From contig JBCNUU010000001.1 in NCBI GenBank assembly GCA_039630545.1, positions 192,001-256,000 on the forward strand: 64,000 nucleotides of DNA. Direction: 5' to 3'. The translations under genes were made by a program, and so were the position numbers. The DNA is from Endomicrobiia bacterium (GTDB taxonomy: Bacteria; Elusimicrobiota; Endomicrobiia; DTEH01). Each line of letters begins with the position of its first letter. The first letter of the stretch is position 1. Shown piece by piece: positions 1-64,000 of the stretch. Below the pieces are notes generated by a model, which saw only the letters and a program-made list of their open reading frames with translations, was not told the DNA's origin and searched no databases.

Positions 1-13
1 TTGAATATAAAAA

Positions 14-379
14 GTGACGGAATCAGTGTATCTTCCTTTATATAAATATTATTCAGACAGTATAGAGTTTTCTGGAAACATTCCAAGAAGAAACACCCAA
101 ATATGCAATACTGCACCTCTTGCATTATTAGTTCAAATATTTACTACTTTAGTAGTAGTATTTTTTGAATTTAAAATCACAACTTTACCTATTGGGTTTT
201 CTATTGAAAAAAGTTCTGTGGGTTTAATTTTGTTAGTAAGTTTCTGTACAGGTTTTTATTCAATAATTATAAGATACGCCTGTATAAATAATTTTGTTGC
301 TTCTTTGATACTATTTCAAGTTTTTTTAATTTTTTGTATAATATCACTGATAATGTACGCTGGGAGAGAAAAGACATGA
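14..379 (+). CDS. hypothetical membrane protein
   Basis: 121-aa ORF with about three hydrophobic segments. Its stop overlaps the next ATG (ATGA at 376-379). Start uncertain at the window edge. Confidence 0.45.
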   Translation: MTESVYLPLYKYYSDSIEFSGNIPRRNTQICNTAPLALLVQIFTTLVVVFFEFKITTLPIGFSIEKSSVGLILLVSFCTGFYSIIIRYACINNFVASLILFQVFLIFCIISLIMYAGREKT

Positions 380-903
380 AAAAGAAATGTCTTAAAATAA
401 CTGCTATACTAGTTTTAATTTTTTCATTATTGATTTCTAATTTATTTTCTTCTTCATGGAGTTCATCTAAAAACAATTCCTGTGTAATAGTTAAGGAAAT
501 TCATGAACAAGAAGATGTGGATTCCTTAGTTTTTACTTCAAAAAGAAAAGTTTTAACTAAAAAATCTCCTTTTGTAGCCTTGTTTTTAGCTTTGGTTCCT
601 GGATTTTTCATTCATGGTCTTGGACATTTTTATGCTGGCAAACCGTTGATAGGTAGTGTATTGCTAATATGTGGTGTGGTAGGCACTGTAATGTTAATTA
701 CAGGGATAGTAATGGTATGGTTTTCGGGTGCTATTTTAAGTCCCGGAATTATAGTTTCTATTTTAACAGGAACAAATATTTTTGTTTCCGAAACTGTGAC
801 AGGAATGGTTTTAGGTGTAGAATTAATTAAGTATGGAAGTATTTTGTTTATTGGAAGTTGGTGGATAGATATAATAGGTGCCTATTCATTGTGGGTTATA
901 TAA
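376..903 (+). CDS. TM2-domain-like membrane protein (C-terminus possibly frameshifted, true end may be 970)
   Basis: Signal-peptide-like N-terminus MKKKCLKITAIL and the TM2-like motif KSPFVALFLALVPGFFIHGLGHFYAG. ATG at 376 is preceded by GGGAG. Confidence 0.65.
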   Translation: MKKKCLKITAILVLIFSLLISNLFSSSWSSSKNNSCVIVKEIHEQEDVDSLVFTSKRKVLTKKSPFVALFLALVPGFFIHGLGHFYAGKPLIGSVLLICGVVGTVMLITGIVMVWFSGAILSPGIIVSILTGTNIFVSETVTGMVLGVELIKYGSILFIGSWWIDIIGAYSLWVI

Positions 904-990
904 CAGGAAAATAGATACTCAACCAATAAAAACTGACTATTCTATGCCGTTGCTTCTAGTAAAATTTTAAATCTACAGGAGGACAAATTT

Positions 991-1452
991 ATGTGCGCTA
1001 AAATTTATGAGGGTAAACTCACAGGTAAAGACAAAAAAATATGTATAGTGGTTTCAAGGTTTAATGATTTTATCACTAAAAATATGTTAGAAGGAGCCAT
1101 TGATACTTTAATAAGACATGAAGTAAAACAGGATGACATAGATATTGTCTGGGTACCAGGGAGTTTTGAAATTCCTTATATATGTAAACGGATAGCTTTA
1201 AGCAAAAAATATGATGGGATTATAACAATTGGTGCTATAATAAAAGGTGATACTTCTCATAATGAGTATATAGCTACTGAAGTAACAAAAGGTATAGCAC
1301 AGGTGATGTTAGAAACAAATGTCCCTATTGCTTATGGAATAATTACACCTGATAACTTAGAACAGGCAATTGAGAGAGCTGGAACCAAGCATGGTAACAA
1401 AGGTTCCCAGGCAGCTTTAACACTTTTAGAACTTATAAATTTAAATATTTGA
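991..1452 (+). CDS. ribH: 6,7-dimethyl-8-ribityllumazine synthase
   Basis: Motifs IVVSRFN, WVPGSFEIP, IKGDTSH, QAIERAGTKHGNKG. AGGAGG SD upstream. Confidence 0.97.
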   Translation: MCAKIYEGKLTGKDKKICIVVSRFNDFITKNMLEGAIDTLIRHEVKQDDIDIVWVPGSFEIPYICKRIALSKKYDGIITIGAIIKGDTSHNEYIATEVTKGIAQVMLETNVPIAYGIITPDNLEQAIERAGTKHGNKGSQAALTLLELINLNI

Positions 1453-1465
1453 AAAAAATAGATAA

Positions 1466-4034
<2,569 letters not shown>

Positions 4035-4062
4035 TTTTTTACCTCATCTTCAAGTACTCTAA

Positions 4063-5109
4063 ATGAGCACTATCCTATATTTCATTAAAACTGCTAACAA
4101 AGAGAGTTTTAAGAAAATTCTGGAGAAAATAGATCTTGGATTTATAGATAAAAAAGAATTTGTAGCTTTAAAAACACATTTTGGTGAAAAAGGTTGTGAT
4201 ACTTTTGTACCTTCGGATATGTATAGACCCCTTGTAGATATATTGCTTAAAAAAGAGACACTACCATTTTTTACAGACACAAATACAATTTATACAGGGA
4301 AAAGAGCAAATGCTATAGAACATCTAAAATTAGCAGCTGAGCATGGTTTCAGCTTAAATAAGTTAGGTGTTCCTGTAGTTATAGCAGATGGCTTAAAAGG
4401 TAATGATTATGTAGAAGTAGAAATAAATCTTAAAAATTTTAAAAAAGCAAAAATTGCTTCATGGATTTATTATTCTGATGTCATTATCTGTTTGACACAT
4501 TTTAAAGGTCATATGTTGTTTGGTTTTGGTGGGACACTTAAAAACTTAGGTATGGGTTGTGCAGCAAGGCCTGGCAAGTATTTACTTCATAATGTTTTAA
4601 AACCAAACTTAAAACTGGAAAGATGTATAAGATGTGGAAAGTGTGTTGTTTTTTGTCCGGCAGGAGCTTTAAGTTTAGAAAAAGACAAAAATATTACTCT
4701 TAACTATTCAAGATGTACAGGCTGTGGTGAATGTATTCATACATGTGCATATAAAGTATTTAGCATACCATGGGATTTGTCATATAAAGAAGTCCAGGAG
4801 AGGACGGTAGAATATGCATATGCTGCTGTAAAGAACAAAAAAGTTTTGTTTATTAATTTTCTTTTAAATATTACAAAAGACTGTGATTGTATAAACAAAC
4901 AACAAAGGCCTATAATTAAAGATATAGGAATTGTCATAGGTAGTGACCCTGTTGCTTTAGATTTTGCATCTTTGCAGATGGTTAATTTTTATTATGGAAA
5001 GGATCTTTTTAAAGAACTTTGGCCAGAAATAGATTATTTGTATCAAATTGATTATGCTGAAAAAATAGGTTTGGGCAGAAGAGAATATAAAATAGTAGAG
5101 GTAGAATAA
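4063..5109 (+). CDS. DUF362-family Fe-S protein with a 2x[4Fe-4S] ferredoxin domain
   Basis: KTHFGE, THFKGH...FGGTLKNLGMG, two CxxCxxCxxxC motifs, DCDC, DPVALD. Confidence 0.88.
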   Translation: MSTILYFIKTANKESFKKILEKIDLGFIDKKEFVALKTHFGEKGCDTFVPSDMYRPLVDILLKKETLPFFTDTNTIYTGKRANAIEHLKLAAEHGFSLNKLGVPVVIADGLKGNDYVEVEINLKNFKKAKIASWIYYSDVIICLTHFKGHMLFGFGGTLKNLGMGCAARPGKYLLHNVLKPNLKLERCIRCGKCVVFCPAGALSLEKDKNITLNYSRCTGCGECIHTCAYKVFSIPWDLSYKEVQERTVEYAYAAVKNKKVLFINFLLNITKDCDCINKQQRPIIKDIGIVIGSDPVALDFASLQMVNFYYGKDLFKELWPEIDYLYQIDYAEKIGLGRREYKIVEVE

Positions 5110-5115
5110 ACTTTT

Positions 5116-5586
5116 ATGGAAGATAAACCAAAATTTATAGTAGATTTTATGTGTGGAAGATTAGCGAAATGGTTAAGAATTTTAGGATATGATGCTTATT
5201 TTTTTAATGACACATCAAGAAATAAAATTTTAATTGAAAGTTTAAAAACTCAAAGAATAATTTTGACACGAGATACTCGTTTGAGTAAAAAAAAGGCATA
5301 TAAAATTATTCTTATTAGTTCTGATAAAATAAGGCAGCAAATAAAACAGGTAATAAAAGAACTAAACTTAAAACTAAATCCTGAAGAATTTTTTAGTATA
5401 TGCTCTATTTGTAATAGAAAAATAGAAAAAATAGAAAATAAACAAGAAATAAAAGAAACAGTTCCTATATATGTATATGAAACTGCTAAAGAATTTTATA
5501 AATGTCCTGAATGCAACAGAATTTATTGGCAAGGATCTCATTATGAATTGTTTTTAAAAGAGATTGAAAAAATCCTTCAAAAATGA
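5116..5586 (+). CDS. Mut7-C RNase (PIN-like) domain protein
   Basis: KFIVDFMCGRLAKWLRILGYD, LTRD, CxxC...CxxC, YWQGSH. Confidence 0.9.
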   Translation: MEDKPKFIVDFMCGRLAKWLRILGYDAYFFNDTSRNKILIESLKTQRIILTRDTRLSKKKAYKIILISSDKIRQQIKQVIKELNLKLNPEEFFSICSICNRKIEKIENKQEIKETVPIYVYETAKEFYKCPECNRIYWQGSHYELFLKEIEKILQK

Positions 5587-5641
5587 TAATTTTAACCTCT
5601 GTTACTATATTCTTAAAGAAAGAATACTAATAAGTAATGTA

Positions 5642-6766
5642 ATGAAAGTTCCATTTATTAATTTATCCGCAACTGAAAAGTCCATAAATAACATTATAAA
5701 AAGAAAAATTCTTCAAGTAATAAAAAGAAAAGATTTTATATTGGGTAAAGAAGTTAAACAATTTGAAGAAAATTTTTCTAAATATATTGGATGTAAATAT
5801 ACCGTAGGTGTAGCTTCTGGTTCGGCAGCTTTATTTCTATCATTAAAAGCACTGGATATTAAACCAGGGGATTATGTTGTTACAACACCTTTTACATTCA
5901 CAGCTACAGCTGAATGTATTGTACATTGTAATGCTAAAATTGTATTTGCTGATATAGATGAGAAAACATATAATATTTCTGTAGAGGAAATACACAAATG
6001 TGTAGACAAATTTAAAAGAAAAATTAAGGCAATTATTCCTGTTCATTTATATGGTCTACCATGTGAGATGTACAAAATTATGGAGATATCTAGAGAGTAT
6101 GACATAAAAGTAATTGAAGATGCAGCACAAGCTCACGGAGCTATGTATAATTTCAATGGGTTAAAAAAAATAGTTGGTTCCATAGGTGATACTGGTTGTT
6201 TTAGTTTTTATCCAACAAAAAATTTAAGCTGTTACGGTGACGGTGGAGCAATTACAACTAATGAAGATGAAATATATCACAAGTTGTTAAAGTTGAGAAA
6301 TCATGGAAGAGAAAAACACTATTTTTATAGCCAAATAGGATTTAATTCTCGTTTAGATAATCTTCAGGCAGCTATCCTGTTGGTAAAACTAAAATATTTA
6401 GATAAATGGAATAAAGAACGACAAAAAATAGCTAAAATTTATACTGAAGAACTTAAAGGTGTAGGAGATATAATCACACCTTATATTTCAGACAATGCCA
6501 CTCATGTTTTTCATTTATATGTTATAAGAACAAAACAAAGAGACAAGTTGATGAATTATTTACTTTCAAAAAACATAGGTTGTGCCATCCAGTATGGTGT
6601 ACCTTTACATTTACAACCAGCTTATAAAGGGCTATACGAAACAGCAAACACTTTGACGACTTCAGAAAGAATTTCAAATGAAGTTTTAAGTTTACCTCTT
6701 TATCCTGGTATTAAAGAGTTAGAGTTAGAATGCGTAATAGATTCTATAAAAAAATTTTTCAAGTAA
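5642..6766 (+). CDS. DegT/DnrJ/EryC1/StrS-family PLP-dependent sugar aminotransferase
   Basis: IPVHLYG, IEDAAQAHGA, SFYPTKNL, GDGG. ATG at 5642 (MKVPFINL) preferred over the track's TTG start. Confidence 0.93.
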   Translation: MKVPFINLSATEKSINNIIKRKILQVIKRKDFILGKEVKQFEENFSKYIGCKYTVGVASGSAALFLSLKALDIKPGDYVVTTPFTFTATAECIVHCNAKIVFADIDEKTYNISVEEIHKCVDKFKRKIKAIIPVHLYGLPCEMYKIMEISREYDIKVIEDAAQAHGAMYNFNGLKKIVGSIGDTGCFSFYPTKNLSCYGDGGAITTNEDEIYHKLLKLRNHGREKHYFYSQIGFNSRLDNLQAAILLVKLKYLDKWNKERQKIAKIYTEELKGVGDIITPYISDNATHVFHLYVIRTKQRDKLMNYLLSKNIGCAIQYGVPLHLQPAYKGLYETANTLTTSERISNEVLSLPLYPGIKELELECVIDSIKKFFK

Positions 6767-6781
6767 GGGGGAAAATACATA

Positions 6782-7897
6782 ATGAACATTCTGGTTACAG
6801 GGGGTGCTGGTTTTATAGGTTCGTTTCTTGTTGATGAATTAGTTAGAAGAAAACATAGGGTTATAATATATGATGTTTTAGACAAACAGGTTCATCAAGA
6901 TAAACCGCCATATTATTTAAACAAGAAGGCATCTTTTATACAGGCAGATATTAGAGATTATAATAAACTTAAGCAGATAATTATAAATAACAAAATAGAC
7001 ACTATTTATCATTTAGCTGCAAAAGTTGGAGTTGGGCAGTCACAATATCAAATTAAAGAATATATGGATGTTAATGTAGGAGGGACAAGTAATTTATTAG
7101 ACATAATAGTAAACAACGAGATAAAAATTAAAAAACTCATAGTAGCTTCTTCTATGTCGACTTATGGCGAAGGGATGTATTATTGTAAAAAATGTAGAAT
7201 TACATTTCAGGGAGATCTTCGTCCTAAAGAACAGTTAGAAAAATGTTTTTGGGAAATAATGTGTCCTGAATGTGGAACTGTAACATCTCCCCAGCCAACA
7301 CCTGAAACTTCAAAACAAGTTTGTAATTCAATTTATGCCTTATCAAAAAAAGTTCAAGAAGAAATGTGTATGATTATAGGAAAAACTTATAATATTCCTG
7401 TTGTTGCCTTAAGATTTTTCAATGTCTTTGGTCCAAGGCAGTCACTTTCAAATCCATATACAGGTGTTGCAGCAATTTTTATGTCAAGAATAAAAAATAA
7501 CAAGCCTCCGGTTATATTTGAAGATGGTCTACAAACACGAGATTTTATTTATGTTACAGATGTAGTTCAAGCTTGTCTGCTTGCACTTAAACCTCAGGCA
7601 AATTTTAGAATTTATAATGTTGGTTGTGGAAAGCCGATTAAAATTTTAGATGTTGCAACTACAATTGCAAAACTCTGCAATAAAAATATCTCTCCAGAAA
7701 TTAGAAACAAGTATAGAAAAGGAGATATAAGACATTGTTTTTCTGACATAACTAGAATTAAAAAAGAATTAGGATTTAAGCCTAGGATAACATTTCTTGA
7801 AGGAATAAAAAAACTTGTTAGATGGGCTCAAACAACTCAAGCTAAAGATTTTTATAGTCAGGCAGAAAAAGAGTTAAAACAAAAAGGTTTAATTTGA
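6782..7897 (+). CDS. NAD-dependent epimerase/dehydratase (extended SDR) with a Cys-rich insert
   Basis: TGGAGFIG, YALSK (YxxxK), RFFNVFGPRQ, CKKC...CPEC insert. Confidence 0.92.
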   Translation: MNILVTGGAGFIGSFLVDELVRRKHRVIIYDVLDKQVHQDKPPYYLNKKASFIQADIRDYNKLKQIIINNKIDTIYHLAAKVGVGQSQYQIKEYMDVNVGGTSNLLDIIVNNEIKIKKLIVASSMSTYGEGMYYCKKCRITFQGDLRPKEQLEKCFWEIMCPECGTVTSPQPTPETSKQVCNSIYALSKKVQEEMCMIIGKTYNIPVVALRFFNVFGPRQSLSNPYTGVAAIFMSRIKNNKPPVIFEDGLQTRDFIYVTDVVQACLLALKPQANFRIYNVGCGKPIKILDVATTIAKLCNKNISPEIRNKYRKGDIRHCFSDITRIKKELGFKPRITFLEGIKKLVRWAQTTQAKDFYSQAEKELKQKGLI

Positions 7898-7920
7898 TTT
7901 TTATTTGATTTGTTTTATAT

Positions 7921-8952
7921 ATGAAAATTTTAGTTACTGGTAGTTGTGGTTTTATTGGGACAAACGTTTGTTTGTTTCATTTGAAACGTGGTGACGAAAT
8001 AGTTGGTTTGGATAATTTATCTCGTTGTGGAACAGAATTAAATCTTAACTTTCTTAAGAAGTATTCAAAATTTAAATTTTATAAAGCTGATATTAGACAT
8101 AGAGAAGTTGTTGATAAAATTTTTAAAAGTAATGGAAAGTTTGAAATTATATATCACCTTGCAGCGCAAGTTGCAGTAACCTTTTCAGTTGAAAATCCAA
8201 TCCAAGATTTTGAAGTCAACCTTTTAGGCACTTTGAATTTGCTTGAAGCTACACGGAAATATCAAGCCCAGGCATTTCTTATATTTGCTTCAACAAATAA
8301 AGTTTATGGCAGTATGGAGCATATAAGAATAAAAGAAAAAAATAGCAAGTATTATGCTGTTGATTATCCGAATGGCATTGATGAAAGTTTTAACCTTGAT
8401 TTTCATTCACCATATGGTTGCTCCAAAGGTTCTGCAGATCAGTATGTTAGAGATTATAGCAGAATATATGGACTAAATACAGTGGTATTTCGTCAATCAT
8501 GTATTTATGGGCCCTATCAATTTGGTATTGAAGATCAAGGGTGGGTGGCGTATTTTTGTATACAGGCGAATTTTAACAAACCTATTACAATTTATGGAGA
8601 TGGCAAACAGGTTAGAGATGTTTTGTACATTGACGATTTAATAAATGCGTATTGGCTTGCATATAAGAATAGAAATAAAGTTTCTGGAGAAGTTTTTAAT
8701 ATTGGAGGTGGAAAAAAGAATGTTTTAAGTATTGTTGAGTTTATAAAATATCTTGAAAAGAAATTTAATAAAAAAATTAAATATAAATATGCACCATGGC
8801 GTCCTGGTGATCAAAAATATTTTGTTTCAGACAACAAAAAGTTAAAAAAAATTTTGAACTGGCAACCAAGAGTAAATTTTGAAAAAGGTGTTGAAAAGCT
8901 TATATCATGGATTGAAAAAAATGAACAATCTATAAAAATGGTTATGGAATAA
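7921..8952 (+). CDS. CDP-paratose 2-epimerase (RfbE)-like NDP-sugar epimerase
   Basis: TGSCGFIG, HLAAQVAV, STNKVYG, PYGCSKG, DQGWVA, GKQVRDVL, RPGDQ. Confidence 0.88.
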   Translation: MKILVTGSCGFIGTNVCLFHLKRGDEIVGLDNLSRCGTELNLNFLKKYSKFKFYKADIRHREVVDKIFKSNGKFEIIYHLAAQVAVTFSVENPIQDFEVNLLGTLNLLEATRKYQAQAFLIFASTNKVYGSMEHIRIKEKNSKYYAVDYPNGIDESFNLDFHSPYGCSKGSADQYVRDYSRIYGLNTVVFRQSCIYGPYQFGIEDQGWVAYFCIQANFNKPITIYGDGKQVRDVLYIDDLINAYWLAYKNRNKVSGEVFNIGGGKKNVLSIVEFIKYLEKKFNKKIKYKYAPWRPGDQKYFVSDNKKLKKILNWQPRVNFEKGVEKLISWIEKNEQSIKMVME

Positions 8953-9042
8953 AGTTATACTAAATTTTTTGCCAGAAGTTTTTATTTTTGAATTGTAATA
9001 ATAAAATTGTGATGAGATAGATATAAAAATTTTACCAAAAAA

Positions 9043-10971
9043 ATGTGTGGTATTACAGGTATATATAGTTTCAACAATAAACAGGTAGAATTTACATTAT
9101 TAAAAAAAATGGCAGATGTTTTGCTCCATCGGGGTCCAGATGAAGAAGGCTTTTACATAAGTAAAAATTTTAATATTGATGAAAAAAAATCTATTCAGGT
9201 TGGCTTAGGAATAAAAAGACTAGCAATTATAGACCTTAAGACAGGTTCTCAGCCTATTCATAATGAAGAAAAAACTGTTTATGTCGTTTGCAATGGAGAA
9301 ATTTATAATTTTATTAATTTAAGAGAAGATTTACAGAAACAGGGACATGTTTTTTATACAAAATCGGATGTTGAAGTTTTAGTACATCTTTATGAAGAAG
9401 AAGGAATTGGGTTTCTATCAAAACTTCGTGGAATGTATGCTTTTGCAATTTGGGATGAAAAAAATAAAAAATTATATCTGGTGCGCGACAGAGTTGGTAA
9501 AAAACCCTTATATTATACACTTCATAATGGAGAACTAATTTTTGGTTCAGAGATTAAATCTATTCTTGTTTACTTAAATAAACAGCCTGAAATAAATTTT
9601 GAAGCGATAGATTTTTTTCTTACCTATCAATATATTCCACAACCCATTACAATTTTTAAAAACATCTACAAACTACCACCTGCTTCATATTTAGTAATTG
9701 ATAGTTCTGGCAGTTATGATATTAAAAAATATTGGCAACTTGATTTCAGAAAAAAAATTAAAATAAATTTTGAAGAAGCAAAACAAAAAATAAGAGATAT
9801 TTTAACAGAAGCTGTCAAACTTAGGTTAATAAGTGATGTGCCACTTGGTGCATTTCTTTCTGGTGGACATGACTCCAGTATTATAGTTGGACTTATGGCA
9901 GAGAGCTCTTCAACAAAAGTAAGAACATTTTCAGTAGGTTTCAAAGAACAGGATTTTTCTGAATTAAAATATGCAAGAATCGTAGCAAAACATTTTAATA
10001 CGGACCATACCGAGATTATAGTTGAACCTAAAATGGTTGAAATTTTACCTAAACTTGTATGGCATTACGACCAACCTTTCGCTGATACTTCTATGATACC
10101 TTCATATTATGTTGCTAATGTAGCAAGAAAACATGTAAAAGTAGCACTTAATGGCGATGGCGGAGATGAGAATTTTTGTGGTTACTTAAGATATCCTGCA
10201 ATAAAAATTTCTTCATTATTCCCATTTGAATTGGTCGGTAAAAATTTTTATGAAAAATTAGGAAACTTAATCCCGCTTGTAGAAACAATTTCTGCTACAC
10301 ATAAACTCAGATTTTTTAGACGGTTTTTTACTGCTTTAGGAAATCCTATTCCTGTAAGAAATGTATTGTGGCATTGTTTTTTTACTAACGAACTTAAAGA
10401 TTTTATTTACTCTGACTTTATGAAAAAAATAGTTAAAAATAATGTTTACAACTATCTTGTAAATACATTTTATTTAGCAAACGCATACGATACAATTGAC
10501 AGAATCTCTTACACAGACATTACCACATATTTGCCAGAGGATTTACTTGTAAAAATGGACATAGCCTCAATGGCCAACTCTCTTGAGGCACGTTCTCCAT
10601 TTTTAGATTATAAACTTTTAGAATTTACCGCATCTATTCCTTCAAGCTGGAAACTAAAGTTTGGATTTAAGACAAAATATATTCTTAAAGAAACATTTAA
10701 AAATTTTTTACCTAAGCAAATACTTAAACGGAGCAAAAAAGGTTTTGGATTGCCTGTTAGTGAATGGCTAAAATCATCTCTTAAGGATTATGTGAAAGAA
10801 ATTCTTTTATCTGAAAAGTTTAGAAATCGTAAGTTATTTAATTTCAGAAATATAAAATTTTTAATTGAACAGCATTTTCAAAATATACAAGATCACGGAA
10901 ATAGAATTTTTGCTTTAATTGTCTTAGAAATTTGGTTTCGTATTTTTGTTGAAAAAGAAGACATGTTATGA
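9043..10971 (+). CDS. asnB: asparagine synthase-like (AsnB) glutamine amidotransferase, probably a sugar amidotransferase
   Basis: N-terminal MCGI nucleophile, HRGPD, NGEIYN, FLSGGHDSS, GDGGDE, SLEARSPFLD. Lies inside the glycosylation cluster. Confidence 0.9.
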   Translation: MCGITGIYSFNNKQVEFTLLKKMADVLLHRGPDEEGFYISKNFNIDEKKSIQVGLGIKRLAIIDLKTGSQPIHNEEKTVYVVCNGEIYNFINLREDLQKQGHVFYTKSDVEVLVHLYEEEGIGFLSKLRGMYAFAIWDEKNKKLYLVRDRVGKKPLYYTLHNGELIFGSEIKSILVYLNKQPEINFEAIDFFLTYQYIPQPITIFKNIYKLPPASYLVIDSSGSYDIKKYWQLDFRKKIKINFEEAKQKIRDILTEAVKLRLISDVPLGAFLSGGHDSSIIVGLMAESSSTKVRTFSVGFKEQDFSELKYARIVAKHFNTDHTEIIVEPKMVEILPKLVWHYDQPFADTSMIPSYYVANVARKHVKVALNGDGGDENFCGYLRYPAIKISSLFPFELVGKNFYEKLGNLIPLVETISATHKLRFFRRFFTALGNPIPVRNVLWHCFFTNELKDFIYSDFMKKIVKNNVYNYLVNTFYLANAYDTIDRISYTDITTYLPEDLLVKMDIASMANSLEARSPFLDYKLLEFTASIPSSWKLKFGFKTKYILKETFKNFLPKQILKRSKKGFGLPVSEWLKSSLKDYVKEILLSEKFRNRKLFNFRNIKFLIEQHFQNIQDHGNRIFALIVLEIWFRIFVEKEDML

Positions 10972-12140
10972 AACTATCATTAATGCAAAAAATTGATAAA
11001 ATATTAGGACCTCCTATTTGCACAGTTTTGACTATTTATGATAAAGTTTTATTATTATTAAAAATAAAAAGTCAAAAGAATAATTTCCAATTAGACAACT
11101 GCAGAATTTTAGTCTTAAAATTTTGGGGAATGGGTAGCATTATTCTGGCAATGTCAGTTATAAAGAAAGTTAAAGAACGACTTCCTAATTGTAAGATATA
11201 TTTTTTGACTTTACTTCGTAATAAAGAACTACTCGAAGGGTATAAACACATAATTGATGGATGTGTTTTTCTAGATATAGACAAAAGCTTCCTAAAATTT
11301 ATATATGACTTAATTAAAATTTTAATAACGATTCGAAAATTAAAGTTAAGTCTATTAATAGACTTAGAATTTTTTACAAGATTTTCTGCGATTATTTCAT
11401 ATCTAAGTGGTGTAAAAAATAAAGCAGGCTTTGCAGCATGGGAGGTTTGGAGGGGTTTTCTTCATACAACAACAGTTCCATTCAATAGATATTGGCATGT
11501 AAAGAAAAATTTTACAAATTTAATTTCTAAAGCGCTTAAAAAAGATATAGATTTTGATAGTAAGTTATACCCACCTTATTTTGAATTTGAATCTGAAAAT
11601 ATCAAAAAGTTTGATTTTCATAAATACATATCAATTAATCCAAATGCTGGAGAATTGGCATTAGAAAGAAGATGGCCATATGAAAACTTTATAAACCTAA
11701 CTAAAAAAATCCTTGATAACTGGGATGGATATGTTGTGTTTTTAGGTACCAAAATGGAAAAAAGATATGTTGAGAAGATTGTTTTGTCTTTAGATTCAAA
11801 AAGAGTAAAAAATTTAGCTGGAGAGTTGTCTTTTAAAGATTTGGTTTTAGTACTTAAAAACTCAATTTTGTTAATCACAAATGATAGTGGACCACTTCAT
11901 TTAGCAGTGGCGTTAGATGTTCCCACAATTTCATTTTTTGGGCCAGAGACTCCTGTTCTTTATGGCCCTTTAGAAAAAAAACACGTAGTGTTTTTCAAAG
12001 ATTTGGATTGTAGTCCGTGTATAAATGTTCACACTGGTAAAATAGTAAGATGTATTAAACCTTTACCAGAATGTATGACAAAAATTTCACCAGAAGAAGT
12101 ATGGAAGACTATAAAAGAAAAAATTTATGCAACAACATAG
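10968..12140 (+). CDS. glycosyltransferase family 9 (heptosyltransferase-like)
   Basis: RRWPYENF, NLAGELS, TNDSGPLHLAVALDVPTISFFGP, C-terminal CSPC. Confidence 0.9.
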   Translation: MKLSLMQKIDKILGPPICTVLTIYDKVLLLLKIKSQKNNFQLDNCRILVLKFWGMGSIILAMSVIKKVKERLPNCKIYFLTLLRNKELLEGYKHIIDGCVFLDIDKSFLKFIYDLIKILITIRKLKLSLLIDLEFFTRFSAIISYLSGVKNKAGFAAWEVWRGFLHTTTVPFNRYWHVKKNFTNLISKALKKDIDFDSKLYPPYFEFESENIKKFDFHKYISINPNAGELALERRWPYENFINLTKKILDNWDGYVVFLGTKMEKRYVEKIVLSLDSKRVKNLAGELSFKDLVLVLKNSILLITNDSGPLHLAVALDVPTISFFGPETPVLYGPLEKKHVVFFKDLDCSPCINVHTGKIVRCIKPLPECMTKISPEEVWKTIKEKIYATT

Positions 12141-12768
12141 TTTACCTTTGGACAAGTTGGTACCAGAATATAGACACAAAATTTGGTTTATAAGAAAATA
12201 TTTTTTAGATAGAATAAAAGTCTCTTTAAGAATTGCAGATATAAAAGACAAAGAAGTAATTCTAGATGTAGGATGTGGAGAAGCAGTTTTATTAAAAGAA
12301 ATTAATAAAATGAAAAAAAATATAGACTATTTTGGAGTGGATATTAATGAAAATATCAGATCTTTATCACTATATTACAGAGGTGAATTTAGAGTATGTA
12401 ATATACAAAATGGTTTACCATTTCAAAATGAATGTTTTGATGTAGTTTTTGCTTTAGATGTATTAGAACATATAAATAATATTGAAAAAGTTTTGAAAGA
12501 AGTTTTTAGAGTGTTAAAAAGCCAAGGTAGATTTGTAGTATGTGGACCTACTGAAAGTATGTGGTATAAATTTTGTAGATTTTTAATAAAAGGGACATTT
12601 TCTTCTAAACATGGACCTTCATCTGGAGAACATGTTTTTAGTATATATGATATTTTTAAAAAAATTGAAGAATTAGGTTTGTTCATTAAAAAGAAAACTC
12701 TACATTTGCCATCTTTTTTACCCAAGAATTTTGCTGGAGTTTTGATAACATTGTATGTTAAAAAATAA
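12127..12768 (+). CDS. class I SAM-dependent methyltransferase
   Basis: ILDVGCGEA, LPFQNECFDVV, DVLEH, RVLK. Confidence 0.9.
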   Translation: MQQHSLPLDKLVPEYRHKIWFIRKYFLDRIKVSLRIADIKDKEVILDVGCGEAVLLKEINKMKKNIDYFGVDINENIRSLSLYYRGEFRVCNIQNGLPFQNECFDVVFALDVLEHINNIEKVLKEVFRVLKSQGRFVVCGPTESMWYKFCRFLIKGTFSSKHGPSSGEHVFSIYDIFKKIEELGLFIKKKTLHLPSFLPKNFAGVLITLYVKK

Positions 12769-13969
12769 AAAAAGATATTTTATTTTAATATTTCTTTTAT
12801 CGATGTGTGTTAGAATAGGATATTTATCTATTTCTAACTATCCAGATTATTCTTTGAGATTATATGATGCACCTTCTTGGGATGGAATTGCATGGAATTT
12901 GGTGTTGTCTAGAGGGTTTGTTGAACCTAACGATAAACCTACTTCCGTCCGTCCACCTATTTATCCTATATTCTTAGCTACCATCTATTATATTTTTGGC
13001 AGAAACTATTTCGTGATATATATTATTCAGAGTTTCATAAGTAGTCTTACCAATATGCTAATTTTTTTACTGTTTAATTATATCTTTAATACAAAAATAG
13101 CTTTCTTAACAGCTCTAATTACCAGTATATGGCCTGCCTTTGTGGTGTACAGTGGATTAATATGTTCTGAAACTTTATATGTTTTTTTATTTATACTTTT
13201 TCTGATTTTTTATTTTAAATCTTATGTTACTGACAACCTCAAGATGTATATATTGACTGGATGTATACTTGGAATTTTAAATTTGACTAGATCTACGATA
13301 TTTTTATATCCCATTTTTTTAATGTTTTTCTTTATGTTATTTAAATTAAATAAAAAAATTATTCTAAATAACTTAATTATGTTCTTGATAAGCTTAATAG
13401 TAATATCTCCCTGGACAGTAAGAAATTATCTTGTTTTTAAAAGATTTCTCTTGATAAACACAGCGGCAGCCGAATTGTTTTGGAGTGGTACTTATATCCC
13501 TTGGGATGGAATTTGTAGACACAACAGAGATGAGGATTTTTATAAACTTTTTAATTTAGAAAATCCAGTAGATAACGAAAGAAAGATGATAAAAGAAGGT
13601 ATAAAAAATATTATTTCAAATCCTTTAGGTTTTGTTATTTTAAGTGTAAAGAAATTTTATAGATTTTGGTTTAAACCTATAGGTTTTGAAATGTTGAGAA
13701 TTTTTGATTTCAAAATGTTCAGCTTTATAATTTTGTTTTTTCATGTTTTATTAGTTATAATTTGTTGGGTAGATATTTATTTAAATTTTTCTACAAAAAA
13801 AGAAAAATTTTTGCCGTGGCTGGTTTTATTTATATACTTTACAGTGATGCATAATATTTTAGCTCCAATTCCGAGATATAGGCTTCCATTGGAAGTAGTT
13901 ATGTTAGGTTTTAGCGTAAATGGTATACTTAGAATTTTCGGTTTGTATGAAGGAAAAAATAATAGATAG
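12755..13969 (+). CDS. GT-C (ArnT/PMT_2-like) membrane glycosyltransferase 1
   Basis: Multi-TM protein with first-loop YD, RPPIYPIFLA, SETL, PWTVRNY, PRYRLP. Confidence 0.85.
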   Translation: MLKNKKRYFILIFLLSMCVRIGYLSISNYPDYSLRLYDAPSWDGIAWNLVLSRGFVEPNDKPTSVRPPIYPIFLATIYYIFGRNYFVIYIIQSFISSLTNMLIFLLFNYIFNTKIAFLTALITSIWPAFVVYSGLICSETLYVFLFILFLIFYFKSYVTDNLKMYILTGCILGILNLTRSTIFLYPIFLMFFFMLFKLNKKIILNNLIMFLISLIVISPWTVRNYLVFKRFLLINTAAAELFWSGTYIPWDGICRHNRDEDFYKLFNLENPVDNERKMIKEGIKNIISNPLGFVILSVKKFYRFWFKPIGFEMLRIFDFKMFSFIILFFHVLLVIICWVDIYLNFSTKKEKFLPWLVLFIYFTVMHNILAPIPRYRLPLEVVMLGFSVNGILRIFGLYEGKNNR

Positions 13970-15590
13970 ACTGACTTTTTTAGTTGTGATTAGTGCTTTT
14001 TTGTTAAGAATTTGGAATATAAATTGGGGCTTACCATATATTTATAACACAGATGAGTATAAATTAGTAAATTATACTCTTAAAATGGGTGCTACTAGAA
14101 GTTTAAATCCTAAATTTTTTATTTATCCAAGTTTTTATCTTTACTTTATGCTTTTTGTATATTTTATAATATTTATTGTAGGGAAAATTCTTGGTTATTA
14201 TGCAAGTTCTATAGATTTTGGAATTAAGTTTTTAAAAGACCCATCAGTTATATATATTGCAACAAGAAGTTTTTCTGCGTTTTTTGGTTTTTTAGTAGTT
14301 TTATTTAGTTATATTTTGGCTAAAAAAATGTATGACAAAAAAATAGGAATTTTAACTGCTTTACAACTTACTTTTTTACCCAGTTTTGTAGAATATTCAC
14401 ATTACGCAAAAATTGAAATGTTTTCAACATTTTTAGTTGTAATTTTTGTTTATTTTCTTTATGAATATTTTATTCGTAATGAGATAAAATATCTCTATTT
14501 AAGTTGTTTATTTTTAGGATTAGCAATTTCATCAAGATATCTTCCTGCGGTGTGTATACCTGCAGTAATTTTTGTAATTTTTAAAAAGAAATTAAAGTTA
14601 AAATATTATGTTTTTTGTATTTTGATTATAATTTGTGCTTTTTTAATTGGTACACCGTTCGCTTTACTTGACTATAAAACTTTTTTTAAAGATGTCTTTT
14701 ATGGACATGCTATTGGAAATGAAGTTAAACGAAATTTTATGTATTCGTTATATTTAACTGTTGTTAAAAACTATCTTTTTTTAGGAAGTGAAACATTTAT
14801 ATTAGGCTTGTTAGGAATAAGTGGTGTTGTGTATTATATTCTGTTTAAGTCATCTTTTAAAGAAAAACTTTTATTAATAATTTTTTTTGGTTATTTTTTA
14901 ATAAGTGCTTTTCACTATCATACAGAATGGCATTATGTAGCAGGATCATATCCATTTTTGTGTATTTTAGCCTCAGTATTTGTAGAGAATTTTAGGAAAT
15001 ATAAATTTAGCCATAAACTTATTTTTGCTATTTATACTATTTTGTTGTTTATTGCAGCAATAGAATCTATCAAATTTGGCTTATCATTAGGTATTAAAGA
15101 TACACGTACTGAAGCTAAAGAGTGGATTGAAAACAACATACCATATGGAAGCAAAATTTTGATAGATATGCATACTTATTCACCTCAGATAAAAATGACA
15201 AAGTCACAACTTGAACTGCTTTACAAAAAAGCTGTTGAGTTAAATCATTATAAAAAAGAATATCTTTATTATCAAATTTTGGCACATCCCGGAGGAAATT
15301 ATGGATATGAAATTTATCAAGTATGGCGTCCTTTTCATGAAGTTTCCACGATAAAGCATGAAGTAGAAGAAGCACAAAAAATGCAGAGGCTTATTGACGT
15401 AAAAAAGGGATTAGATTATGTAAAAAGTTTAGGAATTCAGTATGTTATTATAAACAGCATAAACTATTCTGGATACCCACTTACTTTCTATAAAGAAGTT
15501 GAACAAAAAGGCTTACTTCTTAAAAAGTTTGTGCCTAAAAATAAATTTCAGCCTGGACCTACTATAAAAATTTATAAGATTCAATGGTAA
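13947..15590 (+). CDS. GT-C (ArnT/PMT_2-like) membrane glycosyltransferase 2
   Basis: WGLP...TDE first-loop motif, NPKFFIYPS, many TM segments and a soluble C-terminal domain. ATG at 13947. Confidence 0.85.
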   Translation: MKEKIIDRLTFLVVISAFLLRIWNINWGLPYIYNTDEYKLVNYTLKMGATRSLNPKFFIYPSFYLYFMLFVYFIIFIVGKILGYYASSIDFGIKFLKDPSVIYIATRSFSAFFGFLVVLFSYILAKKMYDKKIGILTALQLTFLPSFVEYSHYAKIEMFSTFLVVIFVYFLYEYFIRNEIKYLYLSCLFLGLAISSRYLPAVCIPAVIFVIFKKKLKLKYYVFCILIIICAFLIGTPFALLDYKTFFKDVFYGHAIGNEVKRNFMYSLYLTVVKNYLFLGSETFILGLLGISGVVYYILFKSSFKEKLLLIIFFGYFLISAFHYHTEWHYVAGSYPFLCILASVFVENFRKYKFSHKLIFAIYTILLFIAAIESIKFGLSLGIKDTRTEAKEWIENNIPYGSKILIDMHTYSPQIKMTKSQLELLYKKAVELNHYKKEYLYYQILAHPGGNYGYEIYQVWRPFHEVSTIKHEVEEAQKMQRLIDVKKGLDYVKSLGIQYVIINSINYSGYPLTFYKEVEQKGLLLKKFVPKNKFQPGPTIKIYKIQW

Positions 15591-17119
15591 AAAGAAAAAC
15601 AAAAATTGTATTTATAGTATATTTATGCATTTATCTATGTTGGCATTCGTTTTATTTAAGCAAATATCCTTTACCTAATACTGATGATGTGTGGTTAACA
15701 GAACCTGTTTGGAGACTATTTACATTTAAAAAATTTTCTTCTGTAATTTTTGGAAATGTTTATGATTTAGATAAAACAGATACATATCATGGTAGGCTTT
15801 ATAGTATTTTTCACTTTCCAATTTTATTATTTGGACTTGGAATATATCAAGCGAGATTATCTTCTTTGATAGCTGGTTTGATTGTTTTATACTTGACATT
15901 TCTTATTAGTAAAAAACTTTTTAATTTTAATATTGGAATACTTTCAACTTATTTTCTTTCTTTAACTTATTTATTTATCAATCTGACTCATAGAGTGCGT
16001 CAAGAAATGGCGCTGGTAAGTTTTTTGTTATTGTCGTTTTATTTTTTTAATCTTTCAATAAATACTATCTCCAAAAACAAAAAGAAAGTGTTAATTCTTA
16101 TATCTGGACTTTTTTCTTCATTATCAATTGATATTCATTTAAATGGAATTATAGTTGTTTTTACTATAACTTTGTTAGTTTTTTTAGAATTTTTTAAAAA
16201 AGTTAAGACGATAGAAATAGATGAAATAGTTTGGTTTGTTTTTGGTATTTTTTTAGGAATATTTTGGTGGATATATTCTCATGTTTTTATTAATTCTGAA
16301 GCGTTTTTTTGCCAACTTTATTGTATAGTACTTTCAAAACAGTTTATGCCAGGTTTATTAAAACTAACCTCAATATATGAGTTATTTAAAAAACTTTTTT
16401 ATGATTACTTTTATCAGTATTGGATAATGACAGGATTATATAGGGGAGTTTTAGAATATTTGTTAATTGTAGGATTAGTAATTTATTCCTTTTTTGTTAC
16501 ACAAAACAAAACATCAAAGTATATTGCTTGGATTATTACTATAATCTATTTTCTTCTTCCTTTATTTTCACGTGTTTCGCTAGACTACTGTTTCATATTT
16601 TATCCGTTTGTAGGCATGTTGTTTGGGTGTGTAGTGGCTAATTTATGGAGAAAACAAAAGTTTTTTGCAAAAACTTTGTTAATTGGTTTTGCAGTATTTT
16701 CTTTTTGTTTCAACATATTGCCTATTAGTGTTAGATACTTTAAAGTTAATTTTAATAATTATGCAAAAAGAGTGTGTAGTTTTCTCCCTGCCAATGCAAA
16801 AGTTTTTAGTGACCTTCCTATTTGGTTTTGCCGTACAGATATACAGTATTATCTTCATCATGGCTACTATTTTTACAGAAATAATAAGAATAAAAGTTTA
16901 AAAAATTTTTTTAATGAAAATCAAATAGAATATTTAGTGCTTTCTGAAGAAGACTTTAAGGGTAATTTAAATGAGTATCTTATTTATCAAAAAGATTTTT
17001 CAGAATTAAAATTAGAACTTATTGGTAAAGTAGAAGATAGATTTTTTGGCGGCAATTTTTCATATTGTGGTCTACATAAATTTCATACAACAGGAATATT
17101 TAAAGTAAGAAATGAGTGA
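15584..17119 (+). CDS. GT-C (ArnT/PMT_2-like) membrane glycosyltransferase 3
   Basis: TDD first-loop motif, QARLSS, RVRQE, many TM segments. Confidence 0.8.
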   Translation: MVKRKTKIVFIVYLCIYLCWHSFYLSKYPLPNTDDVWLTEPVWRLFTFKKFSSVIFGNVYDLDKTDTYHGRLYSIFHFPILLFGLGIYQARLSSLIAGLIVLYLTFLISKKLFNFNIGILSTYFLSLTYLFINLTHRVRQEMALVSFLLLSFYFFNLSINTISKNKKKVLILISGLFSSLSIDIHLNGIIVVFTITLLVFLEFFKKVKTIEIDEIVWFVFGIFLGIFWWIYSHVFINSEAFFCQLYCIVLSKQFMPGLLKLTSIYELFKKLFYDYFYQYWIMTGLYRGVLEYLLIVGLVIYSFFVTQNKTSKYIAWIITIIYFLLPLFSRVSLDYCFIFYPFVGMLFGCVVANLWRKQKFFAKTLLIGFAVFSFCFNILPISVRYFKVNFNNYAKRVCSFLPANAKVFSDLPIWFCRTDIQYYLHHGYYFYRNNKNKSLKNFFNENQIEYLVLSEEDFKGNLNEYLIYQKDFSELKLELIGKVEDRFFGGNFSYCGLHKFHTTGIFKVRNE

Positions 17120-17864
17120 TAAAGTTATATCGATAATAATACCTGTAAGAAACGAAGAAGATACAATAATTAATGTATTATCTTTGTTGATTTCAAAATT
17201 AGAAAAAGAAAATGTAAATTTTGAAATTATAGTTGTTAATGACTACAGTACGGATAGCACAAGAAAATTAATAGAAAGTTTTATTGAAAAAAATAGAAAG
17301 GTTAAATTGATAGACAACAAATTTCAGGCTGGATTTGGACATGCTATAAAATATGGTTTAGAAAACTTTAGTGGTGATTATGTAGTAATTTATATGGGGG
17401 ATGGATCTGATGATCCTGAAGATGTTGTGAAATATTATTATAAACTTCAAGAGGGCTACGATTGCGTGTTTGGTTCAAGATTTATTAAAGGAGCAAAGAT
17501 TAGTGGTTATCCTTTTGTAAAACTAATTTTTAACCGTTTAGGAAATTGGTTTATCAAATTTTTGTTTGGTATAAAATATAATGATGTTTCAAATGCGTTT
17601 AAAGCATATAGGCGAGAAGTAATAGAAAATATAAAACCACTTATTTCAAACTATTTTAACATTACAGTTGAAATTCCACTTAAGGCAATAGTTCGAGGAT
17701 ATAAATATACTGTAATACCTATTAAATGGTATGGAAGAACAAGTGGTGTGTCTAAATATAAACTTAAAGAATTACAGAAAAAATACTTGTTTTCTGTATT
17801 ATATGTATGGTTAGAAAAGGTTTTACTAAAAGAAGAATTAGATAGGAATGTCATTACAAAATAA
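17112..17864 (+). CDS. GT2 polyprenol-phosphate glycosyltransferase (DPM1/ArnC-like)
   Basis: IIIPVRNEE, VVNDYSTD, GFGHAIK, GDGSDDP, VFGSRF, DVSNAFKAYRR. Confidence 0.92.
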   Translation: MSDKVISIIIPVRNEEDTIINVLSLLISKLEKENVNFEIIVVNDYSTDSTRKLIESFIEKNRKVKLIDNKFQAGFGHAIKYGLENFSGDYVVIYMGDGSDDPEDVVKYYYKLQEGYDCVFGSRFIKGAKISGYPFVKLIFNRLGNWFIKFLFGIKYNDVSNAFKAYRREVIENIKPLISNYFNITVEIPLKAIVRGYKYTVIPIKWYGRTSGVSKYKLKELQKKYLFSVLYVWLEKVLLKEELDRNVITK

Positions 17865-18576
17865 AAATTTAGAAAAAATTTTTTTTGATAAATTTGGAGA
17901 ATCTGGTTACGAAGTATTCAAAACAGAAAGTTATATTAGATTTTTAAGATTTCTAAAAAATCTTGTTGTTCCACTAGAAGGTCAAAAATGCTTAGAGATA
18001 GGTTGTGGTAGTGGTGCTTTTACAAGATTTATTAAAAGTTTAAAGTTAGATATAACAGCATTAGATATCTCCTCTGAATGTATAAAATATGCTAAGCTAC
18101 ATATTCCAGAAGTTAATTTTCAGATCGGTGATATAGAAAATTTACATTTTAAAGATAACACATTTGACATCGTTATAAGTGGCGCAGTTATTCATCATTT
18201 TGCTAATGATCTTTATAAAGTATTTACACAAATCTATAGAGTTTTAAAAGTCAATGGCAAATTCTTTGCCTACGAACCAAATAGGAGAAATCCAATAATG
18301 TATTTATACAGAGATCCCTCTTCACCATTTTATTCACCAGTAGGTGTTACAAAAAATGAACGTCCATTAGATAAAAGTGAGTTAAAGAAGGCTTTGTATA
18401 AAGTAGGATTTTCAGAAGTTAAAATTTTTGCTACATCTGGTGTGTGTTATAAATATGTTGAAAGTAAATTTGCGTTAAAACTTTTACCATTATATAATTT
18501 GTGGGAAAAATTTTTAGGTATTACTCCTTTTGCAAAGGAATATGGTTCGTTTTTGATTATTTTTGCAATAAAATAA
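17848..18576 (+). CDS. class I SAM-dependent methyltransferase
   Basis: LEIGCGSG, GDIENLHFKDNTFD, VIHH, YEPN. Confidence 0.9.
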   Translation: MSLQNKNLEKIFFDKFGESGYEVFKTESYIRFLRFLKNLVVPLEGQKCLEIGCGSGAFTRFIKSLKLDITALDISSECIKYAKLHIPEVNFQIGDIENLHFKDNTFDIVISGAVIHHFANDLYKVFTQIYRVLKVNGKFFAYEPNRRNPIMYLYRDPSSPFYSPVGVTKNERPLDKSELKKALYKVGFSEVKIFATSGVCYKYVESKFALKLLPLYNLWEKFLGITPFAKEYGSFLIIFAIK

Positions 18577-18579
18577 GAT

Positions 18580-20153
18580 ATGAAAAAATATACTTTTATA
18601 GTGGTTATTATATTTTATGCTATATTTACATTGTTAGAATTTAAATTTCAGCCAGTTCCTGCTTATTGTGATGGCTACTGGTATATAAAGGTTGCACAAA
18701 ATATTGCAAATGGTAAAGGAATGGTTGAAGATATTGTTTTGTATCATTTTCCGCGGATAGAAAAAATGAAAAAATTTCCACATCCAATCGGTAATTACTG
18801 GAATCCATTAAATTCTATTATTCTTGCCGGATTTTACAAAATTTTTGGTATTACAAATTATACTTCAAGATTAGCTGCGTTTATAATTGATTTAATTGTT
18901 GTTTTGACAATTTTTTTTATTGCTAAAAAATTATTTTCTGATGACTTATTTATAGCTATTTTTTCATCCTTAATTTATATTGTGCATTATTATTCACTAA
19001 CTTTAAGAGCTTTTTCGGGATTACCAGAAACTTATACTACTTTGTTTTTAGTTCCAGCATTGTATTTTTTATATCTTTCGTTAACAAAAAGATGGGATTA
19101 TGTTATTCTATCTTCTTTATTTGGTGGTCTTTCATATTTATCCAGAAATGAGTCCGGAATTTATGTAATTTTATTATTAGTGTTATTTATATTAAGAAAA
19201 AAATATAAAGAAAATTTTAGGTGGTTTTTAACTGGTATTTTGATATTTTTGATTACAGTAAGTTGGTGGGAGATAAGAAATTTTGTTATTTTTGGCAAAT
19301 ATACAGGTGAAATGAAGAAAAATTTGTTGTTATGTAACGAATTTTTTGACTATATGTGTTTTAATAAGCAATGGACAATAAAAGAATGGTTATCAGATGG
19401 AATAATGAATGTTGTTATAAGAAAGTTTGCTTCTTTGCATTACAAGATAGATTCTTTTATTTCAATTGTTCATTGGATAGTTGGTACATTTTTGTTCTAT
19501 CCTTTATAAAATACAAAAATCATTTACTGCTTAAAATTGTAGCATTATATTTAGTTTTAACATATTTATCAGTTGGAATTTTATTTTCTTTTATGCAACG
19601 AGGTGGATGGCATGCACCATCCAATCTTTTACCATTAATTATTTTATTTGCAGTAGCAGGGATTAAAGATTTCATTTCTTATATAGGAGTTTCAAAAAAA
19701 TGGTTGTATTTTTTGGCTATTTTTGTTTTCATTTATTTTGTTGGAGGGAATGTTAAAAGATATAAGGATATCATTGTTGCTAATAGCGTGGATTTATATA
19801 AACAGGTAGCTGCTGACATTGTGGAATATTTTTCTTCACAGAAAATTAGTTCTCCTAAAATAATGGTTAATGACTCACCGATTATATGGTATTATACTAA
19901 CTATAACCTAATACAAATACCATTTGATAAAGATATTGATTCCCTAAAAAAAGCTATTAGATATTATGAACCTAATTATCTAATACTTACGGGATACTAT
20001 CCTGTATCAACTCGCCGAATTTATATGGGCGAGGAGACAGATGAAAGTTTATTGCTGGTTTACTCTAAAAAGTATCCGTTTCAGATACCTGTAACTGATG
20101 GCAATGGTGGTTATGAATTAAAAATTTACAAAATTCTATATGATAAGTTATGA
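18580..20153 (+). pseudogene. GT-C membrane glycosyltransferase 4, split by a -1 frameshift (pseudogene or assembly indel)
   Basis: ORFs 18580-19509 and 19371-20153 join into one protein of about 524 aa if one T is added to the T5 run at 19489-19493. Motifs CDGYWY, YLSRNE, WWEIRN. Confidence 0.75.
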
Positions 20154-21809
20154 AAAAATTTCTAAGGATATATTGGTTAGAATCTATAATTTTGTTTTTT
20201 TCTTTTATTATTAAAATTACTGGTATCAATTATGGATTACCTTATTCTTATCATACAGAAGAATATAAGATAGTAAACTATGCTTTAAAATTTGGTACTG
20301 GAGATTTTAATCCACGTTTTTTTGAATATCCATCTTTATATCTGTATTTTATATTCTTTATTTATGGTATTATATTTGTGATTGGTAAGGTTTTAGATTT
20401 TTACAAATCAGTCTCAGATTTTGCATTGTTGTATTTTAGGAACCCTACTATATTTTATCTTTCAGGCAGAATAATATCTTCCATTTTTGGCACTTTGTCT
20501 GTGTTAATATTATATTTTATTGTAAAAAAAATTTACGATAGAAAAACTGCTATAATTTCTATGTTATTATTTTCTGTAGTGCCTTCTGTTGTTGTTTCTT
20601 GTAAAATTGTTAGAATAGAAATGGCGTTAATTTTTACATCATTAGTCTTCTTTTGTTTTTTTTTAAAGACGTTTTATGATAGAGAAGATAAAGATAGTAA
20701 TTGATCACATTGTGCCATCTTGTGGGTATAGGCACTTCATAAAATATATACCTGCAATTTTTTTACCTCTTATATTTTATGTTCATTTTTTAAAAAGGAA
20801 AAAGTTAATTAATAAAACTACAATAATATGTTGTTTACTTTTTATTTTATCTTTTATTTTAGGCACACCTTATTCTGTTTTTGATTTTAGGACATTTATA
20901 CAGGATATAAAAGGCTTGTCAGTAAGTTCTTACGGAAGACAAATATCATATATTAAAAATTTTTTTACAGTGATGTCACATTATCTTTATATAGGGAATG
21001 AAAAAACTTCTTTATTTCCATTTTTAGGTCTTATTGGTTGGGGTGTTTTTGTGATTATGTTGTATGAGTTTATTAAATTTAAACAATATGTAAATTTTTT
21101 ATTACTTTATCCTATATTAGCAAATGCAATATTAGTTATAAGACATTATTTTCCAGGGAAAGGTTTTTTGTTTGTTTCCTTTCCATATTTTATAATTCTA
21201 ACATCTTATGGTTTAAGCAAGATATTAGAAAGAAATAAGTTATTTTTTGTTATTATATTTATGTTGAGTTTTATGCCTTCTTTAGTAGAAAGTATTTTTT
21301 ATAATATTTATTATTCACAGAAAGATACCCGCACATTAGCACTTGAATGGATTGAAAAGAATATTCCTCCAGGAGAAAAAATTCTTATAGATAGGTATCC
21401 AAACTCTCCACCGCTTAAAATGACAAAACAGCAACTTGAGAAACTCTATAAAAAAGCGGTTGAACTTAATCATTACAAAAAAGAGTATTTCTACTGGCAA
21501 TTAAAAGCACATCCGGGTGAAGGATATGGATATGAAGTTTATGAAGTTTACCACCCACCACATGAAATCGGGACTATTAAGCATCAGGTAGAAGAGGCAC
21601 AGAAAGTTAGAGAAATTATTGATGTTTCTTATGGTATAGAATATGTAAAACAACTTGGTATAAAATATATCATTCTTAATAGTTTTTCTGAAACAGAATT
21701 TACAAAAAAATTTTATCAAGAAGTTAAACAAAAATGTTTACTTTTTAAGAAATTCAAACCTAAGACAGAGCTTTATCCAGGTCCTATCATATGGATTTAT
21801 AGGACATAA
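20150..21809 (+). pseudogene. GT-C membrane glycosyltransferase 5 (paralog of 13947-15590), disrupted near 20700-20740
   Basis: The N-part (YGLP...TEEYK, NPRFFEYPS) and C-part (LYKKAVELNHYKKEY) align colinearly with the intact paralog. The frame breaks at about 20700-20740. Confidence 0.8.
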
Positions 21810-21965
21810 AATCTTCAAGTTTGTGATTTTTAAGTTTCGCTTTATAAATCCTTAGGTGTTTAATAGTAGATTAAAAAAATACTTCAATATTATTGAAATT
21901 AACTCTATAATTATGTAATAAACAACTTTAAGTTGATTTAATTAAACATCAAAGGAAAAATTTAT

Positions 21966-24422
21966 ATGAGTTGGCAAGAAAATTTTTTAGAAAAGGAATT
22001 ATTCTGGCAAAAGAAGTGGGAAGAAAATAAAATTTTTAAAACAGAAGTTAAGCTAGATAAAAAAAAATTTTATTGTCTTGTTATGTTTCCTTATCCGTCA
22101 GGAAAAATCCACATGGGGCATGTAAGAAATTATGTGATAGGGGATGTTATTGCAAGTTACTGGCGAATGAAGGGGTATAATGTATTTCATCCAATAGGTT
22201 GGGATGCTTTTGGTCTTCCTGCGGAAAACGCTGCTATAAAACATAATGTCCATCCTGAAAAATGGACAAAGAATAATATTCAAAATATGCGAGATCAACT
22301 TAAACGTTTAGGTATAAGTTATAACTGGGATGTTGAAATTACGACTTGTGAACCAAGTTACTATAAATGGAATCAATGGTTTTTTATTAAAATGTTTGAA
22401 AGAGGATTAGTCTATAAGAAAAAAGCATTAGTTAATTGGTGTCCAAAATGTCAAACAGTTCTTGCTAATGAGCAGGCTCAGCAGGGTGTATGCTGGAGAT
22501 GTGATAATATAGTTGAACAAAAAGAGCTTGACCAATGGTTTATAAAAATTACAGAATATGCAGAAAAATTACTGGATGGTCATAAATTTTTAGAAAATAA
22601 CTGGCCTCCAGAAGTTTTAACAATGCAAAAAAATTGGATTGGAAAATCAGAAGGTGCAGAAATAAAATTTGCAGTTAGAGATTCAGATTTTAATGAAATA
22701 GTTGTTTTTACAACAAGAGCTGATACTTTATTTGGTGCGACATTTATAGCTGTAGCACCAGAACATGATTTTTCAAAACTTGTTGCAAAAAATAATTTTA
22801 AAGTTGCTGAATATCTCAACAAAATACTTAAAAAACCTCTTAATGAGAGAAAACTTGCTAAAGAGAAAACTGGTATATTTAGTGGTTTTTACGGTATAAA
22901 TCCAATAAATAATGAAGCTATACCGATATACATTGCTGATTATGTTTTAATGGAGTATGGAACAGGAGCTATAATGTGTGTACCAGCTCATGATCAGAGA
23001 GATTTTGAATTTGCTAAAACACACAATATTACTATTAGAGAAGTAATAAAACCTTTATCAGGTACTACAACATTGCCAGAAGCTGCTTATGAACTGGATG
23101 GTATAATGGTAAATTCTGATAGATTCAGTGGTTTGTCATCATATGAAGGGAGAATAAAAATTATAGAATATCTTGAGTCAAAAAATTTAGGAAGAAAAAA
23201 AATCTACTATAAACTAAAAGATTGGTTAATTTCAAGACAGAGATACTGGGGTACTCCAATACCTATAATATACTGTGAAAAATGTGGGATTTTAACTGTA
23301 AAAGAAGAAGATTTGCCTGTGATGTTACCTCAGAATGTACACATTACAGGTACAGGTGAATCACCTCTTAAGTATATAGAGGAATGGGTAAATACTAAAT
23401 GCCACAAATGTGGTGGCAATGCTAAACGAGAAACTGATACCATGGATACTTTTGTTGATTCTTCGTGGTATTATGCAAGATATTGTGATTCTAAAAATGA
23501 TAAAGAACCTTTTGATGTTAATATTACAAATTACTGGTTACCTGTGGATCAGTACATAGGTGGTATTGAGCATGCATGTATGCATTTAATATATTCGAGA
23601 TTTTGGCATAAATTTATGTATGATTTAGGTTTGGTAAAGACAGAAGAACCATTTTTAAAACTTTTAACCCAAGGAATGGTAACTTTAGGTGGAGTAGCTA
23701 TGTCAAAATCCAGAGGTAATATTGTAGAACCCGATGAGATAATTTCTAAATATGGTGCAGATACAACAAGATTGTTTATTCTTTTTGCAGCTCCACCCCA
23801 GAAACAACTTGAATGGTCTGATAAAGGTGTTGAAGGATGCTGGAGGTTTATTAATCGTGTTGATAGACTTGTTGAAAAATTTTTGGAAGTCAAAAATAAA
23901 AAACAATTAGATACAGAGCAGCAAGAATATGAAAAAGAAAAGAAGTATCTTCTATCAGAATACAATAAACTTTTAAAAGGAATAATTTTAGATATTGAAA
24001 AAGAATATCAGTTTAATACTGCTATTGCAAAAACTATGGAAATAACAAATTTATTGTATTCCTACAAGTATTTTGGCGATGAAGTTTCAGAAAAGGTTTT
24101 AAAAGAATTAGTTGTAATTCTTTCTTTATTTACTCCGCATTTATCTGAGGAGCTTTGGTATAAACTTGGAGAAAAATTTTCAGTAAGAAAGACAAACTTT
24201 CCTGAGTATAATGAAGATTTAATTATTGAAGATAAAATAGAAATTCCTATAGAAATTAATGGTAAATTAAAATCTAAAATTTTAGTTGACAAAGATTTGC
24301 CTGAAGAAGATCTTAAAAGAATTATATTAAAAGACACAAAGATACTACAAGCTTTACAGAATAAAAAAATTTTAAAATGGGTAATCATTAAAAATAAACT
24401 TGTAAATATTGTGCTTGAATAA
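21966..24422 (+). CDS. leuS: leucyl-tRNA synthetase
   Basis: [24 protein letters not shown], editing-domain [16 protein letters not shown]. Confidence 0.98.
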
Positions 24423-24441
24423 AAAAACTTTAAATTAAAAT

Positions 24442-24942
24442 ATGAAATGTCCTTTTTGTGATGAAAACGATACCTATGTTGTGGATACCAGAACTCTGAA
24501 AGGAGCTTCTGTAATTCGTAGAAGAAGAATTTGCAAAAAATGCCAAAAAAAGTTTACTACATATGAACGTGTAGAAGAACCTTTAGTAAATGTTATTAAG
24601 TCTGACGGGAGAAGAGAACCTTTTGATGCAAACAAGATAAAAGAAGGAATATTAAAAGCAGTAGAAAAACGTCCTGTGACAGTTGAGGAGGTAGAAAAAA
24701 TTGTTGCTGAAGTTCAACAAGAAATCTCAAAAAAGTTTGTTTTAGAAGTTCCAAGTTCTCTTATTGGGAAAATTGTTTTAGAAAAGCTTTTTCCTGTTGA
24801 TCCTGTAGCATATGTGAGGTTTGCATCTGTTTATTACCAGTACGATAGTATAGATAAATTTCTTAAAGAGCTTAAAGAACTTAAAAAGAGATATTTATTA
24901 AAAGATAAAAAAAAGAAAGGTAATAAAAATGCAAAATCATGA
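24442..24942 (+). CDS. nrdR: transcriptional repressor NrdR
   Basis: MKCPFC...IRRRRIC...FTTYE zinc ribbon, ATP-cone (VIKSDGRREPFD), VAYVRFASVY. Confidence 0.96.
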   Translation: MKCPFCDENDTYVVDTRTLKGASVIRRRRICKKCQKKFTTYERVEEPLVNVIKSDGRREPFDANKIKEGILKAVEKRPVTVEEVEKIVAEVQQEISKKFVLEVPSSLIGKIVLEKLFPVDPVAYVRFASVYYQYDSIDKFLKELKELKKRYLLKDKKKKGNKNAKS

Positions 24943-26053
24943 AGTTATAGAAACATTATATGATGAAATAAAATCTTCAGGATATAACTTAGAAGAGGTT
25001 GTTTCTGGTGATGTTGTGCCTCCTGATACGGTGAGAGAAAAAATTAACAAATTAGTCTCTCTGGATCCTAATTTTTATTCTAATCTACTATCAAAACTTT
25101 TATCTGAGGAATTTGATGAGGAAGTAGCTAAAAAATTATGGTTTGAGATTCTTGAGCATAAATACCGCATTTCGGAAAAATTAGGAAGAAATGTGGGAAT
25201 TAGAGTTGCTACATTGGATTATCTTGAAAATATAAAGAAGATTATCAAAGCTCCTAAAATTATAGAAGAAGAAGAATTTATAAAAACTTTAAAATTAGCT
25301 ACAAGAGACCCCCTTACAGGGCTGTACAACAGAAGATATTTATTTGACTATGTTAGACAGTTGATAAGAAAAAAACAAAGATTTTCCTTAGCTTTTTTAG
25401 ATCTGGATGGATTTAAAAGATATAATGATAAAGAAGGACATCAAGCAGGTGATGTGATTCTTCAAGAATTTGCTGCAGTTTTAAAATTAAGTTTTAACGA
25501 TGAAAACAAATATATAGTTGGAAGATATGGTGGTGATGAATTTATTTTATGTATGCTTGATGTAGATAAAAGAACAGCTCAGGATATCCTGGATAAATTT
25601 AGACAGGAAATTCAAAGACAGTTTGCTGAAATAAAAATAACAGTAAGTATAGGTGTATGTGAATACAATCCGGATCTTGAAAAATCAGATGTTAAAGATT
25701 TTGATGAACTTATTGAAAAAGCTGATGAACTTTTGTATAGAGTAAAAGAATTTGGTGGGAACAAGGTGTTTAGATTAAGAACAATATTTTTTTATTATAC
25801 TCCGGAGGGAAATTCTGCTCCTAAAGAGGTGGCGGTGGTGGGTGATTTTAATAACTGGGATAGAAAAAAAGGGCAGATGCAGTTCATATCACAACAAAAC
25901 TTGTGGTGCAAAAAAATGTTACTTAAACCGGGAGTTTATAAGTATAAGTTTCTAATAGATACAAACATATGGTTAGCAGACAAAAATGCTAAATTTTTTG
26001 CTGATGATGGATTTGGTGGTAAATGTTCTGTCATCACAGTAGCTGAGAAATAA
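24929..26053 (+). CDS. diguanylate cyclase (GGDEF) with a C-terminal glycogen-binding CBM48 (AMPK-beta-like) domain
   Basis: DPLTGLYNRR, DLDGFKRYND, RYGGDEF (GGDEF codons 25529-25543). C-terminal VAVVGDFNNW...PGVYKYKFLID..W..D...DGFGG. Confidence 0.9.
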   Translation: MQNHEVIETLYDEIKSSGYNLEEVVSGDVVPPDTVREKINKLVSLDPNFYSNLLSKLLSEEFDEEVAKKLWFEILEHKYRISEKLGRNVGIRVATLDYLENIKKIIKAPKIIEEEEFIKTLKLATRDPLTGLYNRRYLFDYVRQLIRKKQRFSLAFLDLDGFKRYNDKEGHQAGDVILQEFAAVLKLSFNDENKYIVGRYGGDEFILCMLDVDKRTAQDILDKFRQEIQRQFAEIKITVSIGVCEYNPDLEKSDVKDFDELIEKADELLYRVKEFGGNKVFRLRTIFFYYTPEGNSAPKEVAVVGDFNNWDRKKGQMQFISQQNLWCKKMLLKPGVYKYKFLIDTNIWLADKNAKFFADDGFGGKCSVITVAEK

Positions 26054-26095
26054 AAATTTCATTAATATTAAATATTAAAAGGGAGGTATAAATTT

Positions 26096-26278
26096 ATGTC
26101 AGAAATTCTTGTGGTAGTAAGTAAAATAAAAAAGATGGTAAAAGAGCAAGGTTTAAGAACAGGTGAAGGTTTTATAGAAGCTCTATCTAAAAAAGTTGAA
26201 GAAATGGTGAAAAATGCTGCCCAGAAAGTGAAATCTGAAGGTAAAAAGAAAACCCTCGGAGCTGAAGATTTAATGTAA
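26096..26278 (+). CDS. bacterial histone-fold protein (Bdellovibrio Bd0055-like singlet)
   Basis: 60-aa basic protein: EILVVVSKIKKMVK (alpha1), RTG loop, long alpha2, KKTLGAED (L2/alpha3). Strong SD GGAGGT at 26082-26087. Confidence 0.88.
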   Translation: MSEILVVVSKIKKMVKEQGLRTGEGFIEALSKKVEEMVKNAAQKVKSEGKKKTLGAEDLM

Positions 26279-26285
26279 GTTTTGT

Positions 26286-26322
26286 TAAAGATTGTAAAGA
26301 TTGTAAAGATGTAAAGTTGTAA
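26286..26322 (+). repeat. degenerate 9-bp tandem repeat (TAAAGATTG) x4
   Basis: TAAAGATTG TAAAGATTG TAAAGATG TAAAGTTG TAA read directly between the histone and kinase genes. Confidence 0.85.
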
Positions 26323-26335
26323 AAACTATTTATAA

Positions 26336-26929
26336 ATGACAAACAAAATAATTATTGGTATTACAGGACCAAACGCTTCAGGAAAAAGTGAAGTAATAAA
26401 ATATCTTGTAAAAAAAAAATTCTACAGTGCTTCTTTATCAGATATTTTAAGAAAAAAAGCAAAGGAGTATAACTTAGGATCTGACAGAGAGACACTTATT
26501 AAGTTAGGTAATGATTTACGCAAGAAATATGGTTGTGGGATTTTAGCAAAATGGCTCATAAAAGATCTCGATAAGGTTTTTAAAAATAAAATAGTCATAG
26601 ATAGTATAAGAAATGTTTCTGAAATAAAAGAATTTAAAAAGAAATTTAAAGATAATTTCTATCTTATTTATATTACAGCACCCAAGAAAAGAAGATTTAA
26701 ATTTATGCAGTTGCGCAAGCGACAAGGAGATCCTGTTAGTTATAAGGAATTTTTAGAAATAGAAAAAAAAGAAAATTCTAATAAATCTTACCAGCAACAG
26801 ATAAATAAATGTAAGGAATATAGAGATTTTTTTATTAATAATAACTCTACATTAAAAGAGCTTTATAAAAAAGTTGATATAATTATAAAAAAAATAGATG
26901 AGAAAAATTTTGCGACCAAGTTGGGATGA
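26336..26929 (+). CDS. P-loop NMP-kinase/dephospho-CoA-kinase-like protein
   Basis: IIGITGPNASGKS Walker A, SLSDILR, VIDSIRN..E, INNNSTL. Confidence 0.8.
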   Translation: MTNKIIIGITGPNASGKSEVIKYLVKKKFYSASLSDILRKKAKEYNLGSDRETLIKLGNDLRKKYGCGILAKWLIKDLDKVFKNKIVIDSIRNVSEIKEFKKKFKDNFYLIYITAPKKRRFKFMQLRKRQGDPVSYKEFLEIEKKENSNKSYQQQINKCKEYRDFFINNNSTLKELYKKVDIIIKKIDEKNFATKLG

Positions 26930-27380
26930 ATATTTTTTGAAATTAGCCTTCCTTGTAGCTGAAAGATCCACCTGCTTGAGGCATCATGTAGGTGCTGTTA
27001 TTGTTAGGGATAGGAGAATTTTAACTACAGGTTATAATGGTGCGCCTGTTGGATGTCAAGATTGTTTGCAACTTGGTTGTTTAAGAGATGAGTTAGGTGT
27101 TCCTTCAGGAGAAAGACATGAAATTTGTCGTGCTGTTCATGCTGAGCAAAATGCTATTGTTCAAGCAGGAGTTCATGGGATAGACATTACTAATGCAACA
27201 ATGTATTGTACCCATTCACCCTGTGTAATCTGTGCCAAAATGATAGTTAATGCTAAAATAAAACGGTTTGTAACAGCACAAGATTATTCAGATAATAGTT
27301 TTAGAAAATTATTTGACGAGGCAAAAATAGAATTTGTTAAGTTACCTATTCCATTGTTGGAAATTTCTTTGCTGCTTTAA
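26898..27380 (+). CDS. dCMP deaminase (ComEB-like)
   Basis: RPSWDEYF, RSTC...VGAVIV, TGYNG, HAEQNA, PCxxC. Confidence 0.93.
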   Translation: MRKILRPSWDEYFLKLAFLVAERSTCLRHHVGAVIVRDRRILTTGYNGAPVGCQDCLQLGCLRDELGVPSGERHEICRAVHAEQNAIVQAGVHGIDITNATMYCTHSPCVICAKMIVNAKIKRFVTAQDYSDNSFRKLFDEAKIEFVKLPIPLLEISLLL

Positions 27381-27382
27381 TT

Positions 27383-27895
27383 TTATGCCCATTCTCTTAC
27401 AGGATAGTTATTTTTGTAAACAATTTTTGTTTCGTATATTGGTTCAACAATCTCGTCAGGTTTAAACCATAATTTTATTTCTCTTTCTGCTGATTCTTCA
27501 GAATCAGAACAATGTATAACATTTTCCATAATTCCTTTTTTGTTAATTCGTCCATATGCTCCTCTTATAGTGGTAGGATCGGCTTCAAGAGGGTTAGTAG
27601 CACCAGCTATTTTTCTTACTCTCTCTATAGCATCTACTCCTTCATAAACAAATACTAATATGCGTTCATATTCTGGACCGTATATTTTACCGGAAAAATA
27701 TTCATATAAATCATCAAAGAATGGTTTGTCAACAAGATGTGCATAATGTTTTTCTGCCAGCTCTCTTGTTACTTTTACAACTTTTGCACCAATTATTCTT
27801 AATTTAGCTTCAGAAAGACGTGTTAGTATGTTGCCTGTTAATGATTTTACTAAGGCATCTGGTTTTATTATTATTAAGGTATACTGGTGTTTCAT
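27383..27895 (-). CDS. ndk: nucleoside diphosphate kinase
   Basis: IIKPDA, HYAH..KPFF, GATNP, TIRG, N..HCSDS.ESAEREI..WF. Confidence 0.95.
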   Translation of the reverse strand: MKHQYTLIIIKPDALVKSLTGNILTRLSEAKLRIIGAKVVKVTRELAEKHYAHLVDKPFFDDLYEYFSGKIYGPEYERILVFVYEGVDAIERVRKIAGATNPLEADPTTIRGAYGRINKKGIMENVIHCSDSEESAEREIKLWFKPDEIVEPIYETKIVYKNNYPVREWA

Positions 27896-27913
27896 AGGAG
27901 ATTACATTTACAA

Positions 27914-27940
27914 TTTAAGATTTTTAAGATTTTTAAGATT
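27914..27940 (+). repeat. perfect 9-bp tandem repeat (TTTAAGATT) x3
   Basis: Read directly in the ndk/rho divergent intergenic region. Confidence 0.85.
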
Positions 27941-27988
27941 ATAATTTTAGATAAATTTTATACAACAAAAAATTTTTATTTTCAACTA

Positions 27989-28017
27989 TTGACAGAAAAT
28001 TTTTTTTATTTTATATA
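27989..28017 (+). promoter_or_regulatory. putative sigma70 promoter for rho
   Basis: Perfect TTGACA (27989-27994), 17-nt spacer, imperfect -10 TATATA (28012-28017). Confidence 0.45.
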
Positions 28018-28303
28018 AATTAAAAGACAAATGAAACCTACCATGGAGCTAGATAATGAAAATTTCTTGTTCTAACCTTTGCATCAATAAGACAACAATT
28101 TTTATAATTTTTAATCTTTTTATATTGTTAAAAAGTTGAAATAAATTGAATATAACTATTTTAATCTCATTGAAAGTTCCTTTTCGGTATGTGTCTTGCT
28201 TTATTCTTTAAAATTTTACTTTCTTTTAAGAATACCGAAAAAATATCTTTTAAAAATATTTAAAATATTGGAAAATTTATAGCTAAGGAGGTAAAAAAAC
28301 ATT

Positions 28304-29605
28304 ATGACTTTACAACAAGTTACCTTTGATATGTCTTCTCTTGCTAAAATGAAAGTTCAAGAATTAGCAAAACTTGCTAAAGAACTTAAAATAGAAAACA
28401 TAGAAGGTCTAAAAAAACAACAGTTAATATCTAAAATTATAGAAGTGCAGTCACAAACAAACGGTCTTATGTATAATGAAGGTGTGCTTGAGATTCTGCC
28501 TGATGGATTTGGTTTTTTGAGATCGCAAAATTTTAATTACCTTCAAAGCAATGAAGATATATACATTTCTCCTTCGCAAATCAAAAAATTTGGTTTAAGA
28601 AAAGGTGATACTGTCGGAGGTTATGTAAGACCACCTAAAAATGATGAAAAATATTATGCTTTGTTGCAGATAAAAACTGTAAATGGTGAAGATCCAGAGA
28701 AAATCAGAAATAGACCTTTATTTGATAATTTAACACCTTTATATCCTCAAGAACAAATAAAACTTGAAACAGATCGTTATGAAATTTCTACTAGAGTAAT
28801 TGATTTGCTTACTCCATTGGGTAAAGGTCAAAGAGCTTTAATTAACGCAGCACCAAGAACAGGTAAAACCGTTCTTTTGCAAAAAATTGCCAATGCTATA
28901 ACTAAAAATTACCCAAACATAAAACTAATAGCTCTTTTAATAGATGAGCGTCCAGAAGAAGTAACAGATATGATAAGAACTGTAAAGTGTGAAGTGATTT
29001 CTTCCACATTTGATGAACCAGCGGAAAGACATGTACAAGTAGCAGAAATGGTTTTAGAAAAAGCTAAAAGATTAGTGGAACATGGTCACGATGTGGTAAT
29101 ATTATTGGATTCAATTACCAGATTAGCTAGGGCATATAACACAATTACACCTTCAAGTGGTAGGGTGTTATCTGGAGGTTTAGATGCTACTGCTTTACAA
29201 AGACCAAAAAGATTCTTTGGATCCGCAAGAAAGGTTGAGGAAGGTGGTTCTTTAACAATAATTGCGACTGCGTTGGTAGAAACCGGTTCAAGAATGGATG
29301 ATGTTATATTTGAAGAATTTAAAGGTACAGGTAATATGGAAATATACCTGGATAGAAAACTTGCAGATAGACGAGTTTTTCCAGCTATAGATATTACCCG
29401 TTCAGGAACAAGAAAAGAAGAGCTTTTAATAAATGAAAAAGATCTGAAAAAGATATGGATATTAAGGAAAATACTAATGCAGATGTCTCCTATTGAAGCA
29501 ATGGAAAAATTAATAGAAGTATTAAAAAGAACAAAGTCAAATGCTGAATTTTTAAAATCTCTGGGTGATAAAGTTGAGGAGATAGACATAGAATCTTTAC
29601 TTTAA
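28304..29605 (+). CDS. rho: transcription termination factor Rho
   Basis: [66 protein letters not shown] at 28284-28292. Confidence 0.99.
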
Positions 29606-29638
29606 TACATCTCTTTATTTATCTTACCGTTATTAGTA

Positions 29639-30967
29639 ATGAATTCAATAAATAAAGCTAAAAGTTTATATTTTTCCTTTATTGATGGTTTCTTTGCATC
29701 TATTATGACTGGCTTGACTATGAACTATATAATTCCATTTGGGATTTTACTTGGTGCAAAAAATTTCCAAGTAGGAGTATTGAATGCTTTACCTCAGCTT
29801 TTAGGTTCTGTAGTTCAGCTAAAAACGGCAGACATTGTGGAGAAAACTAAAAGTAGATTGAGAATAGTGACTCTGTTTGTGTATTTACACGGTTTAAGTT
29901 TTTTTTTGGTTTTATTTCTTGATTTTTTTCCTGACAAAGTTAACTGGTTTATATTTGTGGTTACTTTATCTACAGCTTTGACTTCAATAGCAGGCCCTGC
30001 GTGGTGGTCATTGATGAGTGATACTGTAGAAAAAGAAAGATATGGAGAGTATTTTGCCTGGCGTGGAAAAGTTTTAGGGATTGTTAGTTTAATTTCTAGT
30101 TTTGTTGCTGGATTTTTTTTAGGGATTGTTAAAAATAAGTTTTATGGATTTTTGATCTTGTTTGTAGTAGCAGGTTGTATGAGGTTGATTTCTGGATATT
30201 TCATAAGTAGAATGGAAGATATACCATTAAAAATTTCACAAAAATATAGATTTAGTTATCTTCAATTTATAAGTAGAATTAAAGAAAGTAATTTTGTAAA
30301 GTATGTTATGTTTGTATCTTTATTTAATTTTGCTGTAGCTATTTCTTCTCCCTTTTTTAGTGTTTATATGTTGAAAGAATTAAATATGGATTATTATCAA
30401 TATACAATTGTTAGTTTATCTTCTTCTATTTCTACTTTGCTATTTTTACCATTTTGGGGTAAAATGTCTGATAGAATTGGCAATGTAAGAGTAATAAAAA
30501 TTACTGGTTTTTTGATATGTTTTGTGCCAATTCTGTGGATATTTTCTTCGGATTTATTGTATCTAATTTTAATAAATGGTATCGCTGGTTATGTGTGGGC
30601 AGGTTTTAACTTAGCAACAGTAAATTTTATATTTGATGCAGCAAACGAAGAAGTAAGAACAAGATGTGTAGGATATTTTGGTTTTACTAATGGCATATTT
30701 ATATTTTTGGGCAATTTGATTTCTGGATGGTTGGCAACTCATTTGCCTAGTTTAGTAAGAAATTCCAGTTTACTTACTTTATTTACTGTATCAGGAATTT
30801 TAAGATTAATATGCATTTTAGTATTTAGAAATAAATTTTATGAAGTAAAACCAGTTGAAAATGTTGATACCAAAGAGCTTCTATTTACAGTGCTTGGTAT
30901 CAAACCAGCTCTTGATTTTAGTAAAGATATTTTTTATCCTTTGTATAGAAAACTAAATAATAAATAA
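29639..30967 (+). CDS. MFS transporter
   Basis: About 12 TM segments, WWSLMSD..RYGEYF, WGKMSDRIGN motif-A-like loop. Confidence 0.88.
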   Translation: MNSINKAKSLYFSFIDGFFASIMTGLTMNYIIPFGILLGAKNFQVGVLNALPQLLGSVVQLKTADIVEKTKSRLRIVTLFVYLHGLSFFLVLFLDFFPDKVNWFIFVVTLSTALTSIAGPAWWSLMSDTVEKERYGEYFAWRGKVLGIVSLISSFVAGFFLGIVKNKFYGFLILFVVAGCMRLISGYFISRMEDIPLKISQKYRFSYLQFISRIKESNFVKYVMFVSLFNFAVAISSPFFSVYMLKELNMDYYQYTIVSLSSSISTLLFLPFWGKMSDRIGNVRVIKITGFLICFVPILWIFSSDLLYLILINGIAGYVWAGFNLATVNFIFDAANEEVRTRCVGYFGFTNGIFIFLGNLISGWLATHLPSLVRNSSLLTLFTVSGILRLICILVFRNKFYEVKPVENVDTKELLFTVLGIKPALDFSKDIFYPLYRKLNNK

Positions 30968-30971
30968 TCTT

Positions 30972-32072
30972 ATGAATTATAAACGAATTGTAATAAAAGT
31001 CGGCTCTCATTTAATTATAGAAGGTAGTAAATTTTTGTTTTCTTCTTTAGCTTCTCAAATTAAAAAAATAAAAGATAAAGGCATAGATGTAATAATAGTC
31101 TCCTCTGGAGCTATAGCTACAGGAGTTCTTCAATATAACTTACCTTCAAAACCAAAAAGTATTGTAGAAAAACAGGCATATGCTGCTATTGGACAACCCC
31201 TGTTAATGAATAAGTACATTTCAGCTTTCAAAAAATACAACATAAAAGTTGCGCAGATTCTTTTAACTAGAGAAGATTTTGAAGCAAGAGAGAGATATTT
31301 AAATGTAAGAAATACCCTAAATTATCTTTTAAGAGCTGGTGTAGTGCCTGTGATCAATGAAAACGACACCGTAGCGACAGAAGAAATAAAACTTGGAGAT
31401 AATGATAATTTATCTGCAATTGTGGCTAGTAAAATTGATGCTGATCTTTTAATTTTACTTACAGATGTAGATGGAATCTATGAAAAAAATCCCAAAATTT
31501 ACCCAAATAGTAAAGTGATTGAGGAAGTAAAAGATATTAACGATTTATTATCTAAATGTGAAATTTCTTCAAAAAGTAATTTTTTTTGCGGAACAGGCGG
31601 AATGAAAACCAAACTTGAAGCAGCGCATCTTTGTAGTCTGGCAGGTATAGATACAGTAGTAGCTAACGGATTAAAAGAAAATATAATTTTAGAAATTCTA
31701 GAAGGTAAAAAGGTTGGTACATATATTTACTCTAAAAACAAAAAGTTACTTTCTAAGAAGAAATGGATAGCGTTTGCGAAAAAATCAAAAGGAAAAATTT
31801 TAATAGACAGTGGCGCTGTAGTAGCTATAACTAAAAAACATAAAAGTTTGCTTCCTGTGGGAATAAAAAAAGTTGAAGGAGTATTTAGAAAAGGAGATGT
31901 AGTGTCTGTAGTTTCAGAAAATGGTGAAGAAGTAGCTCGTGGTATAACCAATTATAATTCTGAAGAAATTGAAAAGATGATGGGTAAAAAGACACAAGAA
32001 ATAAAAAAAATAATTTTTAATTTTGAAACAGAAGAAGTTATTCATGCAGATAATCTGGTCATTTTATCGTAG
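30972..32072 (+). CDS. proB: glutamate 5-kinase with PUA domain
   Basis: IVIKVGS, VSSGAI, PVINENDTV, GDNDNLSA, GTGGMKTK, C-terminal PUA domain. Confidence 0.96.
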   Translation: MNYKRIVIKVGSHLIIEGSKFLFSSLASQIKKIKDKGIDVIIVSSGAIATGVLQYNLPSKPKSIVEKQAYAAIGQPLLMNKYISAFKKYNIKVAQILLTREDFEARERYLNVRNTLNYLLRAGVVPVINENDTVATEEIKLGDNDNLSAIVASKIDADLLILLTDVDGIYEKNPKIYPNSKVIEEVKDINDLLSKCEISSKSNFFCGTGGMKTKLEAAHLCSLAGIDTVVANGLKENIILEILEGKKVGTYIYSKNKKLLSKKKWIAFAKKSKGKILIDSGAVVAITKKHKSLLPVGIKKVEGVFRKGDVVSVVSENGEEVARGITNYNSEEIEKMMGKKTQEIKKIIFNFETEEVIHADNLVILS

Positions 32073-32081
32073 AAGATTTTT

Positions 32082-33188
32082 ATGGAGATAGGAATAATAG
32101 GACTTCCTAATGTTGGCAAGTCTACGCTTTTTTCTTTACTTACTAAAATTTCTGTTCCAATTGATAAATTTCCTTTTACCACAGTAGAACCTAATATAGG
32201 GATTGTTGAAGTTCCTGACGAACGATTAGATTTTCTTGTTGAGGTTTTAAAACCTTTAAAAAAAACATACGCAACTGTAAAATTTGTGGATATTGCTGGA
32301 TTAATAAAAGGAGCTTCAAAGGGTGAAGGTTTGGGGAATAAATTTTTGTCACATATCAGATCTGTAGATGGAATCATACATGTTTTGAGATTTTTTGAAG
32401 ATCCTACAGTTTCTTCTCCTATAAATAAAATAGATCCCATAGAAGAAATAAAAATTATAAATTCTGAACTTTTTCTGTCAGATCTTCAGATTTTAGAATC
32501 GTATTCAGAAAAAATTATACCAAAGGCTAATACGGGAGATAAACTATACAAACAGAATTTAGAAATAATAAAAAAAATAATGGAAAAAATAAACTTTGCT
32601 AACACCTTAAAAGAAGTGAAAGATTTTATTTTAAATTTCAATACAAATCAAAATGAAGAGATATCTTATTTGGTTAACAATCTTTTATGTTACAAAGATG
32701 TAATTTATCTTTTAAATTATGATGAATCAATATCTCATAAAAAGCTTAAAGATATAAGAAGAGAAATAGAAGAGTTTACAAAAAATAAAGTTTTATTGAT
32801 AAATGCAAAATTTGAAGTAGGGATTTTAGATTTTTCTTTAGAAGAACAAAAAAAATTAAGACAAGAATATGATATTCCTGAAGATGAACTTAAGAATTTT
32901 ATAAAAGAATCTGTTACCGTTTTAAATTTGGTTACATTTTACACAGTAGTTGGTGAAGAATTTCGTAGCTGGTTTATAAAAAGGAATTCTACTATATTAG
33001 AAGCAGCTGGTAAAATCCATTCTGATATGAAAAAAGGTTTTATAAATGCAGAAGTTATAAAATTTAAAGATTTTCAAAAATATCCTGATTTGAAGATTCT
33101 TCATAACCACGGGTTAGTAAAAATTGTTGGCAAGGATTATATTGTAGAAGATGGAGATATTATAAAAATAAATTTTAAAAAAACTTGA
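32082..33188 (+). CDS. ychF: redox-regulated ATPase YchF (Obg family)
   Basis: GLPNVGKST, PFTTVEPN, DIAGLIKGASKGEGLGNKFL, AAGKIHSD, TGS domain. Confidence 0.92.
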   Translation: MEIGIIGLPNVGKSTLFSLLTKISVPIDKFPFTTVEPNIGIVEVPDERLDFLVEVLKPLKKTYATVKFVDIAGLIKGASKGEGLGNKFLSHIRSVDGIIHVLRFFEDPTVSSPINKIDPIEEIKIINSELFLSDLQILESYSEKIIPKANTGDKLYKQNLEIIKKIMEKINFANTLKEVKDFILNFNTNQNEEISYLVNNLLCYKDVIYLLNYDESISHKKLKDIRREIEEFTKNKVLLINAKFEVGILDFSLEEQKKLRQEYDIPEDELKNFIKESVTVLNLVTFYTVVGEEFRSWFIKRNSTILEAAGKIHSDMKKGFINAEVIKFKDFQKYPDLKILHNHGLVKIVGKDYIVEDGDIIKINFKKT

Positions 33189-33221
33189 ATTAGAAAAGAT
33201 AGTTTTATAATCAAAATATTT

Positions 33222-33314
33222 ATGAAAACAGATGCTTTTTTGTTTATGATAATTAGCTGGGGATTGGTGATAGTTCTTCTGGTAGTTTGTTTTTTAAAAA
33301 TCCTTAAAAAATAG
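33222..33314 (+). CDS. 30-aa single-pass membrane peptide (not in the ORF track)
   Basis: Translated by hand as MKTDAFLFMIISWGLVIVLLVVCFLKILKK. Fills the ychF-regulator gap, with TATAAT at 33206-33211. Confidence 0.6.
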   Translation: MKTDAFLFMIISWGLVIVLLVVCFLKILKK

Positions 33315-33332
33315 TTATTTAATTTTAATTAC

Positions 33333-33950
33333 ATGGATAAAGAAAAAAGACTACAGCTTGGATTATTAAAAATAGGAGAACTATCAGAACGTTCGGGGGT
33401 CCCTGTTTCTACTATAAAATACTATACTGATTTAGAACTTCTGCGAGTGCAGGAGTATATGGCTGGAGGTTTTAGATTATATAATGAGAAAGAGTCCATT
33501 TTAAGATTAAAACGTATCAAAGAGATGTTAGATCAGGGATATTCTATAAAAGAGATAAAGAAAAATATTGAAAAAATTACAGTACTTAAAGTTTTAGTAA
33601 TAGATGACGAACCTGAAGTTCATGAATTTGTGCAAGATGTGTTAAACGATTTACCAAATATAGAAGTGAAATCAGCGTATGATGGTTTTTCAGCAGGTAT
33701 TATTGTAAGTGAATATATGCCTGATTTGATAATTTTAGATTTACTTCTTCCAGGAATAGATGGTTTTAAGGTGTGTAGTAACATTAAGAATAATCAGAAA
33801 CTAAAACATATTAAGATTTTAGCAATTACAGGGTATGATTCTGCTGAATATAGGCAGAAGATATTTGCTGCTGGTGCTGATGATTACTTACCAAAACCTA
33901 TGGAGTTAAAAATTTTTAAAGAAAAAGTAAATAAGTTGCTTAATCTATAA
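33333..33950 (+). CDS. MerR-type HTH fused to a C-terminal response-regulator receiver domain
   Basis: KIGELSERSGVPVSTIKYY...GGFRLY, then VLVIDDE, PDLIILDLLLPGIDG, ITG, GADDYLPKP. Confidence 0.9.
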   Translation: MDKEKRLQLGLLKIGELSERSGVPVSTIKYYTDLELLRVQEYMAGGFRLYNEKESILRLKRIKEMLDQGYSIKEIKKNIEKITVLKVLVIDDEPEVHEFVQDVLNDLPNIEVKSAYDGFSAGIIVSEYMPDLIILDLLLPGIDGFKVCSNIKNNQKLKHIKILAITGYDSAEYRQKIFAAGADDYLPKPMELKIFKEKVNKLLNL

Positions 33951-33954
33951 AAAT

Positions 33955-35175
33955 ATGAAAGAATATAATGCTGTATTAATGCTAGAAACAGGAGTTTATT
34001 TCAAAGGTAGATTTTTTGGTTACGAAGGAGAAACTTCTGGAGAGGTTATATTTAATACTGGAATTGTAGGATATGAAGAAATACTTACAGATCCTTCTTA
34101 CAAAGGTCAAATAGTTGTAATGACCTACCCTCATATTGGAAATTATGGTATTAATTATTACGATTTTGAATCTTCAAGTCCTAAAGTTGAAGGATTTGTA
34201 GTAAATGAGTTTTCAAAAATATTCTCTAACTGGCAATCAAAAGATACAATAGAAAATCTTTTAAAGAAATACAAAATAGTAGGTATAGAAAAGGTAGATA
34301 CCCGGGCTTTAACAAGGTATATAAGGGAAAAAGGTTCAATGCGGGGAATAATATCTCATGTTAATCAAGATCTTAAAAAGTTATATAAAAAAGTTAAACA
34401 AATTCCTTCCATTGTAGGTAGAGACCTTGTAAAAGAAGTTTCTTGTAAGGAGGTTTATTTACCATTTAGTTTGGAATATCAAAAAAGAAATGAAATCTCT
34501 GTATATTCATTAAGTAAAAATTTATTTATAGATGTTAATGCTACACCTGCTAAATATAAAGTTATAGTAATAGACTGCGGATGTAAATTTAATATTATGC
34601 GATTATTAAGAAAATATGGATGTGAACTTATAGTTGTTCCTGCCGATACATCATTTGAAAAGATTATAAATTATTCCCCAGATGGAATATTATTATCAAA
34701 TGGTCCCGGTGATCCTGAAGGTATTCCTTATGTTTTTAAAACAGTAGAAAAAATTATAAATTACAGTATTAATAACAATATCTATTTACCTATTTTCGGA
34801 ATATGTTTGGGACACCAGGTGATAGCATTATCTTTAGGTGGTGAGACATATAAATTAAAGTTTGGCCATCATGGGATAAATCATCCAGTTAAAAATTTAA
34901 CAACACAGACTATAGAAATTACTTCACAAAATCACAATTTTGCAGTAAAGATGGAAGAAGTTAATGGTAAATTATATGTGAAAGGCAACAAAAATTTAGA
35001 AGTTACTCATATAAACTTGAATGATTTTTCATGTGAAGGGTTAAGATACAAAAATCTTCCAATTTTTGCAGTTCAATACCATCCTGAGGCAGCACCGGGC
35101 CCCAATGATGCTAAATATTTGTTTGAAGAGTTTATAAAGATGATAGAGAAAAAATTTACCTTAATCAGGACATAA
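33955..35175 (+). CDS. carA: carbamoyl-phosphate synthase small subunit
   Basis: [36 protein letters not shown]. Confidence 0.98.
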
Positions 35176-35177
35176 CT

Positions 35178-38100
35178 ATGCCTAAAAGAAAAGACATTAA
35201 AAAAATTCTAATAATTGGTTCAGGTCCTATTGTGATAGGACAAGCATGCGAATTTGACTACTCTGGCACACAGGCTATTAAAGTTTTAAAGAAAGAAGGC
35301 TACAAAATTATACTTGTGAATTCAAATCCTGCTACTATCATGACCGATCCAGAATTTGCAGATGCTACATATATTGAACCTCTAATTCCTGAAGCTTTAG
35401 AAAAGATTATAGAAAAAGAACGTCCTGATGCTATATTGCCTACTCTGGGAGGGCAAACTGGTCTTAATCTAGCTGTTAAACTATATGAGAGAGGTGTTTT
35501 AGATAAATATAATGTAGAATTGATTGGTGCAAAAGTTGAAGCCATTAAAAGAGGGGAAGATAGAAAACTGTTTAAGGAAACAATGCTAAAAATAGGATTA
35601 GACCTTCCTAAAAGTGGTTTTGCATATAACCTATCAGAAGCAGAAAAAATAGCTAAAGAAATAGGTTTTCCTTTGATTATTCGTCCATCATTTACTTTAG
35701 GTGGTACTGGTTCAAGGATTGTTTTTAATGAAGATGAGTTTGTAGATGCAGCAAGAAATGCACTTCAGTCTTCAATGATTTCAGAAATTTTAATAGAAGA
35801 ATATTTAAATGGTTGGAAGGAATATGAATTTGAAGTAATGAGGGATTGTAAAGATAACTGTGTAGTGGTTTGTAGTATAGAGAACTTTGATCCTATGGGT
35901 GTGCATACGGGAGATTCTATAACTGTAGCACCTGCACAAACCTTGACTGATAAAGAATATCAAAGGATGAGAGATATGGCTTTTAAATGTATAAGAGCAG
36001 TAGGAGTTGAAACTGGTGGTTCAAATATACAATTTGCTGTTAATCCTGAAAATGGAAGAATTGTTATAATAGAGATGAATCCAAGAGTCTCTCGTTCCTC
36101 TGCTTTGGCATCAAAAGCAACTGGGTTCCCAATTGCTAAAATTGCAGCGCTTTTGGCAGTTGGGTATACATTAGATGAAATACCAAACGATATTACTAAA
36201 AAAACACCGGCTTGTTTTGAACCAACTGTAGATTATGTGGTGGTTAAAATTCCTAAGTTTGCTTTTGAAAAATTTAGACCGGTTACGGATGACAAGGGTT
36301 TCTCGGATAATTTTTATCAGATTTTAGGTTCTCAAATGAAGTCTATAGGTGAAGTGATGGGTATAGGAAAAACATTTAAGGAGGCTTTACAAAAAGCTAT
36401 CAGAGGTTTAGAGATAAACAGGTATGGTTTAGGAGGCGATGTTTTAAATGAGGAGAAGATGATAGAAAAAATCAATTCATTACCTGATGATTCAGCTGAA
36501 AAACAAAAATTTTTAGAAAAACTAAGATATAACTTAATTAATCCAAATTGTGATAGGCTTTTTAATATAAGAGTTGCTTTAAAACTTAAAATAGATATAG
36601 ATGAAATTTATAATTTATCTAAAATTGATAAGTGGTTCATTAATCAAATCAAAGAAATAGTTGAGTTTGAGGAGAAAATTAAAAAATTTAGCTTAGAAAA
36701 AAGAAATAAAGAAGAATTTGTATCTTTAATAAAAGAGGCTAAAAAATATGGTTTTTCAGACAGACAACTTTCTAATTTGTTAAAAAAAGAAGAAAAAGAA
36801 ATCCTTAATTTAAGAGTAGAAGAAAATATTTTACCAAATTATAAAGTGGTAGACACATGCGCAGCAGAGTTTGAAGCCTATACTCCTTATTTTTACTCAA
36901 CTTATGAAGGAATAGATAATGTAAGTGTTTTGGATGGAAAAAAAACTACTCAGGAGTTATATTTGATAAATGAATCTTTTACTTTTTCAAAAAAAGCAAA
37001 AGGTAAAATTATAGTTTTAGGTTCAGGACCTAACAGAATAGGACAGGGGATAGAGTTTGATTATTGTTGTGTTCATGCTGTTATGGCAATAAAAGAAGAA
37101 AATCTAGAAGCTATAATGGTAAATTGTAATCCTGAAACAGTATCAACTGACTATGATATTTCCGATAAACTTTATTTTGAACCCGTAACATTTGAAGATG
37201 TATTTAATATATATAAAACAGAAGAATTAATTTCAAAAAAAACCAAGATTCCTCTTTTAGGAGTAATACTTCAATTTGGCGGACAAACACCACTAAATAT
37301 TTCGCTTAAATTAAAATCACAAAATGTAAAAATTTTAGGAACACAGCCTGAAAATATAGCTTTAGCAGAAGACAGAGAACTGTTTGCAAAGGTTTTGACC
37401 AAACTTAAGCTTCCTTATCCTGCGCATGGTTTTGCTAAAAATTATAAAGATGCTTTAAAAGTTGCGAAAAGAATGGGTTTCCCGGTAATTGTAAGACCAT
37501 CCTACGTTTTAGGTGGGAGAGCAATGGAGATTATTTATGATGAATTTTCACTTAAAGATTACCTGTTTAAGTTATTTGAAGAAACTTCAATCCATCCAGA
37601 TGTTTCTAAAGTTGTTATTATAGATAGGTTTTTAGAAGAAGCCATAGAATTAGATGTGGATGCCATTTGTGATGGAGATGATGTTTTTATAGCAGGAATT
37701 ATGGAACATATAGAAGCAGCAGGTGTACATTCTGGAGATAGTGCGTGTGTAATGCCTCCTGTTTCTTTAACTAAAGAACAAATAGATACAATTTTCAAGT
37801 ATATAACTTTGCTGGCAAAAGAGCTTAAAGTAAAAGGTTTGATGAATCTTCAGTTAGCAGTGAAAGATGGTACAATTTATATATTAGAAGTAAATCCCCG
37901 AGCTTCAAGAACAGTACCATATGTATCCAAAACTATAGGTTTACCAGTAGCTAAAGTAGCAACGAAGGTGATGTTGGGATATAAACTTAAAGATTTGTTA
38001 AAAAAATATAATTTTTCTCAGGAAAAAGTTTTTAATCTAAAATATTATACAGTAAAAGAAGTGGTATTGCCTTTTCAGAAATTTTCTAATGTAGACATAG

Positions 38101-38633
38101 TATTATCCCCGGAGATGCGTTCTACAGGTGAAGTTATGGGTATAGATAAAAATTTCCCTTTAGCGTATGGTAAATCACAATTTTCTGCCGGAAGTGAAAT
38201 ACCTATAGGTGGCAAAGTGTTGTTAAGTGTCAATAACAAAGATAAGCCTAAAATTCTAAATATTGCTAGAGAGTTAAAAAATTTGAATTTTAAACTTGTA
38301 GCAACTTCTGGAACAGCCGATTTTCTTTTAAAAAATGGTATAGATTGTGAAAAAGTAAATAAACTTTCTGAGGGTCGTCCAAACATAGTAGATATTATTT
38401 CTAACAAAGAAGTAGTTTTAGTAATAAATACACCTACAGGTAAAGGTAGATCTTTTTCAGATGGATTTTATATTAGAAGGACATCTACTGTTAACAATAT
38501 TCCTGTTGTTACTACAATTGAGGCTGCTCGCTGTATTGTAAACTCAATTAAGGAATTAAAGAAAAGTTATGATATTTTTTCAAATAAAATAAATTTTGAA
38601 GTTTCTTCTCTTCAGAATTGGTACAAATCATAA
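35178..38633 (+). CDS. carB: carbamoyl-phosphate synthase large subunit
   Basis: [30 protein letters not shown], two ATP-grasp halves, C-terminal MGS domain. Confidence 0.99.
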
Positions 38634-38636
38634 GAA

Positions 38637-39245
38637 ATGTTTATTAAGTTTTTTAATAAAAATAAAGATTTTTTAGGAATGCTTATTAAACAAGCAGAGA
38701 AGGTTTTAGAAGCTACAAATGCTTTATTAGAGTTTTTATCAAATATTTCTGAGAGTAATAAAAAGAAAATTTTGGATATAGAAAAAGAAGCAGATGGTTT
38801 AAGAAAAATTTTAGTAGAAGAATTAAACAAAGCTTTTATTACACCTTTTGATAAAGAAGATATATATGCAATTTCAAGAGCAATAGATGATGTAGTGGAT
38901 TATTTAAAAACTACAGTTGAAGAGATGTTAATTTTGAAAGTTGAACCCGACCAGTATATAAAGAAAATGCTAGAGGCATTAAACAAAGGAGGTTCTAATA
39001 TTGTTGAGGCGTTAAAATTAATAAAAAAATCTCCTGAGTTATGTAGAGAGAAAATAATATTGGCTAAAAAAACAGAAAATTTTGTAGAAGATATTTATAG
39101 GGAAGGTATATCAAATTTGTTTGAGATGGATGATATAAAGAAAATTTTAAAGACCAGAGAAGTCTATAGACATCTTTCTAATGCTGCTGACAGGTTGGAT
39201 GAGGCTGCGAATATTATAGGTGATATTGTAGTAAAAATTAGTTAA
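38637..39245 (+). CDS. DUF47 / PhoU-like phosphate transport regulator
   Basis: IEKEAD, FITPFDKEDI, IDDVVD, ends IVVKIS. Confidence 0.88.
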   Translation: MFIKFFNKNKDFLGMLIKQAEKVLEATNALLEFLSNISESNKKKILDIEKEADGLRKILVEELNKAFITPFDKEDIYAISRAIDDVVDYLKTTVEEMLILKVEPDQYIKKMLEALNKGGSNIVEALKLIKKSPELCREKIILAKKTENFVEDIYREGISNLFEMDDIKKILKTREVYRHLSNAADRLDEAANIIGDIVVKIS

Positions 39246-39252
39246 AACTGAT

Positions 39253-39963
39253 ATGATAAAGTCTATTATATTTGATTTAGATAATACTCTTATGGATTTC
39301 ATGAAAATGAAACGAATGGCAGTAGAAGCTGCGGCTGATGCGATGATAGATGCTGGACTTAACATGAAGAAGGAAAAGTTAATAGAAAAAATTTATAGTA
39401 TTTACTGGAAAGAAGGTATTGAAGACCAACAAATTTTCGATAAAGTTTTGTTGCAGGAGTTTGGTTATATTGATTATAAAATTTTAGCCGCAGGAATACT
39501 AGGATATCGTAGAGCAAAAGAAGCAAATTTGTGTACATACCCACATGTTCATCTTACTTTGATGGAACTAATGAAACGTGGCATAAAAATGTGTGTTGTT
39601 TCAGATGCCCCCAAACTTCCTGTATGGATGAGAATAGTTTCTTTAAATTTACAGCATTATTTTGAGTTTGTTTTAACTTTTGATGATACTAAAGAAAAAA
39701 AACCTTCACCGAAACCATTTTTGATGGCTTTAGAGCGTTTAGGTACACTTCCTCAAGAGACACTGATGGTAGGCGATTGGGCAGAAAGAGATATTGCTGG
39801 GGCTAAGCAACTAAATATAGTAACAGTTTTCGCTAGATATGGGGATGAGTTTAACACTCAAAATTCTGGTGCAGATTATGAAATTGATGACATAATTCAG
39901 CTGTTAGATATTATTGATTCTTTCAAGGATAGAAACCAACTCTCATTATTTGGTAATAAATAG
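39253..39963 (+). CDS. HAD-superfamily hydrolase, subfamily IA
   Basis: FDLDNTL, VSD, KKPSPKPF, MVGDWAERDIAGA. Confidence 0.92.
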   Translation: MIKSIIFDLDNTLMDFMKMKRMAVEAAADAMIDAGLNMKKEKLIEKIYSIYWKEGIEDQQIFDKVLLQEFGYIDYKILAAGILGYRRAKEANLCTYPHVHLTLMELMKRGIKMCVVSDAPKLPVWMRIVSLNLQHYFEFVLTFDDTKEKKPSPKPFLMALERLGTLPQETLMVGDWAERDIAGAKQLNIVTVFARYGDEFNTQNSGADYEIDDIIQLLDIIDSFKDRNQLSLFGNK

Positions 39964-39970
39964 TTATTTA

Positions 39971-40822
39971 ATGCTACATTATTTTTATAAAATAACTATT
40001 CTTTTATTATGTAATTTCTCTCTTCTTTTTTCTTCAGTTGTTAAAATCTATTTTTTAGATGTAAAAGAGGGAGACGCTACATTTATTATTACTTCTACAA
40101 GTAAAACAATTCTTATAGACACAGGACATGATAAATTTGATAGTGGGAAATATATCTATGAATTTGTAAAAAGTAAAAATTTTGACAAAATAGATTTTAT
40201 GATAATTTCACATCCTCATAGAGACCATATTGGAGGGGCTAAGTATTTGCTTTTAAATATGAAAATTGAAAATTTTTATGAATCTGGAATTGTAAGCAAA
40301 TCAGATGTCTACAGAGAAATATTGAACATTGTTACAGAGAAAAAAATAAACTATAAGATAATAAGAGAAAAAGATCGTATAAAATTAGATAATGAGTTAG
40401 AGGCATATATTTTTCATCCACCGCGAGAAGCATTTTCATATACTTCAATAAACAACAATAGTCTCGTTTTCAAAATTGTCTATAAAAAATTTTCAGTGTT
40501 GTTCACTGGAGATATCGAAAAAAAAGCAGAGAGAGAAATTATAAAAAGATACATATATAAACATGAAACTTTAAAGTCAGATATTTTGAAAGTTCCTCAC
40601 CATGGTTCTAATAGTTCTTCTACAGATGCATTTATTAGGTTAGTTAATCCAAAATTTGCAATAATTTTTTGTGGTATAAATAACAGATATGGCCATCCTC
40701 ATAAAGAAGTGATTGAAAGATATAAAAGATATAATGTAAGTATCTTAAGAGTTGACATGGATGGTATCATAGAGATTATTACTGATGGCAAACAATACAA
40801 AGTAAAAACTTATAAACAATGA
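39971..40822 (+). CDS. ComEC/Rec2-type metallo-beta-lactamase domain protein (stand-alone, probable signal peptide)
   Basis: FLDVKEGDA, LIDTG, SHPHRDHIGG, NNNSLV, FTGDIE, KVPHHGS, YGHPH. Confidence 0.88.
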   Translation: MLHYFYKITILLLCNFSLLFSSVVKIYFLDVKEGDATFIITSTSKTILIDTGHDKFDSGKYIYEFVKSKNFDKIDFMIISHPHRDHIGGAKYLLLNMKIENFYESGIVSKSDVYREILNIVTEKKINYKIIREKDRIKLDNELEAYIFHPPREAFSYTSINNNSLVFKIVYKKFSVLFTGDIEKKAEREIIKRYIYKHETLKSDILKVPHHGSNSSSTDAFIRLVNPKFAIIFCGINNRYGHPHKEVIERYKRYNVSILRVDMDGIIEIITDGKQYKVKTYKQ

Positions 40823-41907
40823 AAAAGAAAGTAGCGGTTTTAATGTCTGGCGGAGTTGATTCTTCTGTAGCAGCATATCTTTTAAGTAGAGATTTTGAGG
40901 TTATAGGTGTAACCTTAAAACTTTTGAAATGTGAGATGTTCAAAGATACTGCTAAACAGTTATGTTGTTCACCTAAAGATATCTATGATGCAAAAAGTGT
41001 TGCATCGCAGTTAGGTATAAGACATTACGTACTTAATTTGACCTACGAGTTCAAAAAACTTATTATTGAAAAATTTTGTAAAGATTACATGAATGGCTTT
41101 ACGCCAAATCCTTGTATGTGGTGTAATGAAATGATCAAATTTGGAATAACTTTTAAAAGATTAAAATCCGAGTTATCTATAGATTACTTATCGTCGGGAC
41201 ATTACGCTAAAATAATAAAAGAAAGAAATAAGTTTTACATATCAAAAGCAAAAGATGATTCTAAAGACCAGTCCTATTTTTTAAGTAGAATCAATCCTGA
41301 TGTATTGCCATATTTAATACTTCCTTTAGGGGAACTCACAAAGTTACAAGTAAGGCAGATAGCAAAAGATTTAGGATTAAAAGTTTATGAAAAGAAAGAA
41401 AGTTTCGATTTGTGTTTTATAATAGATGGTGATTATAGAAGTTTTATAAAATCAAATCAACAATTTTCTCAAAAAGGCAAAGTTATTGAGTATGCTACAA
41501 AGAGATTTTTAGGATATCATGATGGACATTTCAATTATACAATTGGACAAAGAAAAGGTCTTAAGTTGAAAAATTCAAATTCAAAATACTATGTGGTTGA
41601 AATTGATCCAACAAACAATATTTTATATGTAGGCACAGAGGATATGTTATATAAAGATAATCTTATAGCTACAAATTGTATATTCTATGAGGAGTTTGAC
41701 AAATTAGTAAAAAGCAAAAACTTGTACGCAAAAATAAGATATAAATCAGACCTGGCTGAATGTTCAGTAGAAAAAATTGATAACGATAAAGTAAAAATAA
41801 TTTTTAAAAATCCTCAAAGGGCAATAACAAAAGGTCAGTATGTTGTGGTATATGACACGAAAGGAAAAGTTTTATTTAGCGGGGAAATAACAGATTATTC
41901 AAAATAG
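40819..41907 (+). CDS. mnmA: tRNA 2-thiouridine(34) synthase
   Basis: MSGGVDSS, TPNPCMWCN, SGHY, KDQSYFL, YTIGQRKG, KIRY, QRAITKGQ. Confidence 0.96.
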   Translation: MKKKVAVLMSGGVDSSVAAYLLSRDFEVIGVTLKLLKCEMFKDTAKQLCCSPKDIYDAKSVASQLGIRHYVLNLTYEFKKLIIEKFCKDYMNGFTPNPCMWCNEMIKFGITFKRLKSELSIDYLSSGHYAKIIKERNKFYISKAKDDSKDQSYFLSRINPDVLPYLILPLGELTKLQVRQIAKDLGLKVYEKKESFDLCFIIDGDYRSFIKSNQQFSQKGKVIEYATKRFLGYHDGHFNYTIGQRKGLKLKNSNSKYYVVEIDPTNNILYVGTEDMLYKDNLIATNCIFYEEFDKLVKSKNLYAKIRYKSDLAECSVEKIDNDKVKIIFKNPQRAITKGQYVVVYDTKGKVLFSGEITDYSK

Positions 41908-41936
41908 TTGAATTATTAAAATGTATTTTATATAAA
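41908..41936 (+). promoter_or_regulatory. putative sigma70 promoter giving a leaderless transcript
   Basis: TTGAAT (41908-41913), 17-nt spacer, TATAAA (41931-41936). ATG at 41943 is 7 nt downstream. Confidence 0.4.
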
Positions 41937-41942
41937 AAATTT

Positions 41943-42734
41943 ATGAAAAAAATAATATTTTTTCTTTTGACTAATTTTGTTTATGCTCAAATAAATTTTT
42001 TTAATTTATACAAACCTTATCAAGCGTCATTATGTAGCTTACCAAATGTTTATGGTTTGCAACTCCAGATTAATTATGTTGTTGTAGATATCAATACTGC
42101 TGAGTTCCAGGTTCCAATTGATGTTTATTGGGGAGTTTATGATAATCTAGAGGTAGGAATTCAGATTTGTGGTATAAGTAAAAGTATAAATGAGAAAATA
42201 GATAAAGGTTTAAGCGATATCCTAATGGGTATAAAATATAATTTTTTAGAAGAAGATAAAAAAAATTTATCACCAACACCTACCATTTCTGTTGAACTTG
42301 GGGTTGGTTTACCTGTTGGAGATTATAAAAAAACTTTTGGTACGGGTGGATTTGGAGGGATTTTAATGTGGCTTTTTGAAAAACAAGTTATAATGCGTTC
42401 AGGTTATTATTTTAACTTTATTTTTAATTTAGGATTTAAGTATAATACAAAAAATCCTGATAATTATAGAGTAGGCGAAAGTTTCTTTTATACTTTTGGA
42501 AGTTATTTTCCTTTAAACGAAAACTTAGATTTTTCTTTTGGTATAAAAGGTATTAACAAATCTTTTGATGAAATAAATACAACCAAGGTTCTTGATTCTG
42601 AAAGTTTTAAATCTTATATTTTTAGTGGTTTAACATATACCATCGATATATATAGAAAATTTTTTGGCGCAATTTTGTTGGGACTTACAGAGGACTCAGA
42701 AGATTTAATTTTTAATATAGGAATGATGTATTAA
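41943..42734 (+). CDS. probable outer-membrane beta-barrel protein
   Basis: Short signal peptide, amphipathic beta-strands, GLSDILMGIKY, LPVGD, C-terminal aromatic residue (FNIGMMY). Confidence 0.65.
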   Translation: MKKIIFFLLTNFVYAQINFFNLYKPYQASLCSLPNVYGLQLQINYVVVDINTAEFQVPIDVYWGVYDNLEVGIQICGISKSINEKIDKGLSDILMGIKYNFLEEDKKNLSPTPTISVELGVGLPVGDYKKTFGTGGFGGILMWLFEKQVIMRSGYYFNFIFNLGFKYNTKNPDNYRVGESFFYTFGSYFPLNENLDFSFGIKGINKSFDEINTTKVLDSESFKSYIFSGLTYTIDIYRKFFGAILLGLTEDSEDLIFNIGMMY

Positions 42735-42738
42735 ACTT

Positions 42739-44085
42739 ATGGCACGTAAAACTTTTGTGTTAGATACAAATGTTTTATTGCATGATCCGGAAGCGATGTT
42801 TGTATTTGCAGATAACAAAGTAGTAATTCCTATGACAGTTATAGAAGAGTTAGATATATTAAAAAGACGTAATGATGAACTAGGTAGAAATTCAAGGTTA
42901 ATTTCTCGAAAATTAGATATGCTTAGAAGTAAAGGTAGTTTAATCGAAGGAGTGACCCTTGAAAATGGAGGTTTAATAAAAATAGAACTTGATTGGGATA
43001 AGGAATTACCTGCGCACTTTATAGAAAATAAAGCTGACCACAGAATTTTAGCAGTTGCTTTAAGTTTAAAAAAAAGAGGTGAAAGAGTAATATTTATAAC
43101 CAAAGACATAAATTTAAGAATAAAAGCAGAATCTTTAGGAATTACTACTCAAGATTATGAAAAAGCAAAAGTTCGTCCAGAAGCTGTTTATACAGGATTT
43201 AGAGAATTAGAAACATCTCAAGAGATAATAGATAAAATTTTTTCTTCAAAGAAAATTTCATTAGAAGATCTGCAGAAAAATGTGAGTATTGATTTATCTG
43301 AGGTTTATTTAAATGAATTTTTGATTTTAAAAAGTGGTAAGTCTCATAGTGTATTAATAAGAATAAAAAAGAATAAAAAAACAAATGTAACTGAAGCTGA
43401 AGTTATACCATCTAAAGATATTAATGTACTTGGACTTAAACCTTTAAATGTTCAACAAAAATTTGCTATGGAGTTATTGTTGGATGATAATTTACATTTA
43501 GTGACTCTTATAGGTGTAGCAGGAGCTGGTAAAACACTTTTATCTTTAGGTTGCGGTTTACATAAAGTAATAGAAGAGAAGCTTTATAGAAGGTTATTAA
43601 TCAGCAGACCCGTCGTACCTATGGGAAGAGATATTGGATATCTTCCTGGTACCAAAGAAGAGAAGCTTTCAAGCTGGATGGGAGCTATTTACGATAATTT
43701 AGATTTTTTAGTTGGGAAGATGTACAAATATGATTCTGAGAAATTACAGTCAACTATAGAGTATTTTTTCAATTCTGGACTTATAGAAGTAGAAGCTTTG
43801 ACTTATTTAAGAGGAAGAAGTTTACCAAATCAGTTTTTTATAATTGATGATGCGCAAAATTTGACTCCTCATGAAGTTAAAACTATAATATCTCGTGCTG
43901 GAGAAAACACAAAAATAGTTTTAACTGGCGATCCATTTCAGATCGATAATCCTTATCTTGATGCTTCTTCCAATGGACTTGTTTATTTAGTAGATAAATT
44001 TAAGGGTCAGGAAATTTTTGGTCATATAACTTTCACAAAAACAGAAAGGAGTCAGTTGGCAGCTTTAGCTGCTGAATTATTGTAA
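42739..44085 (+). CDS. PIN-PhoH (PhoH2) family protein
   Basis: N-terminal PIN (VLDTNVLLHDP, VIEELD, TKDINLR), GVAGAGKT, IGYLPG, YLRGRS, LTGDPFQIDNP. Confidence 0.94.
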   Translation: MARKTFVLDTNVLLHDPEAMFVFADNKVVIPMTVIEELDILKRRNDELGRNSRLISRKLDMLRSKGSLIEGVTLENGGLIKIELDWDKELPAHFIENKADHRILAVALSLKKRGERVIFITKDINLRIKAESLGITTQDYEKAKVRPEAVYTGFRELETSQEIIDKIFSSKKISLEDLQKNVSIDLSEVYLNEFLILKSGKSHSVLIRIKKNKKTNVTEAEVIPSKDINVLGLKPLNVQQKFAMELLLDDNLHLVTLIGVAGAGKTLLSLGCGLHKVIEEKLYRRLLISRPVVPMGRDIGYLPGTKEEKLSSWMGAIYDNLDFLVGKMYKYDSEKLQSTIEYFFNSGLIEVEALTYLRGRSLPNQFFIIDDAQNLTPHEVKTIISRAGENTKIVLTGDPFQIDNPYLDASSNGLVYLVDKFKGQEIFGHITFTKTERSQLAALAAELL

Positions 44086-44937
44086 ATGGATAATAAATAT
44101 GTTGATTTACATGTTCATACGATTTATTCTGATAGTAATTTGTCACCTAGGGATTTAATAGAACATGCTATAAAATTGGAACTTTCTGCTGTAGCTATTA
44201 CTGATCATGATACTACTGATGGTATAGAACAAACTCTTAAAGAGGCAGATAAATATAGTTTAGAAATAGTTCCTGGTGTAGAAATTTCAGCTGCTTTTGA
44301 TGGTTCATCTGAAAATGAGATACACATATTAGGTTATTATATAGATTGGCAAAATGAAGAATTACAGAAGAAATTGAGTTTTTTCCGTAAAGCCAGGATA
44401 GAAAGAGCTTACAAGATATTAGAAAGACTTAATCTTTTGGGAATGAAAATTAAACCTGAGGATGTGTTTAATCTTACTACTAAAGATGCCAGTATAGGAA
44501 GGTTACATTTTGCAAGAATTCTTTTACAGCAGAAAAAAGTAAGTTCTATAAAAGAAGCTTTTGAAATGTATCTTGGGTACGGACGTCCTGCTTTTGTTCC
44601 TAAAATAATGTTTAAGACCGAAGAAGCTATTTCTACAATAATAAAAGCAAAAGGGATTCCTGTTTTGGCACATCCTTATATTAGTATTTATAACGATATT
44701 GAGTGTTTAAAAAAGTTAATTAAACAGGGTATAAAAGGTATAGAAGTGTTTCATTCTTCTCATCATAAAAACATTGAAGAAGAACTTATGATCATTGCTG
44801 AAAAATATGGCTTGTTAATAACAGGAGGAAGTGATTGTCATGGTAAGTTAGATAATTTTGAGCCACTTTTAGGTAGTGTAAAAATTCCTTATACTTACTT
44901 AGAAAATTTAAAAATTTATAAAGAAAGGTTAATTTGA
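44086..44937 (+). CDS. PHP-domain phosphoesterase (TrpH/YciV-like)
   Basis: DLHVHTIYSD, AITDHDT, GVEIS, HILGY, LAHP, GGSDCHG. Confidence 0.93.
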   Translation: MDNKYVDLHVHTIYSDSNLSPRDLIEHAIKLELSAVAITDHDTTDGIEQTLKEADKYSLEIVPGVEISAAFDGSSENEIHILGYYIDWQNEELQKKLSFFRKARIERAYKILERLNLLGMKIKPEDVFNLTTKDASIGRLHFARILLQQKKVSSIKEAFEMYLGYGRPAFVPKIMFKTEEAISTIIKAKGIPVLAHPYISIYNDIECLKKLIKQGIKGIEVFHSSHHKNIEEELMIIAEKYGLLITGGSDCHGKLDNFEPLLGSVKIPYTYLENLKIYKERLI

Positions 44938-44979
44938 AGTATTGAATTTTTTTATTAATTTTTTATAAAAATTAAAAAT

Positions 44980-47472
44980 ATGAATAAATTTTCAGACAGG
45001 GCACAAAAAGTAATTCTAATAGCTCAAGAAGAAGCACGAAGATTAAATCATGATTACGTAGGCACAGAACATCTTTTACTGGGTCTTGTATCTATAGGCG
45101 AGGGTTTAGCTGTTCAAATTCTTATCAACTTAGGTGTGGATTTAAGAAAAATAAAAAGTGAAATAGAAAAAATAGTTCAACCTGATGAAAATGTTATGGT
45201 TTTGGGTGAAATTCCATTTTCTCCACGGGCAAAAAAGGTGTTAGAATATGCTGTTGAAGAAGCAAATAATATGGGACACATTTATGTTGGGACAGAACAT
45301 ATTCTTTTAGGATTACTTAGAGAAAAAGACGGAGTTGCTGCAAGAGTATTAGAGTATTTAGGAGTCACTTACGAAGATGTACAGAGTGAGATTTTTTCTA
45401 TTCTTGGAGAACATGATAGTACAATTTCTTTTCTTAAGTCTCATGCTAAAACTGCAAAGATTAAAAAGCTTAAAACACCTACATTAGATGAATTTAGTAG
45501 AGATCTAACTCAATTAGCGAAGGAAGGTCAGCTTGATCCTGTAATAGGTAGAGAAGAAGAAATTGAAAGAGTAATTCAAATATTATCTCGTAGAACAAAA
45601 AATAATCCTGTATTAATTGGTGATCCTGGTGTAGGAAAAACTGCTATAGTTGAAGGTTTAGCACAAAAGATTGTAAGTGGCGATGTTCCAGAGATTCTTC
45701 AAAATAAGAGAGTAGTAAGTTTAGATCTTGGTGCCATAATTGCTGGGACTAAATATCGTGGAGAATTTGAACAGAGATTAAAGAATATCATTGAAGAAAT
45801 TCGTAGAAGTAAAAATAGTGTAATTCTCTTTATAGATGAACTTCATACTGTAATAGGAGCAGGTGCAGCAGAGGGTGCTGTAGACGCATCAAATATGTTA
45901 AAACCTGTTCTTGCTAGAGGTGAACTTCAATGTATAGGTGCTACTACTATAGACGAATATAGAAAATACATAGAACGAGATGCAGCATTAGAAAGAAGAT
46001 TCCAGCCTATTTTAGTAGAACCTCCAACAGTAGAAGAAACTATTCGGATTCTAATGGGTATAAAAGATAAGTATGAAAAACACCATAAAGTAAAATATAC
46101 TCAAGAAGCTTTAGTAGCAGCGGCAGAATTATCCGATAGGTATATTTCGGATAGATTTTTGCCTGATAAAGCAATAGATTTGATAGACGAGGCAGGAAGT
46201 AAATTAAAATTAAGAACTACACAGTTACCAGAAGAAATAAAATTGAAAATAGAAGAATTGGAACAAGTTGTGAAACTTAAAGAAGAAGCTTCACAAAATC
46301 AAAATTTCGAGGAGGCAGCAAAATATAGAACAAAAGAGATGTTACTAAAAAAACAGATTGAGGAAATGAAAAAACAGTGGAGACAAAAAAGAGAAGAAAC
46401 TATCCCTGAAGTTACTGCGGATGATATCTCTCAGATTGTTTCTAAATGGACAGGTATTCCTGTAAGCAGAATTACTCAGCAAGAAAGTCAAAAGCTTCTT
46501 GAAATAGAAAAAGAATTGCACAAAAGAATAATAGGGCAAGAAGAGGCAGTAAGAGTTGTGGCTAATGCTATAAGACGTTCAAGAACAGGAATAAGAGATC
46601 CTAAAAAACCAATTGGAAGTTTTTTGTTTTTAGGTCCTACTGGTGTAGGTAAAACAGAACTTGCAAAGGCATTAGCTGAATTTTTGTTTGGTAATGAAGA
46701 TTTTATTGTAAGAATTGATATGTCAGAATATACTGAAAAATTTAATGTCTCAAGACTTATAGGTGCTCCACCAGGTTATGTTGGATATGAAGAGGGTGGA
46801 GTTTTAACAGAAAGAATAAGAAGAAGACCTTATTCAGTTGTGTTGTTAGATGAGATTGAAAAAGCACACCCTGATGTGTTTAATATCTTACTTCAGATAA
46901 TGGATAATGGCATTTTGAATGATAGTTTGGGACACAAAGTAAGTTTTAAAAACGTAGTATTAATAATGACATCTAATATAGGTGCAAAACTTATTTATAA
47001 AGGAAAATCCATAGGGTTTGTTCAAAGCAATAATCAAGAAGCTGAATACAAGAATATGAAAGAGCTATTAACAGAAGAATTAAAAAAGACATTTAATCCA
47101 GAATTTTTAAACAGAATAGATGAAATTGTAGTATTTAAACCACTTACTAAAGAGGAGATGGAAAAGATATTAGATTTGATGATAGAAAGACTCAAAGAAA
47201 GACTAAAAAAGAAAAACATTGAACTATTTCTTACTAACGATGCAAAGCAGTTTTTGTTACAAAAAGGATTTGATGAATATTATGGAGCAAGACCATTACA
47301 AAGAGTAATTCAGAAATATATAGAGAATGTTATAGCAGAAGAAGTACTTTTAAGATACTCTTATTCTAACACTGACAAGATGTTGAAAATTTTTGCTTCT
47401 CTTGATGCTGACAATGAAAAAATTAAGTTAGAAGTAGGAGATATGTTTAAGGATATTAAAGAATTTACTTAA
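44980..47472 (+). CDS. clpC: ATP-dependent Clp protease ATP-binding subunit ClpC
   Basis: Two Clp_N repeats, [17 protein letters not shown] coiled coil, [20 protein letters not shown] loop, YGARPL. Confidence 0.96.
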
Positions 47473-47551
47473 CTTCTTCCCAAAAGTATAATAAAAAATT
47501 GCACTACTTACAGATTAACATTATCTGTATCTTTAAAGTTAAAGCTTAAGA

Positions 47552-50500
47552 ATGAAAAAAATCAAGACAGTAGCATATATTTTCTTTTTTATTTTTTTGT
47601 TTCATATAGTAGTGAATTTTTTTCTTATTTTATATAGGCCAAATTTAGAAAAAAATTTTTTTTCAAATTTTAAAATAAAGCATCTTTACTACATTTTTCC
47701 AAATATATTTTTTGCAAAAGATATATATATTTTTTCAAATACTTACTCTATTTATGTTAAAAGATCTCTTATCTTTTTAAACATTATTGAAATTTTTAAA
47801 AAAAATTTCACAGTAAATGCATTAAAAGCAAGAAATATTTCTTTGGAAATTTTAAATATAGAAAATAAAAGTTTCAAAAATTTAACTCCAGATTTGCTGC
47901 AGCATTATATAACAAACTTTTTGTATCTCTTTCCAACAAGAGCTTCTATTAAAAATATAAGCATAAAATATAACACGCATACAATTTTGATTGATAAGGC
48001 TATTAGACTAATGCAAAAGAAAAAAGAAATTAGTTCATTTCAAATAAGTGGACGTTGGAATAAAATTAGATTTGATTTAAATATAGATATTTCAAATAAA
48101 AAAAATAAATGGTTTGTTAAAAGCAAAGTTTTTTTGGGAGATTTTAATTTGGGGATAGATAATATAGAACTAAAAATATTTGGTGATTTTGATTTGTCAA
48201 AACCAAAGCCTTACATTTTAAGCATAAATAAAAATAATTCAAAATACGAAATTATAAAGGGAAATGTTAATTTTTTCCCTTTAGAAGTAATTGGAAATAT
48301 ATATACCAATATAACAAAAGGAGTTGTTTTGTTTTATAAAGATGAAGAAAGTTTGAAAATTGACTACAGTGGTGTTTTTAGTTTCAAACTACCAAAATTT
48401 TTGAAAAACTTTACAATTCAAGAAGTCAAAACTGATTTAAATTTTATATTTCTAAAATCAGGCTATAAATTAATTTCTAAAATTTCTCATGATAAATTTG
48501 ATTTTAGAGTAAATATAGAAAACGATAAAGGTTTTGGTTATATTTTATATTCTTCAAACAATATTCCGTTTAGTGTATCATTGAATGATAAAACTCTTCA
48601 TGTTTTCAATAGTTCAGCTAGATACCCATTAAATTTAAAATTTAATGTTTCTCAAAAAAATATGTTTTCAACGGAAGGAAGAATTTTTAATTATTTGACC
48701 GATGTAAAATTAAAAAGATGTGCCGGCTGTTTAGAGATAAAAGGCGATGCTTCTTCTGAGAATCATAAGATAAAAATTAATTTTTTTACAGGTTTTTCTA
48801 GCAGTTCTGTAAAGTTAATTTATGAAGATATTAAAAAAAATTCTTACTTTTCTTATGATTCTTTTTTAATGGACGACAAATTAAATTTTACCATGTTATC
48901 TAAAAAATTAAAAATCTCATATTTTGATGAGTTAAGTTTTTCAACTAAAGGAGAAGTAAAAAATATTAAAAAAAATAATCTATATCTTTTAAACATTCTA
49001 GTGAAGGATTTGTATTATAAAAATCACAAGATAACAGATAATTTATCTATTTATGGCAAAGTAGATAAAAAAAATGTTAATTTTCAATTCACCAACGAAA
49101 GCTGTAGTGGAGATTTTATATATGATATAACAAAAAATTATGGAAATTTAGAATTTAACATTGATAGAAAAAAACTTCAGATAGGTAAGTTTAGAACAAA
49201 TTTTCTCTGTTACTTGCAAGTTCAGATTAAACAAAATTTTTTCAATCTAAGTGGTCAATACAAATTTGATAATCTATCTTATGACAATATAAAAATTTTA
49301 AATTTTTCTAAAGGAGAAATTAAATCTTTTCTAAATAGTATAATTTTAAATGGTAAATTATCAACAAAAGAAAATCGCATTATAGATTATGACGCAATTT
49401 ATGACTTTTCAAAAAAAGAAATAATTTTGAAAATTAAAAACATTGGTTTTTTGTCTAATTTTAAAGATCTTGATTTGTTTAGTCTTGAAATAACTTCCAA
49501 GGTAGAAAAACCTTTTTCTTTAAATAAATTTGATTTGTCAGGAAAAATATATAATGAAAATAGTGAAATTTTGATATCTTCTGCTAATGTATCTTTAATT
49601 AATGAATATATAAAAGCATACTTCAGAATTAAAAATCTAAAAATTGAAAATGTTAATTTTGTAGGAAATGCAGAGCTTGTAGTTAAGAATTATTTTAAAA
49701 ATTTAAAAGAAATTACACTATGTTTTAATGATTTATGGATAAATGAGTATTTCGTCAATGATAAAATATTTTTGAATTTTATATATAATTCATTAACAAA
49801 AGAAGTAATTTTTGTTGCAGATTCCGATATAGAAACATGTTTATATACAAAAGGTAAAATTTCTTTTCTTAAAAAATTTATAAAATTTACAAATTTTTCC
49901 ATATTTGACAAAACTAGAGAATATGTATTATGCAATGGCAACGCAGGTGCTAACAATGATGTTCTTAATATAAATATCTCTAAAGTGCCATTAAATTTGA
50001 TAAAAAGTTTTTTTAGCCTTCCAGTGTATATAAATGGTTTTGTATCTTCTGAGATTAAAGTGTTAACAGTAGATGCCAATAAGAAATTATATCAACTAAC
50101 TTCTGAATTTATTGTGAGTGATATGGATATAGAAACGATAAAAATAAAGAATATTTTAGGTAAGTTATCTTTTTATAATAATTTTTTGAATTTAGAAAAA
50201 ATAGAAGTTATTTTTGAAAAGGATAAAAGAATAGATATAAGAGGCTTTTACAATTTAATTTCTAAAAACATAAATTTAAGTTTAACTTCTTATAAATGTG
50301 ATATTTCATTATTTAATGGTTTTCAAAATATAGTTGATAAAGCAAATGGTAATTTTATTTTGGTTTTTAATATCACTGGCAATATAAATTCTCCAAGGAT
50401 GAATGGATATTTTAATATAACGAAAGGAAGAATAGAGTTTAAAGAATATCTTAAGTATGTAGATAACTTAGACATCAGAGTATTATTTAACAATAAAGAT

Positions 50501-51757
50501 ATAAAAATAGAAAAATTTTCTGGTAGTTATGAAAACACAAATTTTAATATTAATGGCAAAATAGAATTATTTAAAAGTTATACATTAAACATAAAAACCA
50601 CTGGGGGCGATGGTATTTTTGTTAAAATTCCTCAACTTACTTTTCCTGTTAGTAAATTTTTCAAAATAATAAAAGGAGAAAAATTTTTTCCTTCTAATGG
50701 CAATATTCATTTAGATATTTCTATACTTAAAAAAGAAAAAGAAGAAAAACCTTTTGTTTCAGGAAGTATTATTCTTAATAATACTCACTTTACCTATCCT
50801 GGCGTTGAAAAAAAAGGTAAATTTTATTCTTTTGGTTTTTATCATAACATAGATCTCATAGCAAACAACAATGTCTGGTACGAAAATGAGTATTTATCTG
50901 CTAATATTACAGGAAAAGTAAATTTTTATTATAATGCAGGTATGGATAAAATGAATATAAACGGCGAAATAGAAGCAATGAGAGGTAAAATAGATTTTTT
51001 AAATAATAACTTCACTTTAACTTCAGGAAGATTAGAAATAATAAACAGAAATGTATATATAGAACTTACAGGTGGAATGGATATTCTAACTAGCGAAAGA
51101 GAAAAAATTCCTGTAAATTTAGTAATAGAAAGAAATAAAATTGAAGAAGTAAAACCAAAGTTAGTTTCTCCTTTATATCCTGAATTAAAAACAGAAGAAC
51201 TTACAGCTTTGATGTTGGGCTTAGGCAAAGTTCAAAAAGAAGGTGATAAAATTTCTATATTGTCCTCAGAGAAAATAGATTATCTACCTATTTTAAGAAC
51301 ACAGCTGATAAGAATGATTGATTCTTCCTTTGCGACTCCTGTAGCAAAAAATATTCTAAAAAGATGGGGTATAGCAGATAATTTCCGGATTGTAGCTATA
51401 GAATCTTCTGACAAGACATTTAAAGATGATACTTTACAATCAAACACATCTTCTGATAGTGATAAGTTTAAAGTATCAGATTTATTTAAAGATACCAAAT
51501 ATATAATAGAAAAATATCTTACACCAGATATGATAATAAGTTATAGTTTAACACTGGCAGAGATCCAAAATAGACTTAATTTGAAACACGAGTTGGAAGT
51601 AAGCTATAGATTAAAAAACAATATTTTTATAAAAGGTTTATATGATTACAGTATAAAAGACTATAATACAAACCAATATGCTCCTAATATAAGTGTTATG
51701 GTACAGCCTACATTTAAATTTAAAAGTTGGGAAGAAGAAGAAAAAGAAAGTAAATAA
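47552..51757 (+). CDS. TamB/AsmA-like translocation and assembly module protein
   Basis: 1401 aa, N-terminal TM anchor, long beta-rich body, TamB-like ITGNINSPRMNG and C-terminal strand region. Confidence 0.7.
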   Translation: MKKIKTVAYIFFFIFLFHIVVNFFLILYRPNLEKNFFSNFKIKHLYYIFPNIFFAKDIYIFSNTYSIYVKRSLIFLNIIEIFKKNFTVNALKARNISLEILNIENKSFKNLTPDLLQHYITNFLYLFPTRASIKNISIKYNTHTILIDKAIRLMQKKKEISSFQISGRWNKIRFDLNIDISNKKNKWFVKSKVFLGDFNLGIDNIELKIFGDFDLSKPKPYILSINKNNSKYEIIKGNVNFFPLEVIGNIYTNITKGVVLFYKDEESLKIDYSGVFSFKLPKFLKNFTIQEVKTDLNFIFLKSGYKLISKISHDKFDFRVNIENDKGFGYILYSSNNIPFSVSLNDKTLHVFNSSARYPLNLKFNVSQKNMFSTEGRIFNYLTDVKLKRCAGCLEIKGDASSENHKIKINFFTGFSSSSVKLIYEDIKKNSYFSYDSFLMDDKLNFTMLSKKLKISYFDELSFSTKGEVKNIKKNNLYLLNILVKDLYYKNHKITDNLSIYGKVDKKNVNFQFTNESCSGDFIYDITKNYGNLEFNIDRKKLQIGKFRTNFLCYLQVQIKQNFFNLSGQYKFDNLSYDNIKILNFSKGEIKSFLNSIILNGKLSTKENRIIDYDAIYDFSKKEIILKIKNIGFLSNFKDLDLFSLEITSKVEKPFSLNKFDLSGKIYNENSEILISSANVSLINEYIKAYFRIKNLKIENVNFVGNAELVVKNYFKNLKEITLCFNDLWINEYFVNDKIFLNFIYNSLTKEVIFVADSDIETCLYTKGKISFLKKFIKFTNFSIFDKTREYVLCNGNAGANNDVLNINISKVPLNLIKSFFSLPVYINGFVSSEIKVLTVDANKKLYQLTSEFIVSDMDIETIKIKNILGKLSFYNNFLNLEKIEVIFEKDKRIDIRGFYNLISKNINLSLTSYKCDISLFNGFQNIVDKANGNFILVFNITGNINSPRMNGYFNITKGRIEFKEYLKYVDNLDIRVLFNNKDIKIEKFSGSYENTNFNINGKIELFKSYTLNIKTTGGDGIFVKIPQLTFPVSKFFKIIKGEKFFPSNGNIHLDISILKKEKEEKPFVSGSIILNNTHFTYPGVEKKGKFYSFGFYHNIDLIANNNVWYENEYLSANITGKVNFYYNAGMDKMNINGEIEAMRGKIDFLNNNFTLTSGRLEIINRNVYIELTGGMDILTSEREKIPVNLVIERNKIEEVKPKLVSPLYPELKTEELTALMLGLGKVQKEGDKISILSSEKIDYLPILRTQLIRMIDSSFATPVAKNILKRWGIADNFRIVAIESSDKTFKDDTLQSNTSSDSDKFKVSDLFKDTKYIIEKYLTPDMIISYSLTLAEIQNRLNLKHELEVSYRLKNNIFIKGLYDYSIKDYNTNQYAPNISVMVQPTFKFKSWEEEEKESK

Positions 51758-51768
51758 TTTTACAAAAA

Positions 51769-52236
51769 ATGAAAGTAATTATAAAATATTATAAAAAAAT
51801 TTTATTAATTTTTTTGGGCATAGTGTTTGTTTATTTGGCTATATATATAGATGTATATCTTAGAGCAAAACAAGCATATTATAATGCAGAAAAATATATG
51901 GATTGGTATTATCATCCAGATAAAAAAGAAAAGTATCTTAAAGAAAAGTATGAAAAAGAAAAAAAAGAACTGGAAGAGTTATTTTCTAAAGGCAAAATAT
52001 CTCAAGAAGAATATAAGATAAAATTAGAACTTATAGAGTTTAACAGAGAATTCCAGCTAAATGAAAGTTCGTTGAAATATGCTTACATATGGTACAAGAC
52101 AGCAATAGATCTTTTTTCGAAGCCGGAATCTAAGTGGGTAAAACTTGCAAGGGAAAAAATAAAAAAAGTTAAAGAACTATGGAAAGAAGAATTAAAACAA
52201 AAAGGATATGAAGTAGAAGATTATATGCTGGAATAA
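51769..52236 (+). CDS. hypothetical protein (N-terminal TM segment, helical)
   Basis: 155-aa ORF with a membrane anchor and charged helical body, tightly packed between its neighbours. Confidence 0.75.
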   Translation: MKVIIKYYKKILLIFLGIVFVYLAIYIDVYLRAKQAYYNAEKYMDWYYHPDKKEKYLKEKYEKEKKELEELFSKGKISQEEYKIKLELIEFNREFQLNESSLKYAYIWYKTAIDLFSKPESKWVKLAREKIKKVKELWKEELKQKGYEVEDYMLE

Positions 52237-52238
52237 TT

Positions 52239-53102
52239 ATGAGCAAAAAAAGTTTAAATTTTATTATTTTGACTTTTGGCTTAAGTTTTATTTTTACAGG
52301 AATTTTTAAACTTTTAGGAGGTAGATTGTCTATTGCTAATCCTTTAACAGGATTAGTAGGTGTTATATATATGTTTTGCCCATTTTGTGCAGTAATGATA
52401 TTAGAGAAGTTTTCTTATGTAAAAATAAAACAAAAATGTGCTGTTAATTTTAACTTTAATTTTTGGTATATGGTAGCTTTATTTTTACCCTTTTTGCTTT
52501 CCTTTGCTTCTTTTGGAGTAGCAACTTTCTTTCCTGGTGTTGAAGTTTCTTACGATATGGAAGGTTTTTTTGAAAGGTTGTCAAAAACATTAGATGATAG
52601 ACAAATAAATCACATAAGACAACAACTTAATGAATATCCTTTTAACCCTTTAATTTTTTGGATATTTAGTGCCATATTTTTTTCATTAACTATAAATGCT
52701 TTTGTTGCATTTGGAGAAGAAATTGGATGGCGTGGTTATTTATTTGATGAGTTAATTCAAAAATTTAATTTTTGGCAGTCATCTTTAATTATTGGAGTTA
52801 TCTGGGGATTGTGGCATGCTCCGTTAGTTTTACAGGGTCATAACTATCCTACTAATCCGTATTTAGGTGTAATCTGGATGATAATTTTTTGTGTATTATA
52901 TTCTCCTATTTTTAATTTTATAAGGATAAAATCTAATTCTGTAATAGCACCTTCTATTTTACATGGAGCAGTAAATGCTACTTATGGGTTTTCTATTTTG
53001 TTTTTAAAAGGAGGTAATGAATTTAGTGTAGGAATGCTTGGAGTGTCTGGTTTTATTTTATTAATGATAGTTGATGTTATAATATGGTTATCTAAAGAAT
53101 AA
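52239..53102 (+). CDS. CPBP-family (Abi/CAAX) intramembrane metalloprotease
   Basis: GEEIGWRGY, WGLWHAP, HGAVN. Confidence 0.93.
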   Translation: MSKKSLNFIILTFGLSFIFTGIFKLLGGRLSIANPLTGLVGVIYMFCPFCAVMILEKFSYVKIKQKCAVNFNFNFWYMVALFLPFLLSFASFGVATFFPGVEVSYDMEGFFERLSKTLDDRQINHIRQQLNEYPFNPLIFWIFSAIFFSLTINAFVAFGEEIGWRGYLFDELIQKFNFWQSSLIIGVIWGLWHAPLVLQGHNYPTNPYLGVIWMIIFCVLYSPIFNFIRIKSNSVIAPSILHGAVNATYGFSILFLKGGNEFSVGMLGVSGFILLMIVDVIIWLSKE

Positions 53103-53114
53103 AGGAGTTCAGAA

Positions 53115-53330
53115 ATGTGTATAGCAATTCCTATGAAAGTAATAAAAGTAGAAGAAAATTGGGCTGTATGTGAATACGAAGGAATTAGGAAAACAGCTAG
53201 ATTAGATTTAGTAAAAGATATTAAAGTAGGCGATTATGTTCTTATTCATGTCGGTTTTGTTATTCAAAAAATAGATTTAGAAGAAGCATACAAAACTTTA
53301 CAACTTTATAAAGAGCTTAAAAATATATAA
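53115..53330 (+). CDS. hypC: hydrogenase maturation chaperone HypC
   Basis: MCIAIP N-terminus, [24 protein letters not shown]. Confidence 0.96.
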
Positions 53331-53332
53331 AA

Positions 53333-54091
53333 ATGCATACAGTAAGAATAATTCCTTGTTTAGATGTAAAAGACGGAAAAGTAGTTAAAGGGGTACACTT
53401 TAAAAATTTAAAATATGCAGGGAACCCTGTTGAACTTGCAAAATGGTATTCTCAAGAGGGTGCTGACGAATTGGTGTTTTTAGATATCACTGCTACTGTT
53501 GAAAAAAGGAAAATTATTTTAAAAGTAGTAAAAGAGACAGCAAGAAATGTATTTGTGCCACTTACTGTAGGTGGTGGTATAAAGACAATTAATGATATAT
53601 ATCACTTGTTAAACTCAGGGGCAGATAAAGTTGCTATAAACACAGCAGCGGTAATGAATCCTAAAATTATTGAAGAATCAGCTAAGAAATTTGGTTCGCA
53701 GTGTATTGTAGTAGCAATAGATGCAAAGTCAAGTAATCATAAAAGCTGGGAAGTTTATATTAAATCAGGAACTACACCAACAGGTTTAGATGCAATTAAA
53801 TGGGCAAAGACTGTAGAAAATATGGGAGCCGGTGAGATATTGCTTACAAGTATAGATGCTGATGGGACAAGGACTGGATATGACATAGAACTTACAAAAG
53901 CGGTAGTTAAAAATGTAAAAATTCCTGTAATTGCTTCCGGTGGTGCAGGAAAAATTGAGGATTTTATAGAAGTGGTAAAGAAGACAAGCGTTTCAGCTGT
54001 ACTTGCTGCTTCAGTTTTTCATTATAGAAAATTTTCTATTAAAAAAGTTAAAGAAGAAATGTATAAAGCAAATATTCCGGTAAGGTTTTAA
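53333..54091 (+). CDS. hisF: imidazole glycerol phosphate synthase cyclase subunit
   Basis: [46 protein letters not shown]. Confidence 0.98.
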
Positions 54092-54095
54092 TTTC

Positions 54096-55253
54096 ATGAA
54101 GTTTTATAGACAGAATTGTTTTTATTTTAAAACAGATCAACCATGTAGTTTTCACAAGAAAAACATAAAAATTTTATGTGAAAATTGTGAATTTTATATC
54201 CCTGTTAATAAAAAGATACTTATTATAAAACTTGCTGCTTTAGGAGATGTATTAAGAACAACTTCTATTTTGAAACCATTAAATAAAAAATATAAAAACT
54301 CTAAGTTCTTCTGGATTACTTCAAATGAGGCAGTAGAGATCTTTCAAAATAACCCTTATATTAGTGAAGTTATACCCTACTGTGAAGTTTTCAATTACTT
54401 TGGTAAAGACTTTGATATTTTGATAAATCTAGATTTAGAACAGAAAGCCTTAGAGTTAACAAAAAAGTTTAATTTTAGGTTTAAATATGGATTTTATCTA
54501 AATCAAGATTGGGAAGTGGTTTGCTCAAATAAAGCTGCTCAGGAATGGTTTGATATAAGTCATAACGATTTACTTAAAAAACAAAACAGAAAAACATATC
54601 AAGAATATCTTATGGAAATTTTAGAATTTAAAAATTTAAAACCTTCTAACTATCCAATAATACTGAAACTTTCTAAAGATGAAAAAAAATTTGCATATGA
54701 ATTTTTAAAATCTAATGGTTGTAATCTTAAAGATACTTTTATTGGTATAAATCTAGGAAGTGGAGACAGGTGGAGAAAAAAAGAATATCCAATTAACAAA
54801 ACTGTTCAGTTAATAAAGTTGTTGATAGATTATTTTAATAATAAAAAAAACATAAAAATTTTACTTTTCGGAGGAAAAAAAGAATTCAATCGCAACTTGG
54901 AAATTATGAATTCTTTAAAAAATAACCGTTTCTATTGTGAAAAAGTATTAGATACTGGAACAAATAATACGCTCAGACAATTTTTTTCTCTTATTAATGT
55001 ATGTGATTTGTTAATTGCCTCTGATACTTTAGCTTTACATGTAGGGTTGGCTTTAAATAAAAAGGTAATAGCTTTATTTGGTCCTACATCCTTCAATGAA
55101 ATAGAAATGTATGGTTTGGGAGAAAAAGTAGTTACACCTAAAAAATGCAAAGTTTGTTATAGAAGAATTTGTAATAAGACTCCAGATTGTATGGAATTAA
55201 TTTCCGTTAAAGAAATTTTTAATAAAGTTTTAAAACTAATTAATAAAAAGTAA
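54096..55253 (+). CDS. glycosyltransferase family 9 with Cys-rich N- and C-termini
   Basis: IIKLAALGDVLRTT, SDTLALH, LFGPT, CKVC. Confidence 0.9.
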   Translation: MKFYRQNCFYFKTDQPCSFHKKNIKILCENCEFYIPVNKKILIIKLAALGDVLRTTSILKPLNKKYKNSKFFWITSNEAVEIFQNNPYISEVIPYCEVFNYFGKDFDILINLDLEQKALELTKKFNFRFKYGFYLNQDWEVVCSNKAAQEWFDISHNDLLKKQNRKTYQEYLMEILEFKNLKPSNYPIILKLSKDEKKFAYEFLKSNGCNLKDTFIGINLGSGDRWRKKEYPINKTVQLIKLLIDYFNNKKNIKILLFGGKKEFNRNLEIMNSLKNNRFYCEKVLDTGTNNTLRQFFSLINVCDLLIASDTLALHVGLALNKKVIALFGPTSFNEIEMYGLGEKVVTPKKCKVCYRRICNKTPDCMELISVKEIFNKVLKLINKK

Positions 55254-55257
55254 TCTT

Positions 55258-56589
55258 ATGTGTGGAATTTTTGGAGTTTATAACCACTCAGATGCTTCTG
55301 AATTAACTTATTTAGGGCTTTATTCATTACAACATCGTGGACAAGAATCAGCAGGAATTGTGTCTTGTGATGGAGAAAGATTTTTTTCTAAAATAGGTCA
55401 GGGAGAAGTTCAGGAAGTTTTTAATAGTGAAGATTTAAGGAAATTGAATGGTAGATTAGCTTTAGGTCATACTCGCTATTCTACATATGGTGCTTCTGAT
55501 ATTAAAAATGCTCAACCTATTAGTGTTAAATGTTCTAAAGGACTTTTAGCTTTAGTACATAATGGTAATTTGGTTAATGCTAAATATTTAAGAAACAAAT
55601 TAGAACTTATGGGTGCTATATTCCAAACTACAACTGATTCTGAAGTAATTCTTCATTTGATTTCTCATTCTAAAGAGAAAAACATAATAGAAGTACTTAA
55701 AAAAATCCTTCCTCAACTTAGGGGAGCTTATTCTTTGATCTTAATGACACCAAACTCCATGTATGCAATAAGAGATCCTTTTGGATTTCGTCCTTTAGTA
55801 ATTGGCAAAGTTAAAAGTGGATTTATTTTCTGTTCAGAAACCTGTGCTCTTGATATAGTTTCTGCTGAATTTATTAGAGAGGTTGAACCTGGCGAGATAG
55901 TTGAAGCTAAAGATGGAAAATTAAAAAGTTATAGGTTTAGTTCTATATCTAAAAAGAGTTTATGTATATTTGAATACATTTATTTTTCAAGACCTGATAG
56001 TATTTTAGAAGGGAAAACCGTCCATAACGTAAGAGTAAAACTTGGAAAAACTCTATATAGAGAATTTCCTACAGTTTCCGATATAGTGATTGCTGTTCCG
56101 GACTCAGCTAATTCAGCAGCACTTGGTTATTCTCAAGAAAGCGGTATTCCTTTTGAGTTTGGTTTTATAAGAAATCACTATATAGGTAGAACATTTATTC
56201 AACCTCGTCAAAAGATAAGAGATTTTTCTGTCAAAATAAAATACAATACAATAAAAGAAGTACTGTGGAAAAAAAGAGTAGTAGTTGTAGATGATTCAAT
56301 AGTTCGTGGGACAACCTCTAAAAAATTAATAAAAATGCTTAAAAATTCAGGAGCAAAAGAAATACATTTAAGAATTACCTGCCCACCTATTGTTTCTCCG
56401 TGTATATATGGTATAGACACACCTACTAAAAAGGAACTCATTGCGGCTAATTATTCCGTAGAAGATATCAAAAAATTCTTGGAGGTAGATACACTTTATT
56501 ATATTTCCTGTGAAGGTATGGTTAATTCCACTGGTAGTCCGAGAAGTAATTTTTGTTTGGCTTGCTTTACAGGAGATTATCCTGTATAG
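55258..56589 (+). CDS. purF: amidophosphoribosyltransferase
   Basis: MCG, LQHRGQESAG, GHTRYST, HNGN, CIFEYIYF, VVVDDSIVRGTT, CLACF. Confidence 0.98.
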   Translation: MCGIFGVYNHSDASELTYLGLYSLQHRGQESAGIVSCDGERFFSKIGQGEVQEVFNSEDLRKLNGRLALGHTRYSTYGASDIKNAQPISVKCSKGLLALVHNGNLVNAKYLRNKLELMGAIFQTTTDSEVILHLISHSKEKNIIEVLKKILPQLRGAYSLILMTPNSMYAIRDPFGFRPLVIGKVKSGFIFCSETCALDIVSAEFIREVEPGEIVEAKDGKLKSYRFSSISKKSLCIFEYIYFSRPDSILEGKTVHNVRVKLGKTLYREFPTVSDIVIAVPDSANSAALGYSQESGIPFEFGFIRNHYIGRTFIQPRQKIRDFSVKIKYNTIKEVLWKKRVVVVDDSIVRGTTSKKLIKMLKNSGAKEIHLRITCPPIVSPCIYGIDTPTKKELIAANYSVEDIKKFLEVDTLYYISCEGMVNSTGSPRSNFCLACFTGDYPV

Positions 56590-56653
56590 TTTTAACTTGA
56601 TTATTTAATAATTTTTTTATATTCAACAATGTTATGGTAAATAATAAAGAGAT

Positions 56654-58444
56654 ATGATTAAAAAAAGTTTACAACAAATTCTTGTGGAATATTTTGGTTT
56701 TACTCCTCAAGAAGTAGATGTGCTTAATAAAGAAGCTGAAAAAAATAAAATAATGCTTATCCAGTATATAGTCAACACTAAAAAAGTAGATAAACATAAG
56801 TTACTTAAGGTATTATCTTCTGAGTGGGAAACTAGAGTTGTTGACCTTTCAGACATAGAAGTAGATACCGATCTTGCAAAAATTATTTCAGTTGAGACAT
56901 GCAAACGTTACAAGTTAGTTCCTTTTAGTAAAGATGAAAATATTTTATGTGTAGCCATGGTTGATCCTAGAGATCTTTTCGCTATAGAAGATATAGAATT
57001 TAGAACAGGACTTAAAGTTCTTCCATATTTTGCACTTCCTGACGATGTAAAAGAAAAAATAGAACAGTTATATGGCAGCTATGATCTAGTTTATGAAGAT
57101 TCAATACAAGAACAACGGGTTTATATCCCTAATGAAAATATTTTAGAAGATGCTCAGGAATTGACACAGGAACTACTTGCAAGCTTAGATGTTTCAGAAG
57201 AAATTTCTATAGAACACCAGAAAGAAGAAGTAACAGATATTATGCAAGTAGATGCATCAGCACCTGAGGTTGAGAAACTTGTAAATGCTATAATTCTTGA
57301 AGCAGTAAGATTAAAAGCATCTGATATTCATATTGAACCTTTTGAAAAAAAAATTATTGTAAGGTATAGAGTGGATGGACTTTTAAGAAAAGCATCTTTT
57401 AAAATACCTATGGTATTTAAAAATGCTCTTATATCTAAAATAAAAATAATGTGTGGAATGAATATTGTTGAACGCAGAATCCCACAGGATGGTAGATTGC
57501 AAGTAAAAGCAAAAGGGTTACCCTTAGAGTTTAGAGTGAATGTAGTACCCACTGTTTATGGTGAGAGTGTTGTAATGCGAATGCTGGATAGATCTGGTGC
57601 TTTATTACCTTTGGAGGCTTTAGGTTTTTTACCGGATACTTTAGAAAAATTTATAGAGTTACTTAATCGTCCATATGGACTTATTTTAGTATGTGGTCCT
57701 ACAGGTTCTGGTAAGTCTTTCACATTGACTGCTGCATTACAAAAAGTAAAAGACCCTGCTGAGAAAATTCTTACTGCAGAAAACCCAGTTGAGTATGAGT
57801 TAGATGGAGTTGTACAGGTTCCTATAAATCCGGATCTAAAAATGGGTGATAAAAAATTTGATTTTGCTATGGCTTTAAGAGCTTTTTTACGACAGGATCC
57901 GGATATAATAATGGTTGGAGAAATAAGAGATCAGGAAACGGCACAGGTAGCAATGGAAGCTGCGTTGACTGGCCATCTGGTGCTTTCTACAATTCACACA
58001 AACGATGCACCTTCTGCAGTTGCAAGGTTGTATGAGATGGGAGTGCCTACATATCTTATTGCCAATACCTTAGAAGGTGTTCTTGCTCAGAGGTTGATAA
58101 GGACATTATGTAGTGAATGTAAACAACCAGATCTTACGGCACCTCAAGGAGATTTGTTGAATATGCTTAAAGAATATAATATAGATTTTATATCAGCAAA
58201 TTTTATGAAACCGGTAGGTTGTAAAAAATGCAACAATATAGGAATGAAAGGAAGAACAGCAATTCACGAGCTTCTTGTAATGGATGAGGAATTAAGAGAT
58301 TTATGTTTAAAAGAAGTTTCTGCTAAAAAAATAAGAGAAGTTGCAATAAAAAATGGTATGAGGACTTTATTGGTTGATGGATTAATAAAAGTTACTAAAG
58401 GAATTACTACTTACTCTGAAATTTTGGCAGTATGTCAAAGATAA
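56654..58444 (+). CDS. PilB/GspE-family type IV pilus/T2SS assembly ATPase
   Basis: ASDIHIEP, RYRVDG, PQDGR, GPTGSGKS, LRQDPDIIMVGEIRD, TGHLVLSTIHTN, Cys4 motif. Confidence 0.94.
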   Translation: MIKKSLQQILVEYFGFTPQEVDVLNKEAEKNKIMLIQYIVNTKKVDKHKLLKVLSSEWETRVVDLSDIEVDTDLAKIISVETCKRYKLVPFSKDENILCVAMVDPRDLFAIEDIEFRTGLKVLPYFALPDDVKEKIEQLYGSYDLVYEDSIQEQRVYIPNENILEDAQELTQELLASLDVSEEISIEHQKEEVTDIMQVDASAPEVEKLVNAIILEAVRLKASDIHIEPFEKKIIVRYRVDGLLRKASFKIPMVFKNALISKIKIMCGMNIVERRIPQDGRLQVKAKGLPLEFRVNVVPTVYGESVVMRMLDRSGALLPLEALGFLPDTLEKFIELLNRPYGLILVCGPTGSGKSFTLTAALQKVKDPAEKILTAENPVEYELDGVVQVPINPDLKMGDKKFDFAMALRAFLRQDPDIIMVGEIRDQETAQVAMEAALTGHLVLSTIHTNDAPSAVARLYEMGVPTYLIANTLEGVLAQRLIRTLCSECKQPDLTAPQGDLLNMLKEYNIDFISANFMKPVGCKKCNNIGMKGRTAIHELLVMDEELRDLCLKEVSAKKIREVAIKNGMRTLLVDGLIKVTKGITTYSEILAVCQR

Positions 58445-58472
58445 TTCATTCAATAAGTATCGTAAGATTTTT

Positions 58473-59552
58473 ATGAGCAAATCAAAAGAATTTGAAGAAA
58501 TTTTTGAAATAGTACGGGATCTTACTTCAACTTTAGATGTAGATACTTTGCTTAAAAGAATATCAGAAGCAGCTGAAAAACTTACAAATTCTACTGCCAG
58601 TTCTATTATGTTGGTGGATGATGACAAACAACATCTTTATTTTAAAACAGCAGGTGGTGAGAAAGGTTCTATAGTTAAAAAAATAAAAATTAAAATTGGT
58701 GAAGGTATAGCAGGTAGTGTAGCACTTAATAAAAAATCAGAAATAATAAATGATGTTTCAAAAGACACAAGATTTCTGGCCACAATAGACCAGCAAAGTG
58801 GATTTAAAACTAAATCAATTTTAGCTGTGCCTATATTATACTCAATCAATAATCGAACAGAAGTAATAGGTGTTCTGGAAGTGTTAAATAAAAAAGATGC
58901 AGGAGGATTTGGAGAGGAAGATAAAAAAATGTTAGAAAATTTAGCAAGTTTAGCATCTATCGCTATAATGAATGCCAAAATTTGGGAGGATCAAAGGAAT
59001 TTTTTTAACTTCGCAACAGAATTTATAATCTCAGCTATAGAGACGATCAGGTCAAAACAAAAAGGATTTTACTGGAAAATAGCACAAACTGCTACAAAAA
59101 TAGCTAAAAAATTAGGATTGGAACCAAGTATGGAAGAATATAAAAATATATATTTTGGAAGCTTATTGCATGATATTGGATATTTATCTTCTAAATTTAA
59201 GTCAGATAATGGTATAGAAAAAGTGAATTTAGAAAAACTGCATGTTATTATAGGTGCAGAGATGGTAAGTAACATAAGTTTGTTTAAAGGATTACTACCA
59301 ACAATAAAATTTCACCATGAAAATTATGATGGTACGGGGTACCCAGAAGGGCTTTCTGGAGATAAGATTCCTCTATCAGCAAGAGTTATATCTTTAGCAG
59401 AGTACATTGAAGAATTAAAAATAAATTTTTTAGATAAAAACCAAATTATCAGTTTGTTAAAACAAAACAGTAACATTAAGTTTGACCCTTCACTAGTTGA
59501 GATAGCAATAAATATATTATCTGAAGAATCTGAAAATTTAATGGGGGTGTAG
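58473..59552 (+). CDS. GAF + HD-GYP domain protein (degenerate)
   Basis: GAF (GEGIAG, IINDV..D.RF, SILAVPI, VLEVLNK) plus LLHDIG, HHENYDGTGYP, FDP. Confidence 0.9.
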   Translation: MSKSKEFEEIFEIVRDLTSTLDVDTLLKRISEAAEKLTNSTASSIMLVDDDKQHLYFKTAGGEKGSIVKKIKIKIGEGIAGSVALNKKSEIINDVSKDTRFLATIDQQSGFKTKSILAVPILYSINNRTEVIGVLEVLNKKDAGGFGEEDKKMLENLASLASIAIMNAKIWEDQRNFFNFATEFIISAIETIRSKQKGFYWKIAQTATKIAKKLGLEPSMEEYKNIYFGSLLHDIGYLSSKFKSDNGIEKVNLEKLHVIIGAEMVSNISLFKGLLPTIKFHHENYDGTGYPEGLSGDKIPLSARVISLAEYIEELKINFLDKNQIISLLKQNSNIKFDPSLVEIAINILSEESENLMGV

Positions 59553-59616
59553 TTCAGTTTGGGAGAACATCCGGCTCGCATCCGGAAGGTCGGGGGTTCA
59601 AATCCCCTCGCCTCCA
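59543..59616 (+). tRNA. tRNA-Ala (anticodon CGC)
   Basis: Cloverleaf folded by hand: acceptor GGGGGTG/CGCCTCC with G3:U70, D arm GTTC/GAAC, anticodon arm TCCGG-CTCGCAT-CCGGA, T loop TTCAAAT, discriminator A. CCA not encoded. Confidence 0.95.
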
Positions 59617-59628
59617 AGACTTGTTTTT

Positions 59629-60810
59629 ATGAAAAAATTAAAATTTGATGTTTTTTTTTTAAAAACATATAAAAGATACAATGTTATTTTTGTAAAAGGC
59701 AAAAATCAATATCTTTATGATAATAAAAATAAAAAATATTTAGATTTTTTTTGTGGCTTAAGTGTAACAAATCTTGGACATAGTAATGATATTCTTTACA
59801 AAATTCTTAAAAAACAGGGTTCTTGTCTTTGGCATTGTTCAAACTTGTATTATAGTTATCCTCAAATAGAATTAGCTAAAAAACTTATAAGTATTACTTT
59901 TCCTTCTAAAGTATTTTTTTCTAACTCCGGAGCTGAAGCAAATGAGTGCGCAATAAAGTTAGCAAGAAAATACGGAAGTACATCAAATAGATATGAAATA
60001 ATTACATTTAAAAATTCATTCCATGGAAGAACACTTGCTACCTTATCAGCTACGGGTCAGAAAAAATTTCAAAAAGGGTTTTATCCTTTAGTTGAAGGAT
60101 TTAGATATGCTGAGTTTAACAACATCCATTCTGTAAAAAACCTAATAAACAAAAAAACAATAGCTATTATGATAGAACCGATTCAGGGAGAAGGTGGGAT
60201 AAATGTAGCTGATAGAGTTTTTTTGGTTCAGCTTAGAAAAATATGTGATGAAAACAAATTGCTTCTTATTTTTGATGAAGTGCAAACAGGGTTAGGAAGA
60301 ACAGGAGAGTTTTTTGCTTATCAGTATTATAATGTAAAACCAGACATTCTTACATTAGCTAAAGGTATAGCTAACGGTTTACCGCTGGGAGTAACTCTGG
60401 TGGACAAAAATTATTCAGATGTTTTTGATTATGGTGATCATGGTTCTACTTTTGGAGGTAACTTAATAAGCTGTGCTGTAGCATGTGAAGTTCTTAGGCT
60501 TATTGATGAAAACTTATTAAAAAATGTAAAAGATAATGGAAAGTATTTTTTAAATAAATTACATGAATTAAAGCTAAAGTATAAGTTTATAAAATCAGTA
60601 AGAGGTGTTGGATTTATGTTAGGTATGGAATTAGATTTTCCCGCAAGAGAAGTGGTTGAGGATTGTTTGAAAAATGGTTTGGTTTTAAATGTCACTCAAG
60701 AAAAAGTAATAAGGTTTTTGCCTCCTTTAATTATAGGCAAGTCAGATATAGATAAAGCAATTAATATTTTAGATAAGGTTCTTTCTAAATATGAACAAAA
60801 AAGAACTTAA
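59629..60810 (+). CDS. argD: acetylornithine aminotransferase (class III)
   Basis: FSNSGAEANE, SFHGRT, EPIQGEGG, DEVQTGLGRTG, TLAKG, HGSTFGGN, RFLPPL. Confidence 0.9.
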   Translation: MKKLKFDVFFLKTYKRYNVIFVKGKNQYLYDNKNKKYLDFFCGLSVTNLGHSNDILYKILKKQGSCLWHCSNLYYSYPQIELAKKLISITFPSKVFFSNSGAEANECAIKLARKYGSTSNRYEIITFKNSFHGRTLATLSATGQKKFQKGFYPLVEGFRYAEFNNIHSVKNLINKKTIAIMIEPIQGEGGINVADRVFLVQLRKICDENKLLLIFDEVQTGLGRTGEFFAYQYYNVKPDILTLAKGIANGLPLGVTLVDKNYSDVFDYGDHGSTFGGNLISCAVACEVLRLIDENLLKNVKDNGKYFLNKLHELKLKYKFIKSVRGVGFMLGMELDFPAREVVEDCLKNGLVLNVTQEKVIRFLPPLIIGKSDIDKAINILDKVLSKYEQKRT

Positions 60811-61435
60811 AGAAATAAATGTTTTTGTCGTTAATGAGTTTGCTACAAATTGTTATATTTATAAAGATCCTTTTTCTGAAAATTCAATAATAATAGATCC
60901 TGGTGGCGATGCTAAAAGATTAATAGATTTTATTCAAATTAATAAATTAAAACTGAACTATATCATTCTTACTCATGCTCATTATGATCATATTGCAGCT
61001 CTTTCAGAAATAGCCAAAGCTTTTCAAGTAGAAACTGTTATTCATCAAGATGAATATTCTATTTTAACAGATAATGCTTTGAATCTTTCTTTATTTTTAG
61101 GGAAAAATACTTTAGATAATCTTGACTTGATTAAATATTTAAAAGTTAAAGATTTAGAGTTAATCTATTGTGGAAATCAAAAAATATTTGTTTTACATAC
61201 ACCAGGACATACTAAAGGGAGTATTTGTCTTTATATAAAAGATAAATATCTATTTACTGGCGACACTTTATTTTGTGGTTCAGTGGGAAGAACAGATTTT
61301 CCAACGGGTGATATTGATGCATTGGAGGATTCTTTAAAAAGAATTTTTTCTTTACCTCATAATATCAGATTTTTTCCAGGCCATAACAATGATTGTGTAT
61401 TGAAAGAAGAAATAAATCATAATCCTTTTTTATAA
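60791..61435 (+). CDS. MBL-fold metallo-hydrolase (glyoxalase II-like)
   Basis: TNCY, IDPG, THAHYDH, HTPGHT, FTGDTLF, GRTD, PGH. Confidence 0.92.
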   Translation: MNKKELKEINVFVVNEFATNCYIYKDPFSENSIIIDPGGDAKRLIDFIQINKLKLNYIILTHAHYDHIAALSEIAKAFQVETVIHQDEYSILTDNALNLSLFLGKNTLDNLDLIKYLKVKDLELIYCGNQKIFVLHTPGHTKGSICLYIKDKYLFTGDTLFCGSVGRTDFPTGDIDALEDSLKRIFSLPHNIRFFPGHNNDCVLKEEINHNPFL

Positions 61436-61445
61436 AGGAGTTTTT

Positions 61446-62123
61446 ATGAAAATCAAACTACCAATAAACCTATTTAAAAAAATAAGCAAATTAAAAGTTG
61501 ATAAAGGCAGTTTACCACAAAAGGATTCTTCTTTGTCTCCACCGATTTCAGAAAAAATATTAGCAGAAATAAGTAAAAAAAGTGTAGATGCTTTAATAAA
61601 GTCACTTTCTGATAAAGATCCGTTTGTAAGAGCTATAAGTTGTGAAGTGTTAGGCAAAATGAGAGAAAAAAAAGCATTAAAGCAAATTATGTTGTTAATG
61701 AAAGATTCTTCTAAATATGTTCGTGAAAAAGCAGCTATAGCTTTAGGGCAAATAGGTGACAGAAAAGCAGTACCTGTATTAGTAGAAGCTATGAATGACG
61801 AATCGGAAGAGGTGAGAGTTACTGTAGCTGGAGTTTTAGGTCATTTAAGAGACAAAATAGCAGTTCCTGTTTTAATAAAAGCATTAGAAGATCCTTCTGC
61901 TACTGCGAGAATGAAAGCAGCAATTTCTTTAGGTTTAATAAGAGATCCACGAGCGATACCTGCTTTGTTTAAAACATTAAAAGACCCTCACGAGTTAGTA
62001 AGAAGATACGCTTGTGAAGCTTTAGGTAACATAGGAAGACCAGCAATTCCAGCACTTCTTTTAGCTTTGAAAGATGAAAATGTAAGAGCACATGCAGCAC
62101 AGGTTTTAGTAAAAATAAAATAA
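61446..62123 (+). CDS. HEAT (PBS-lyase-like) repeat protein
   Basis: About five to six 31-aa repeats of the form L.D....VR..A..ALG.I.D..AVP.L. AAGGAG SD. Confidence 0.92.
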   Translation: MKIKLPINLFKKISKLKVDKGSLPQKDSSLSPPISEKILAEISKKSVDALIKSLSDKDPFVRAISCEVLGKMREKKALKQIMLLMKDSSKYVREKAAIALGQIGDRKAVPVLVEAMNDESEEVRVTVAGVLGHLRDKIAVPVLIKALEDPSATARMKAAISLGLIRDPRAIPALFKTLKDPHELVRRYACEALGNIGRPAIPALLLALKDENVRAHAAQVLVKIK

Positions 62124-62126
62124 CTA

Positions 62127-63698
62127 ATGAATAAAAAAGTAAGAATTGTAGTGGTGGGATTAAATTTATTTTCTTTTAATATTTTTTCTTCGCTTATAAC
62201 AGAAGGTATTAGGTCTTTATCTTCTGGAAGTGTATATACTGCTTCAAATGGAGAAGCAAGTAGTTTATTTAATAACCCTGCAGGGCTTTATGGTGACAGG
62301 TTTATAGATATTAAATTAGAAATATTAGGTAATCTGAATTTTACGGGAAACATTTTATTAAACATAGCTAACATAATAAATAATTTTGAAAAATTTAACA
62401 AAATTCAACAATCTCAACATCAAGGTCAAAACATAGATATTGTTCAGATAGCGTGTTTGTTTGATGCTATAAAAAATTTAATAGAAATTGATAAGCCAGG
62501 AAAAGGCGTTATGTTAGGAGGTAGCGGAGGTTTATTAGTTAAGGTTAAAGATTTTGGTTTAAGTATAAGAAACATTACAGAAATAGGACTTAAACCACAT
62601 GTTGATACTAACTTTTATTTAGGACCGACAAGTAGTCCATCTTTTAGTCCTTCTTTAGCAAATTTTTCAGTATTAAAATTTGTGGATGATAATGCAAATT
62701 CAAGTGGAGTTAAATTAACCACAGCTACATTAAAATATGAGAATTTATATTCTACAAGAGATGATTTAGTAAAAAATGTTTTACCTTGGTTAATAGATGA
62801 ATTAGAGAAGATGAATATAGAAATACCTCAAGAAATTAAAGATAACTTAGAGGGGATAGCTAATGCTTTAATTAATTCAGCAATAGATAATGGTGCTTCA
62901 CCAGAAGATGTAAACACTGCAGTTAATCAACTTAAAGATCCATATTTGCAAAGTTTAATTTCCAACATTCTTCACAAATCTACTACACAAACTACATTAC
63001 AGGAAAATGAAAGTGGGCTTATATTAAAAGGAATAAACTATACTGAGTTATCTTTAGGATATTCTTATTCCATATTCAATGAACTTCAGATAGGTGTAGG
63101 GATAAAATATTTTGCTGGAAAAACCTTTTATTATAACTTTAAAGTTTTTAAAGAGAAAAAGCAAATTGACTTTACAGATATTTCAAGTTTAGAAGAAAAA
63201 CTAATTATGGACTCTAGGGCAATAGGTTTAGATTTTGGTGCTGTATATAAATTGCCTCTACCTATAATAGAAACTAAAGTAGGTTTAGTAATTAAAAATT
63301 TAATAGAACCTTACTTTAATCTTCATAAAACCAATGAAAAATTAAAGTTTTCCAGACAACTTAAATTAGGTGTGCTAGGAAATTTTAAAATTTTAAAATT
63401 TGGTTTTGATCTGGATCTTAATCCCGCTGAAACTTTTATAAAGGGTTATAACATCCAAAATTTTTCGTTAGGTGTAGAGATAAAACCACCAATACTTCCT
63501 TCTTTAAGATTAGGTTATATTAGAAACCTGGCATTTTCTAATGATCAAATTTTTACAGCTGGTTTAGGATTTAAATTTTTTGTGATAAATTTTGATTTGT
63601 TTGGAGCATTTAGTCCTGAGAGTGTCAAAATAAACAGAGATTTTACCTTACCAGTAAATAACCTGTTTTTAGGTTTAAACTTAGGTGTAGAATTTTAG
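62127..63698 (+). CDS. TraF_2/FadL-like outer-membrane beta-barrel protein
   Basis: Signal peptide, N-terminal GIRSLSSG...[22 protein letters not shown]-terminal LGLNLGVEF. Confidence 0.65.
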
Positions 63699-63718
63699 TT
63701 TTTTTCAAAACTTTATAT

Positions 63719-64000
63719 ATGTCAAACTTTTTGTTGTATTTTAAAGATAAAGATATAGTTAAAAAAGAACTGGAAAAAATCTGCAAGTTAGCACAAAATC
63801 TTCAAAAGGACTACTGCTTTATGGAGGTTTGTGGTACTCACACTATGCAGATTTCAAAATACGGTATAAGGAAACTTTTACCTAAAAATATAAAATTGAT
63901 CTCTGGCCCCGGATGTCCTGTGTGTGTTACATCTTTAGAGTTTATAGATAAAGCAATCTATATTGCCAGAAATTTTAATAATGTGATAATAGCTACTTTT
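63719..64000 (+). CDS. hypD: hydrogenase maturation protein HypD (partial, runs off the window)
   Basis: Translated by hand: FMEVCGTHT...[11 protein letters not shown]...IDKAI...IIATF. Not in the ORF track. Confidence 0.95.

Follow-up and report, generated by a model that had tools for sequence, protein, structure and literature searches.

Does a bacterial diguanylate cyclase take its input from the glycogen of the cell? The question is raised by a gene in a 64,000-nucleotide stretch of an Endomicrobiia genome (contig JBCNUU010000001.1, positions 192,001–256,000), referred to here as the window, whose product joins a GGDEF domain to a CBM48 domain of the AMPK β-subunit type. The original prediction, made from the DNA alone, described a candidate glycogen-sensing c-di-GMP system and stated that no characterized enzyme of this architecture was known. 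A literature search, with subscription journals and supplements outside its scope, likewise found no description of a GGDEF–CBM48 protein. Second-messenger control of bacterial glycogen has been called a large gap (PMC9530166), and the nearest published link found is the activation of Streptomyces venezuelae GlgX by c-di-GMP (PMC9530166). That link runs in the opposite direction: in S. venezuelae the signal acts on the store, whereas here the store is proposed to act on the signal.

The protein is a likely α-glucan-tethered diguanylate cyclase that combines known parts in a conserved fusion. When all readings are combined, some input from α-glucan is probable. The more specific reading that we prefer, with a little less than even confidence, is a soluble cyclase whose CBM48 would bind glycogen and thereby tether and tune c-di-GMP synthesis at the carbon store. 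If true, a store-controlled cyclase would reverse the published arrow and provide a bacterial parallel to glycogen sensing by AMPK. The cyclase is small, soluble and single-chained, which makes the proposal directly testable.

Domain architecture of the cyclase

The protein consists of a helical N-terminal module (N-module), a GGDEF domain and a C-terminal CBM48 domain (Table 1). The reading frame, the coordinates and the motifs quoted in the original prediction are all present in the ORF. The N-module contains the motif EILEHKYRISEKLGRNVG (residues 73–90). The GGDEF domain contains DLDGFK (residues 158–163) and RYGGDEF (residues 199–205), the latter preceded by ENKYIVG, and the CBM48 domain contains VVGDFNNW (residues 303–310), PGVYKYKFLID (residues 334–344) and DGFGG (residues 360–364). 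The GGDEF domain, predicted to be intact, matches PF00990 over residues 124–279 with 119.2 bits (cut-off 23.8) and TIGR00254 with a score of 125.2 (cut-off 37.4), and its metal- and guanine-binding residues are present. The C-terminal domain matches AMPK1_CBM (PF16561) over residues 299–373 with 39.9 bits (cut-off 26.8) and falls slightly below the cut-off of the broader CBM_48 model (PF02922; 21.5 versus 22.4 bits). The profile match and the fold both identify an AMPK-type CBM48 that starts around residues 282–284, at window position ∼25772, in agreement with the ∼25778 of the original prediction.

In an AF2 model calculated from a 63-sequence alignment (mean pLDDT 92.8, pTM 0.68), a helical N-terminal part and the GGDEF domain are followed without a linker by a β-sandwich (strands 280–282 and 284–290); at this pTM, how the domains sit relative to one another is uncertain. 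The highest 19-residue Kyte–Doolittle mean of the cyclase is 0.68, indicating no transmembrane segment, and a mean above 1.6 is reached in none of the 84 family proteins, which contain no hydrophobic segment. The helical N-terminus and the cytoplasmic location of the original prediction are borne out by these features, while its word "system" is too wide for what is a single protein and not a multi-gene system. Promoter-like sites occur at the level of shuffled sequence (30 versus 35.7) and carry no information.

Table 1. Positions of the cyclase gene, its domains and other features (window coordinates unless a locus or contig is named)
Feature	Position	Strand	Remarks
Whole gene	24929..26053	+	374-aa ORF; N-module, GGDEF and CBM48; soluble
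Helical N-module	24929..25294	+	Residues 1–122; related to the C-terminal part of DUF4032
GGDEF domain	25295..25771	+	Residues 123–281
I-site position	25502..25513	+	ENKY in place of RxxD
GGDEF motif	25529..25543	+	Residues 201–205
AMPK-type CBM48	25772..26050	+	Residues 282–374
nrdR	24442..24942	+	Directly upstream; 14-nt overlap with the start of the cyclase gene
60-aa basic protein	26096–26278	+	Weak histone-fold match (PF00808, E 0.031)
ndk	27383–27895	-	Downstream neighbour
PilB/GspE ATPase and GAF-HD_5 protein	56654–59552	+	N-terminal MshEN motif of the ATPase looks degenerate
GalT-like gene and glgA	G000:C1:49300–51829		No glgC above cut-off
Anti-sigma-like AMPK1_CBM proteins	L001:1507–2055, L004:1474–2070		Window's genome, other contigs
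Anti-sigma-like AMPK1_CBM proteins	L119, L122, L132, L134, L138, L139		
Small N-anchored CBM48 proteins	L002:1264–1734; L123, L125, L129, L130, L142–L144; L118, L126, L127, L135, L137		Across carriers
N-module–GGDEF–enzyme I	L155:5250–7871	-	Genome G117, window's class
N-module–GGDEF–enzyme I	L156:2856–5585	+	Genome G179, window's class

Distribution and origin of the fusion

A protein search limited to the 7,997 top word-sharing candidates gave 84 best matches with 39–100% identity, and 83 of these 84 (query included) combine a GGDEF domain with a CBM48-type domain. All 14 named family members belong to Elusimicrobiota, a phylum that has been little studied. The gene is carried by 21 of 301 Elusimicrobiota genomes, in 20 as a full protein and in one cut by a contig end. 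These carriers span seven families inside and outside the window's class, comprising all 10 genomes of the window's family, 3 of 3 and 4 of 5 genomes of two others, and four singletons. Purifying selection acts equally on the three domains, with pN/pS values of 0.23, 0.23 and 0.22 (eight same-genus genes, synonymous sites near saturation). This equality and the presence of both domains in 83 of the 84 best matches argue against a chance fusion.

A midpoint-rooted FastTree phylogeny was built from 143 N-module–GGDEF sequences, 42 with the CBM (every second of the first 84) and 101 without. The 42 CBM-bearing cyclases form one clade with a support of 0.996. Two CBM-less proteins are nested within this clade; P0130, in which HEAT repeats precede the N-module and GGDEF domain, is nested there without a CBM. 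The topology points to a single ancient fusion of GGDEF and CBM that would have been followed by later losses of the CBM. No GGDEF–CBM protein from outside the family was observed among the best 120 of 521 CBM-profile matches. A contig scan for members outside the phylum, dominated by generic GGDEF patterns, found no GGDEF–CBM fusion among the 80 loci listed, of which five encode an N-module and a GGDEF domain. Three loci that appeared to combine GGDEF and CBM (L087, L091 and L093) were rejected because they contain no CBM; two of them look like tandem GGDEF genes.

The CBM48 domain and its putative sugar-binding site

Structural matches of the CBM have Z scores of 11.4–12.7 overall and include SEX4. 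The β-subunit CBM48 domains of AMPK, SNF1 and SnRK1 (1z0m, 1z0n, 2f15, 6b2e and 2qlv) align with Z scores of 11.5–12.7. The alignment to AMPK β2 (6b2e) has a Z score of 11.5 and an rmsd of 1.7 over 82 residues, and a Z score of 12.7 is obtained both for Snf1 Sip2 (2qlv) and for the N' domain of a Pyrococcus amylase (4aef). As in these kinases, the module of the cyclase is a non-catalytic, putatively glucan-binding unit on a signalling enzyme, but it is fused in cis to a bacterial GGDEF domain instead of being carried by one subunit of a kinase trimer. The closest solved sequences are the N' CBM48 domains of archaeal GH13 amylopullulanases and cyclodextrinases (5ot1, 4aef and 4aee), which share the DG[FY]GG loop, and the best match is the Thermococcus kodakarensis pullulanase (5ot1). 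Unlike the cyclase module, these domains are attached to hydrolases and keep an Asn where the cyclase family has a Cys.

A profile alignment to 1z0n equates W310, K340, W348, F362, G363, G364 and C366 of the cyclase with AMPK β1 residues W100, K126, W133, L146, G147, T148 and N150, respectively. W100, K126, W133 and N150 are critical to glycogen binding by the AMPK CBM (PMC4032982, PMC6274970). The seven AMPK β1 residues form the binding pocket, and the W100G and K126Q substitutions abolish glycogen binding (PMC4032982, PMC6274970, PMC4625611). In the cyclase family, W310, K340 and G363 are kept in 83 of 83 proteins and W348 in 82, and the full W-K-W triad is found in 82 of 83. Among 47 CBM domains of 14 GH13 and GH57 enzymes, which served as a positive control, 43 contain the triad and four have the Lys replaced by Arg. 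As a negative control, 23 membrane-bound CBM48 paralogues encoded by the carriers were compared, and the full triad occurs in none; this count omits L115, a contig-edge fragment with a full triad and a missing N-terminus. Among 46 similar small transmembrane proteins, the Lys survives in just 2. Since the fold persists in paralogues that lack the full triad, folding alone does not demand these residues, and the cyclase family kept them. This selective retention supports putative glucan binding by the cyclase and is the best evidence for it.

The correspondence to AMPK is incomplete at three positions, where L146, T148 and N150 are replaced by Phe, Gly and Cys. The N150 equivalent, C366, is the only conserved Cys position of the family (Cys in 79 and Asn in 1 of 83 proteins), whereas Asn occupies this position in all 43 aligned enzyme CBMs. 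By profile and fold, the protein is a member of the AMPK1_CBM family that lacks the N150 and T148 features. Their loss would lower the case for an AMPK-type glycogen binder more than the case for an α-glucan binder. The glucan tie of the original prediction is strengthened by the conserved W310, K340 and W348 and weakened by the Asn150-to-Cys replacement, which it had overlooked.

Glucan metabolism of the carrier genomes

The glycogen synthase gene glgA adjoins the cyclase gene in none of the 17 glgA-bearing carriers; the two genes lie on different contigs or are separated by 47 kb and 166 kb. Of the 21 carriers, 17 have glgA, and across the phylum it occurs in 241 of 301 genomes. With no enrichment in the carriers, co-occurrence is uninformative. 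Glycogen gene context was accordingly rejected as support, and the link to carbon storage in the original prediction gains no support from genomic context.

In the window's genome (95% complete), glgA adjoins a GalT-like gene and a phosphorylase gene adjoins one of three GH57 genes; no GH13 enzyme, no GlgX like that of S. venezuelae and no glgC above cut-off were found. The proposed check for glgABC and glgP thus returned glgA and a glucan phosphorylase but no glgC. The GalT-like nucleotidyltransferase gene precedes glgA, and this pair without glgC suggests a non-canonical glucosyl-donor route. GH57 enzymes are found in 13 of 13 carriers checked and a phosphorylase-type match in 12, two of them weak. 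GT5 glgA above cut-off is absent from four incomplete carrier drafts (G069, G103, G107 and G211; 95, 98, 96 and 79% complete, respectively), and neither genome of genus g18 has glgA. All four drafts keep GH57 and three keep phosphorylase, which was not found in G107 (96%) either.

These four carriers bear on an alternative in which the CBM would sense soluble maltodextrins produced by GH57 enzymes and phosphorylase, and not the granule. The CBM would then work as an allosteric switch, with its specificity tuned by the Asn-to-Cys replacement. The persistence of GH57 and phosphorylase in glgA-less carriers, the glgA-less g18 genomes and the intact W-K-W platform are consistent with such sensing, and the linker-free junction of GGDEF and CBM in the AF2 model would suit direct coupling. 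However, the glgA-negative genomes are all incomplete drafts (79–98%), most carriers do have glgA, and the window's genome contains no detected GH13 amylase. We consider maltodextrin sensing unlikely and retain glycogen tethering as the preferred reading.

CBM48 paralogues of the carriers

Besides the cyclase, the carrier genomes encode two or three other AMPK1_CBM proteins. In those that are anti-sigma-like membrane proteins, mostly encoded behind ECF sigma genes, the AMPK1_CBM is C-terminal and has Met, Val, Leu or Ile at the K126 equivalent. Small N-anchored membrane proteins bear a lone degenerate CBM48 and are of two kinds, in which either the Lys is replaced by Asn and W133 is lost or W100 is replaced by Phe or Tyr. 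ParA/MinD-type ATPases and subtilase-type proteases carry a C-terminal CBM48 that keeps the W-K-aromatic pattern (P0124, P0347 and P0357; P0122 and P0123), and are further non-amylolytic uses of CBM48.

Reuse of the fold with degenerate sugar sites on the anti-sigma-like and membrane-anchored proteins of the same lineages raises the alternative that the CBM48 of the cyclase has been repurposed for protein docking, self-association or a non-glucan ligand, which would leave a cyclase without carbohydrate input. Glycogen is not required for every action of AMPK-type CBMs, as described for yeast Gal83 (PMC4032982) and for the binding of AMPK to debranching enzyme (PMC6274970). The family-specific Cys at the N150 position, the lack of a genomic tie to glucan genes and the two nested CBM-less proteins fit such a change of function. 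Repurposing is nevertheless rather improbable: the near-invariant W-K-W triad and G147 equivalent form the pattern of real glucan binders, unlike in the paralogues, and plant AKINβ2 has neither the Lys nor the Asn and still binds starch (PMC4032982).

Genomic neighbourhood of the cyclase gene

nrdR is located directly upstream of the cyclase gene in 11 of 21 carriers. In the window's genome it overlaps the start codon, and the two genes are likely on the same transcript. The genes downstream in the window's genome encode a 60-residue histone-like protein, an AAA_17-type protein, a dCMP-deaminase-like protein and Ndk. The 60-residue basic protein, encoded directly 3' of the cyclase in 6 of 10 genomes of the window's family, is likely a bacterial histone, as judged from its weak profile match. 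In another class, the order is nrdR-nrdJ-dcd-gene-guaB-guaA-purC. The gene is followed by pyrR-pyrB in three genomes and preceded by carB in one.

Such neighbours suit a reading in which the cyclase belongs to an nrdR/nucleotide regulon and responds to nucleotide or replication status, with the N-module as the sensor and the CBM as a passive anchor. The N-module offers invariant surface-type polar residues for this role (K78, R87, N88, D97 and N101), but it is also found in ∼1,000 clusters in other settings. Because the neighbours are housekeeping genes, their order may reflect inherited inertia, and a nucleotide input is put no higher than the repurposed CBM.

The N-module

The N-module shares the helical motif HK..SE.LGR.VG...A.LDY with DUF4032 (PF13224), a term for which no paper was found in the literature searched. 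The match is confined to the C-terminal region of the model (positions 120–161 of 163; residues 60–101 of the cyclase) and, at 22.0 bits, lies under the cut-off of 23.8, whereas the homologues P0012, P0039, P0053 and P0091 pass it with 26–30 bits. With a profile of the N-module (residues ∼7–126) and E ≤ 0.001, 1,056 clusters (50% identity) are matched. The 150 matches listed contain 143 new proteins, in 114 of which a GGDEF domain directly follows the module and none of which has a CBM; seven consist of tandem DUF4032-like repeats without GGDEF. In the 36 of these 143 proteins that were checked with Pfam, the extra domains are PilZ in eight, PTS enzyme I in four, and REC, HEAT, RelA/SpoT and TilS_C in one each. 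The N-module is thus a widespread GGDEF partner and a large family of its own, a point overlooked in the original prediction.

In the AF2 model, the last helix of the N-module (residues 114–125) runs into the DxLT turn of the GGDEF domain. GGDEF domains require a dimerizing input domain (PMC7288161). From this requirement and the helix entering the DxLT turn, we infer by analogy that the N-module is likely the dimerization and input domain of the enzyme. A sequence search for a solved relative gave no PDB match below E 0.67. In fold searches, Foldseek gave no match at E ≤ 0.001, the best VIA Z score among 48,161 chains was 4.2, and no usable Atlas match was obtained. A missing match does not prove a new fold. 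The module merits a structure determination since it stands at the head of cyclases in ∼1,000 clusters and these searches found no solved counterpart.

Several relatives carry the module in other combinations. P0212, P0230, P0251 and P0253 join the N-module and GGDEF domain to a whole PTS enzyme I, which scores above the TIGR01417 cut-off, and these proteins are candidate PEP- or carbon-sensing diguanylate cyclases. The fusion gene in G117 lies inside a trehalose cluster with the order otsA-mscS-otsB-fusion-DUF5752-treT. P0152, P0163, P0164, P0215, P0229, P0246 and P0250 are stand-alone proteins of 230–305 residues with two copies of the N-module/DUF4032 motif and no enzyme domain. In P0154, a RelA/SpoT synthetase domain precedes the N-module and GGDEF domain.

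The cyclase domain

The GGDEF domain shares its fold with the soluble cyclases PleD (1w25), WspR (3bre), DgcR (6zxc), SadC (4wxo) and GcbC (5euh), and the highest Z score, 23.3, is obtained for GcbC with an rmsd of 1.6 over 156 residues. It also has in common with them the DxLT turn that follows a helix and the residues for catalysis and guanine reading. The inputs of these enzymes are REC, PAS or GAF domains, whereas the cyclase combines the helical N-module with a C-terminal CBM48. By all essential residues, the protein is a member of the GGDEF family. D158, D160, K163, N166, D175, R199, G201-G202-D203-E204, D266 and K273 do not vary among the 83 proteins. Hypr GGDEF enzymes (cGAMP synthases) have a Ser at the guanine-reading position of PleD D344; the equivalent D175 is kept in every member, and the Hypr-type Ser is absent. 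D158, N166, D175, D203 and K273 correspond to PleD D327, N335, D344, E370 and K442, which have metal- and guanine-binding roles (PMC7288161). Since these residues are invariant, the expected product is c-di-GMP from GTP.

Some features of the domain differ from the canonical soluble cyclases. The position of the phosphate-binding Arg of PleD, R446, is Gly277 (Gly in 74, Lys in 5 and Arg in 4 of 83 proteins); R446 is not among the residues called essential in a review (PMC7288161). The I-site is missing from the window's protein, which has ENKY instead, and from all 33 of its closest homologues. The original prediction was correct on this point for the protein and its close kin. Absence of the I-site was rejected as a family property because RxxD is present in 42 of 83 members; its loss is a lineage event and not part of the design.

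A weak or inactive GGDEF domain, in a protein that would serve on glycogen as an adaptor binding GTP or c-di-GMP, could be suspected from the Gly at the R446 position, the variable motif Phe (Met, Leu or Ile in 30 of 83) and the RxxD that could let half of the family bind c-di-GMP, but it is very improbable given metal- and guanine-binding residues that are invariant across two classes and a window protein without RxxD.

A proposed model for glycogen-tethered c-di-GMP synthesis

The preferred reading, in which CBM48 holds the cyclase on glycogen, gains from the fusion of the same N-module–GGDEF unit to PTS enzyme I, a second carbon-status partner. It is weakened by the Cys at N150, the missing link to glycogen genes, the nucleotide-metabolism neighbours, the R446-to-Gly replacement, the uncertain arrangement of the domains, the four carriers without GT5 glgA and the glycogen-independent action of AMPK-type CBMs. 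From the anatomy, the conservation and the genomic inventory, we infer glucan binding, activity, direction of control and targets as follows. Dimerization would be brought about by the N-module and its last helix, the role that input domains have in other GGDEF enzymes. The CBMs of the dimer would then bind neighbouring α-1,4-glucan chains of a glycogen particle, so that the two GGDEF halves become concentrated or oriented. Activity would rise when stores are full, activation being somewhat favoured over an AMPK-like inhibition. With the product-feedback I-site lost in the window's lineage, the N-module and the CBM would be left to control the enzyme.

A wider version of the proposal is a bacterial AMPK-like glycogen gauge, in which CBM48 would turn the size or branching of the store into c-di-GMP. 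The cyclase would then belong to a large, so far undescribed class of ∼1,000 clusters, built on the N-module of no solved fold and GGDEF, that reports carbon status through exchangeable C-terminal modules (CBM48, PTS enzyme I, PilZ and REC). This version is doubtful.

The c-di-GMP produced would be read by pilus ATPases bearing MshEN domains and by PilZ proteins. The window's genome encodes six GGDEF, three HD-GYP-type, three PilZ and three MshEN-family proteins. Two of the three MshEN-family proteins have good N-terminal motifs, judged against the motif consensus. In the window, the next gene after that for the PilB/GspE ATPase with a seemingly degenerate MshEN motif encodes a GAF-HD_5 protein whose GYP region is altered.
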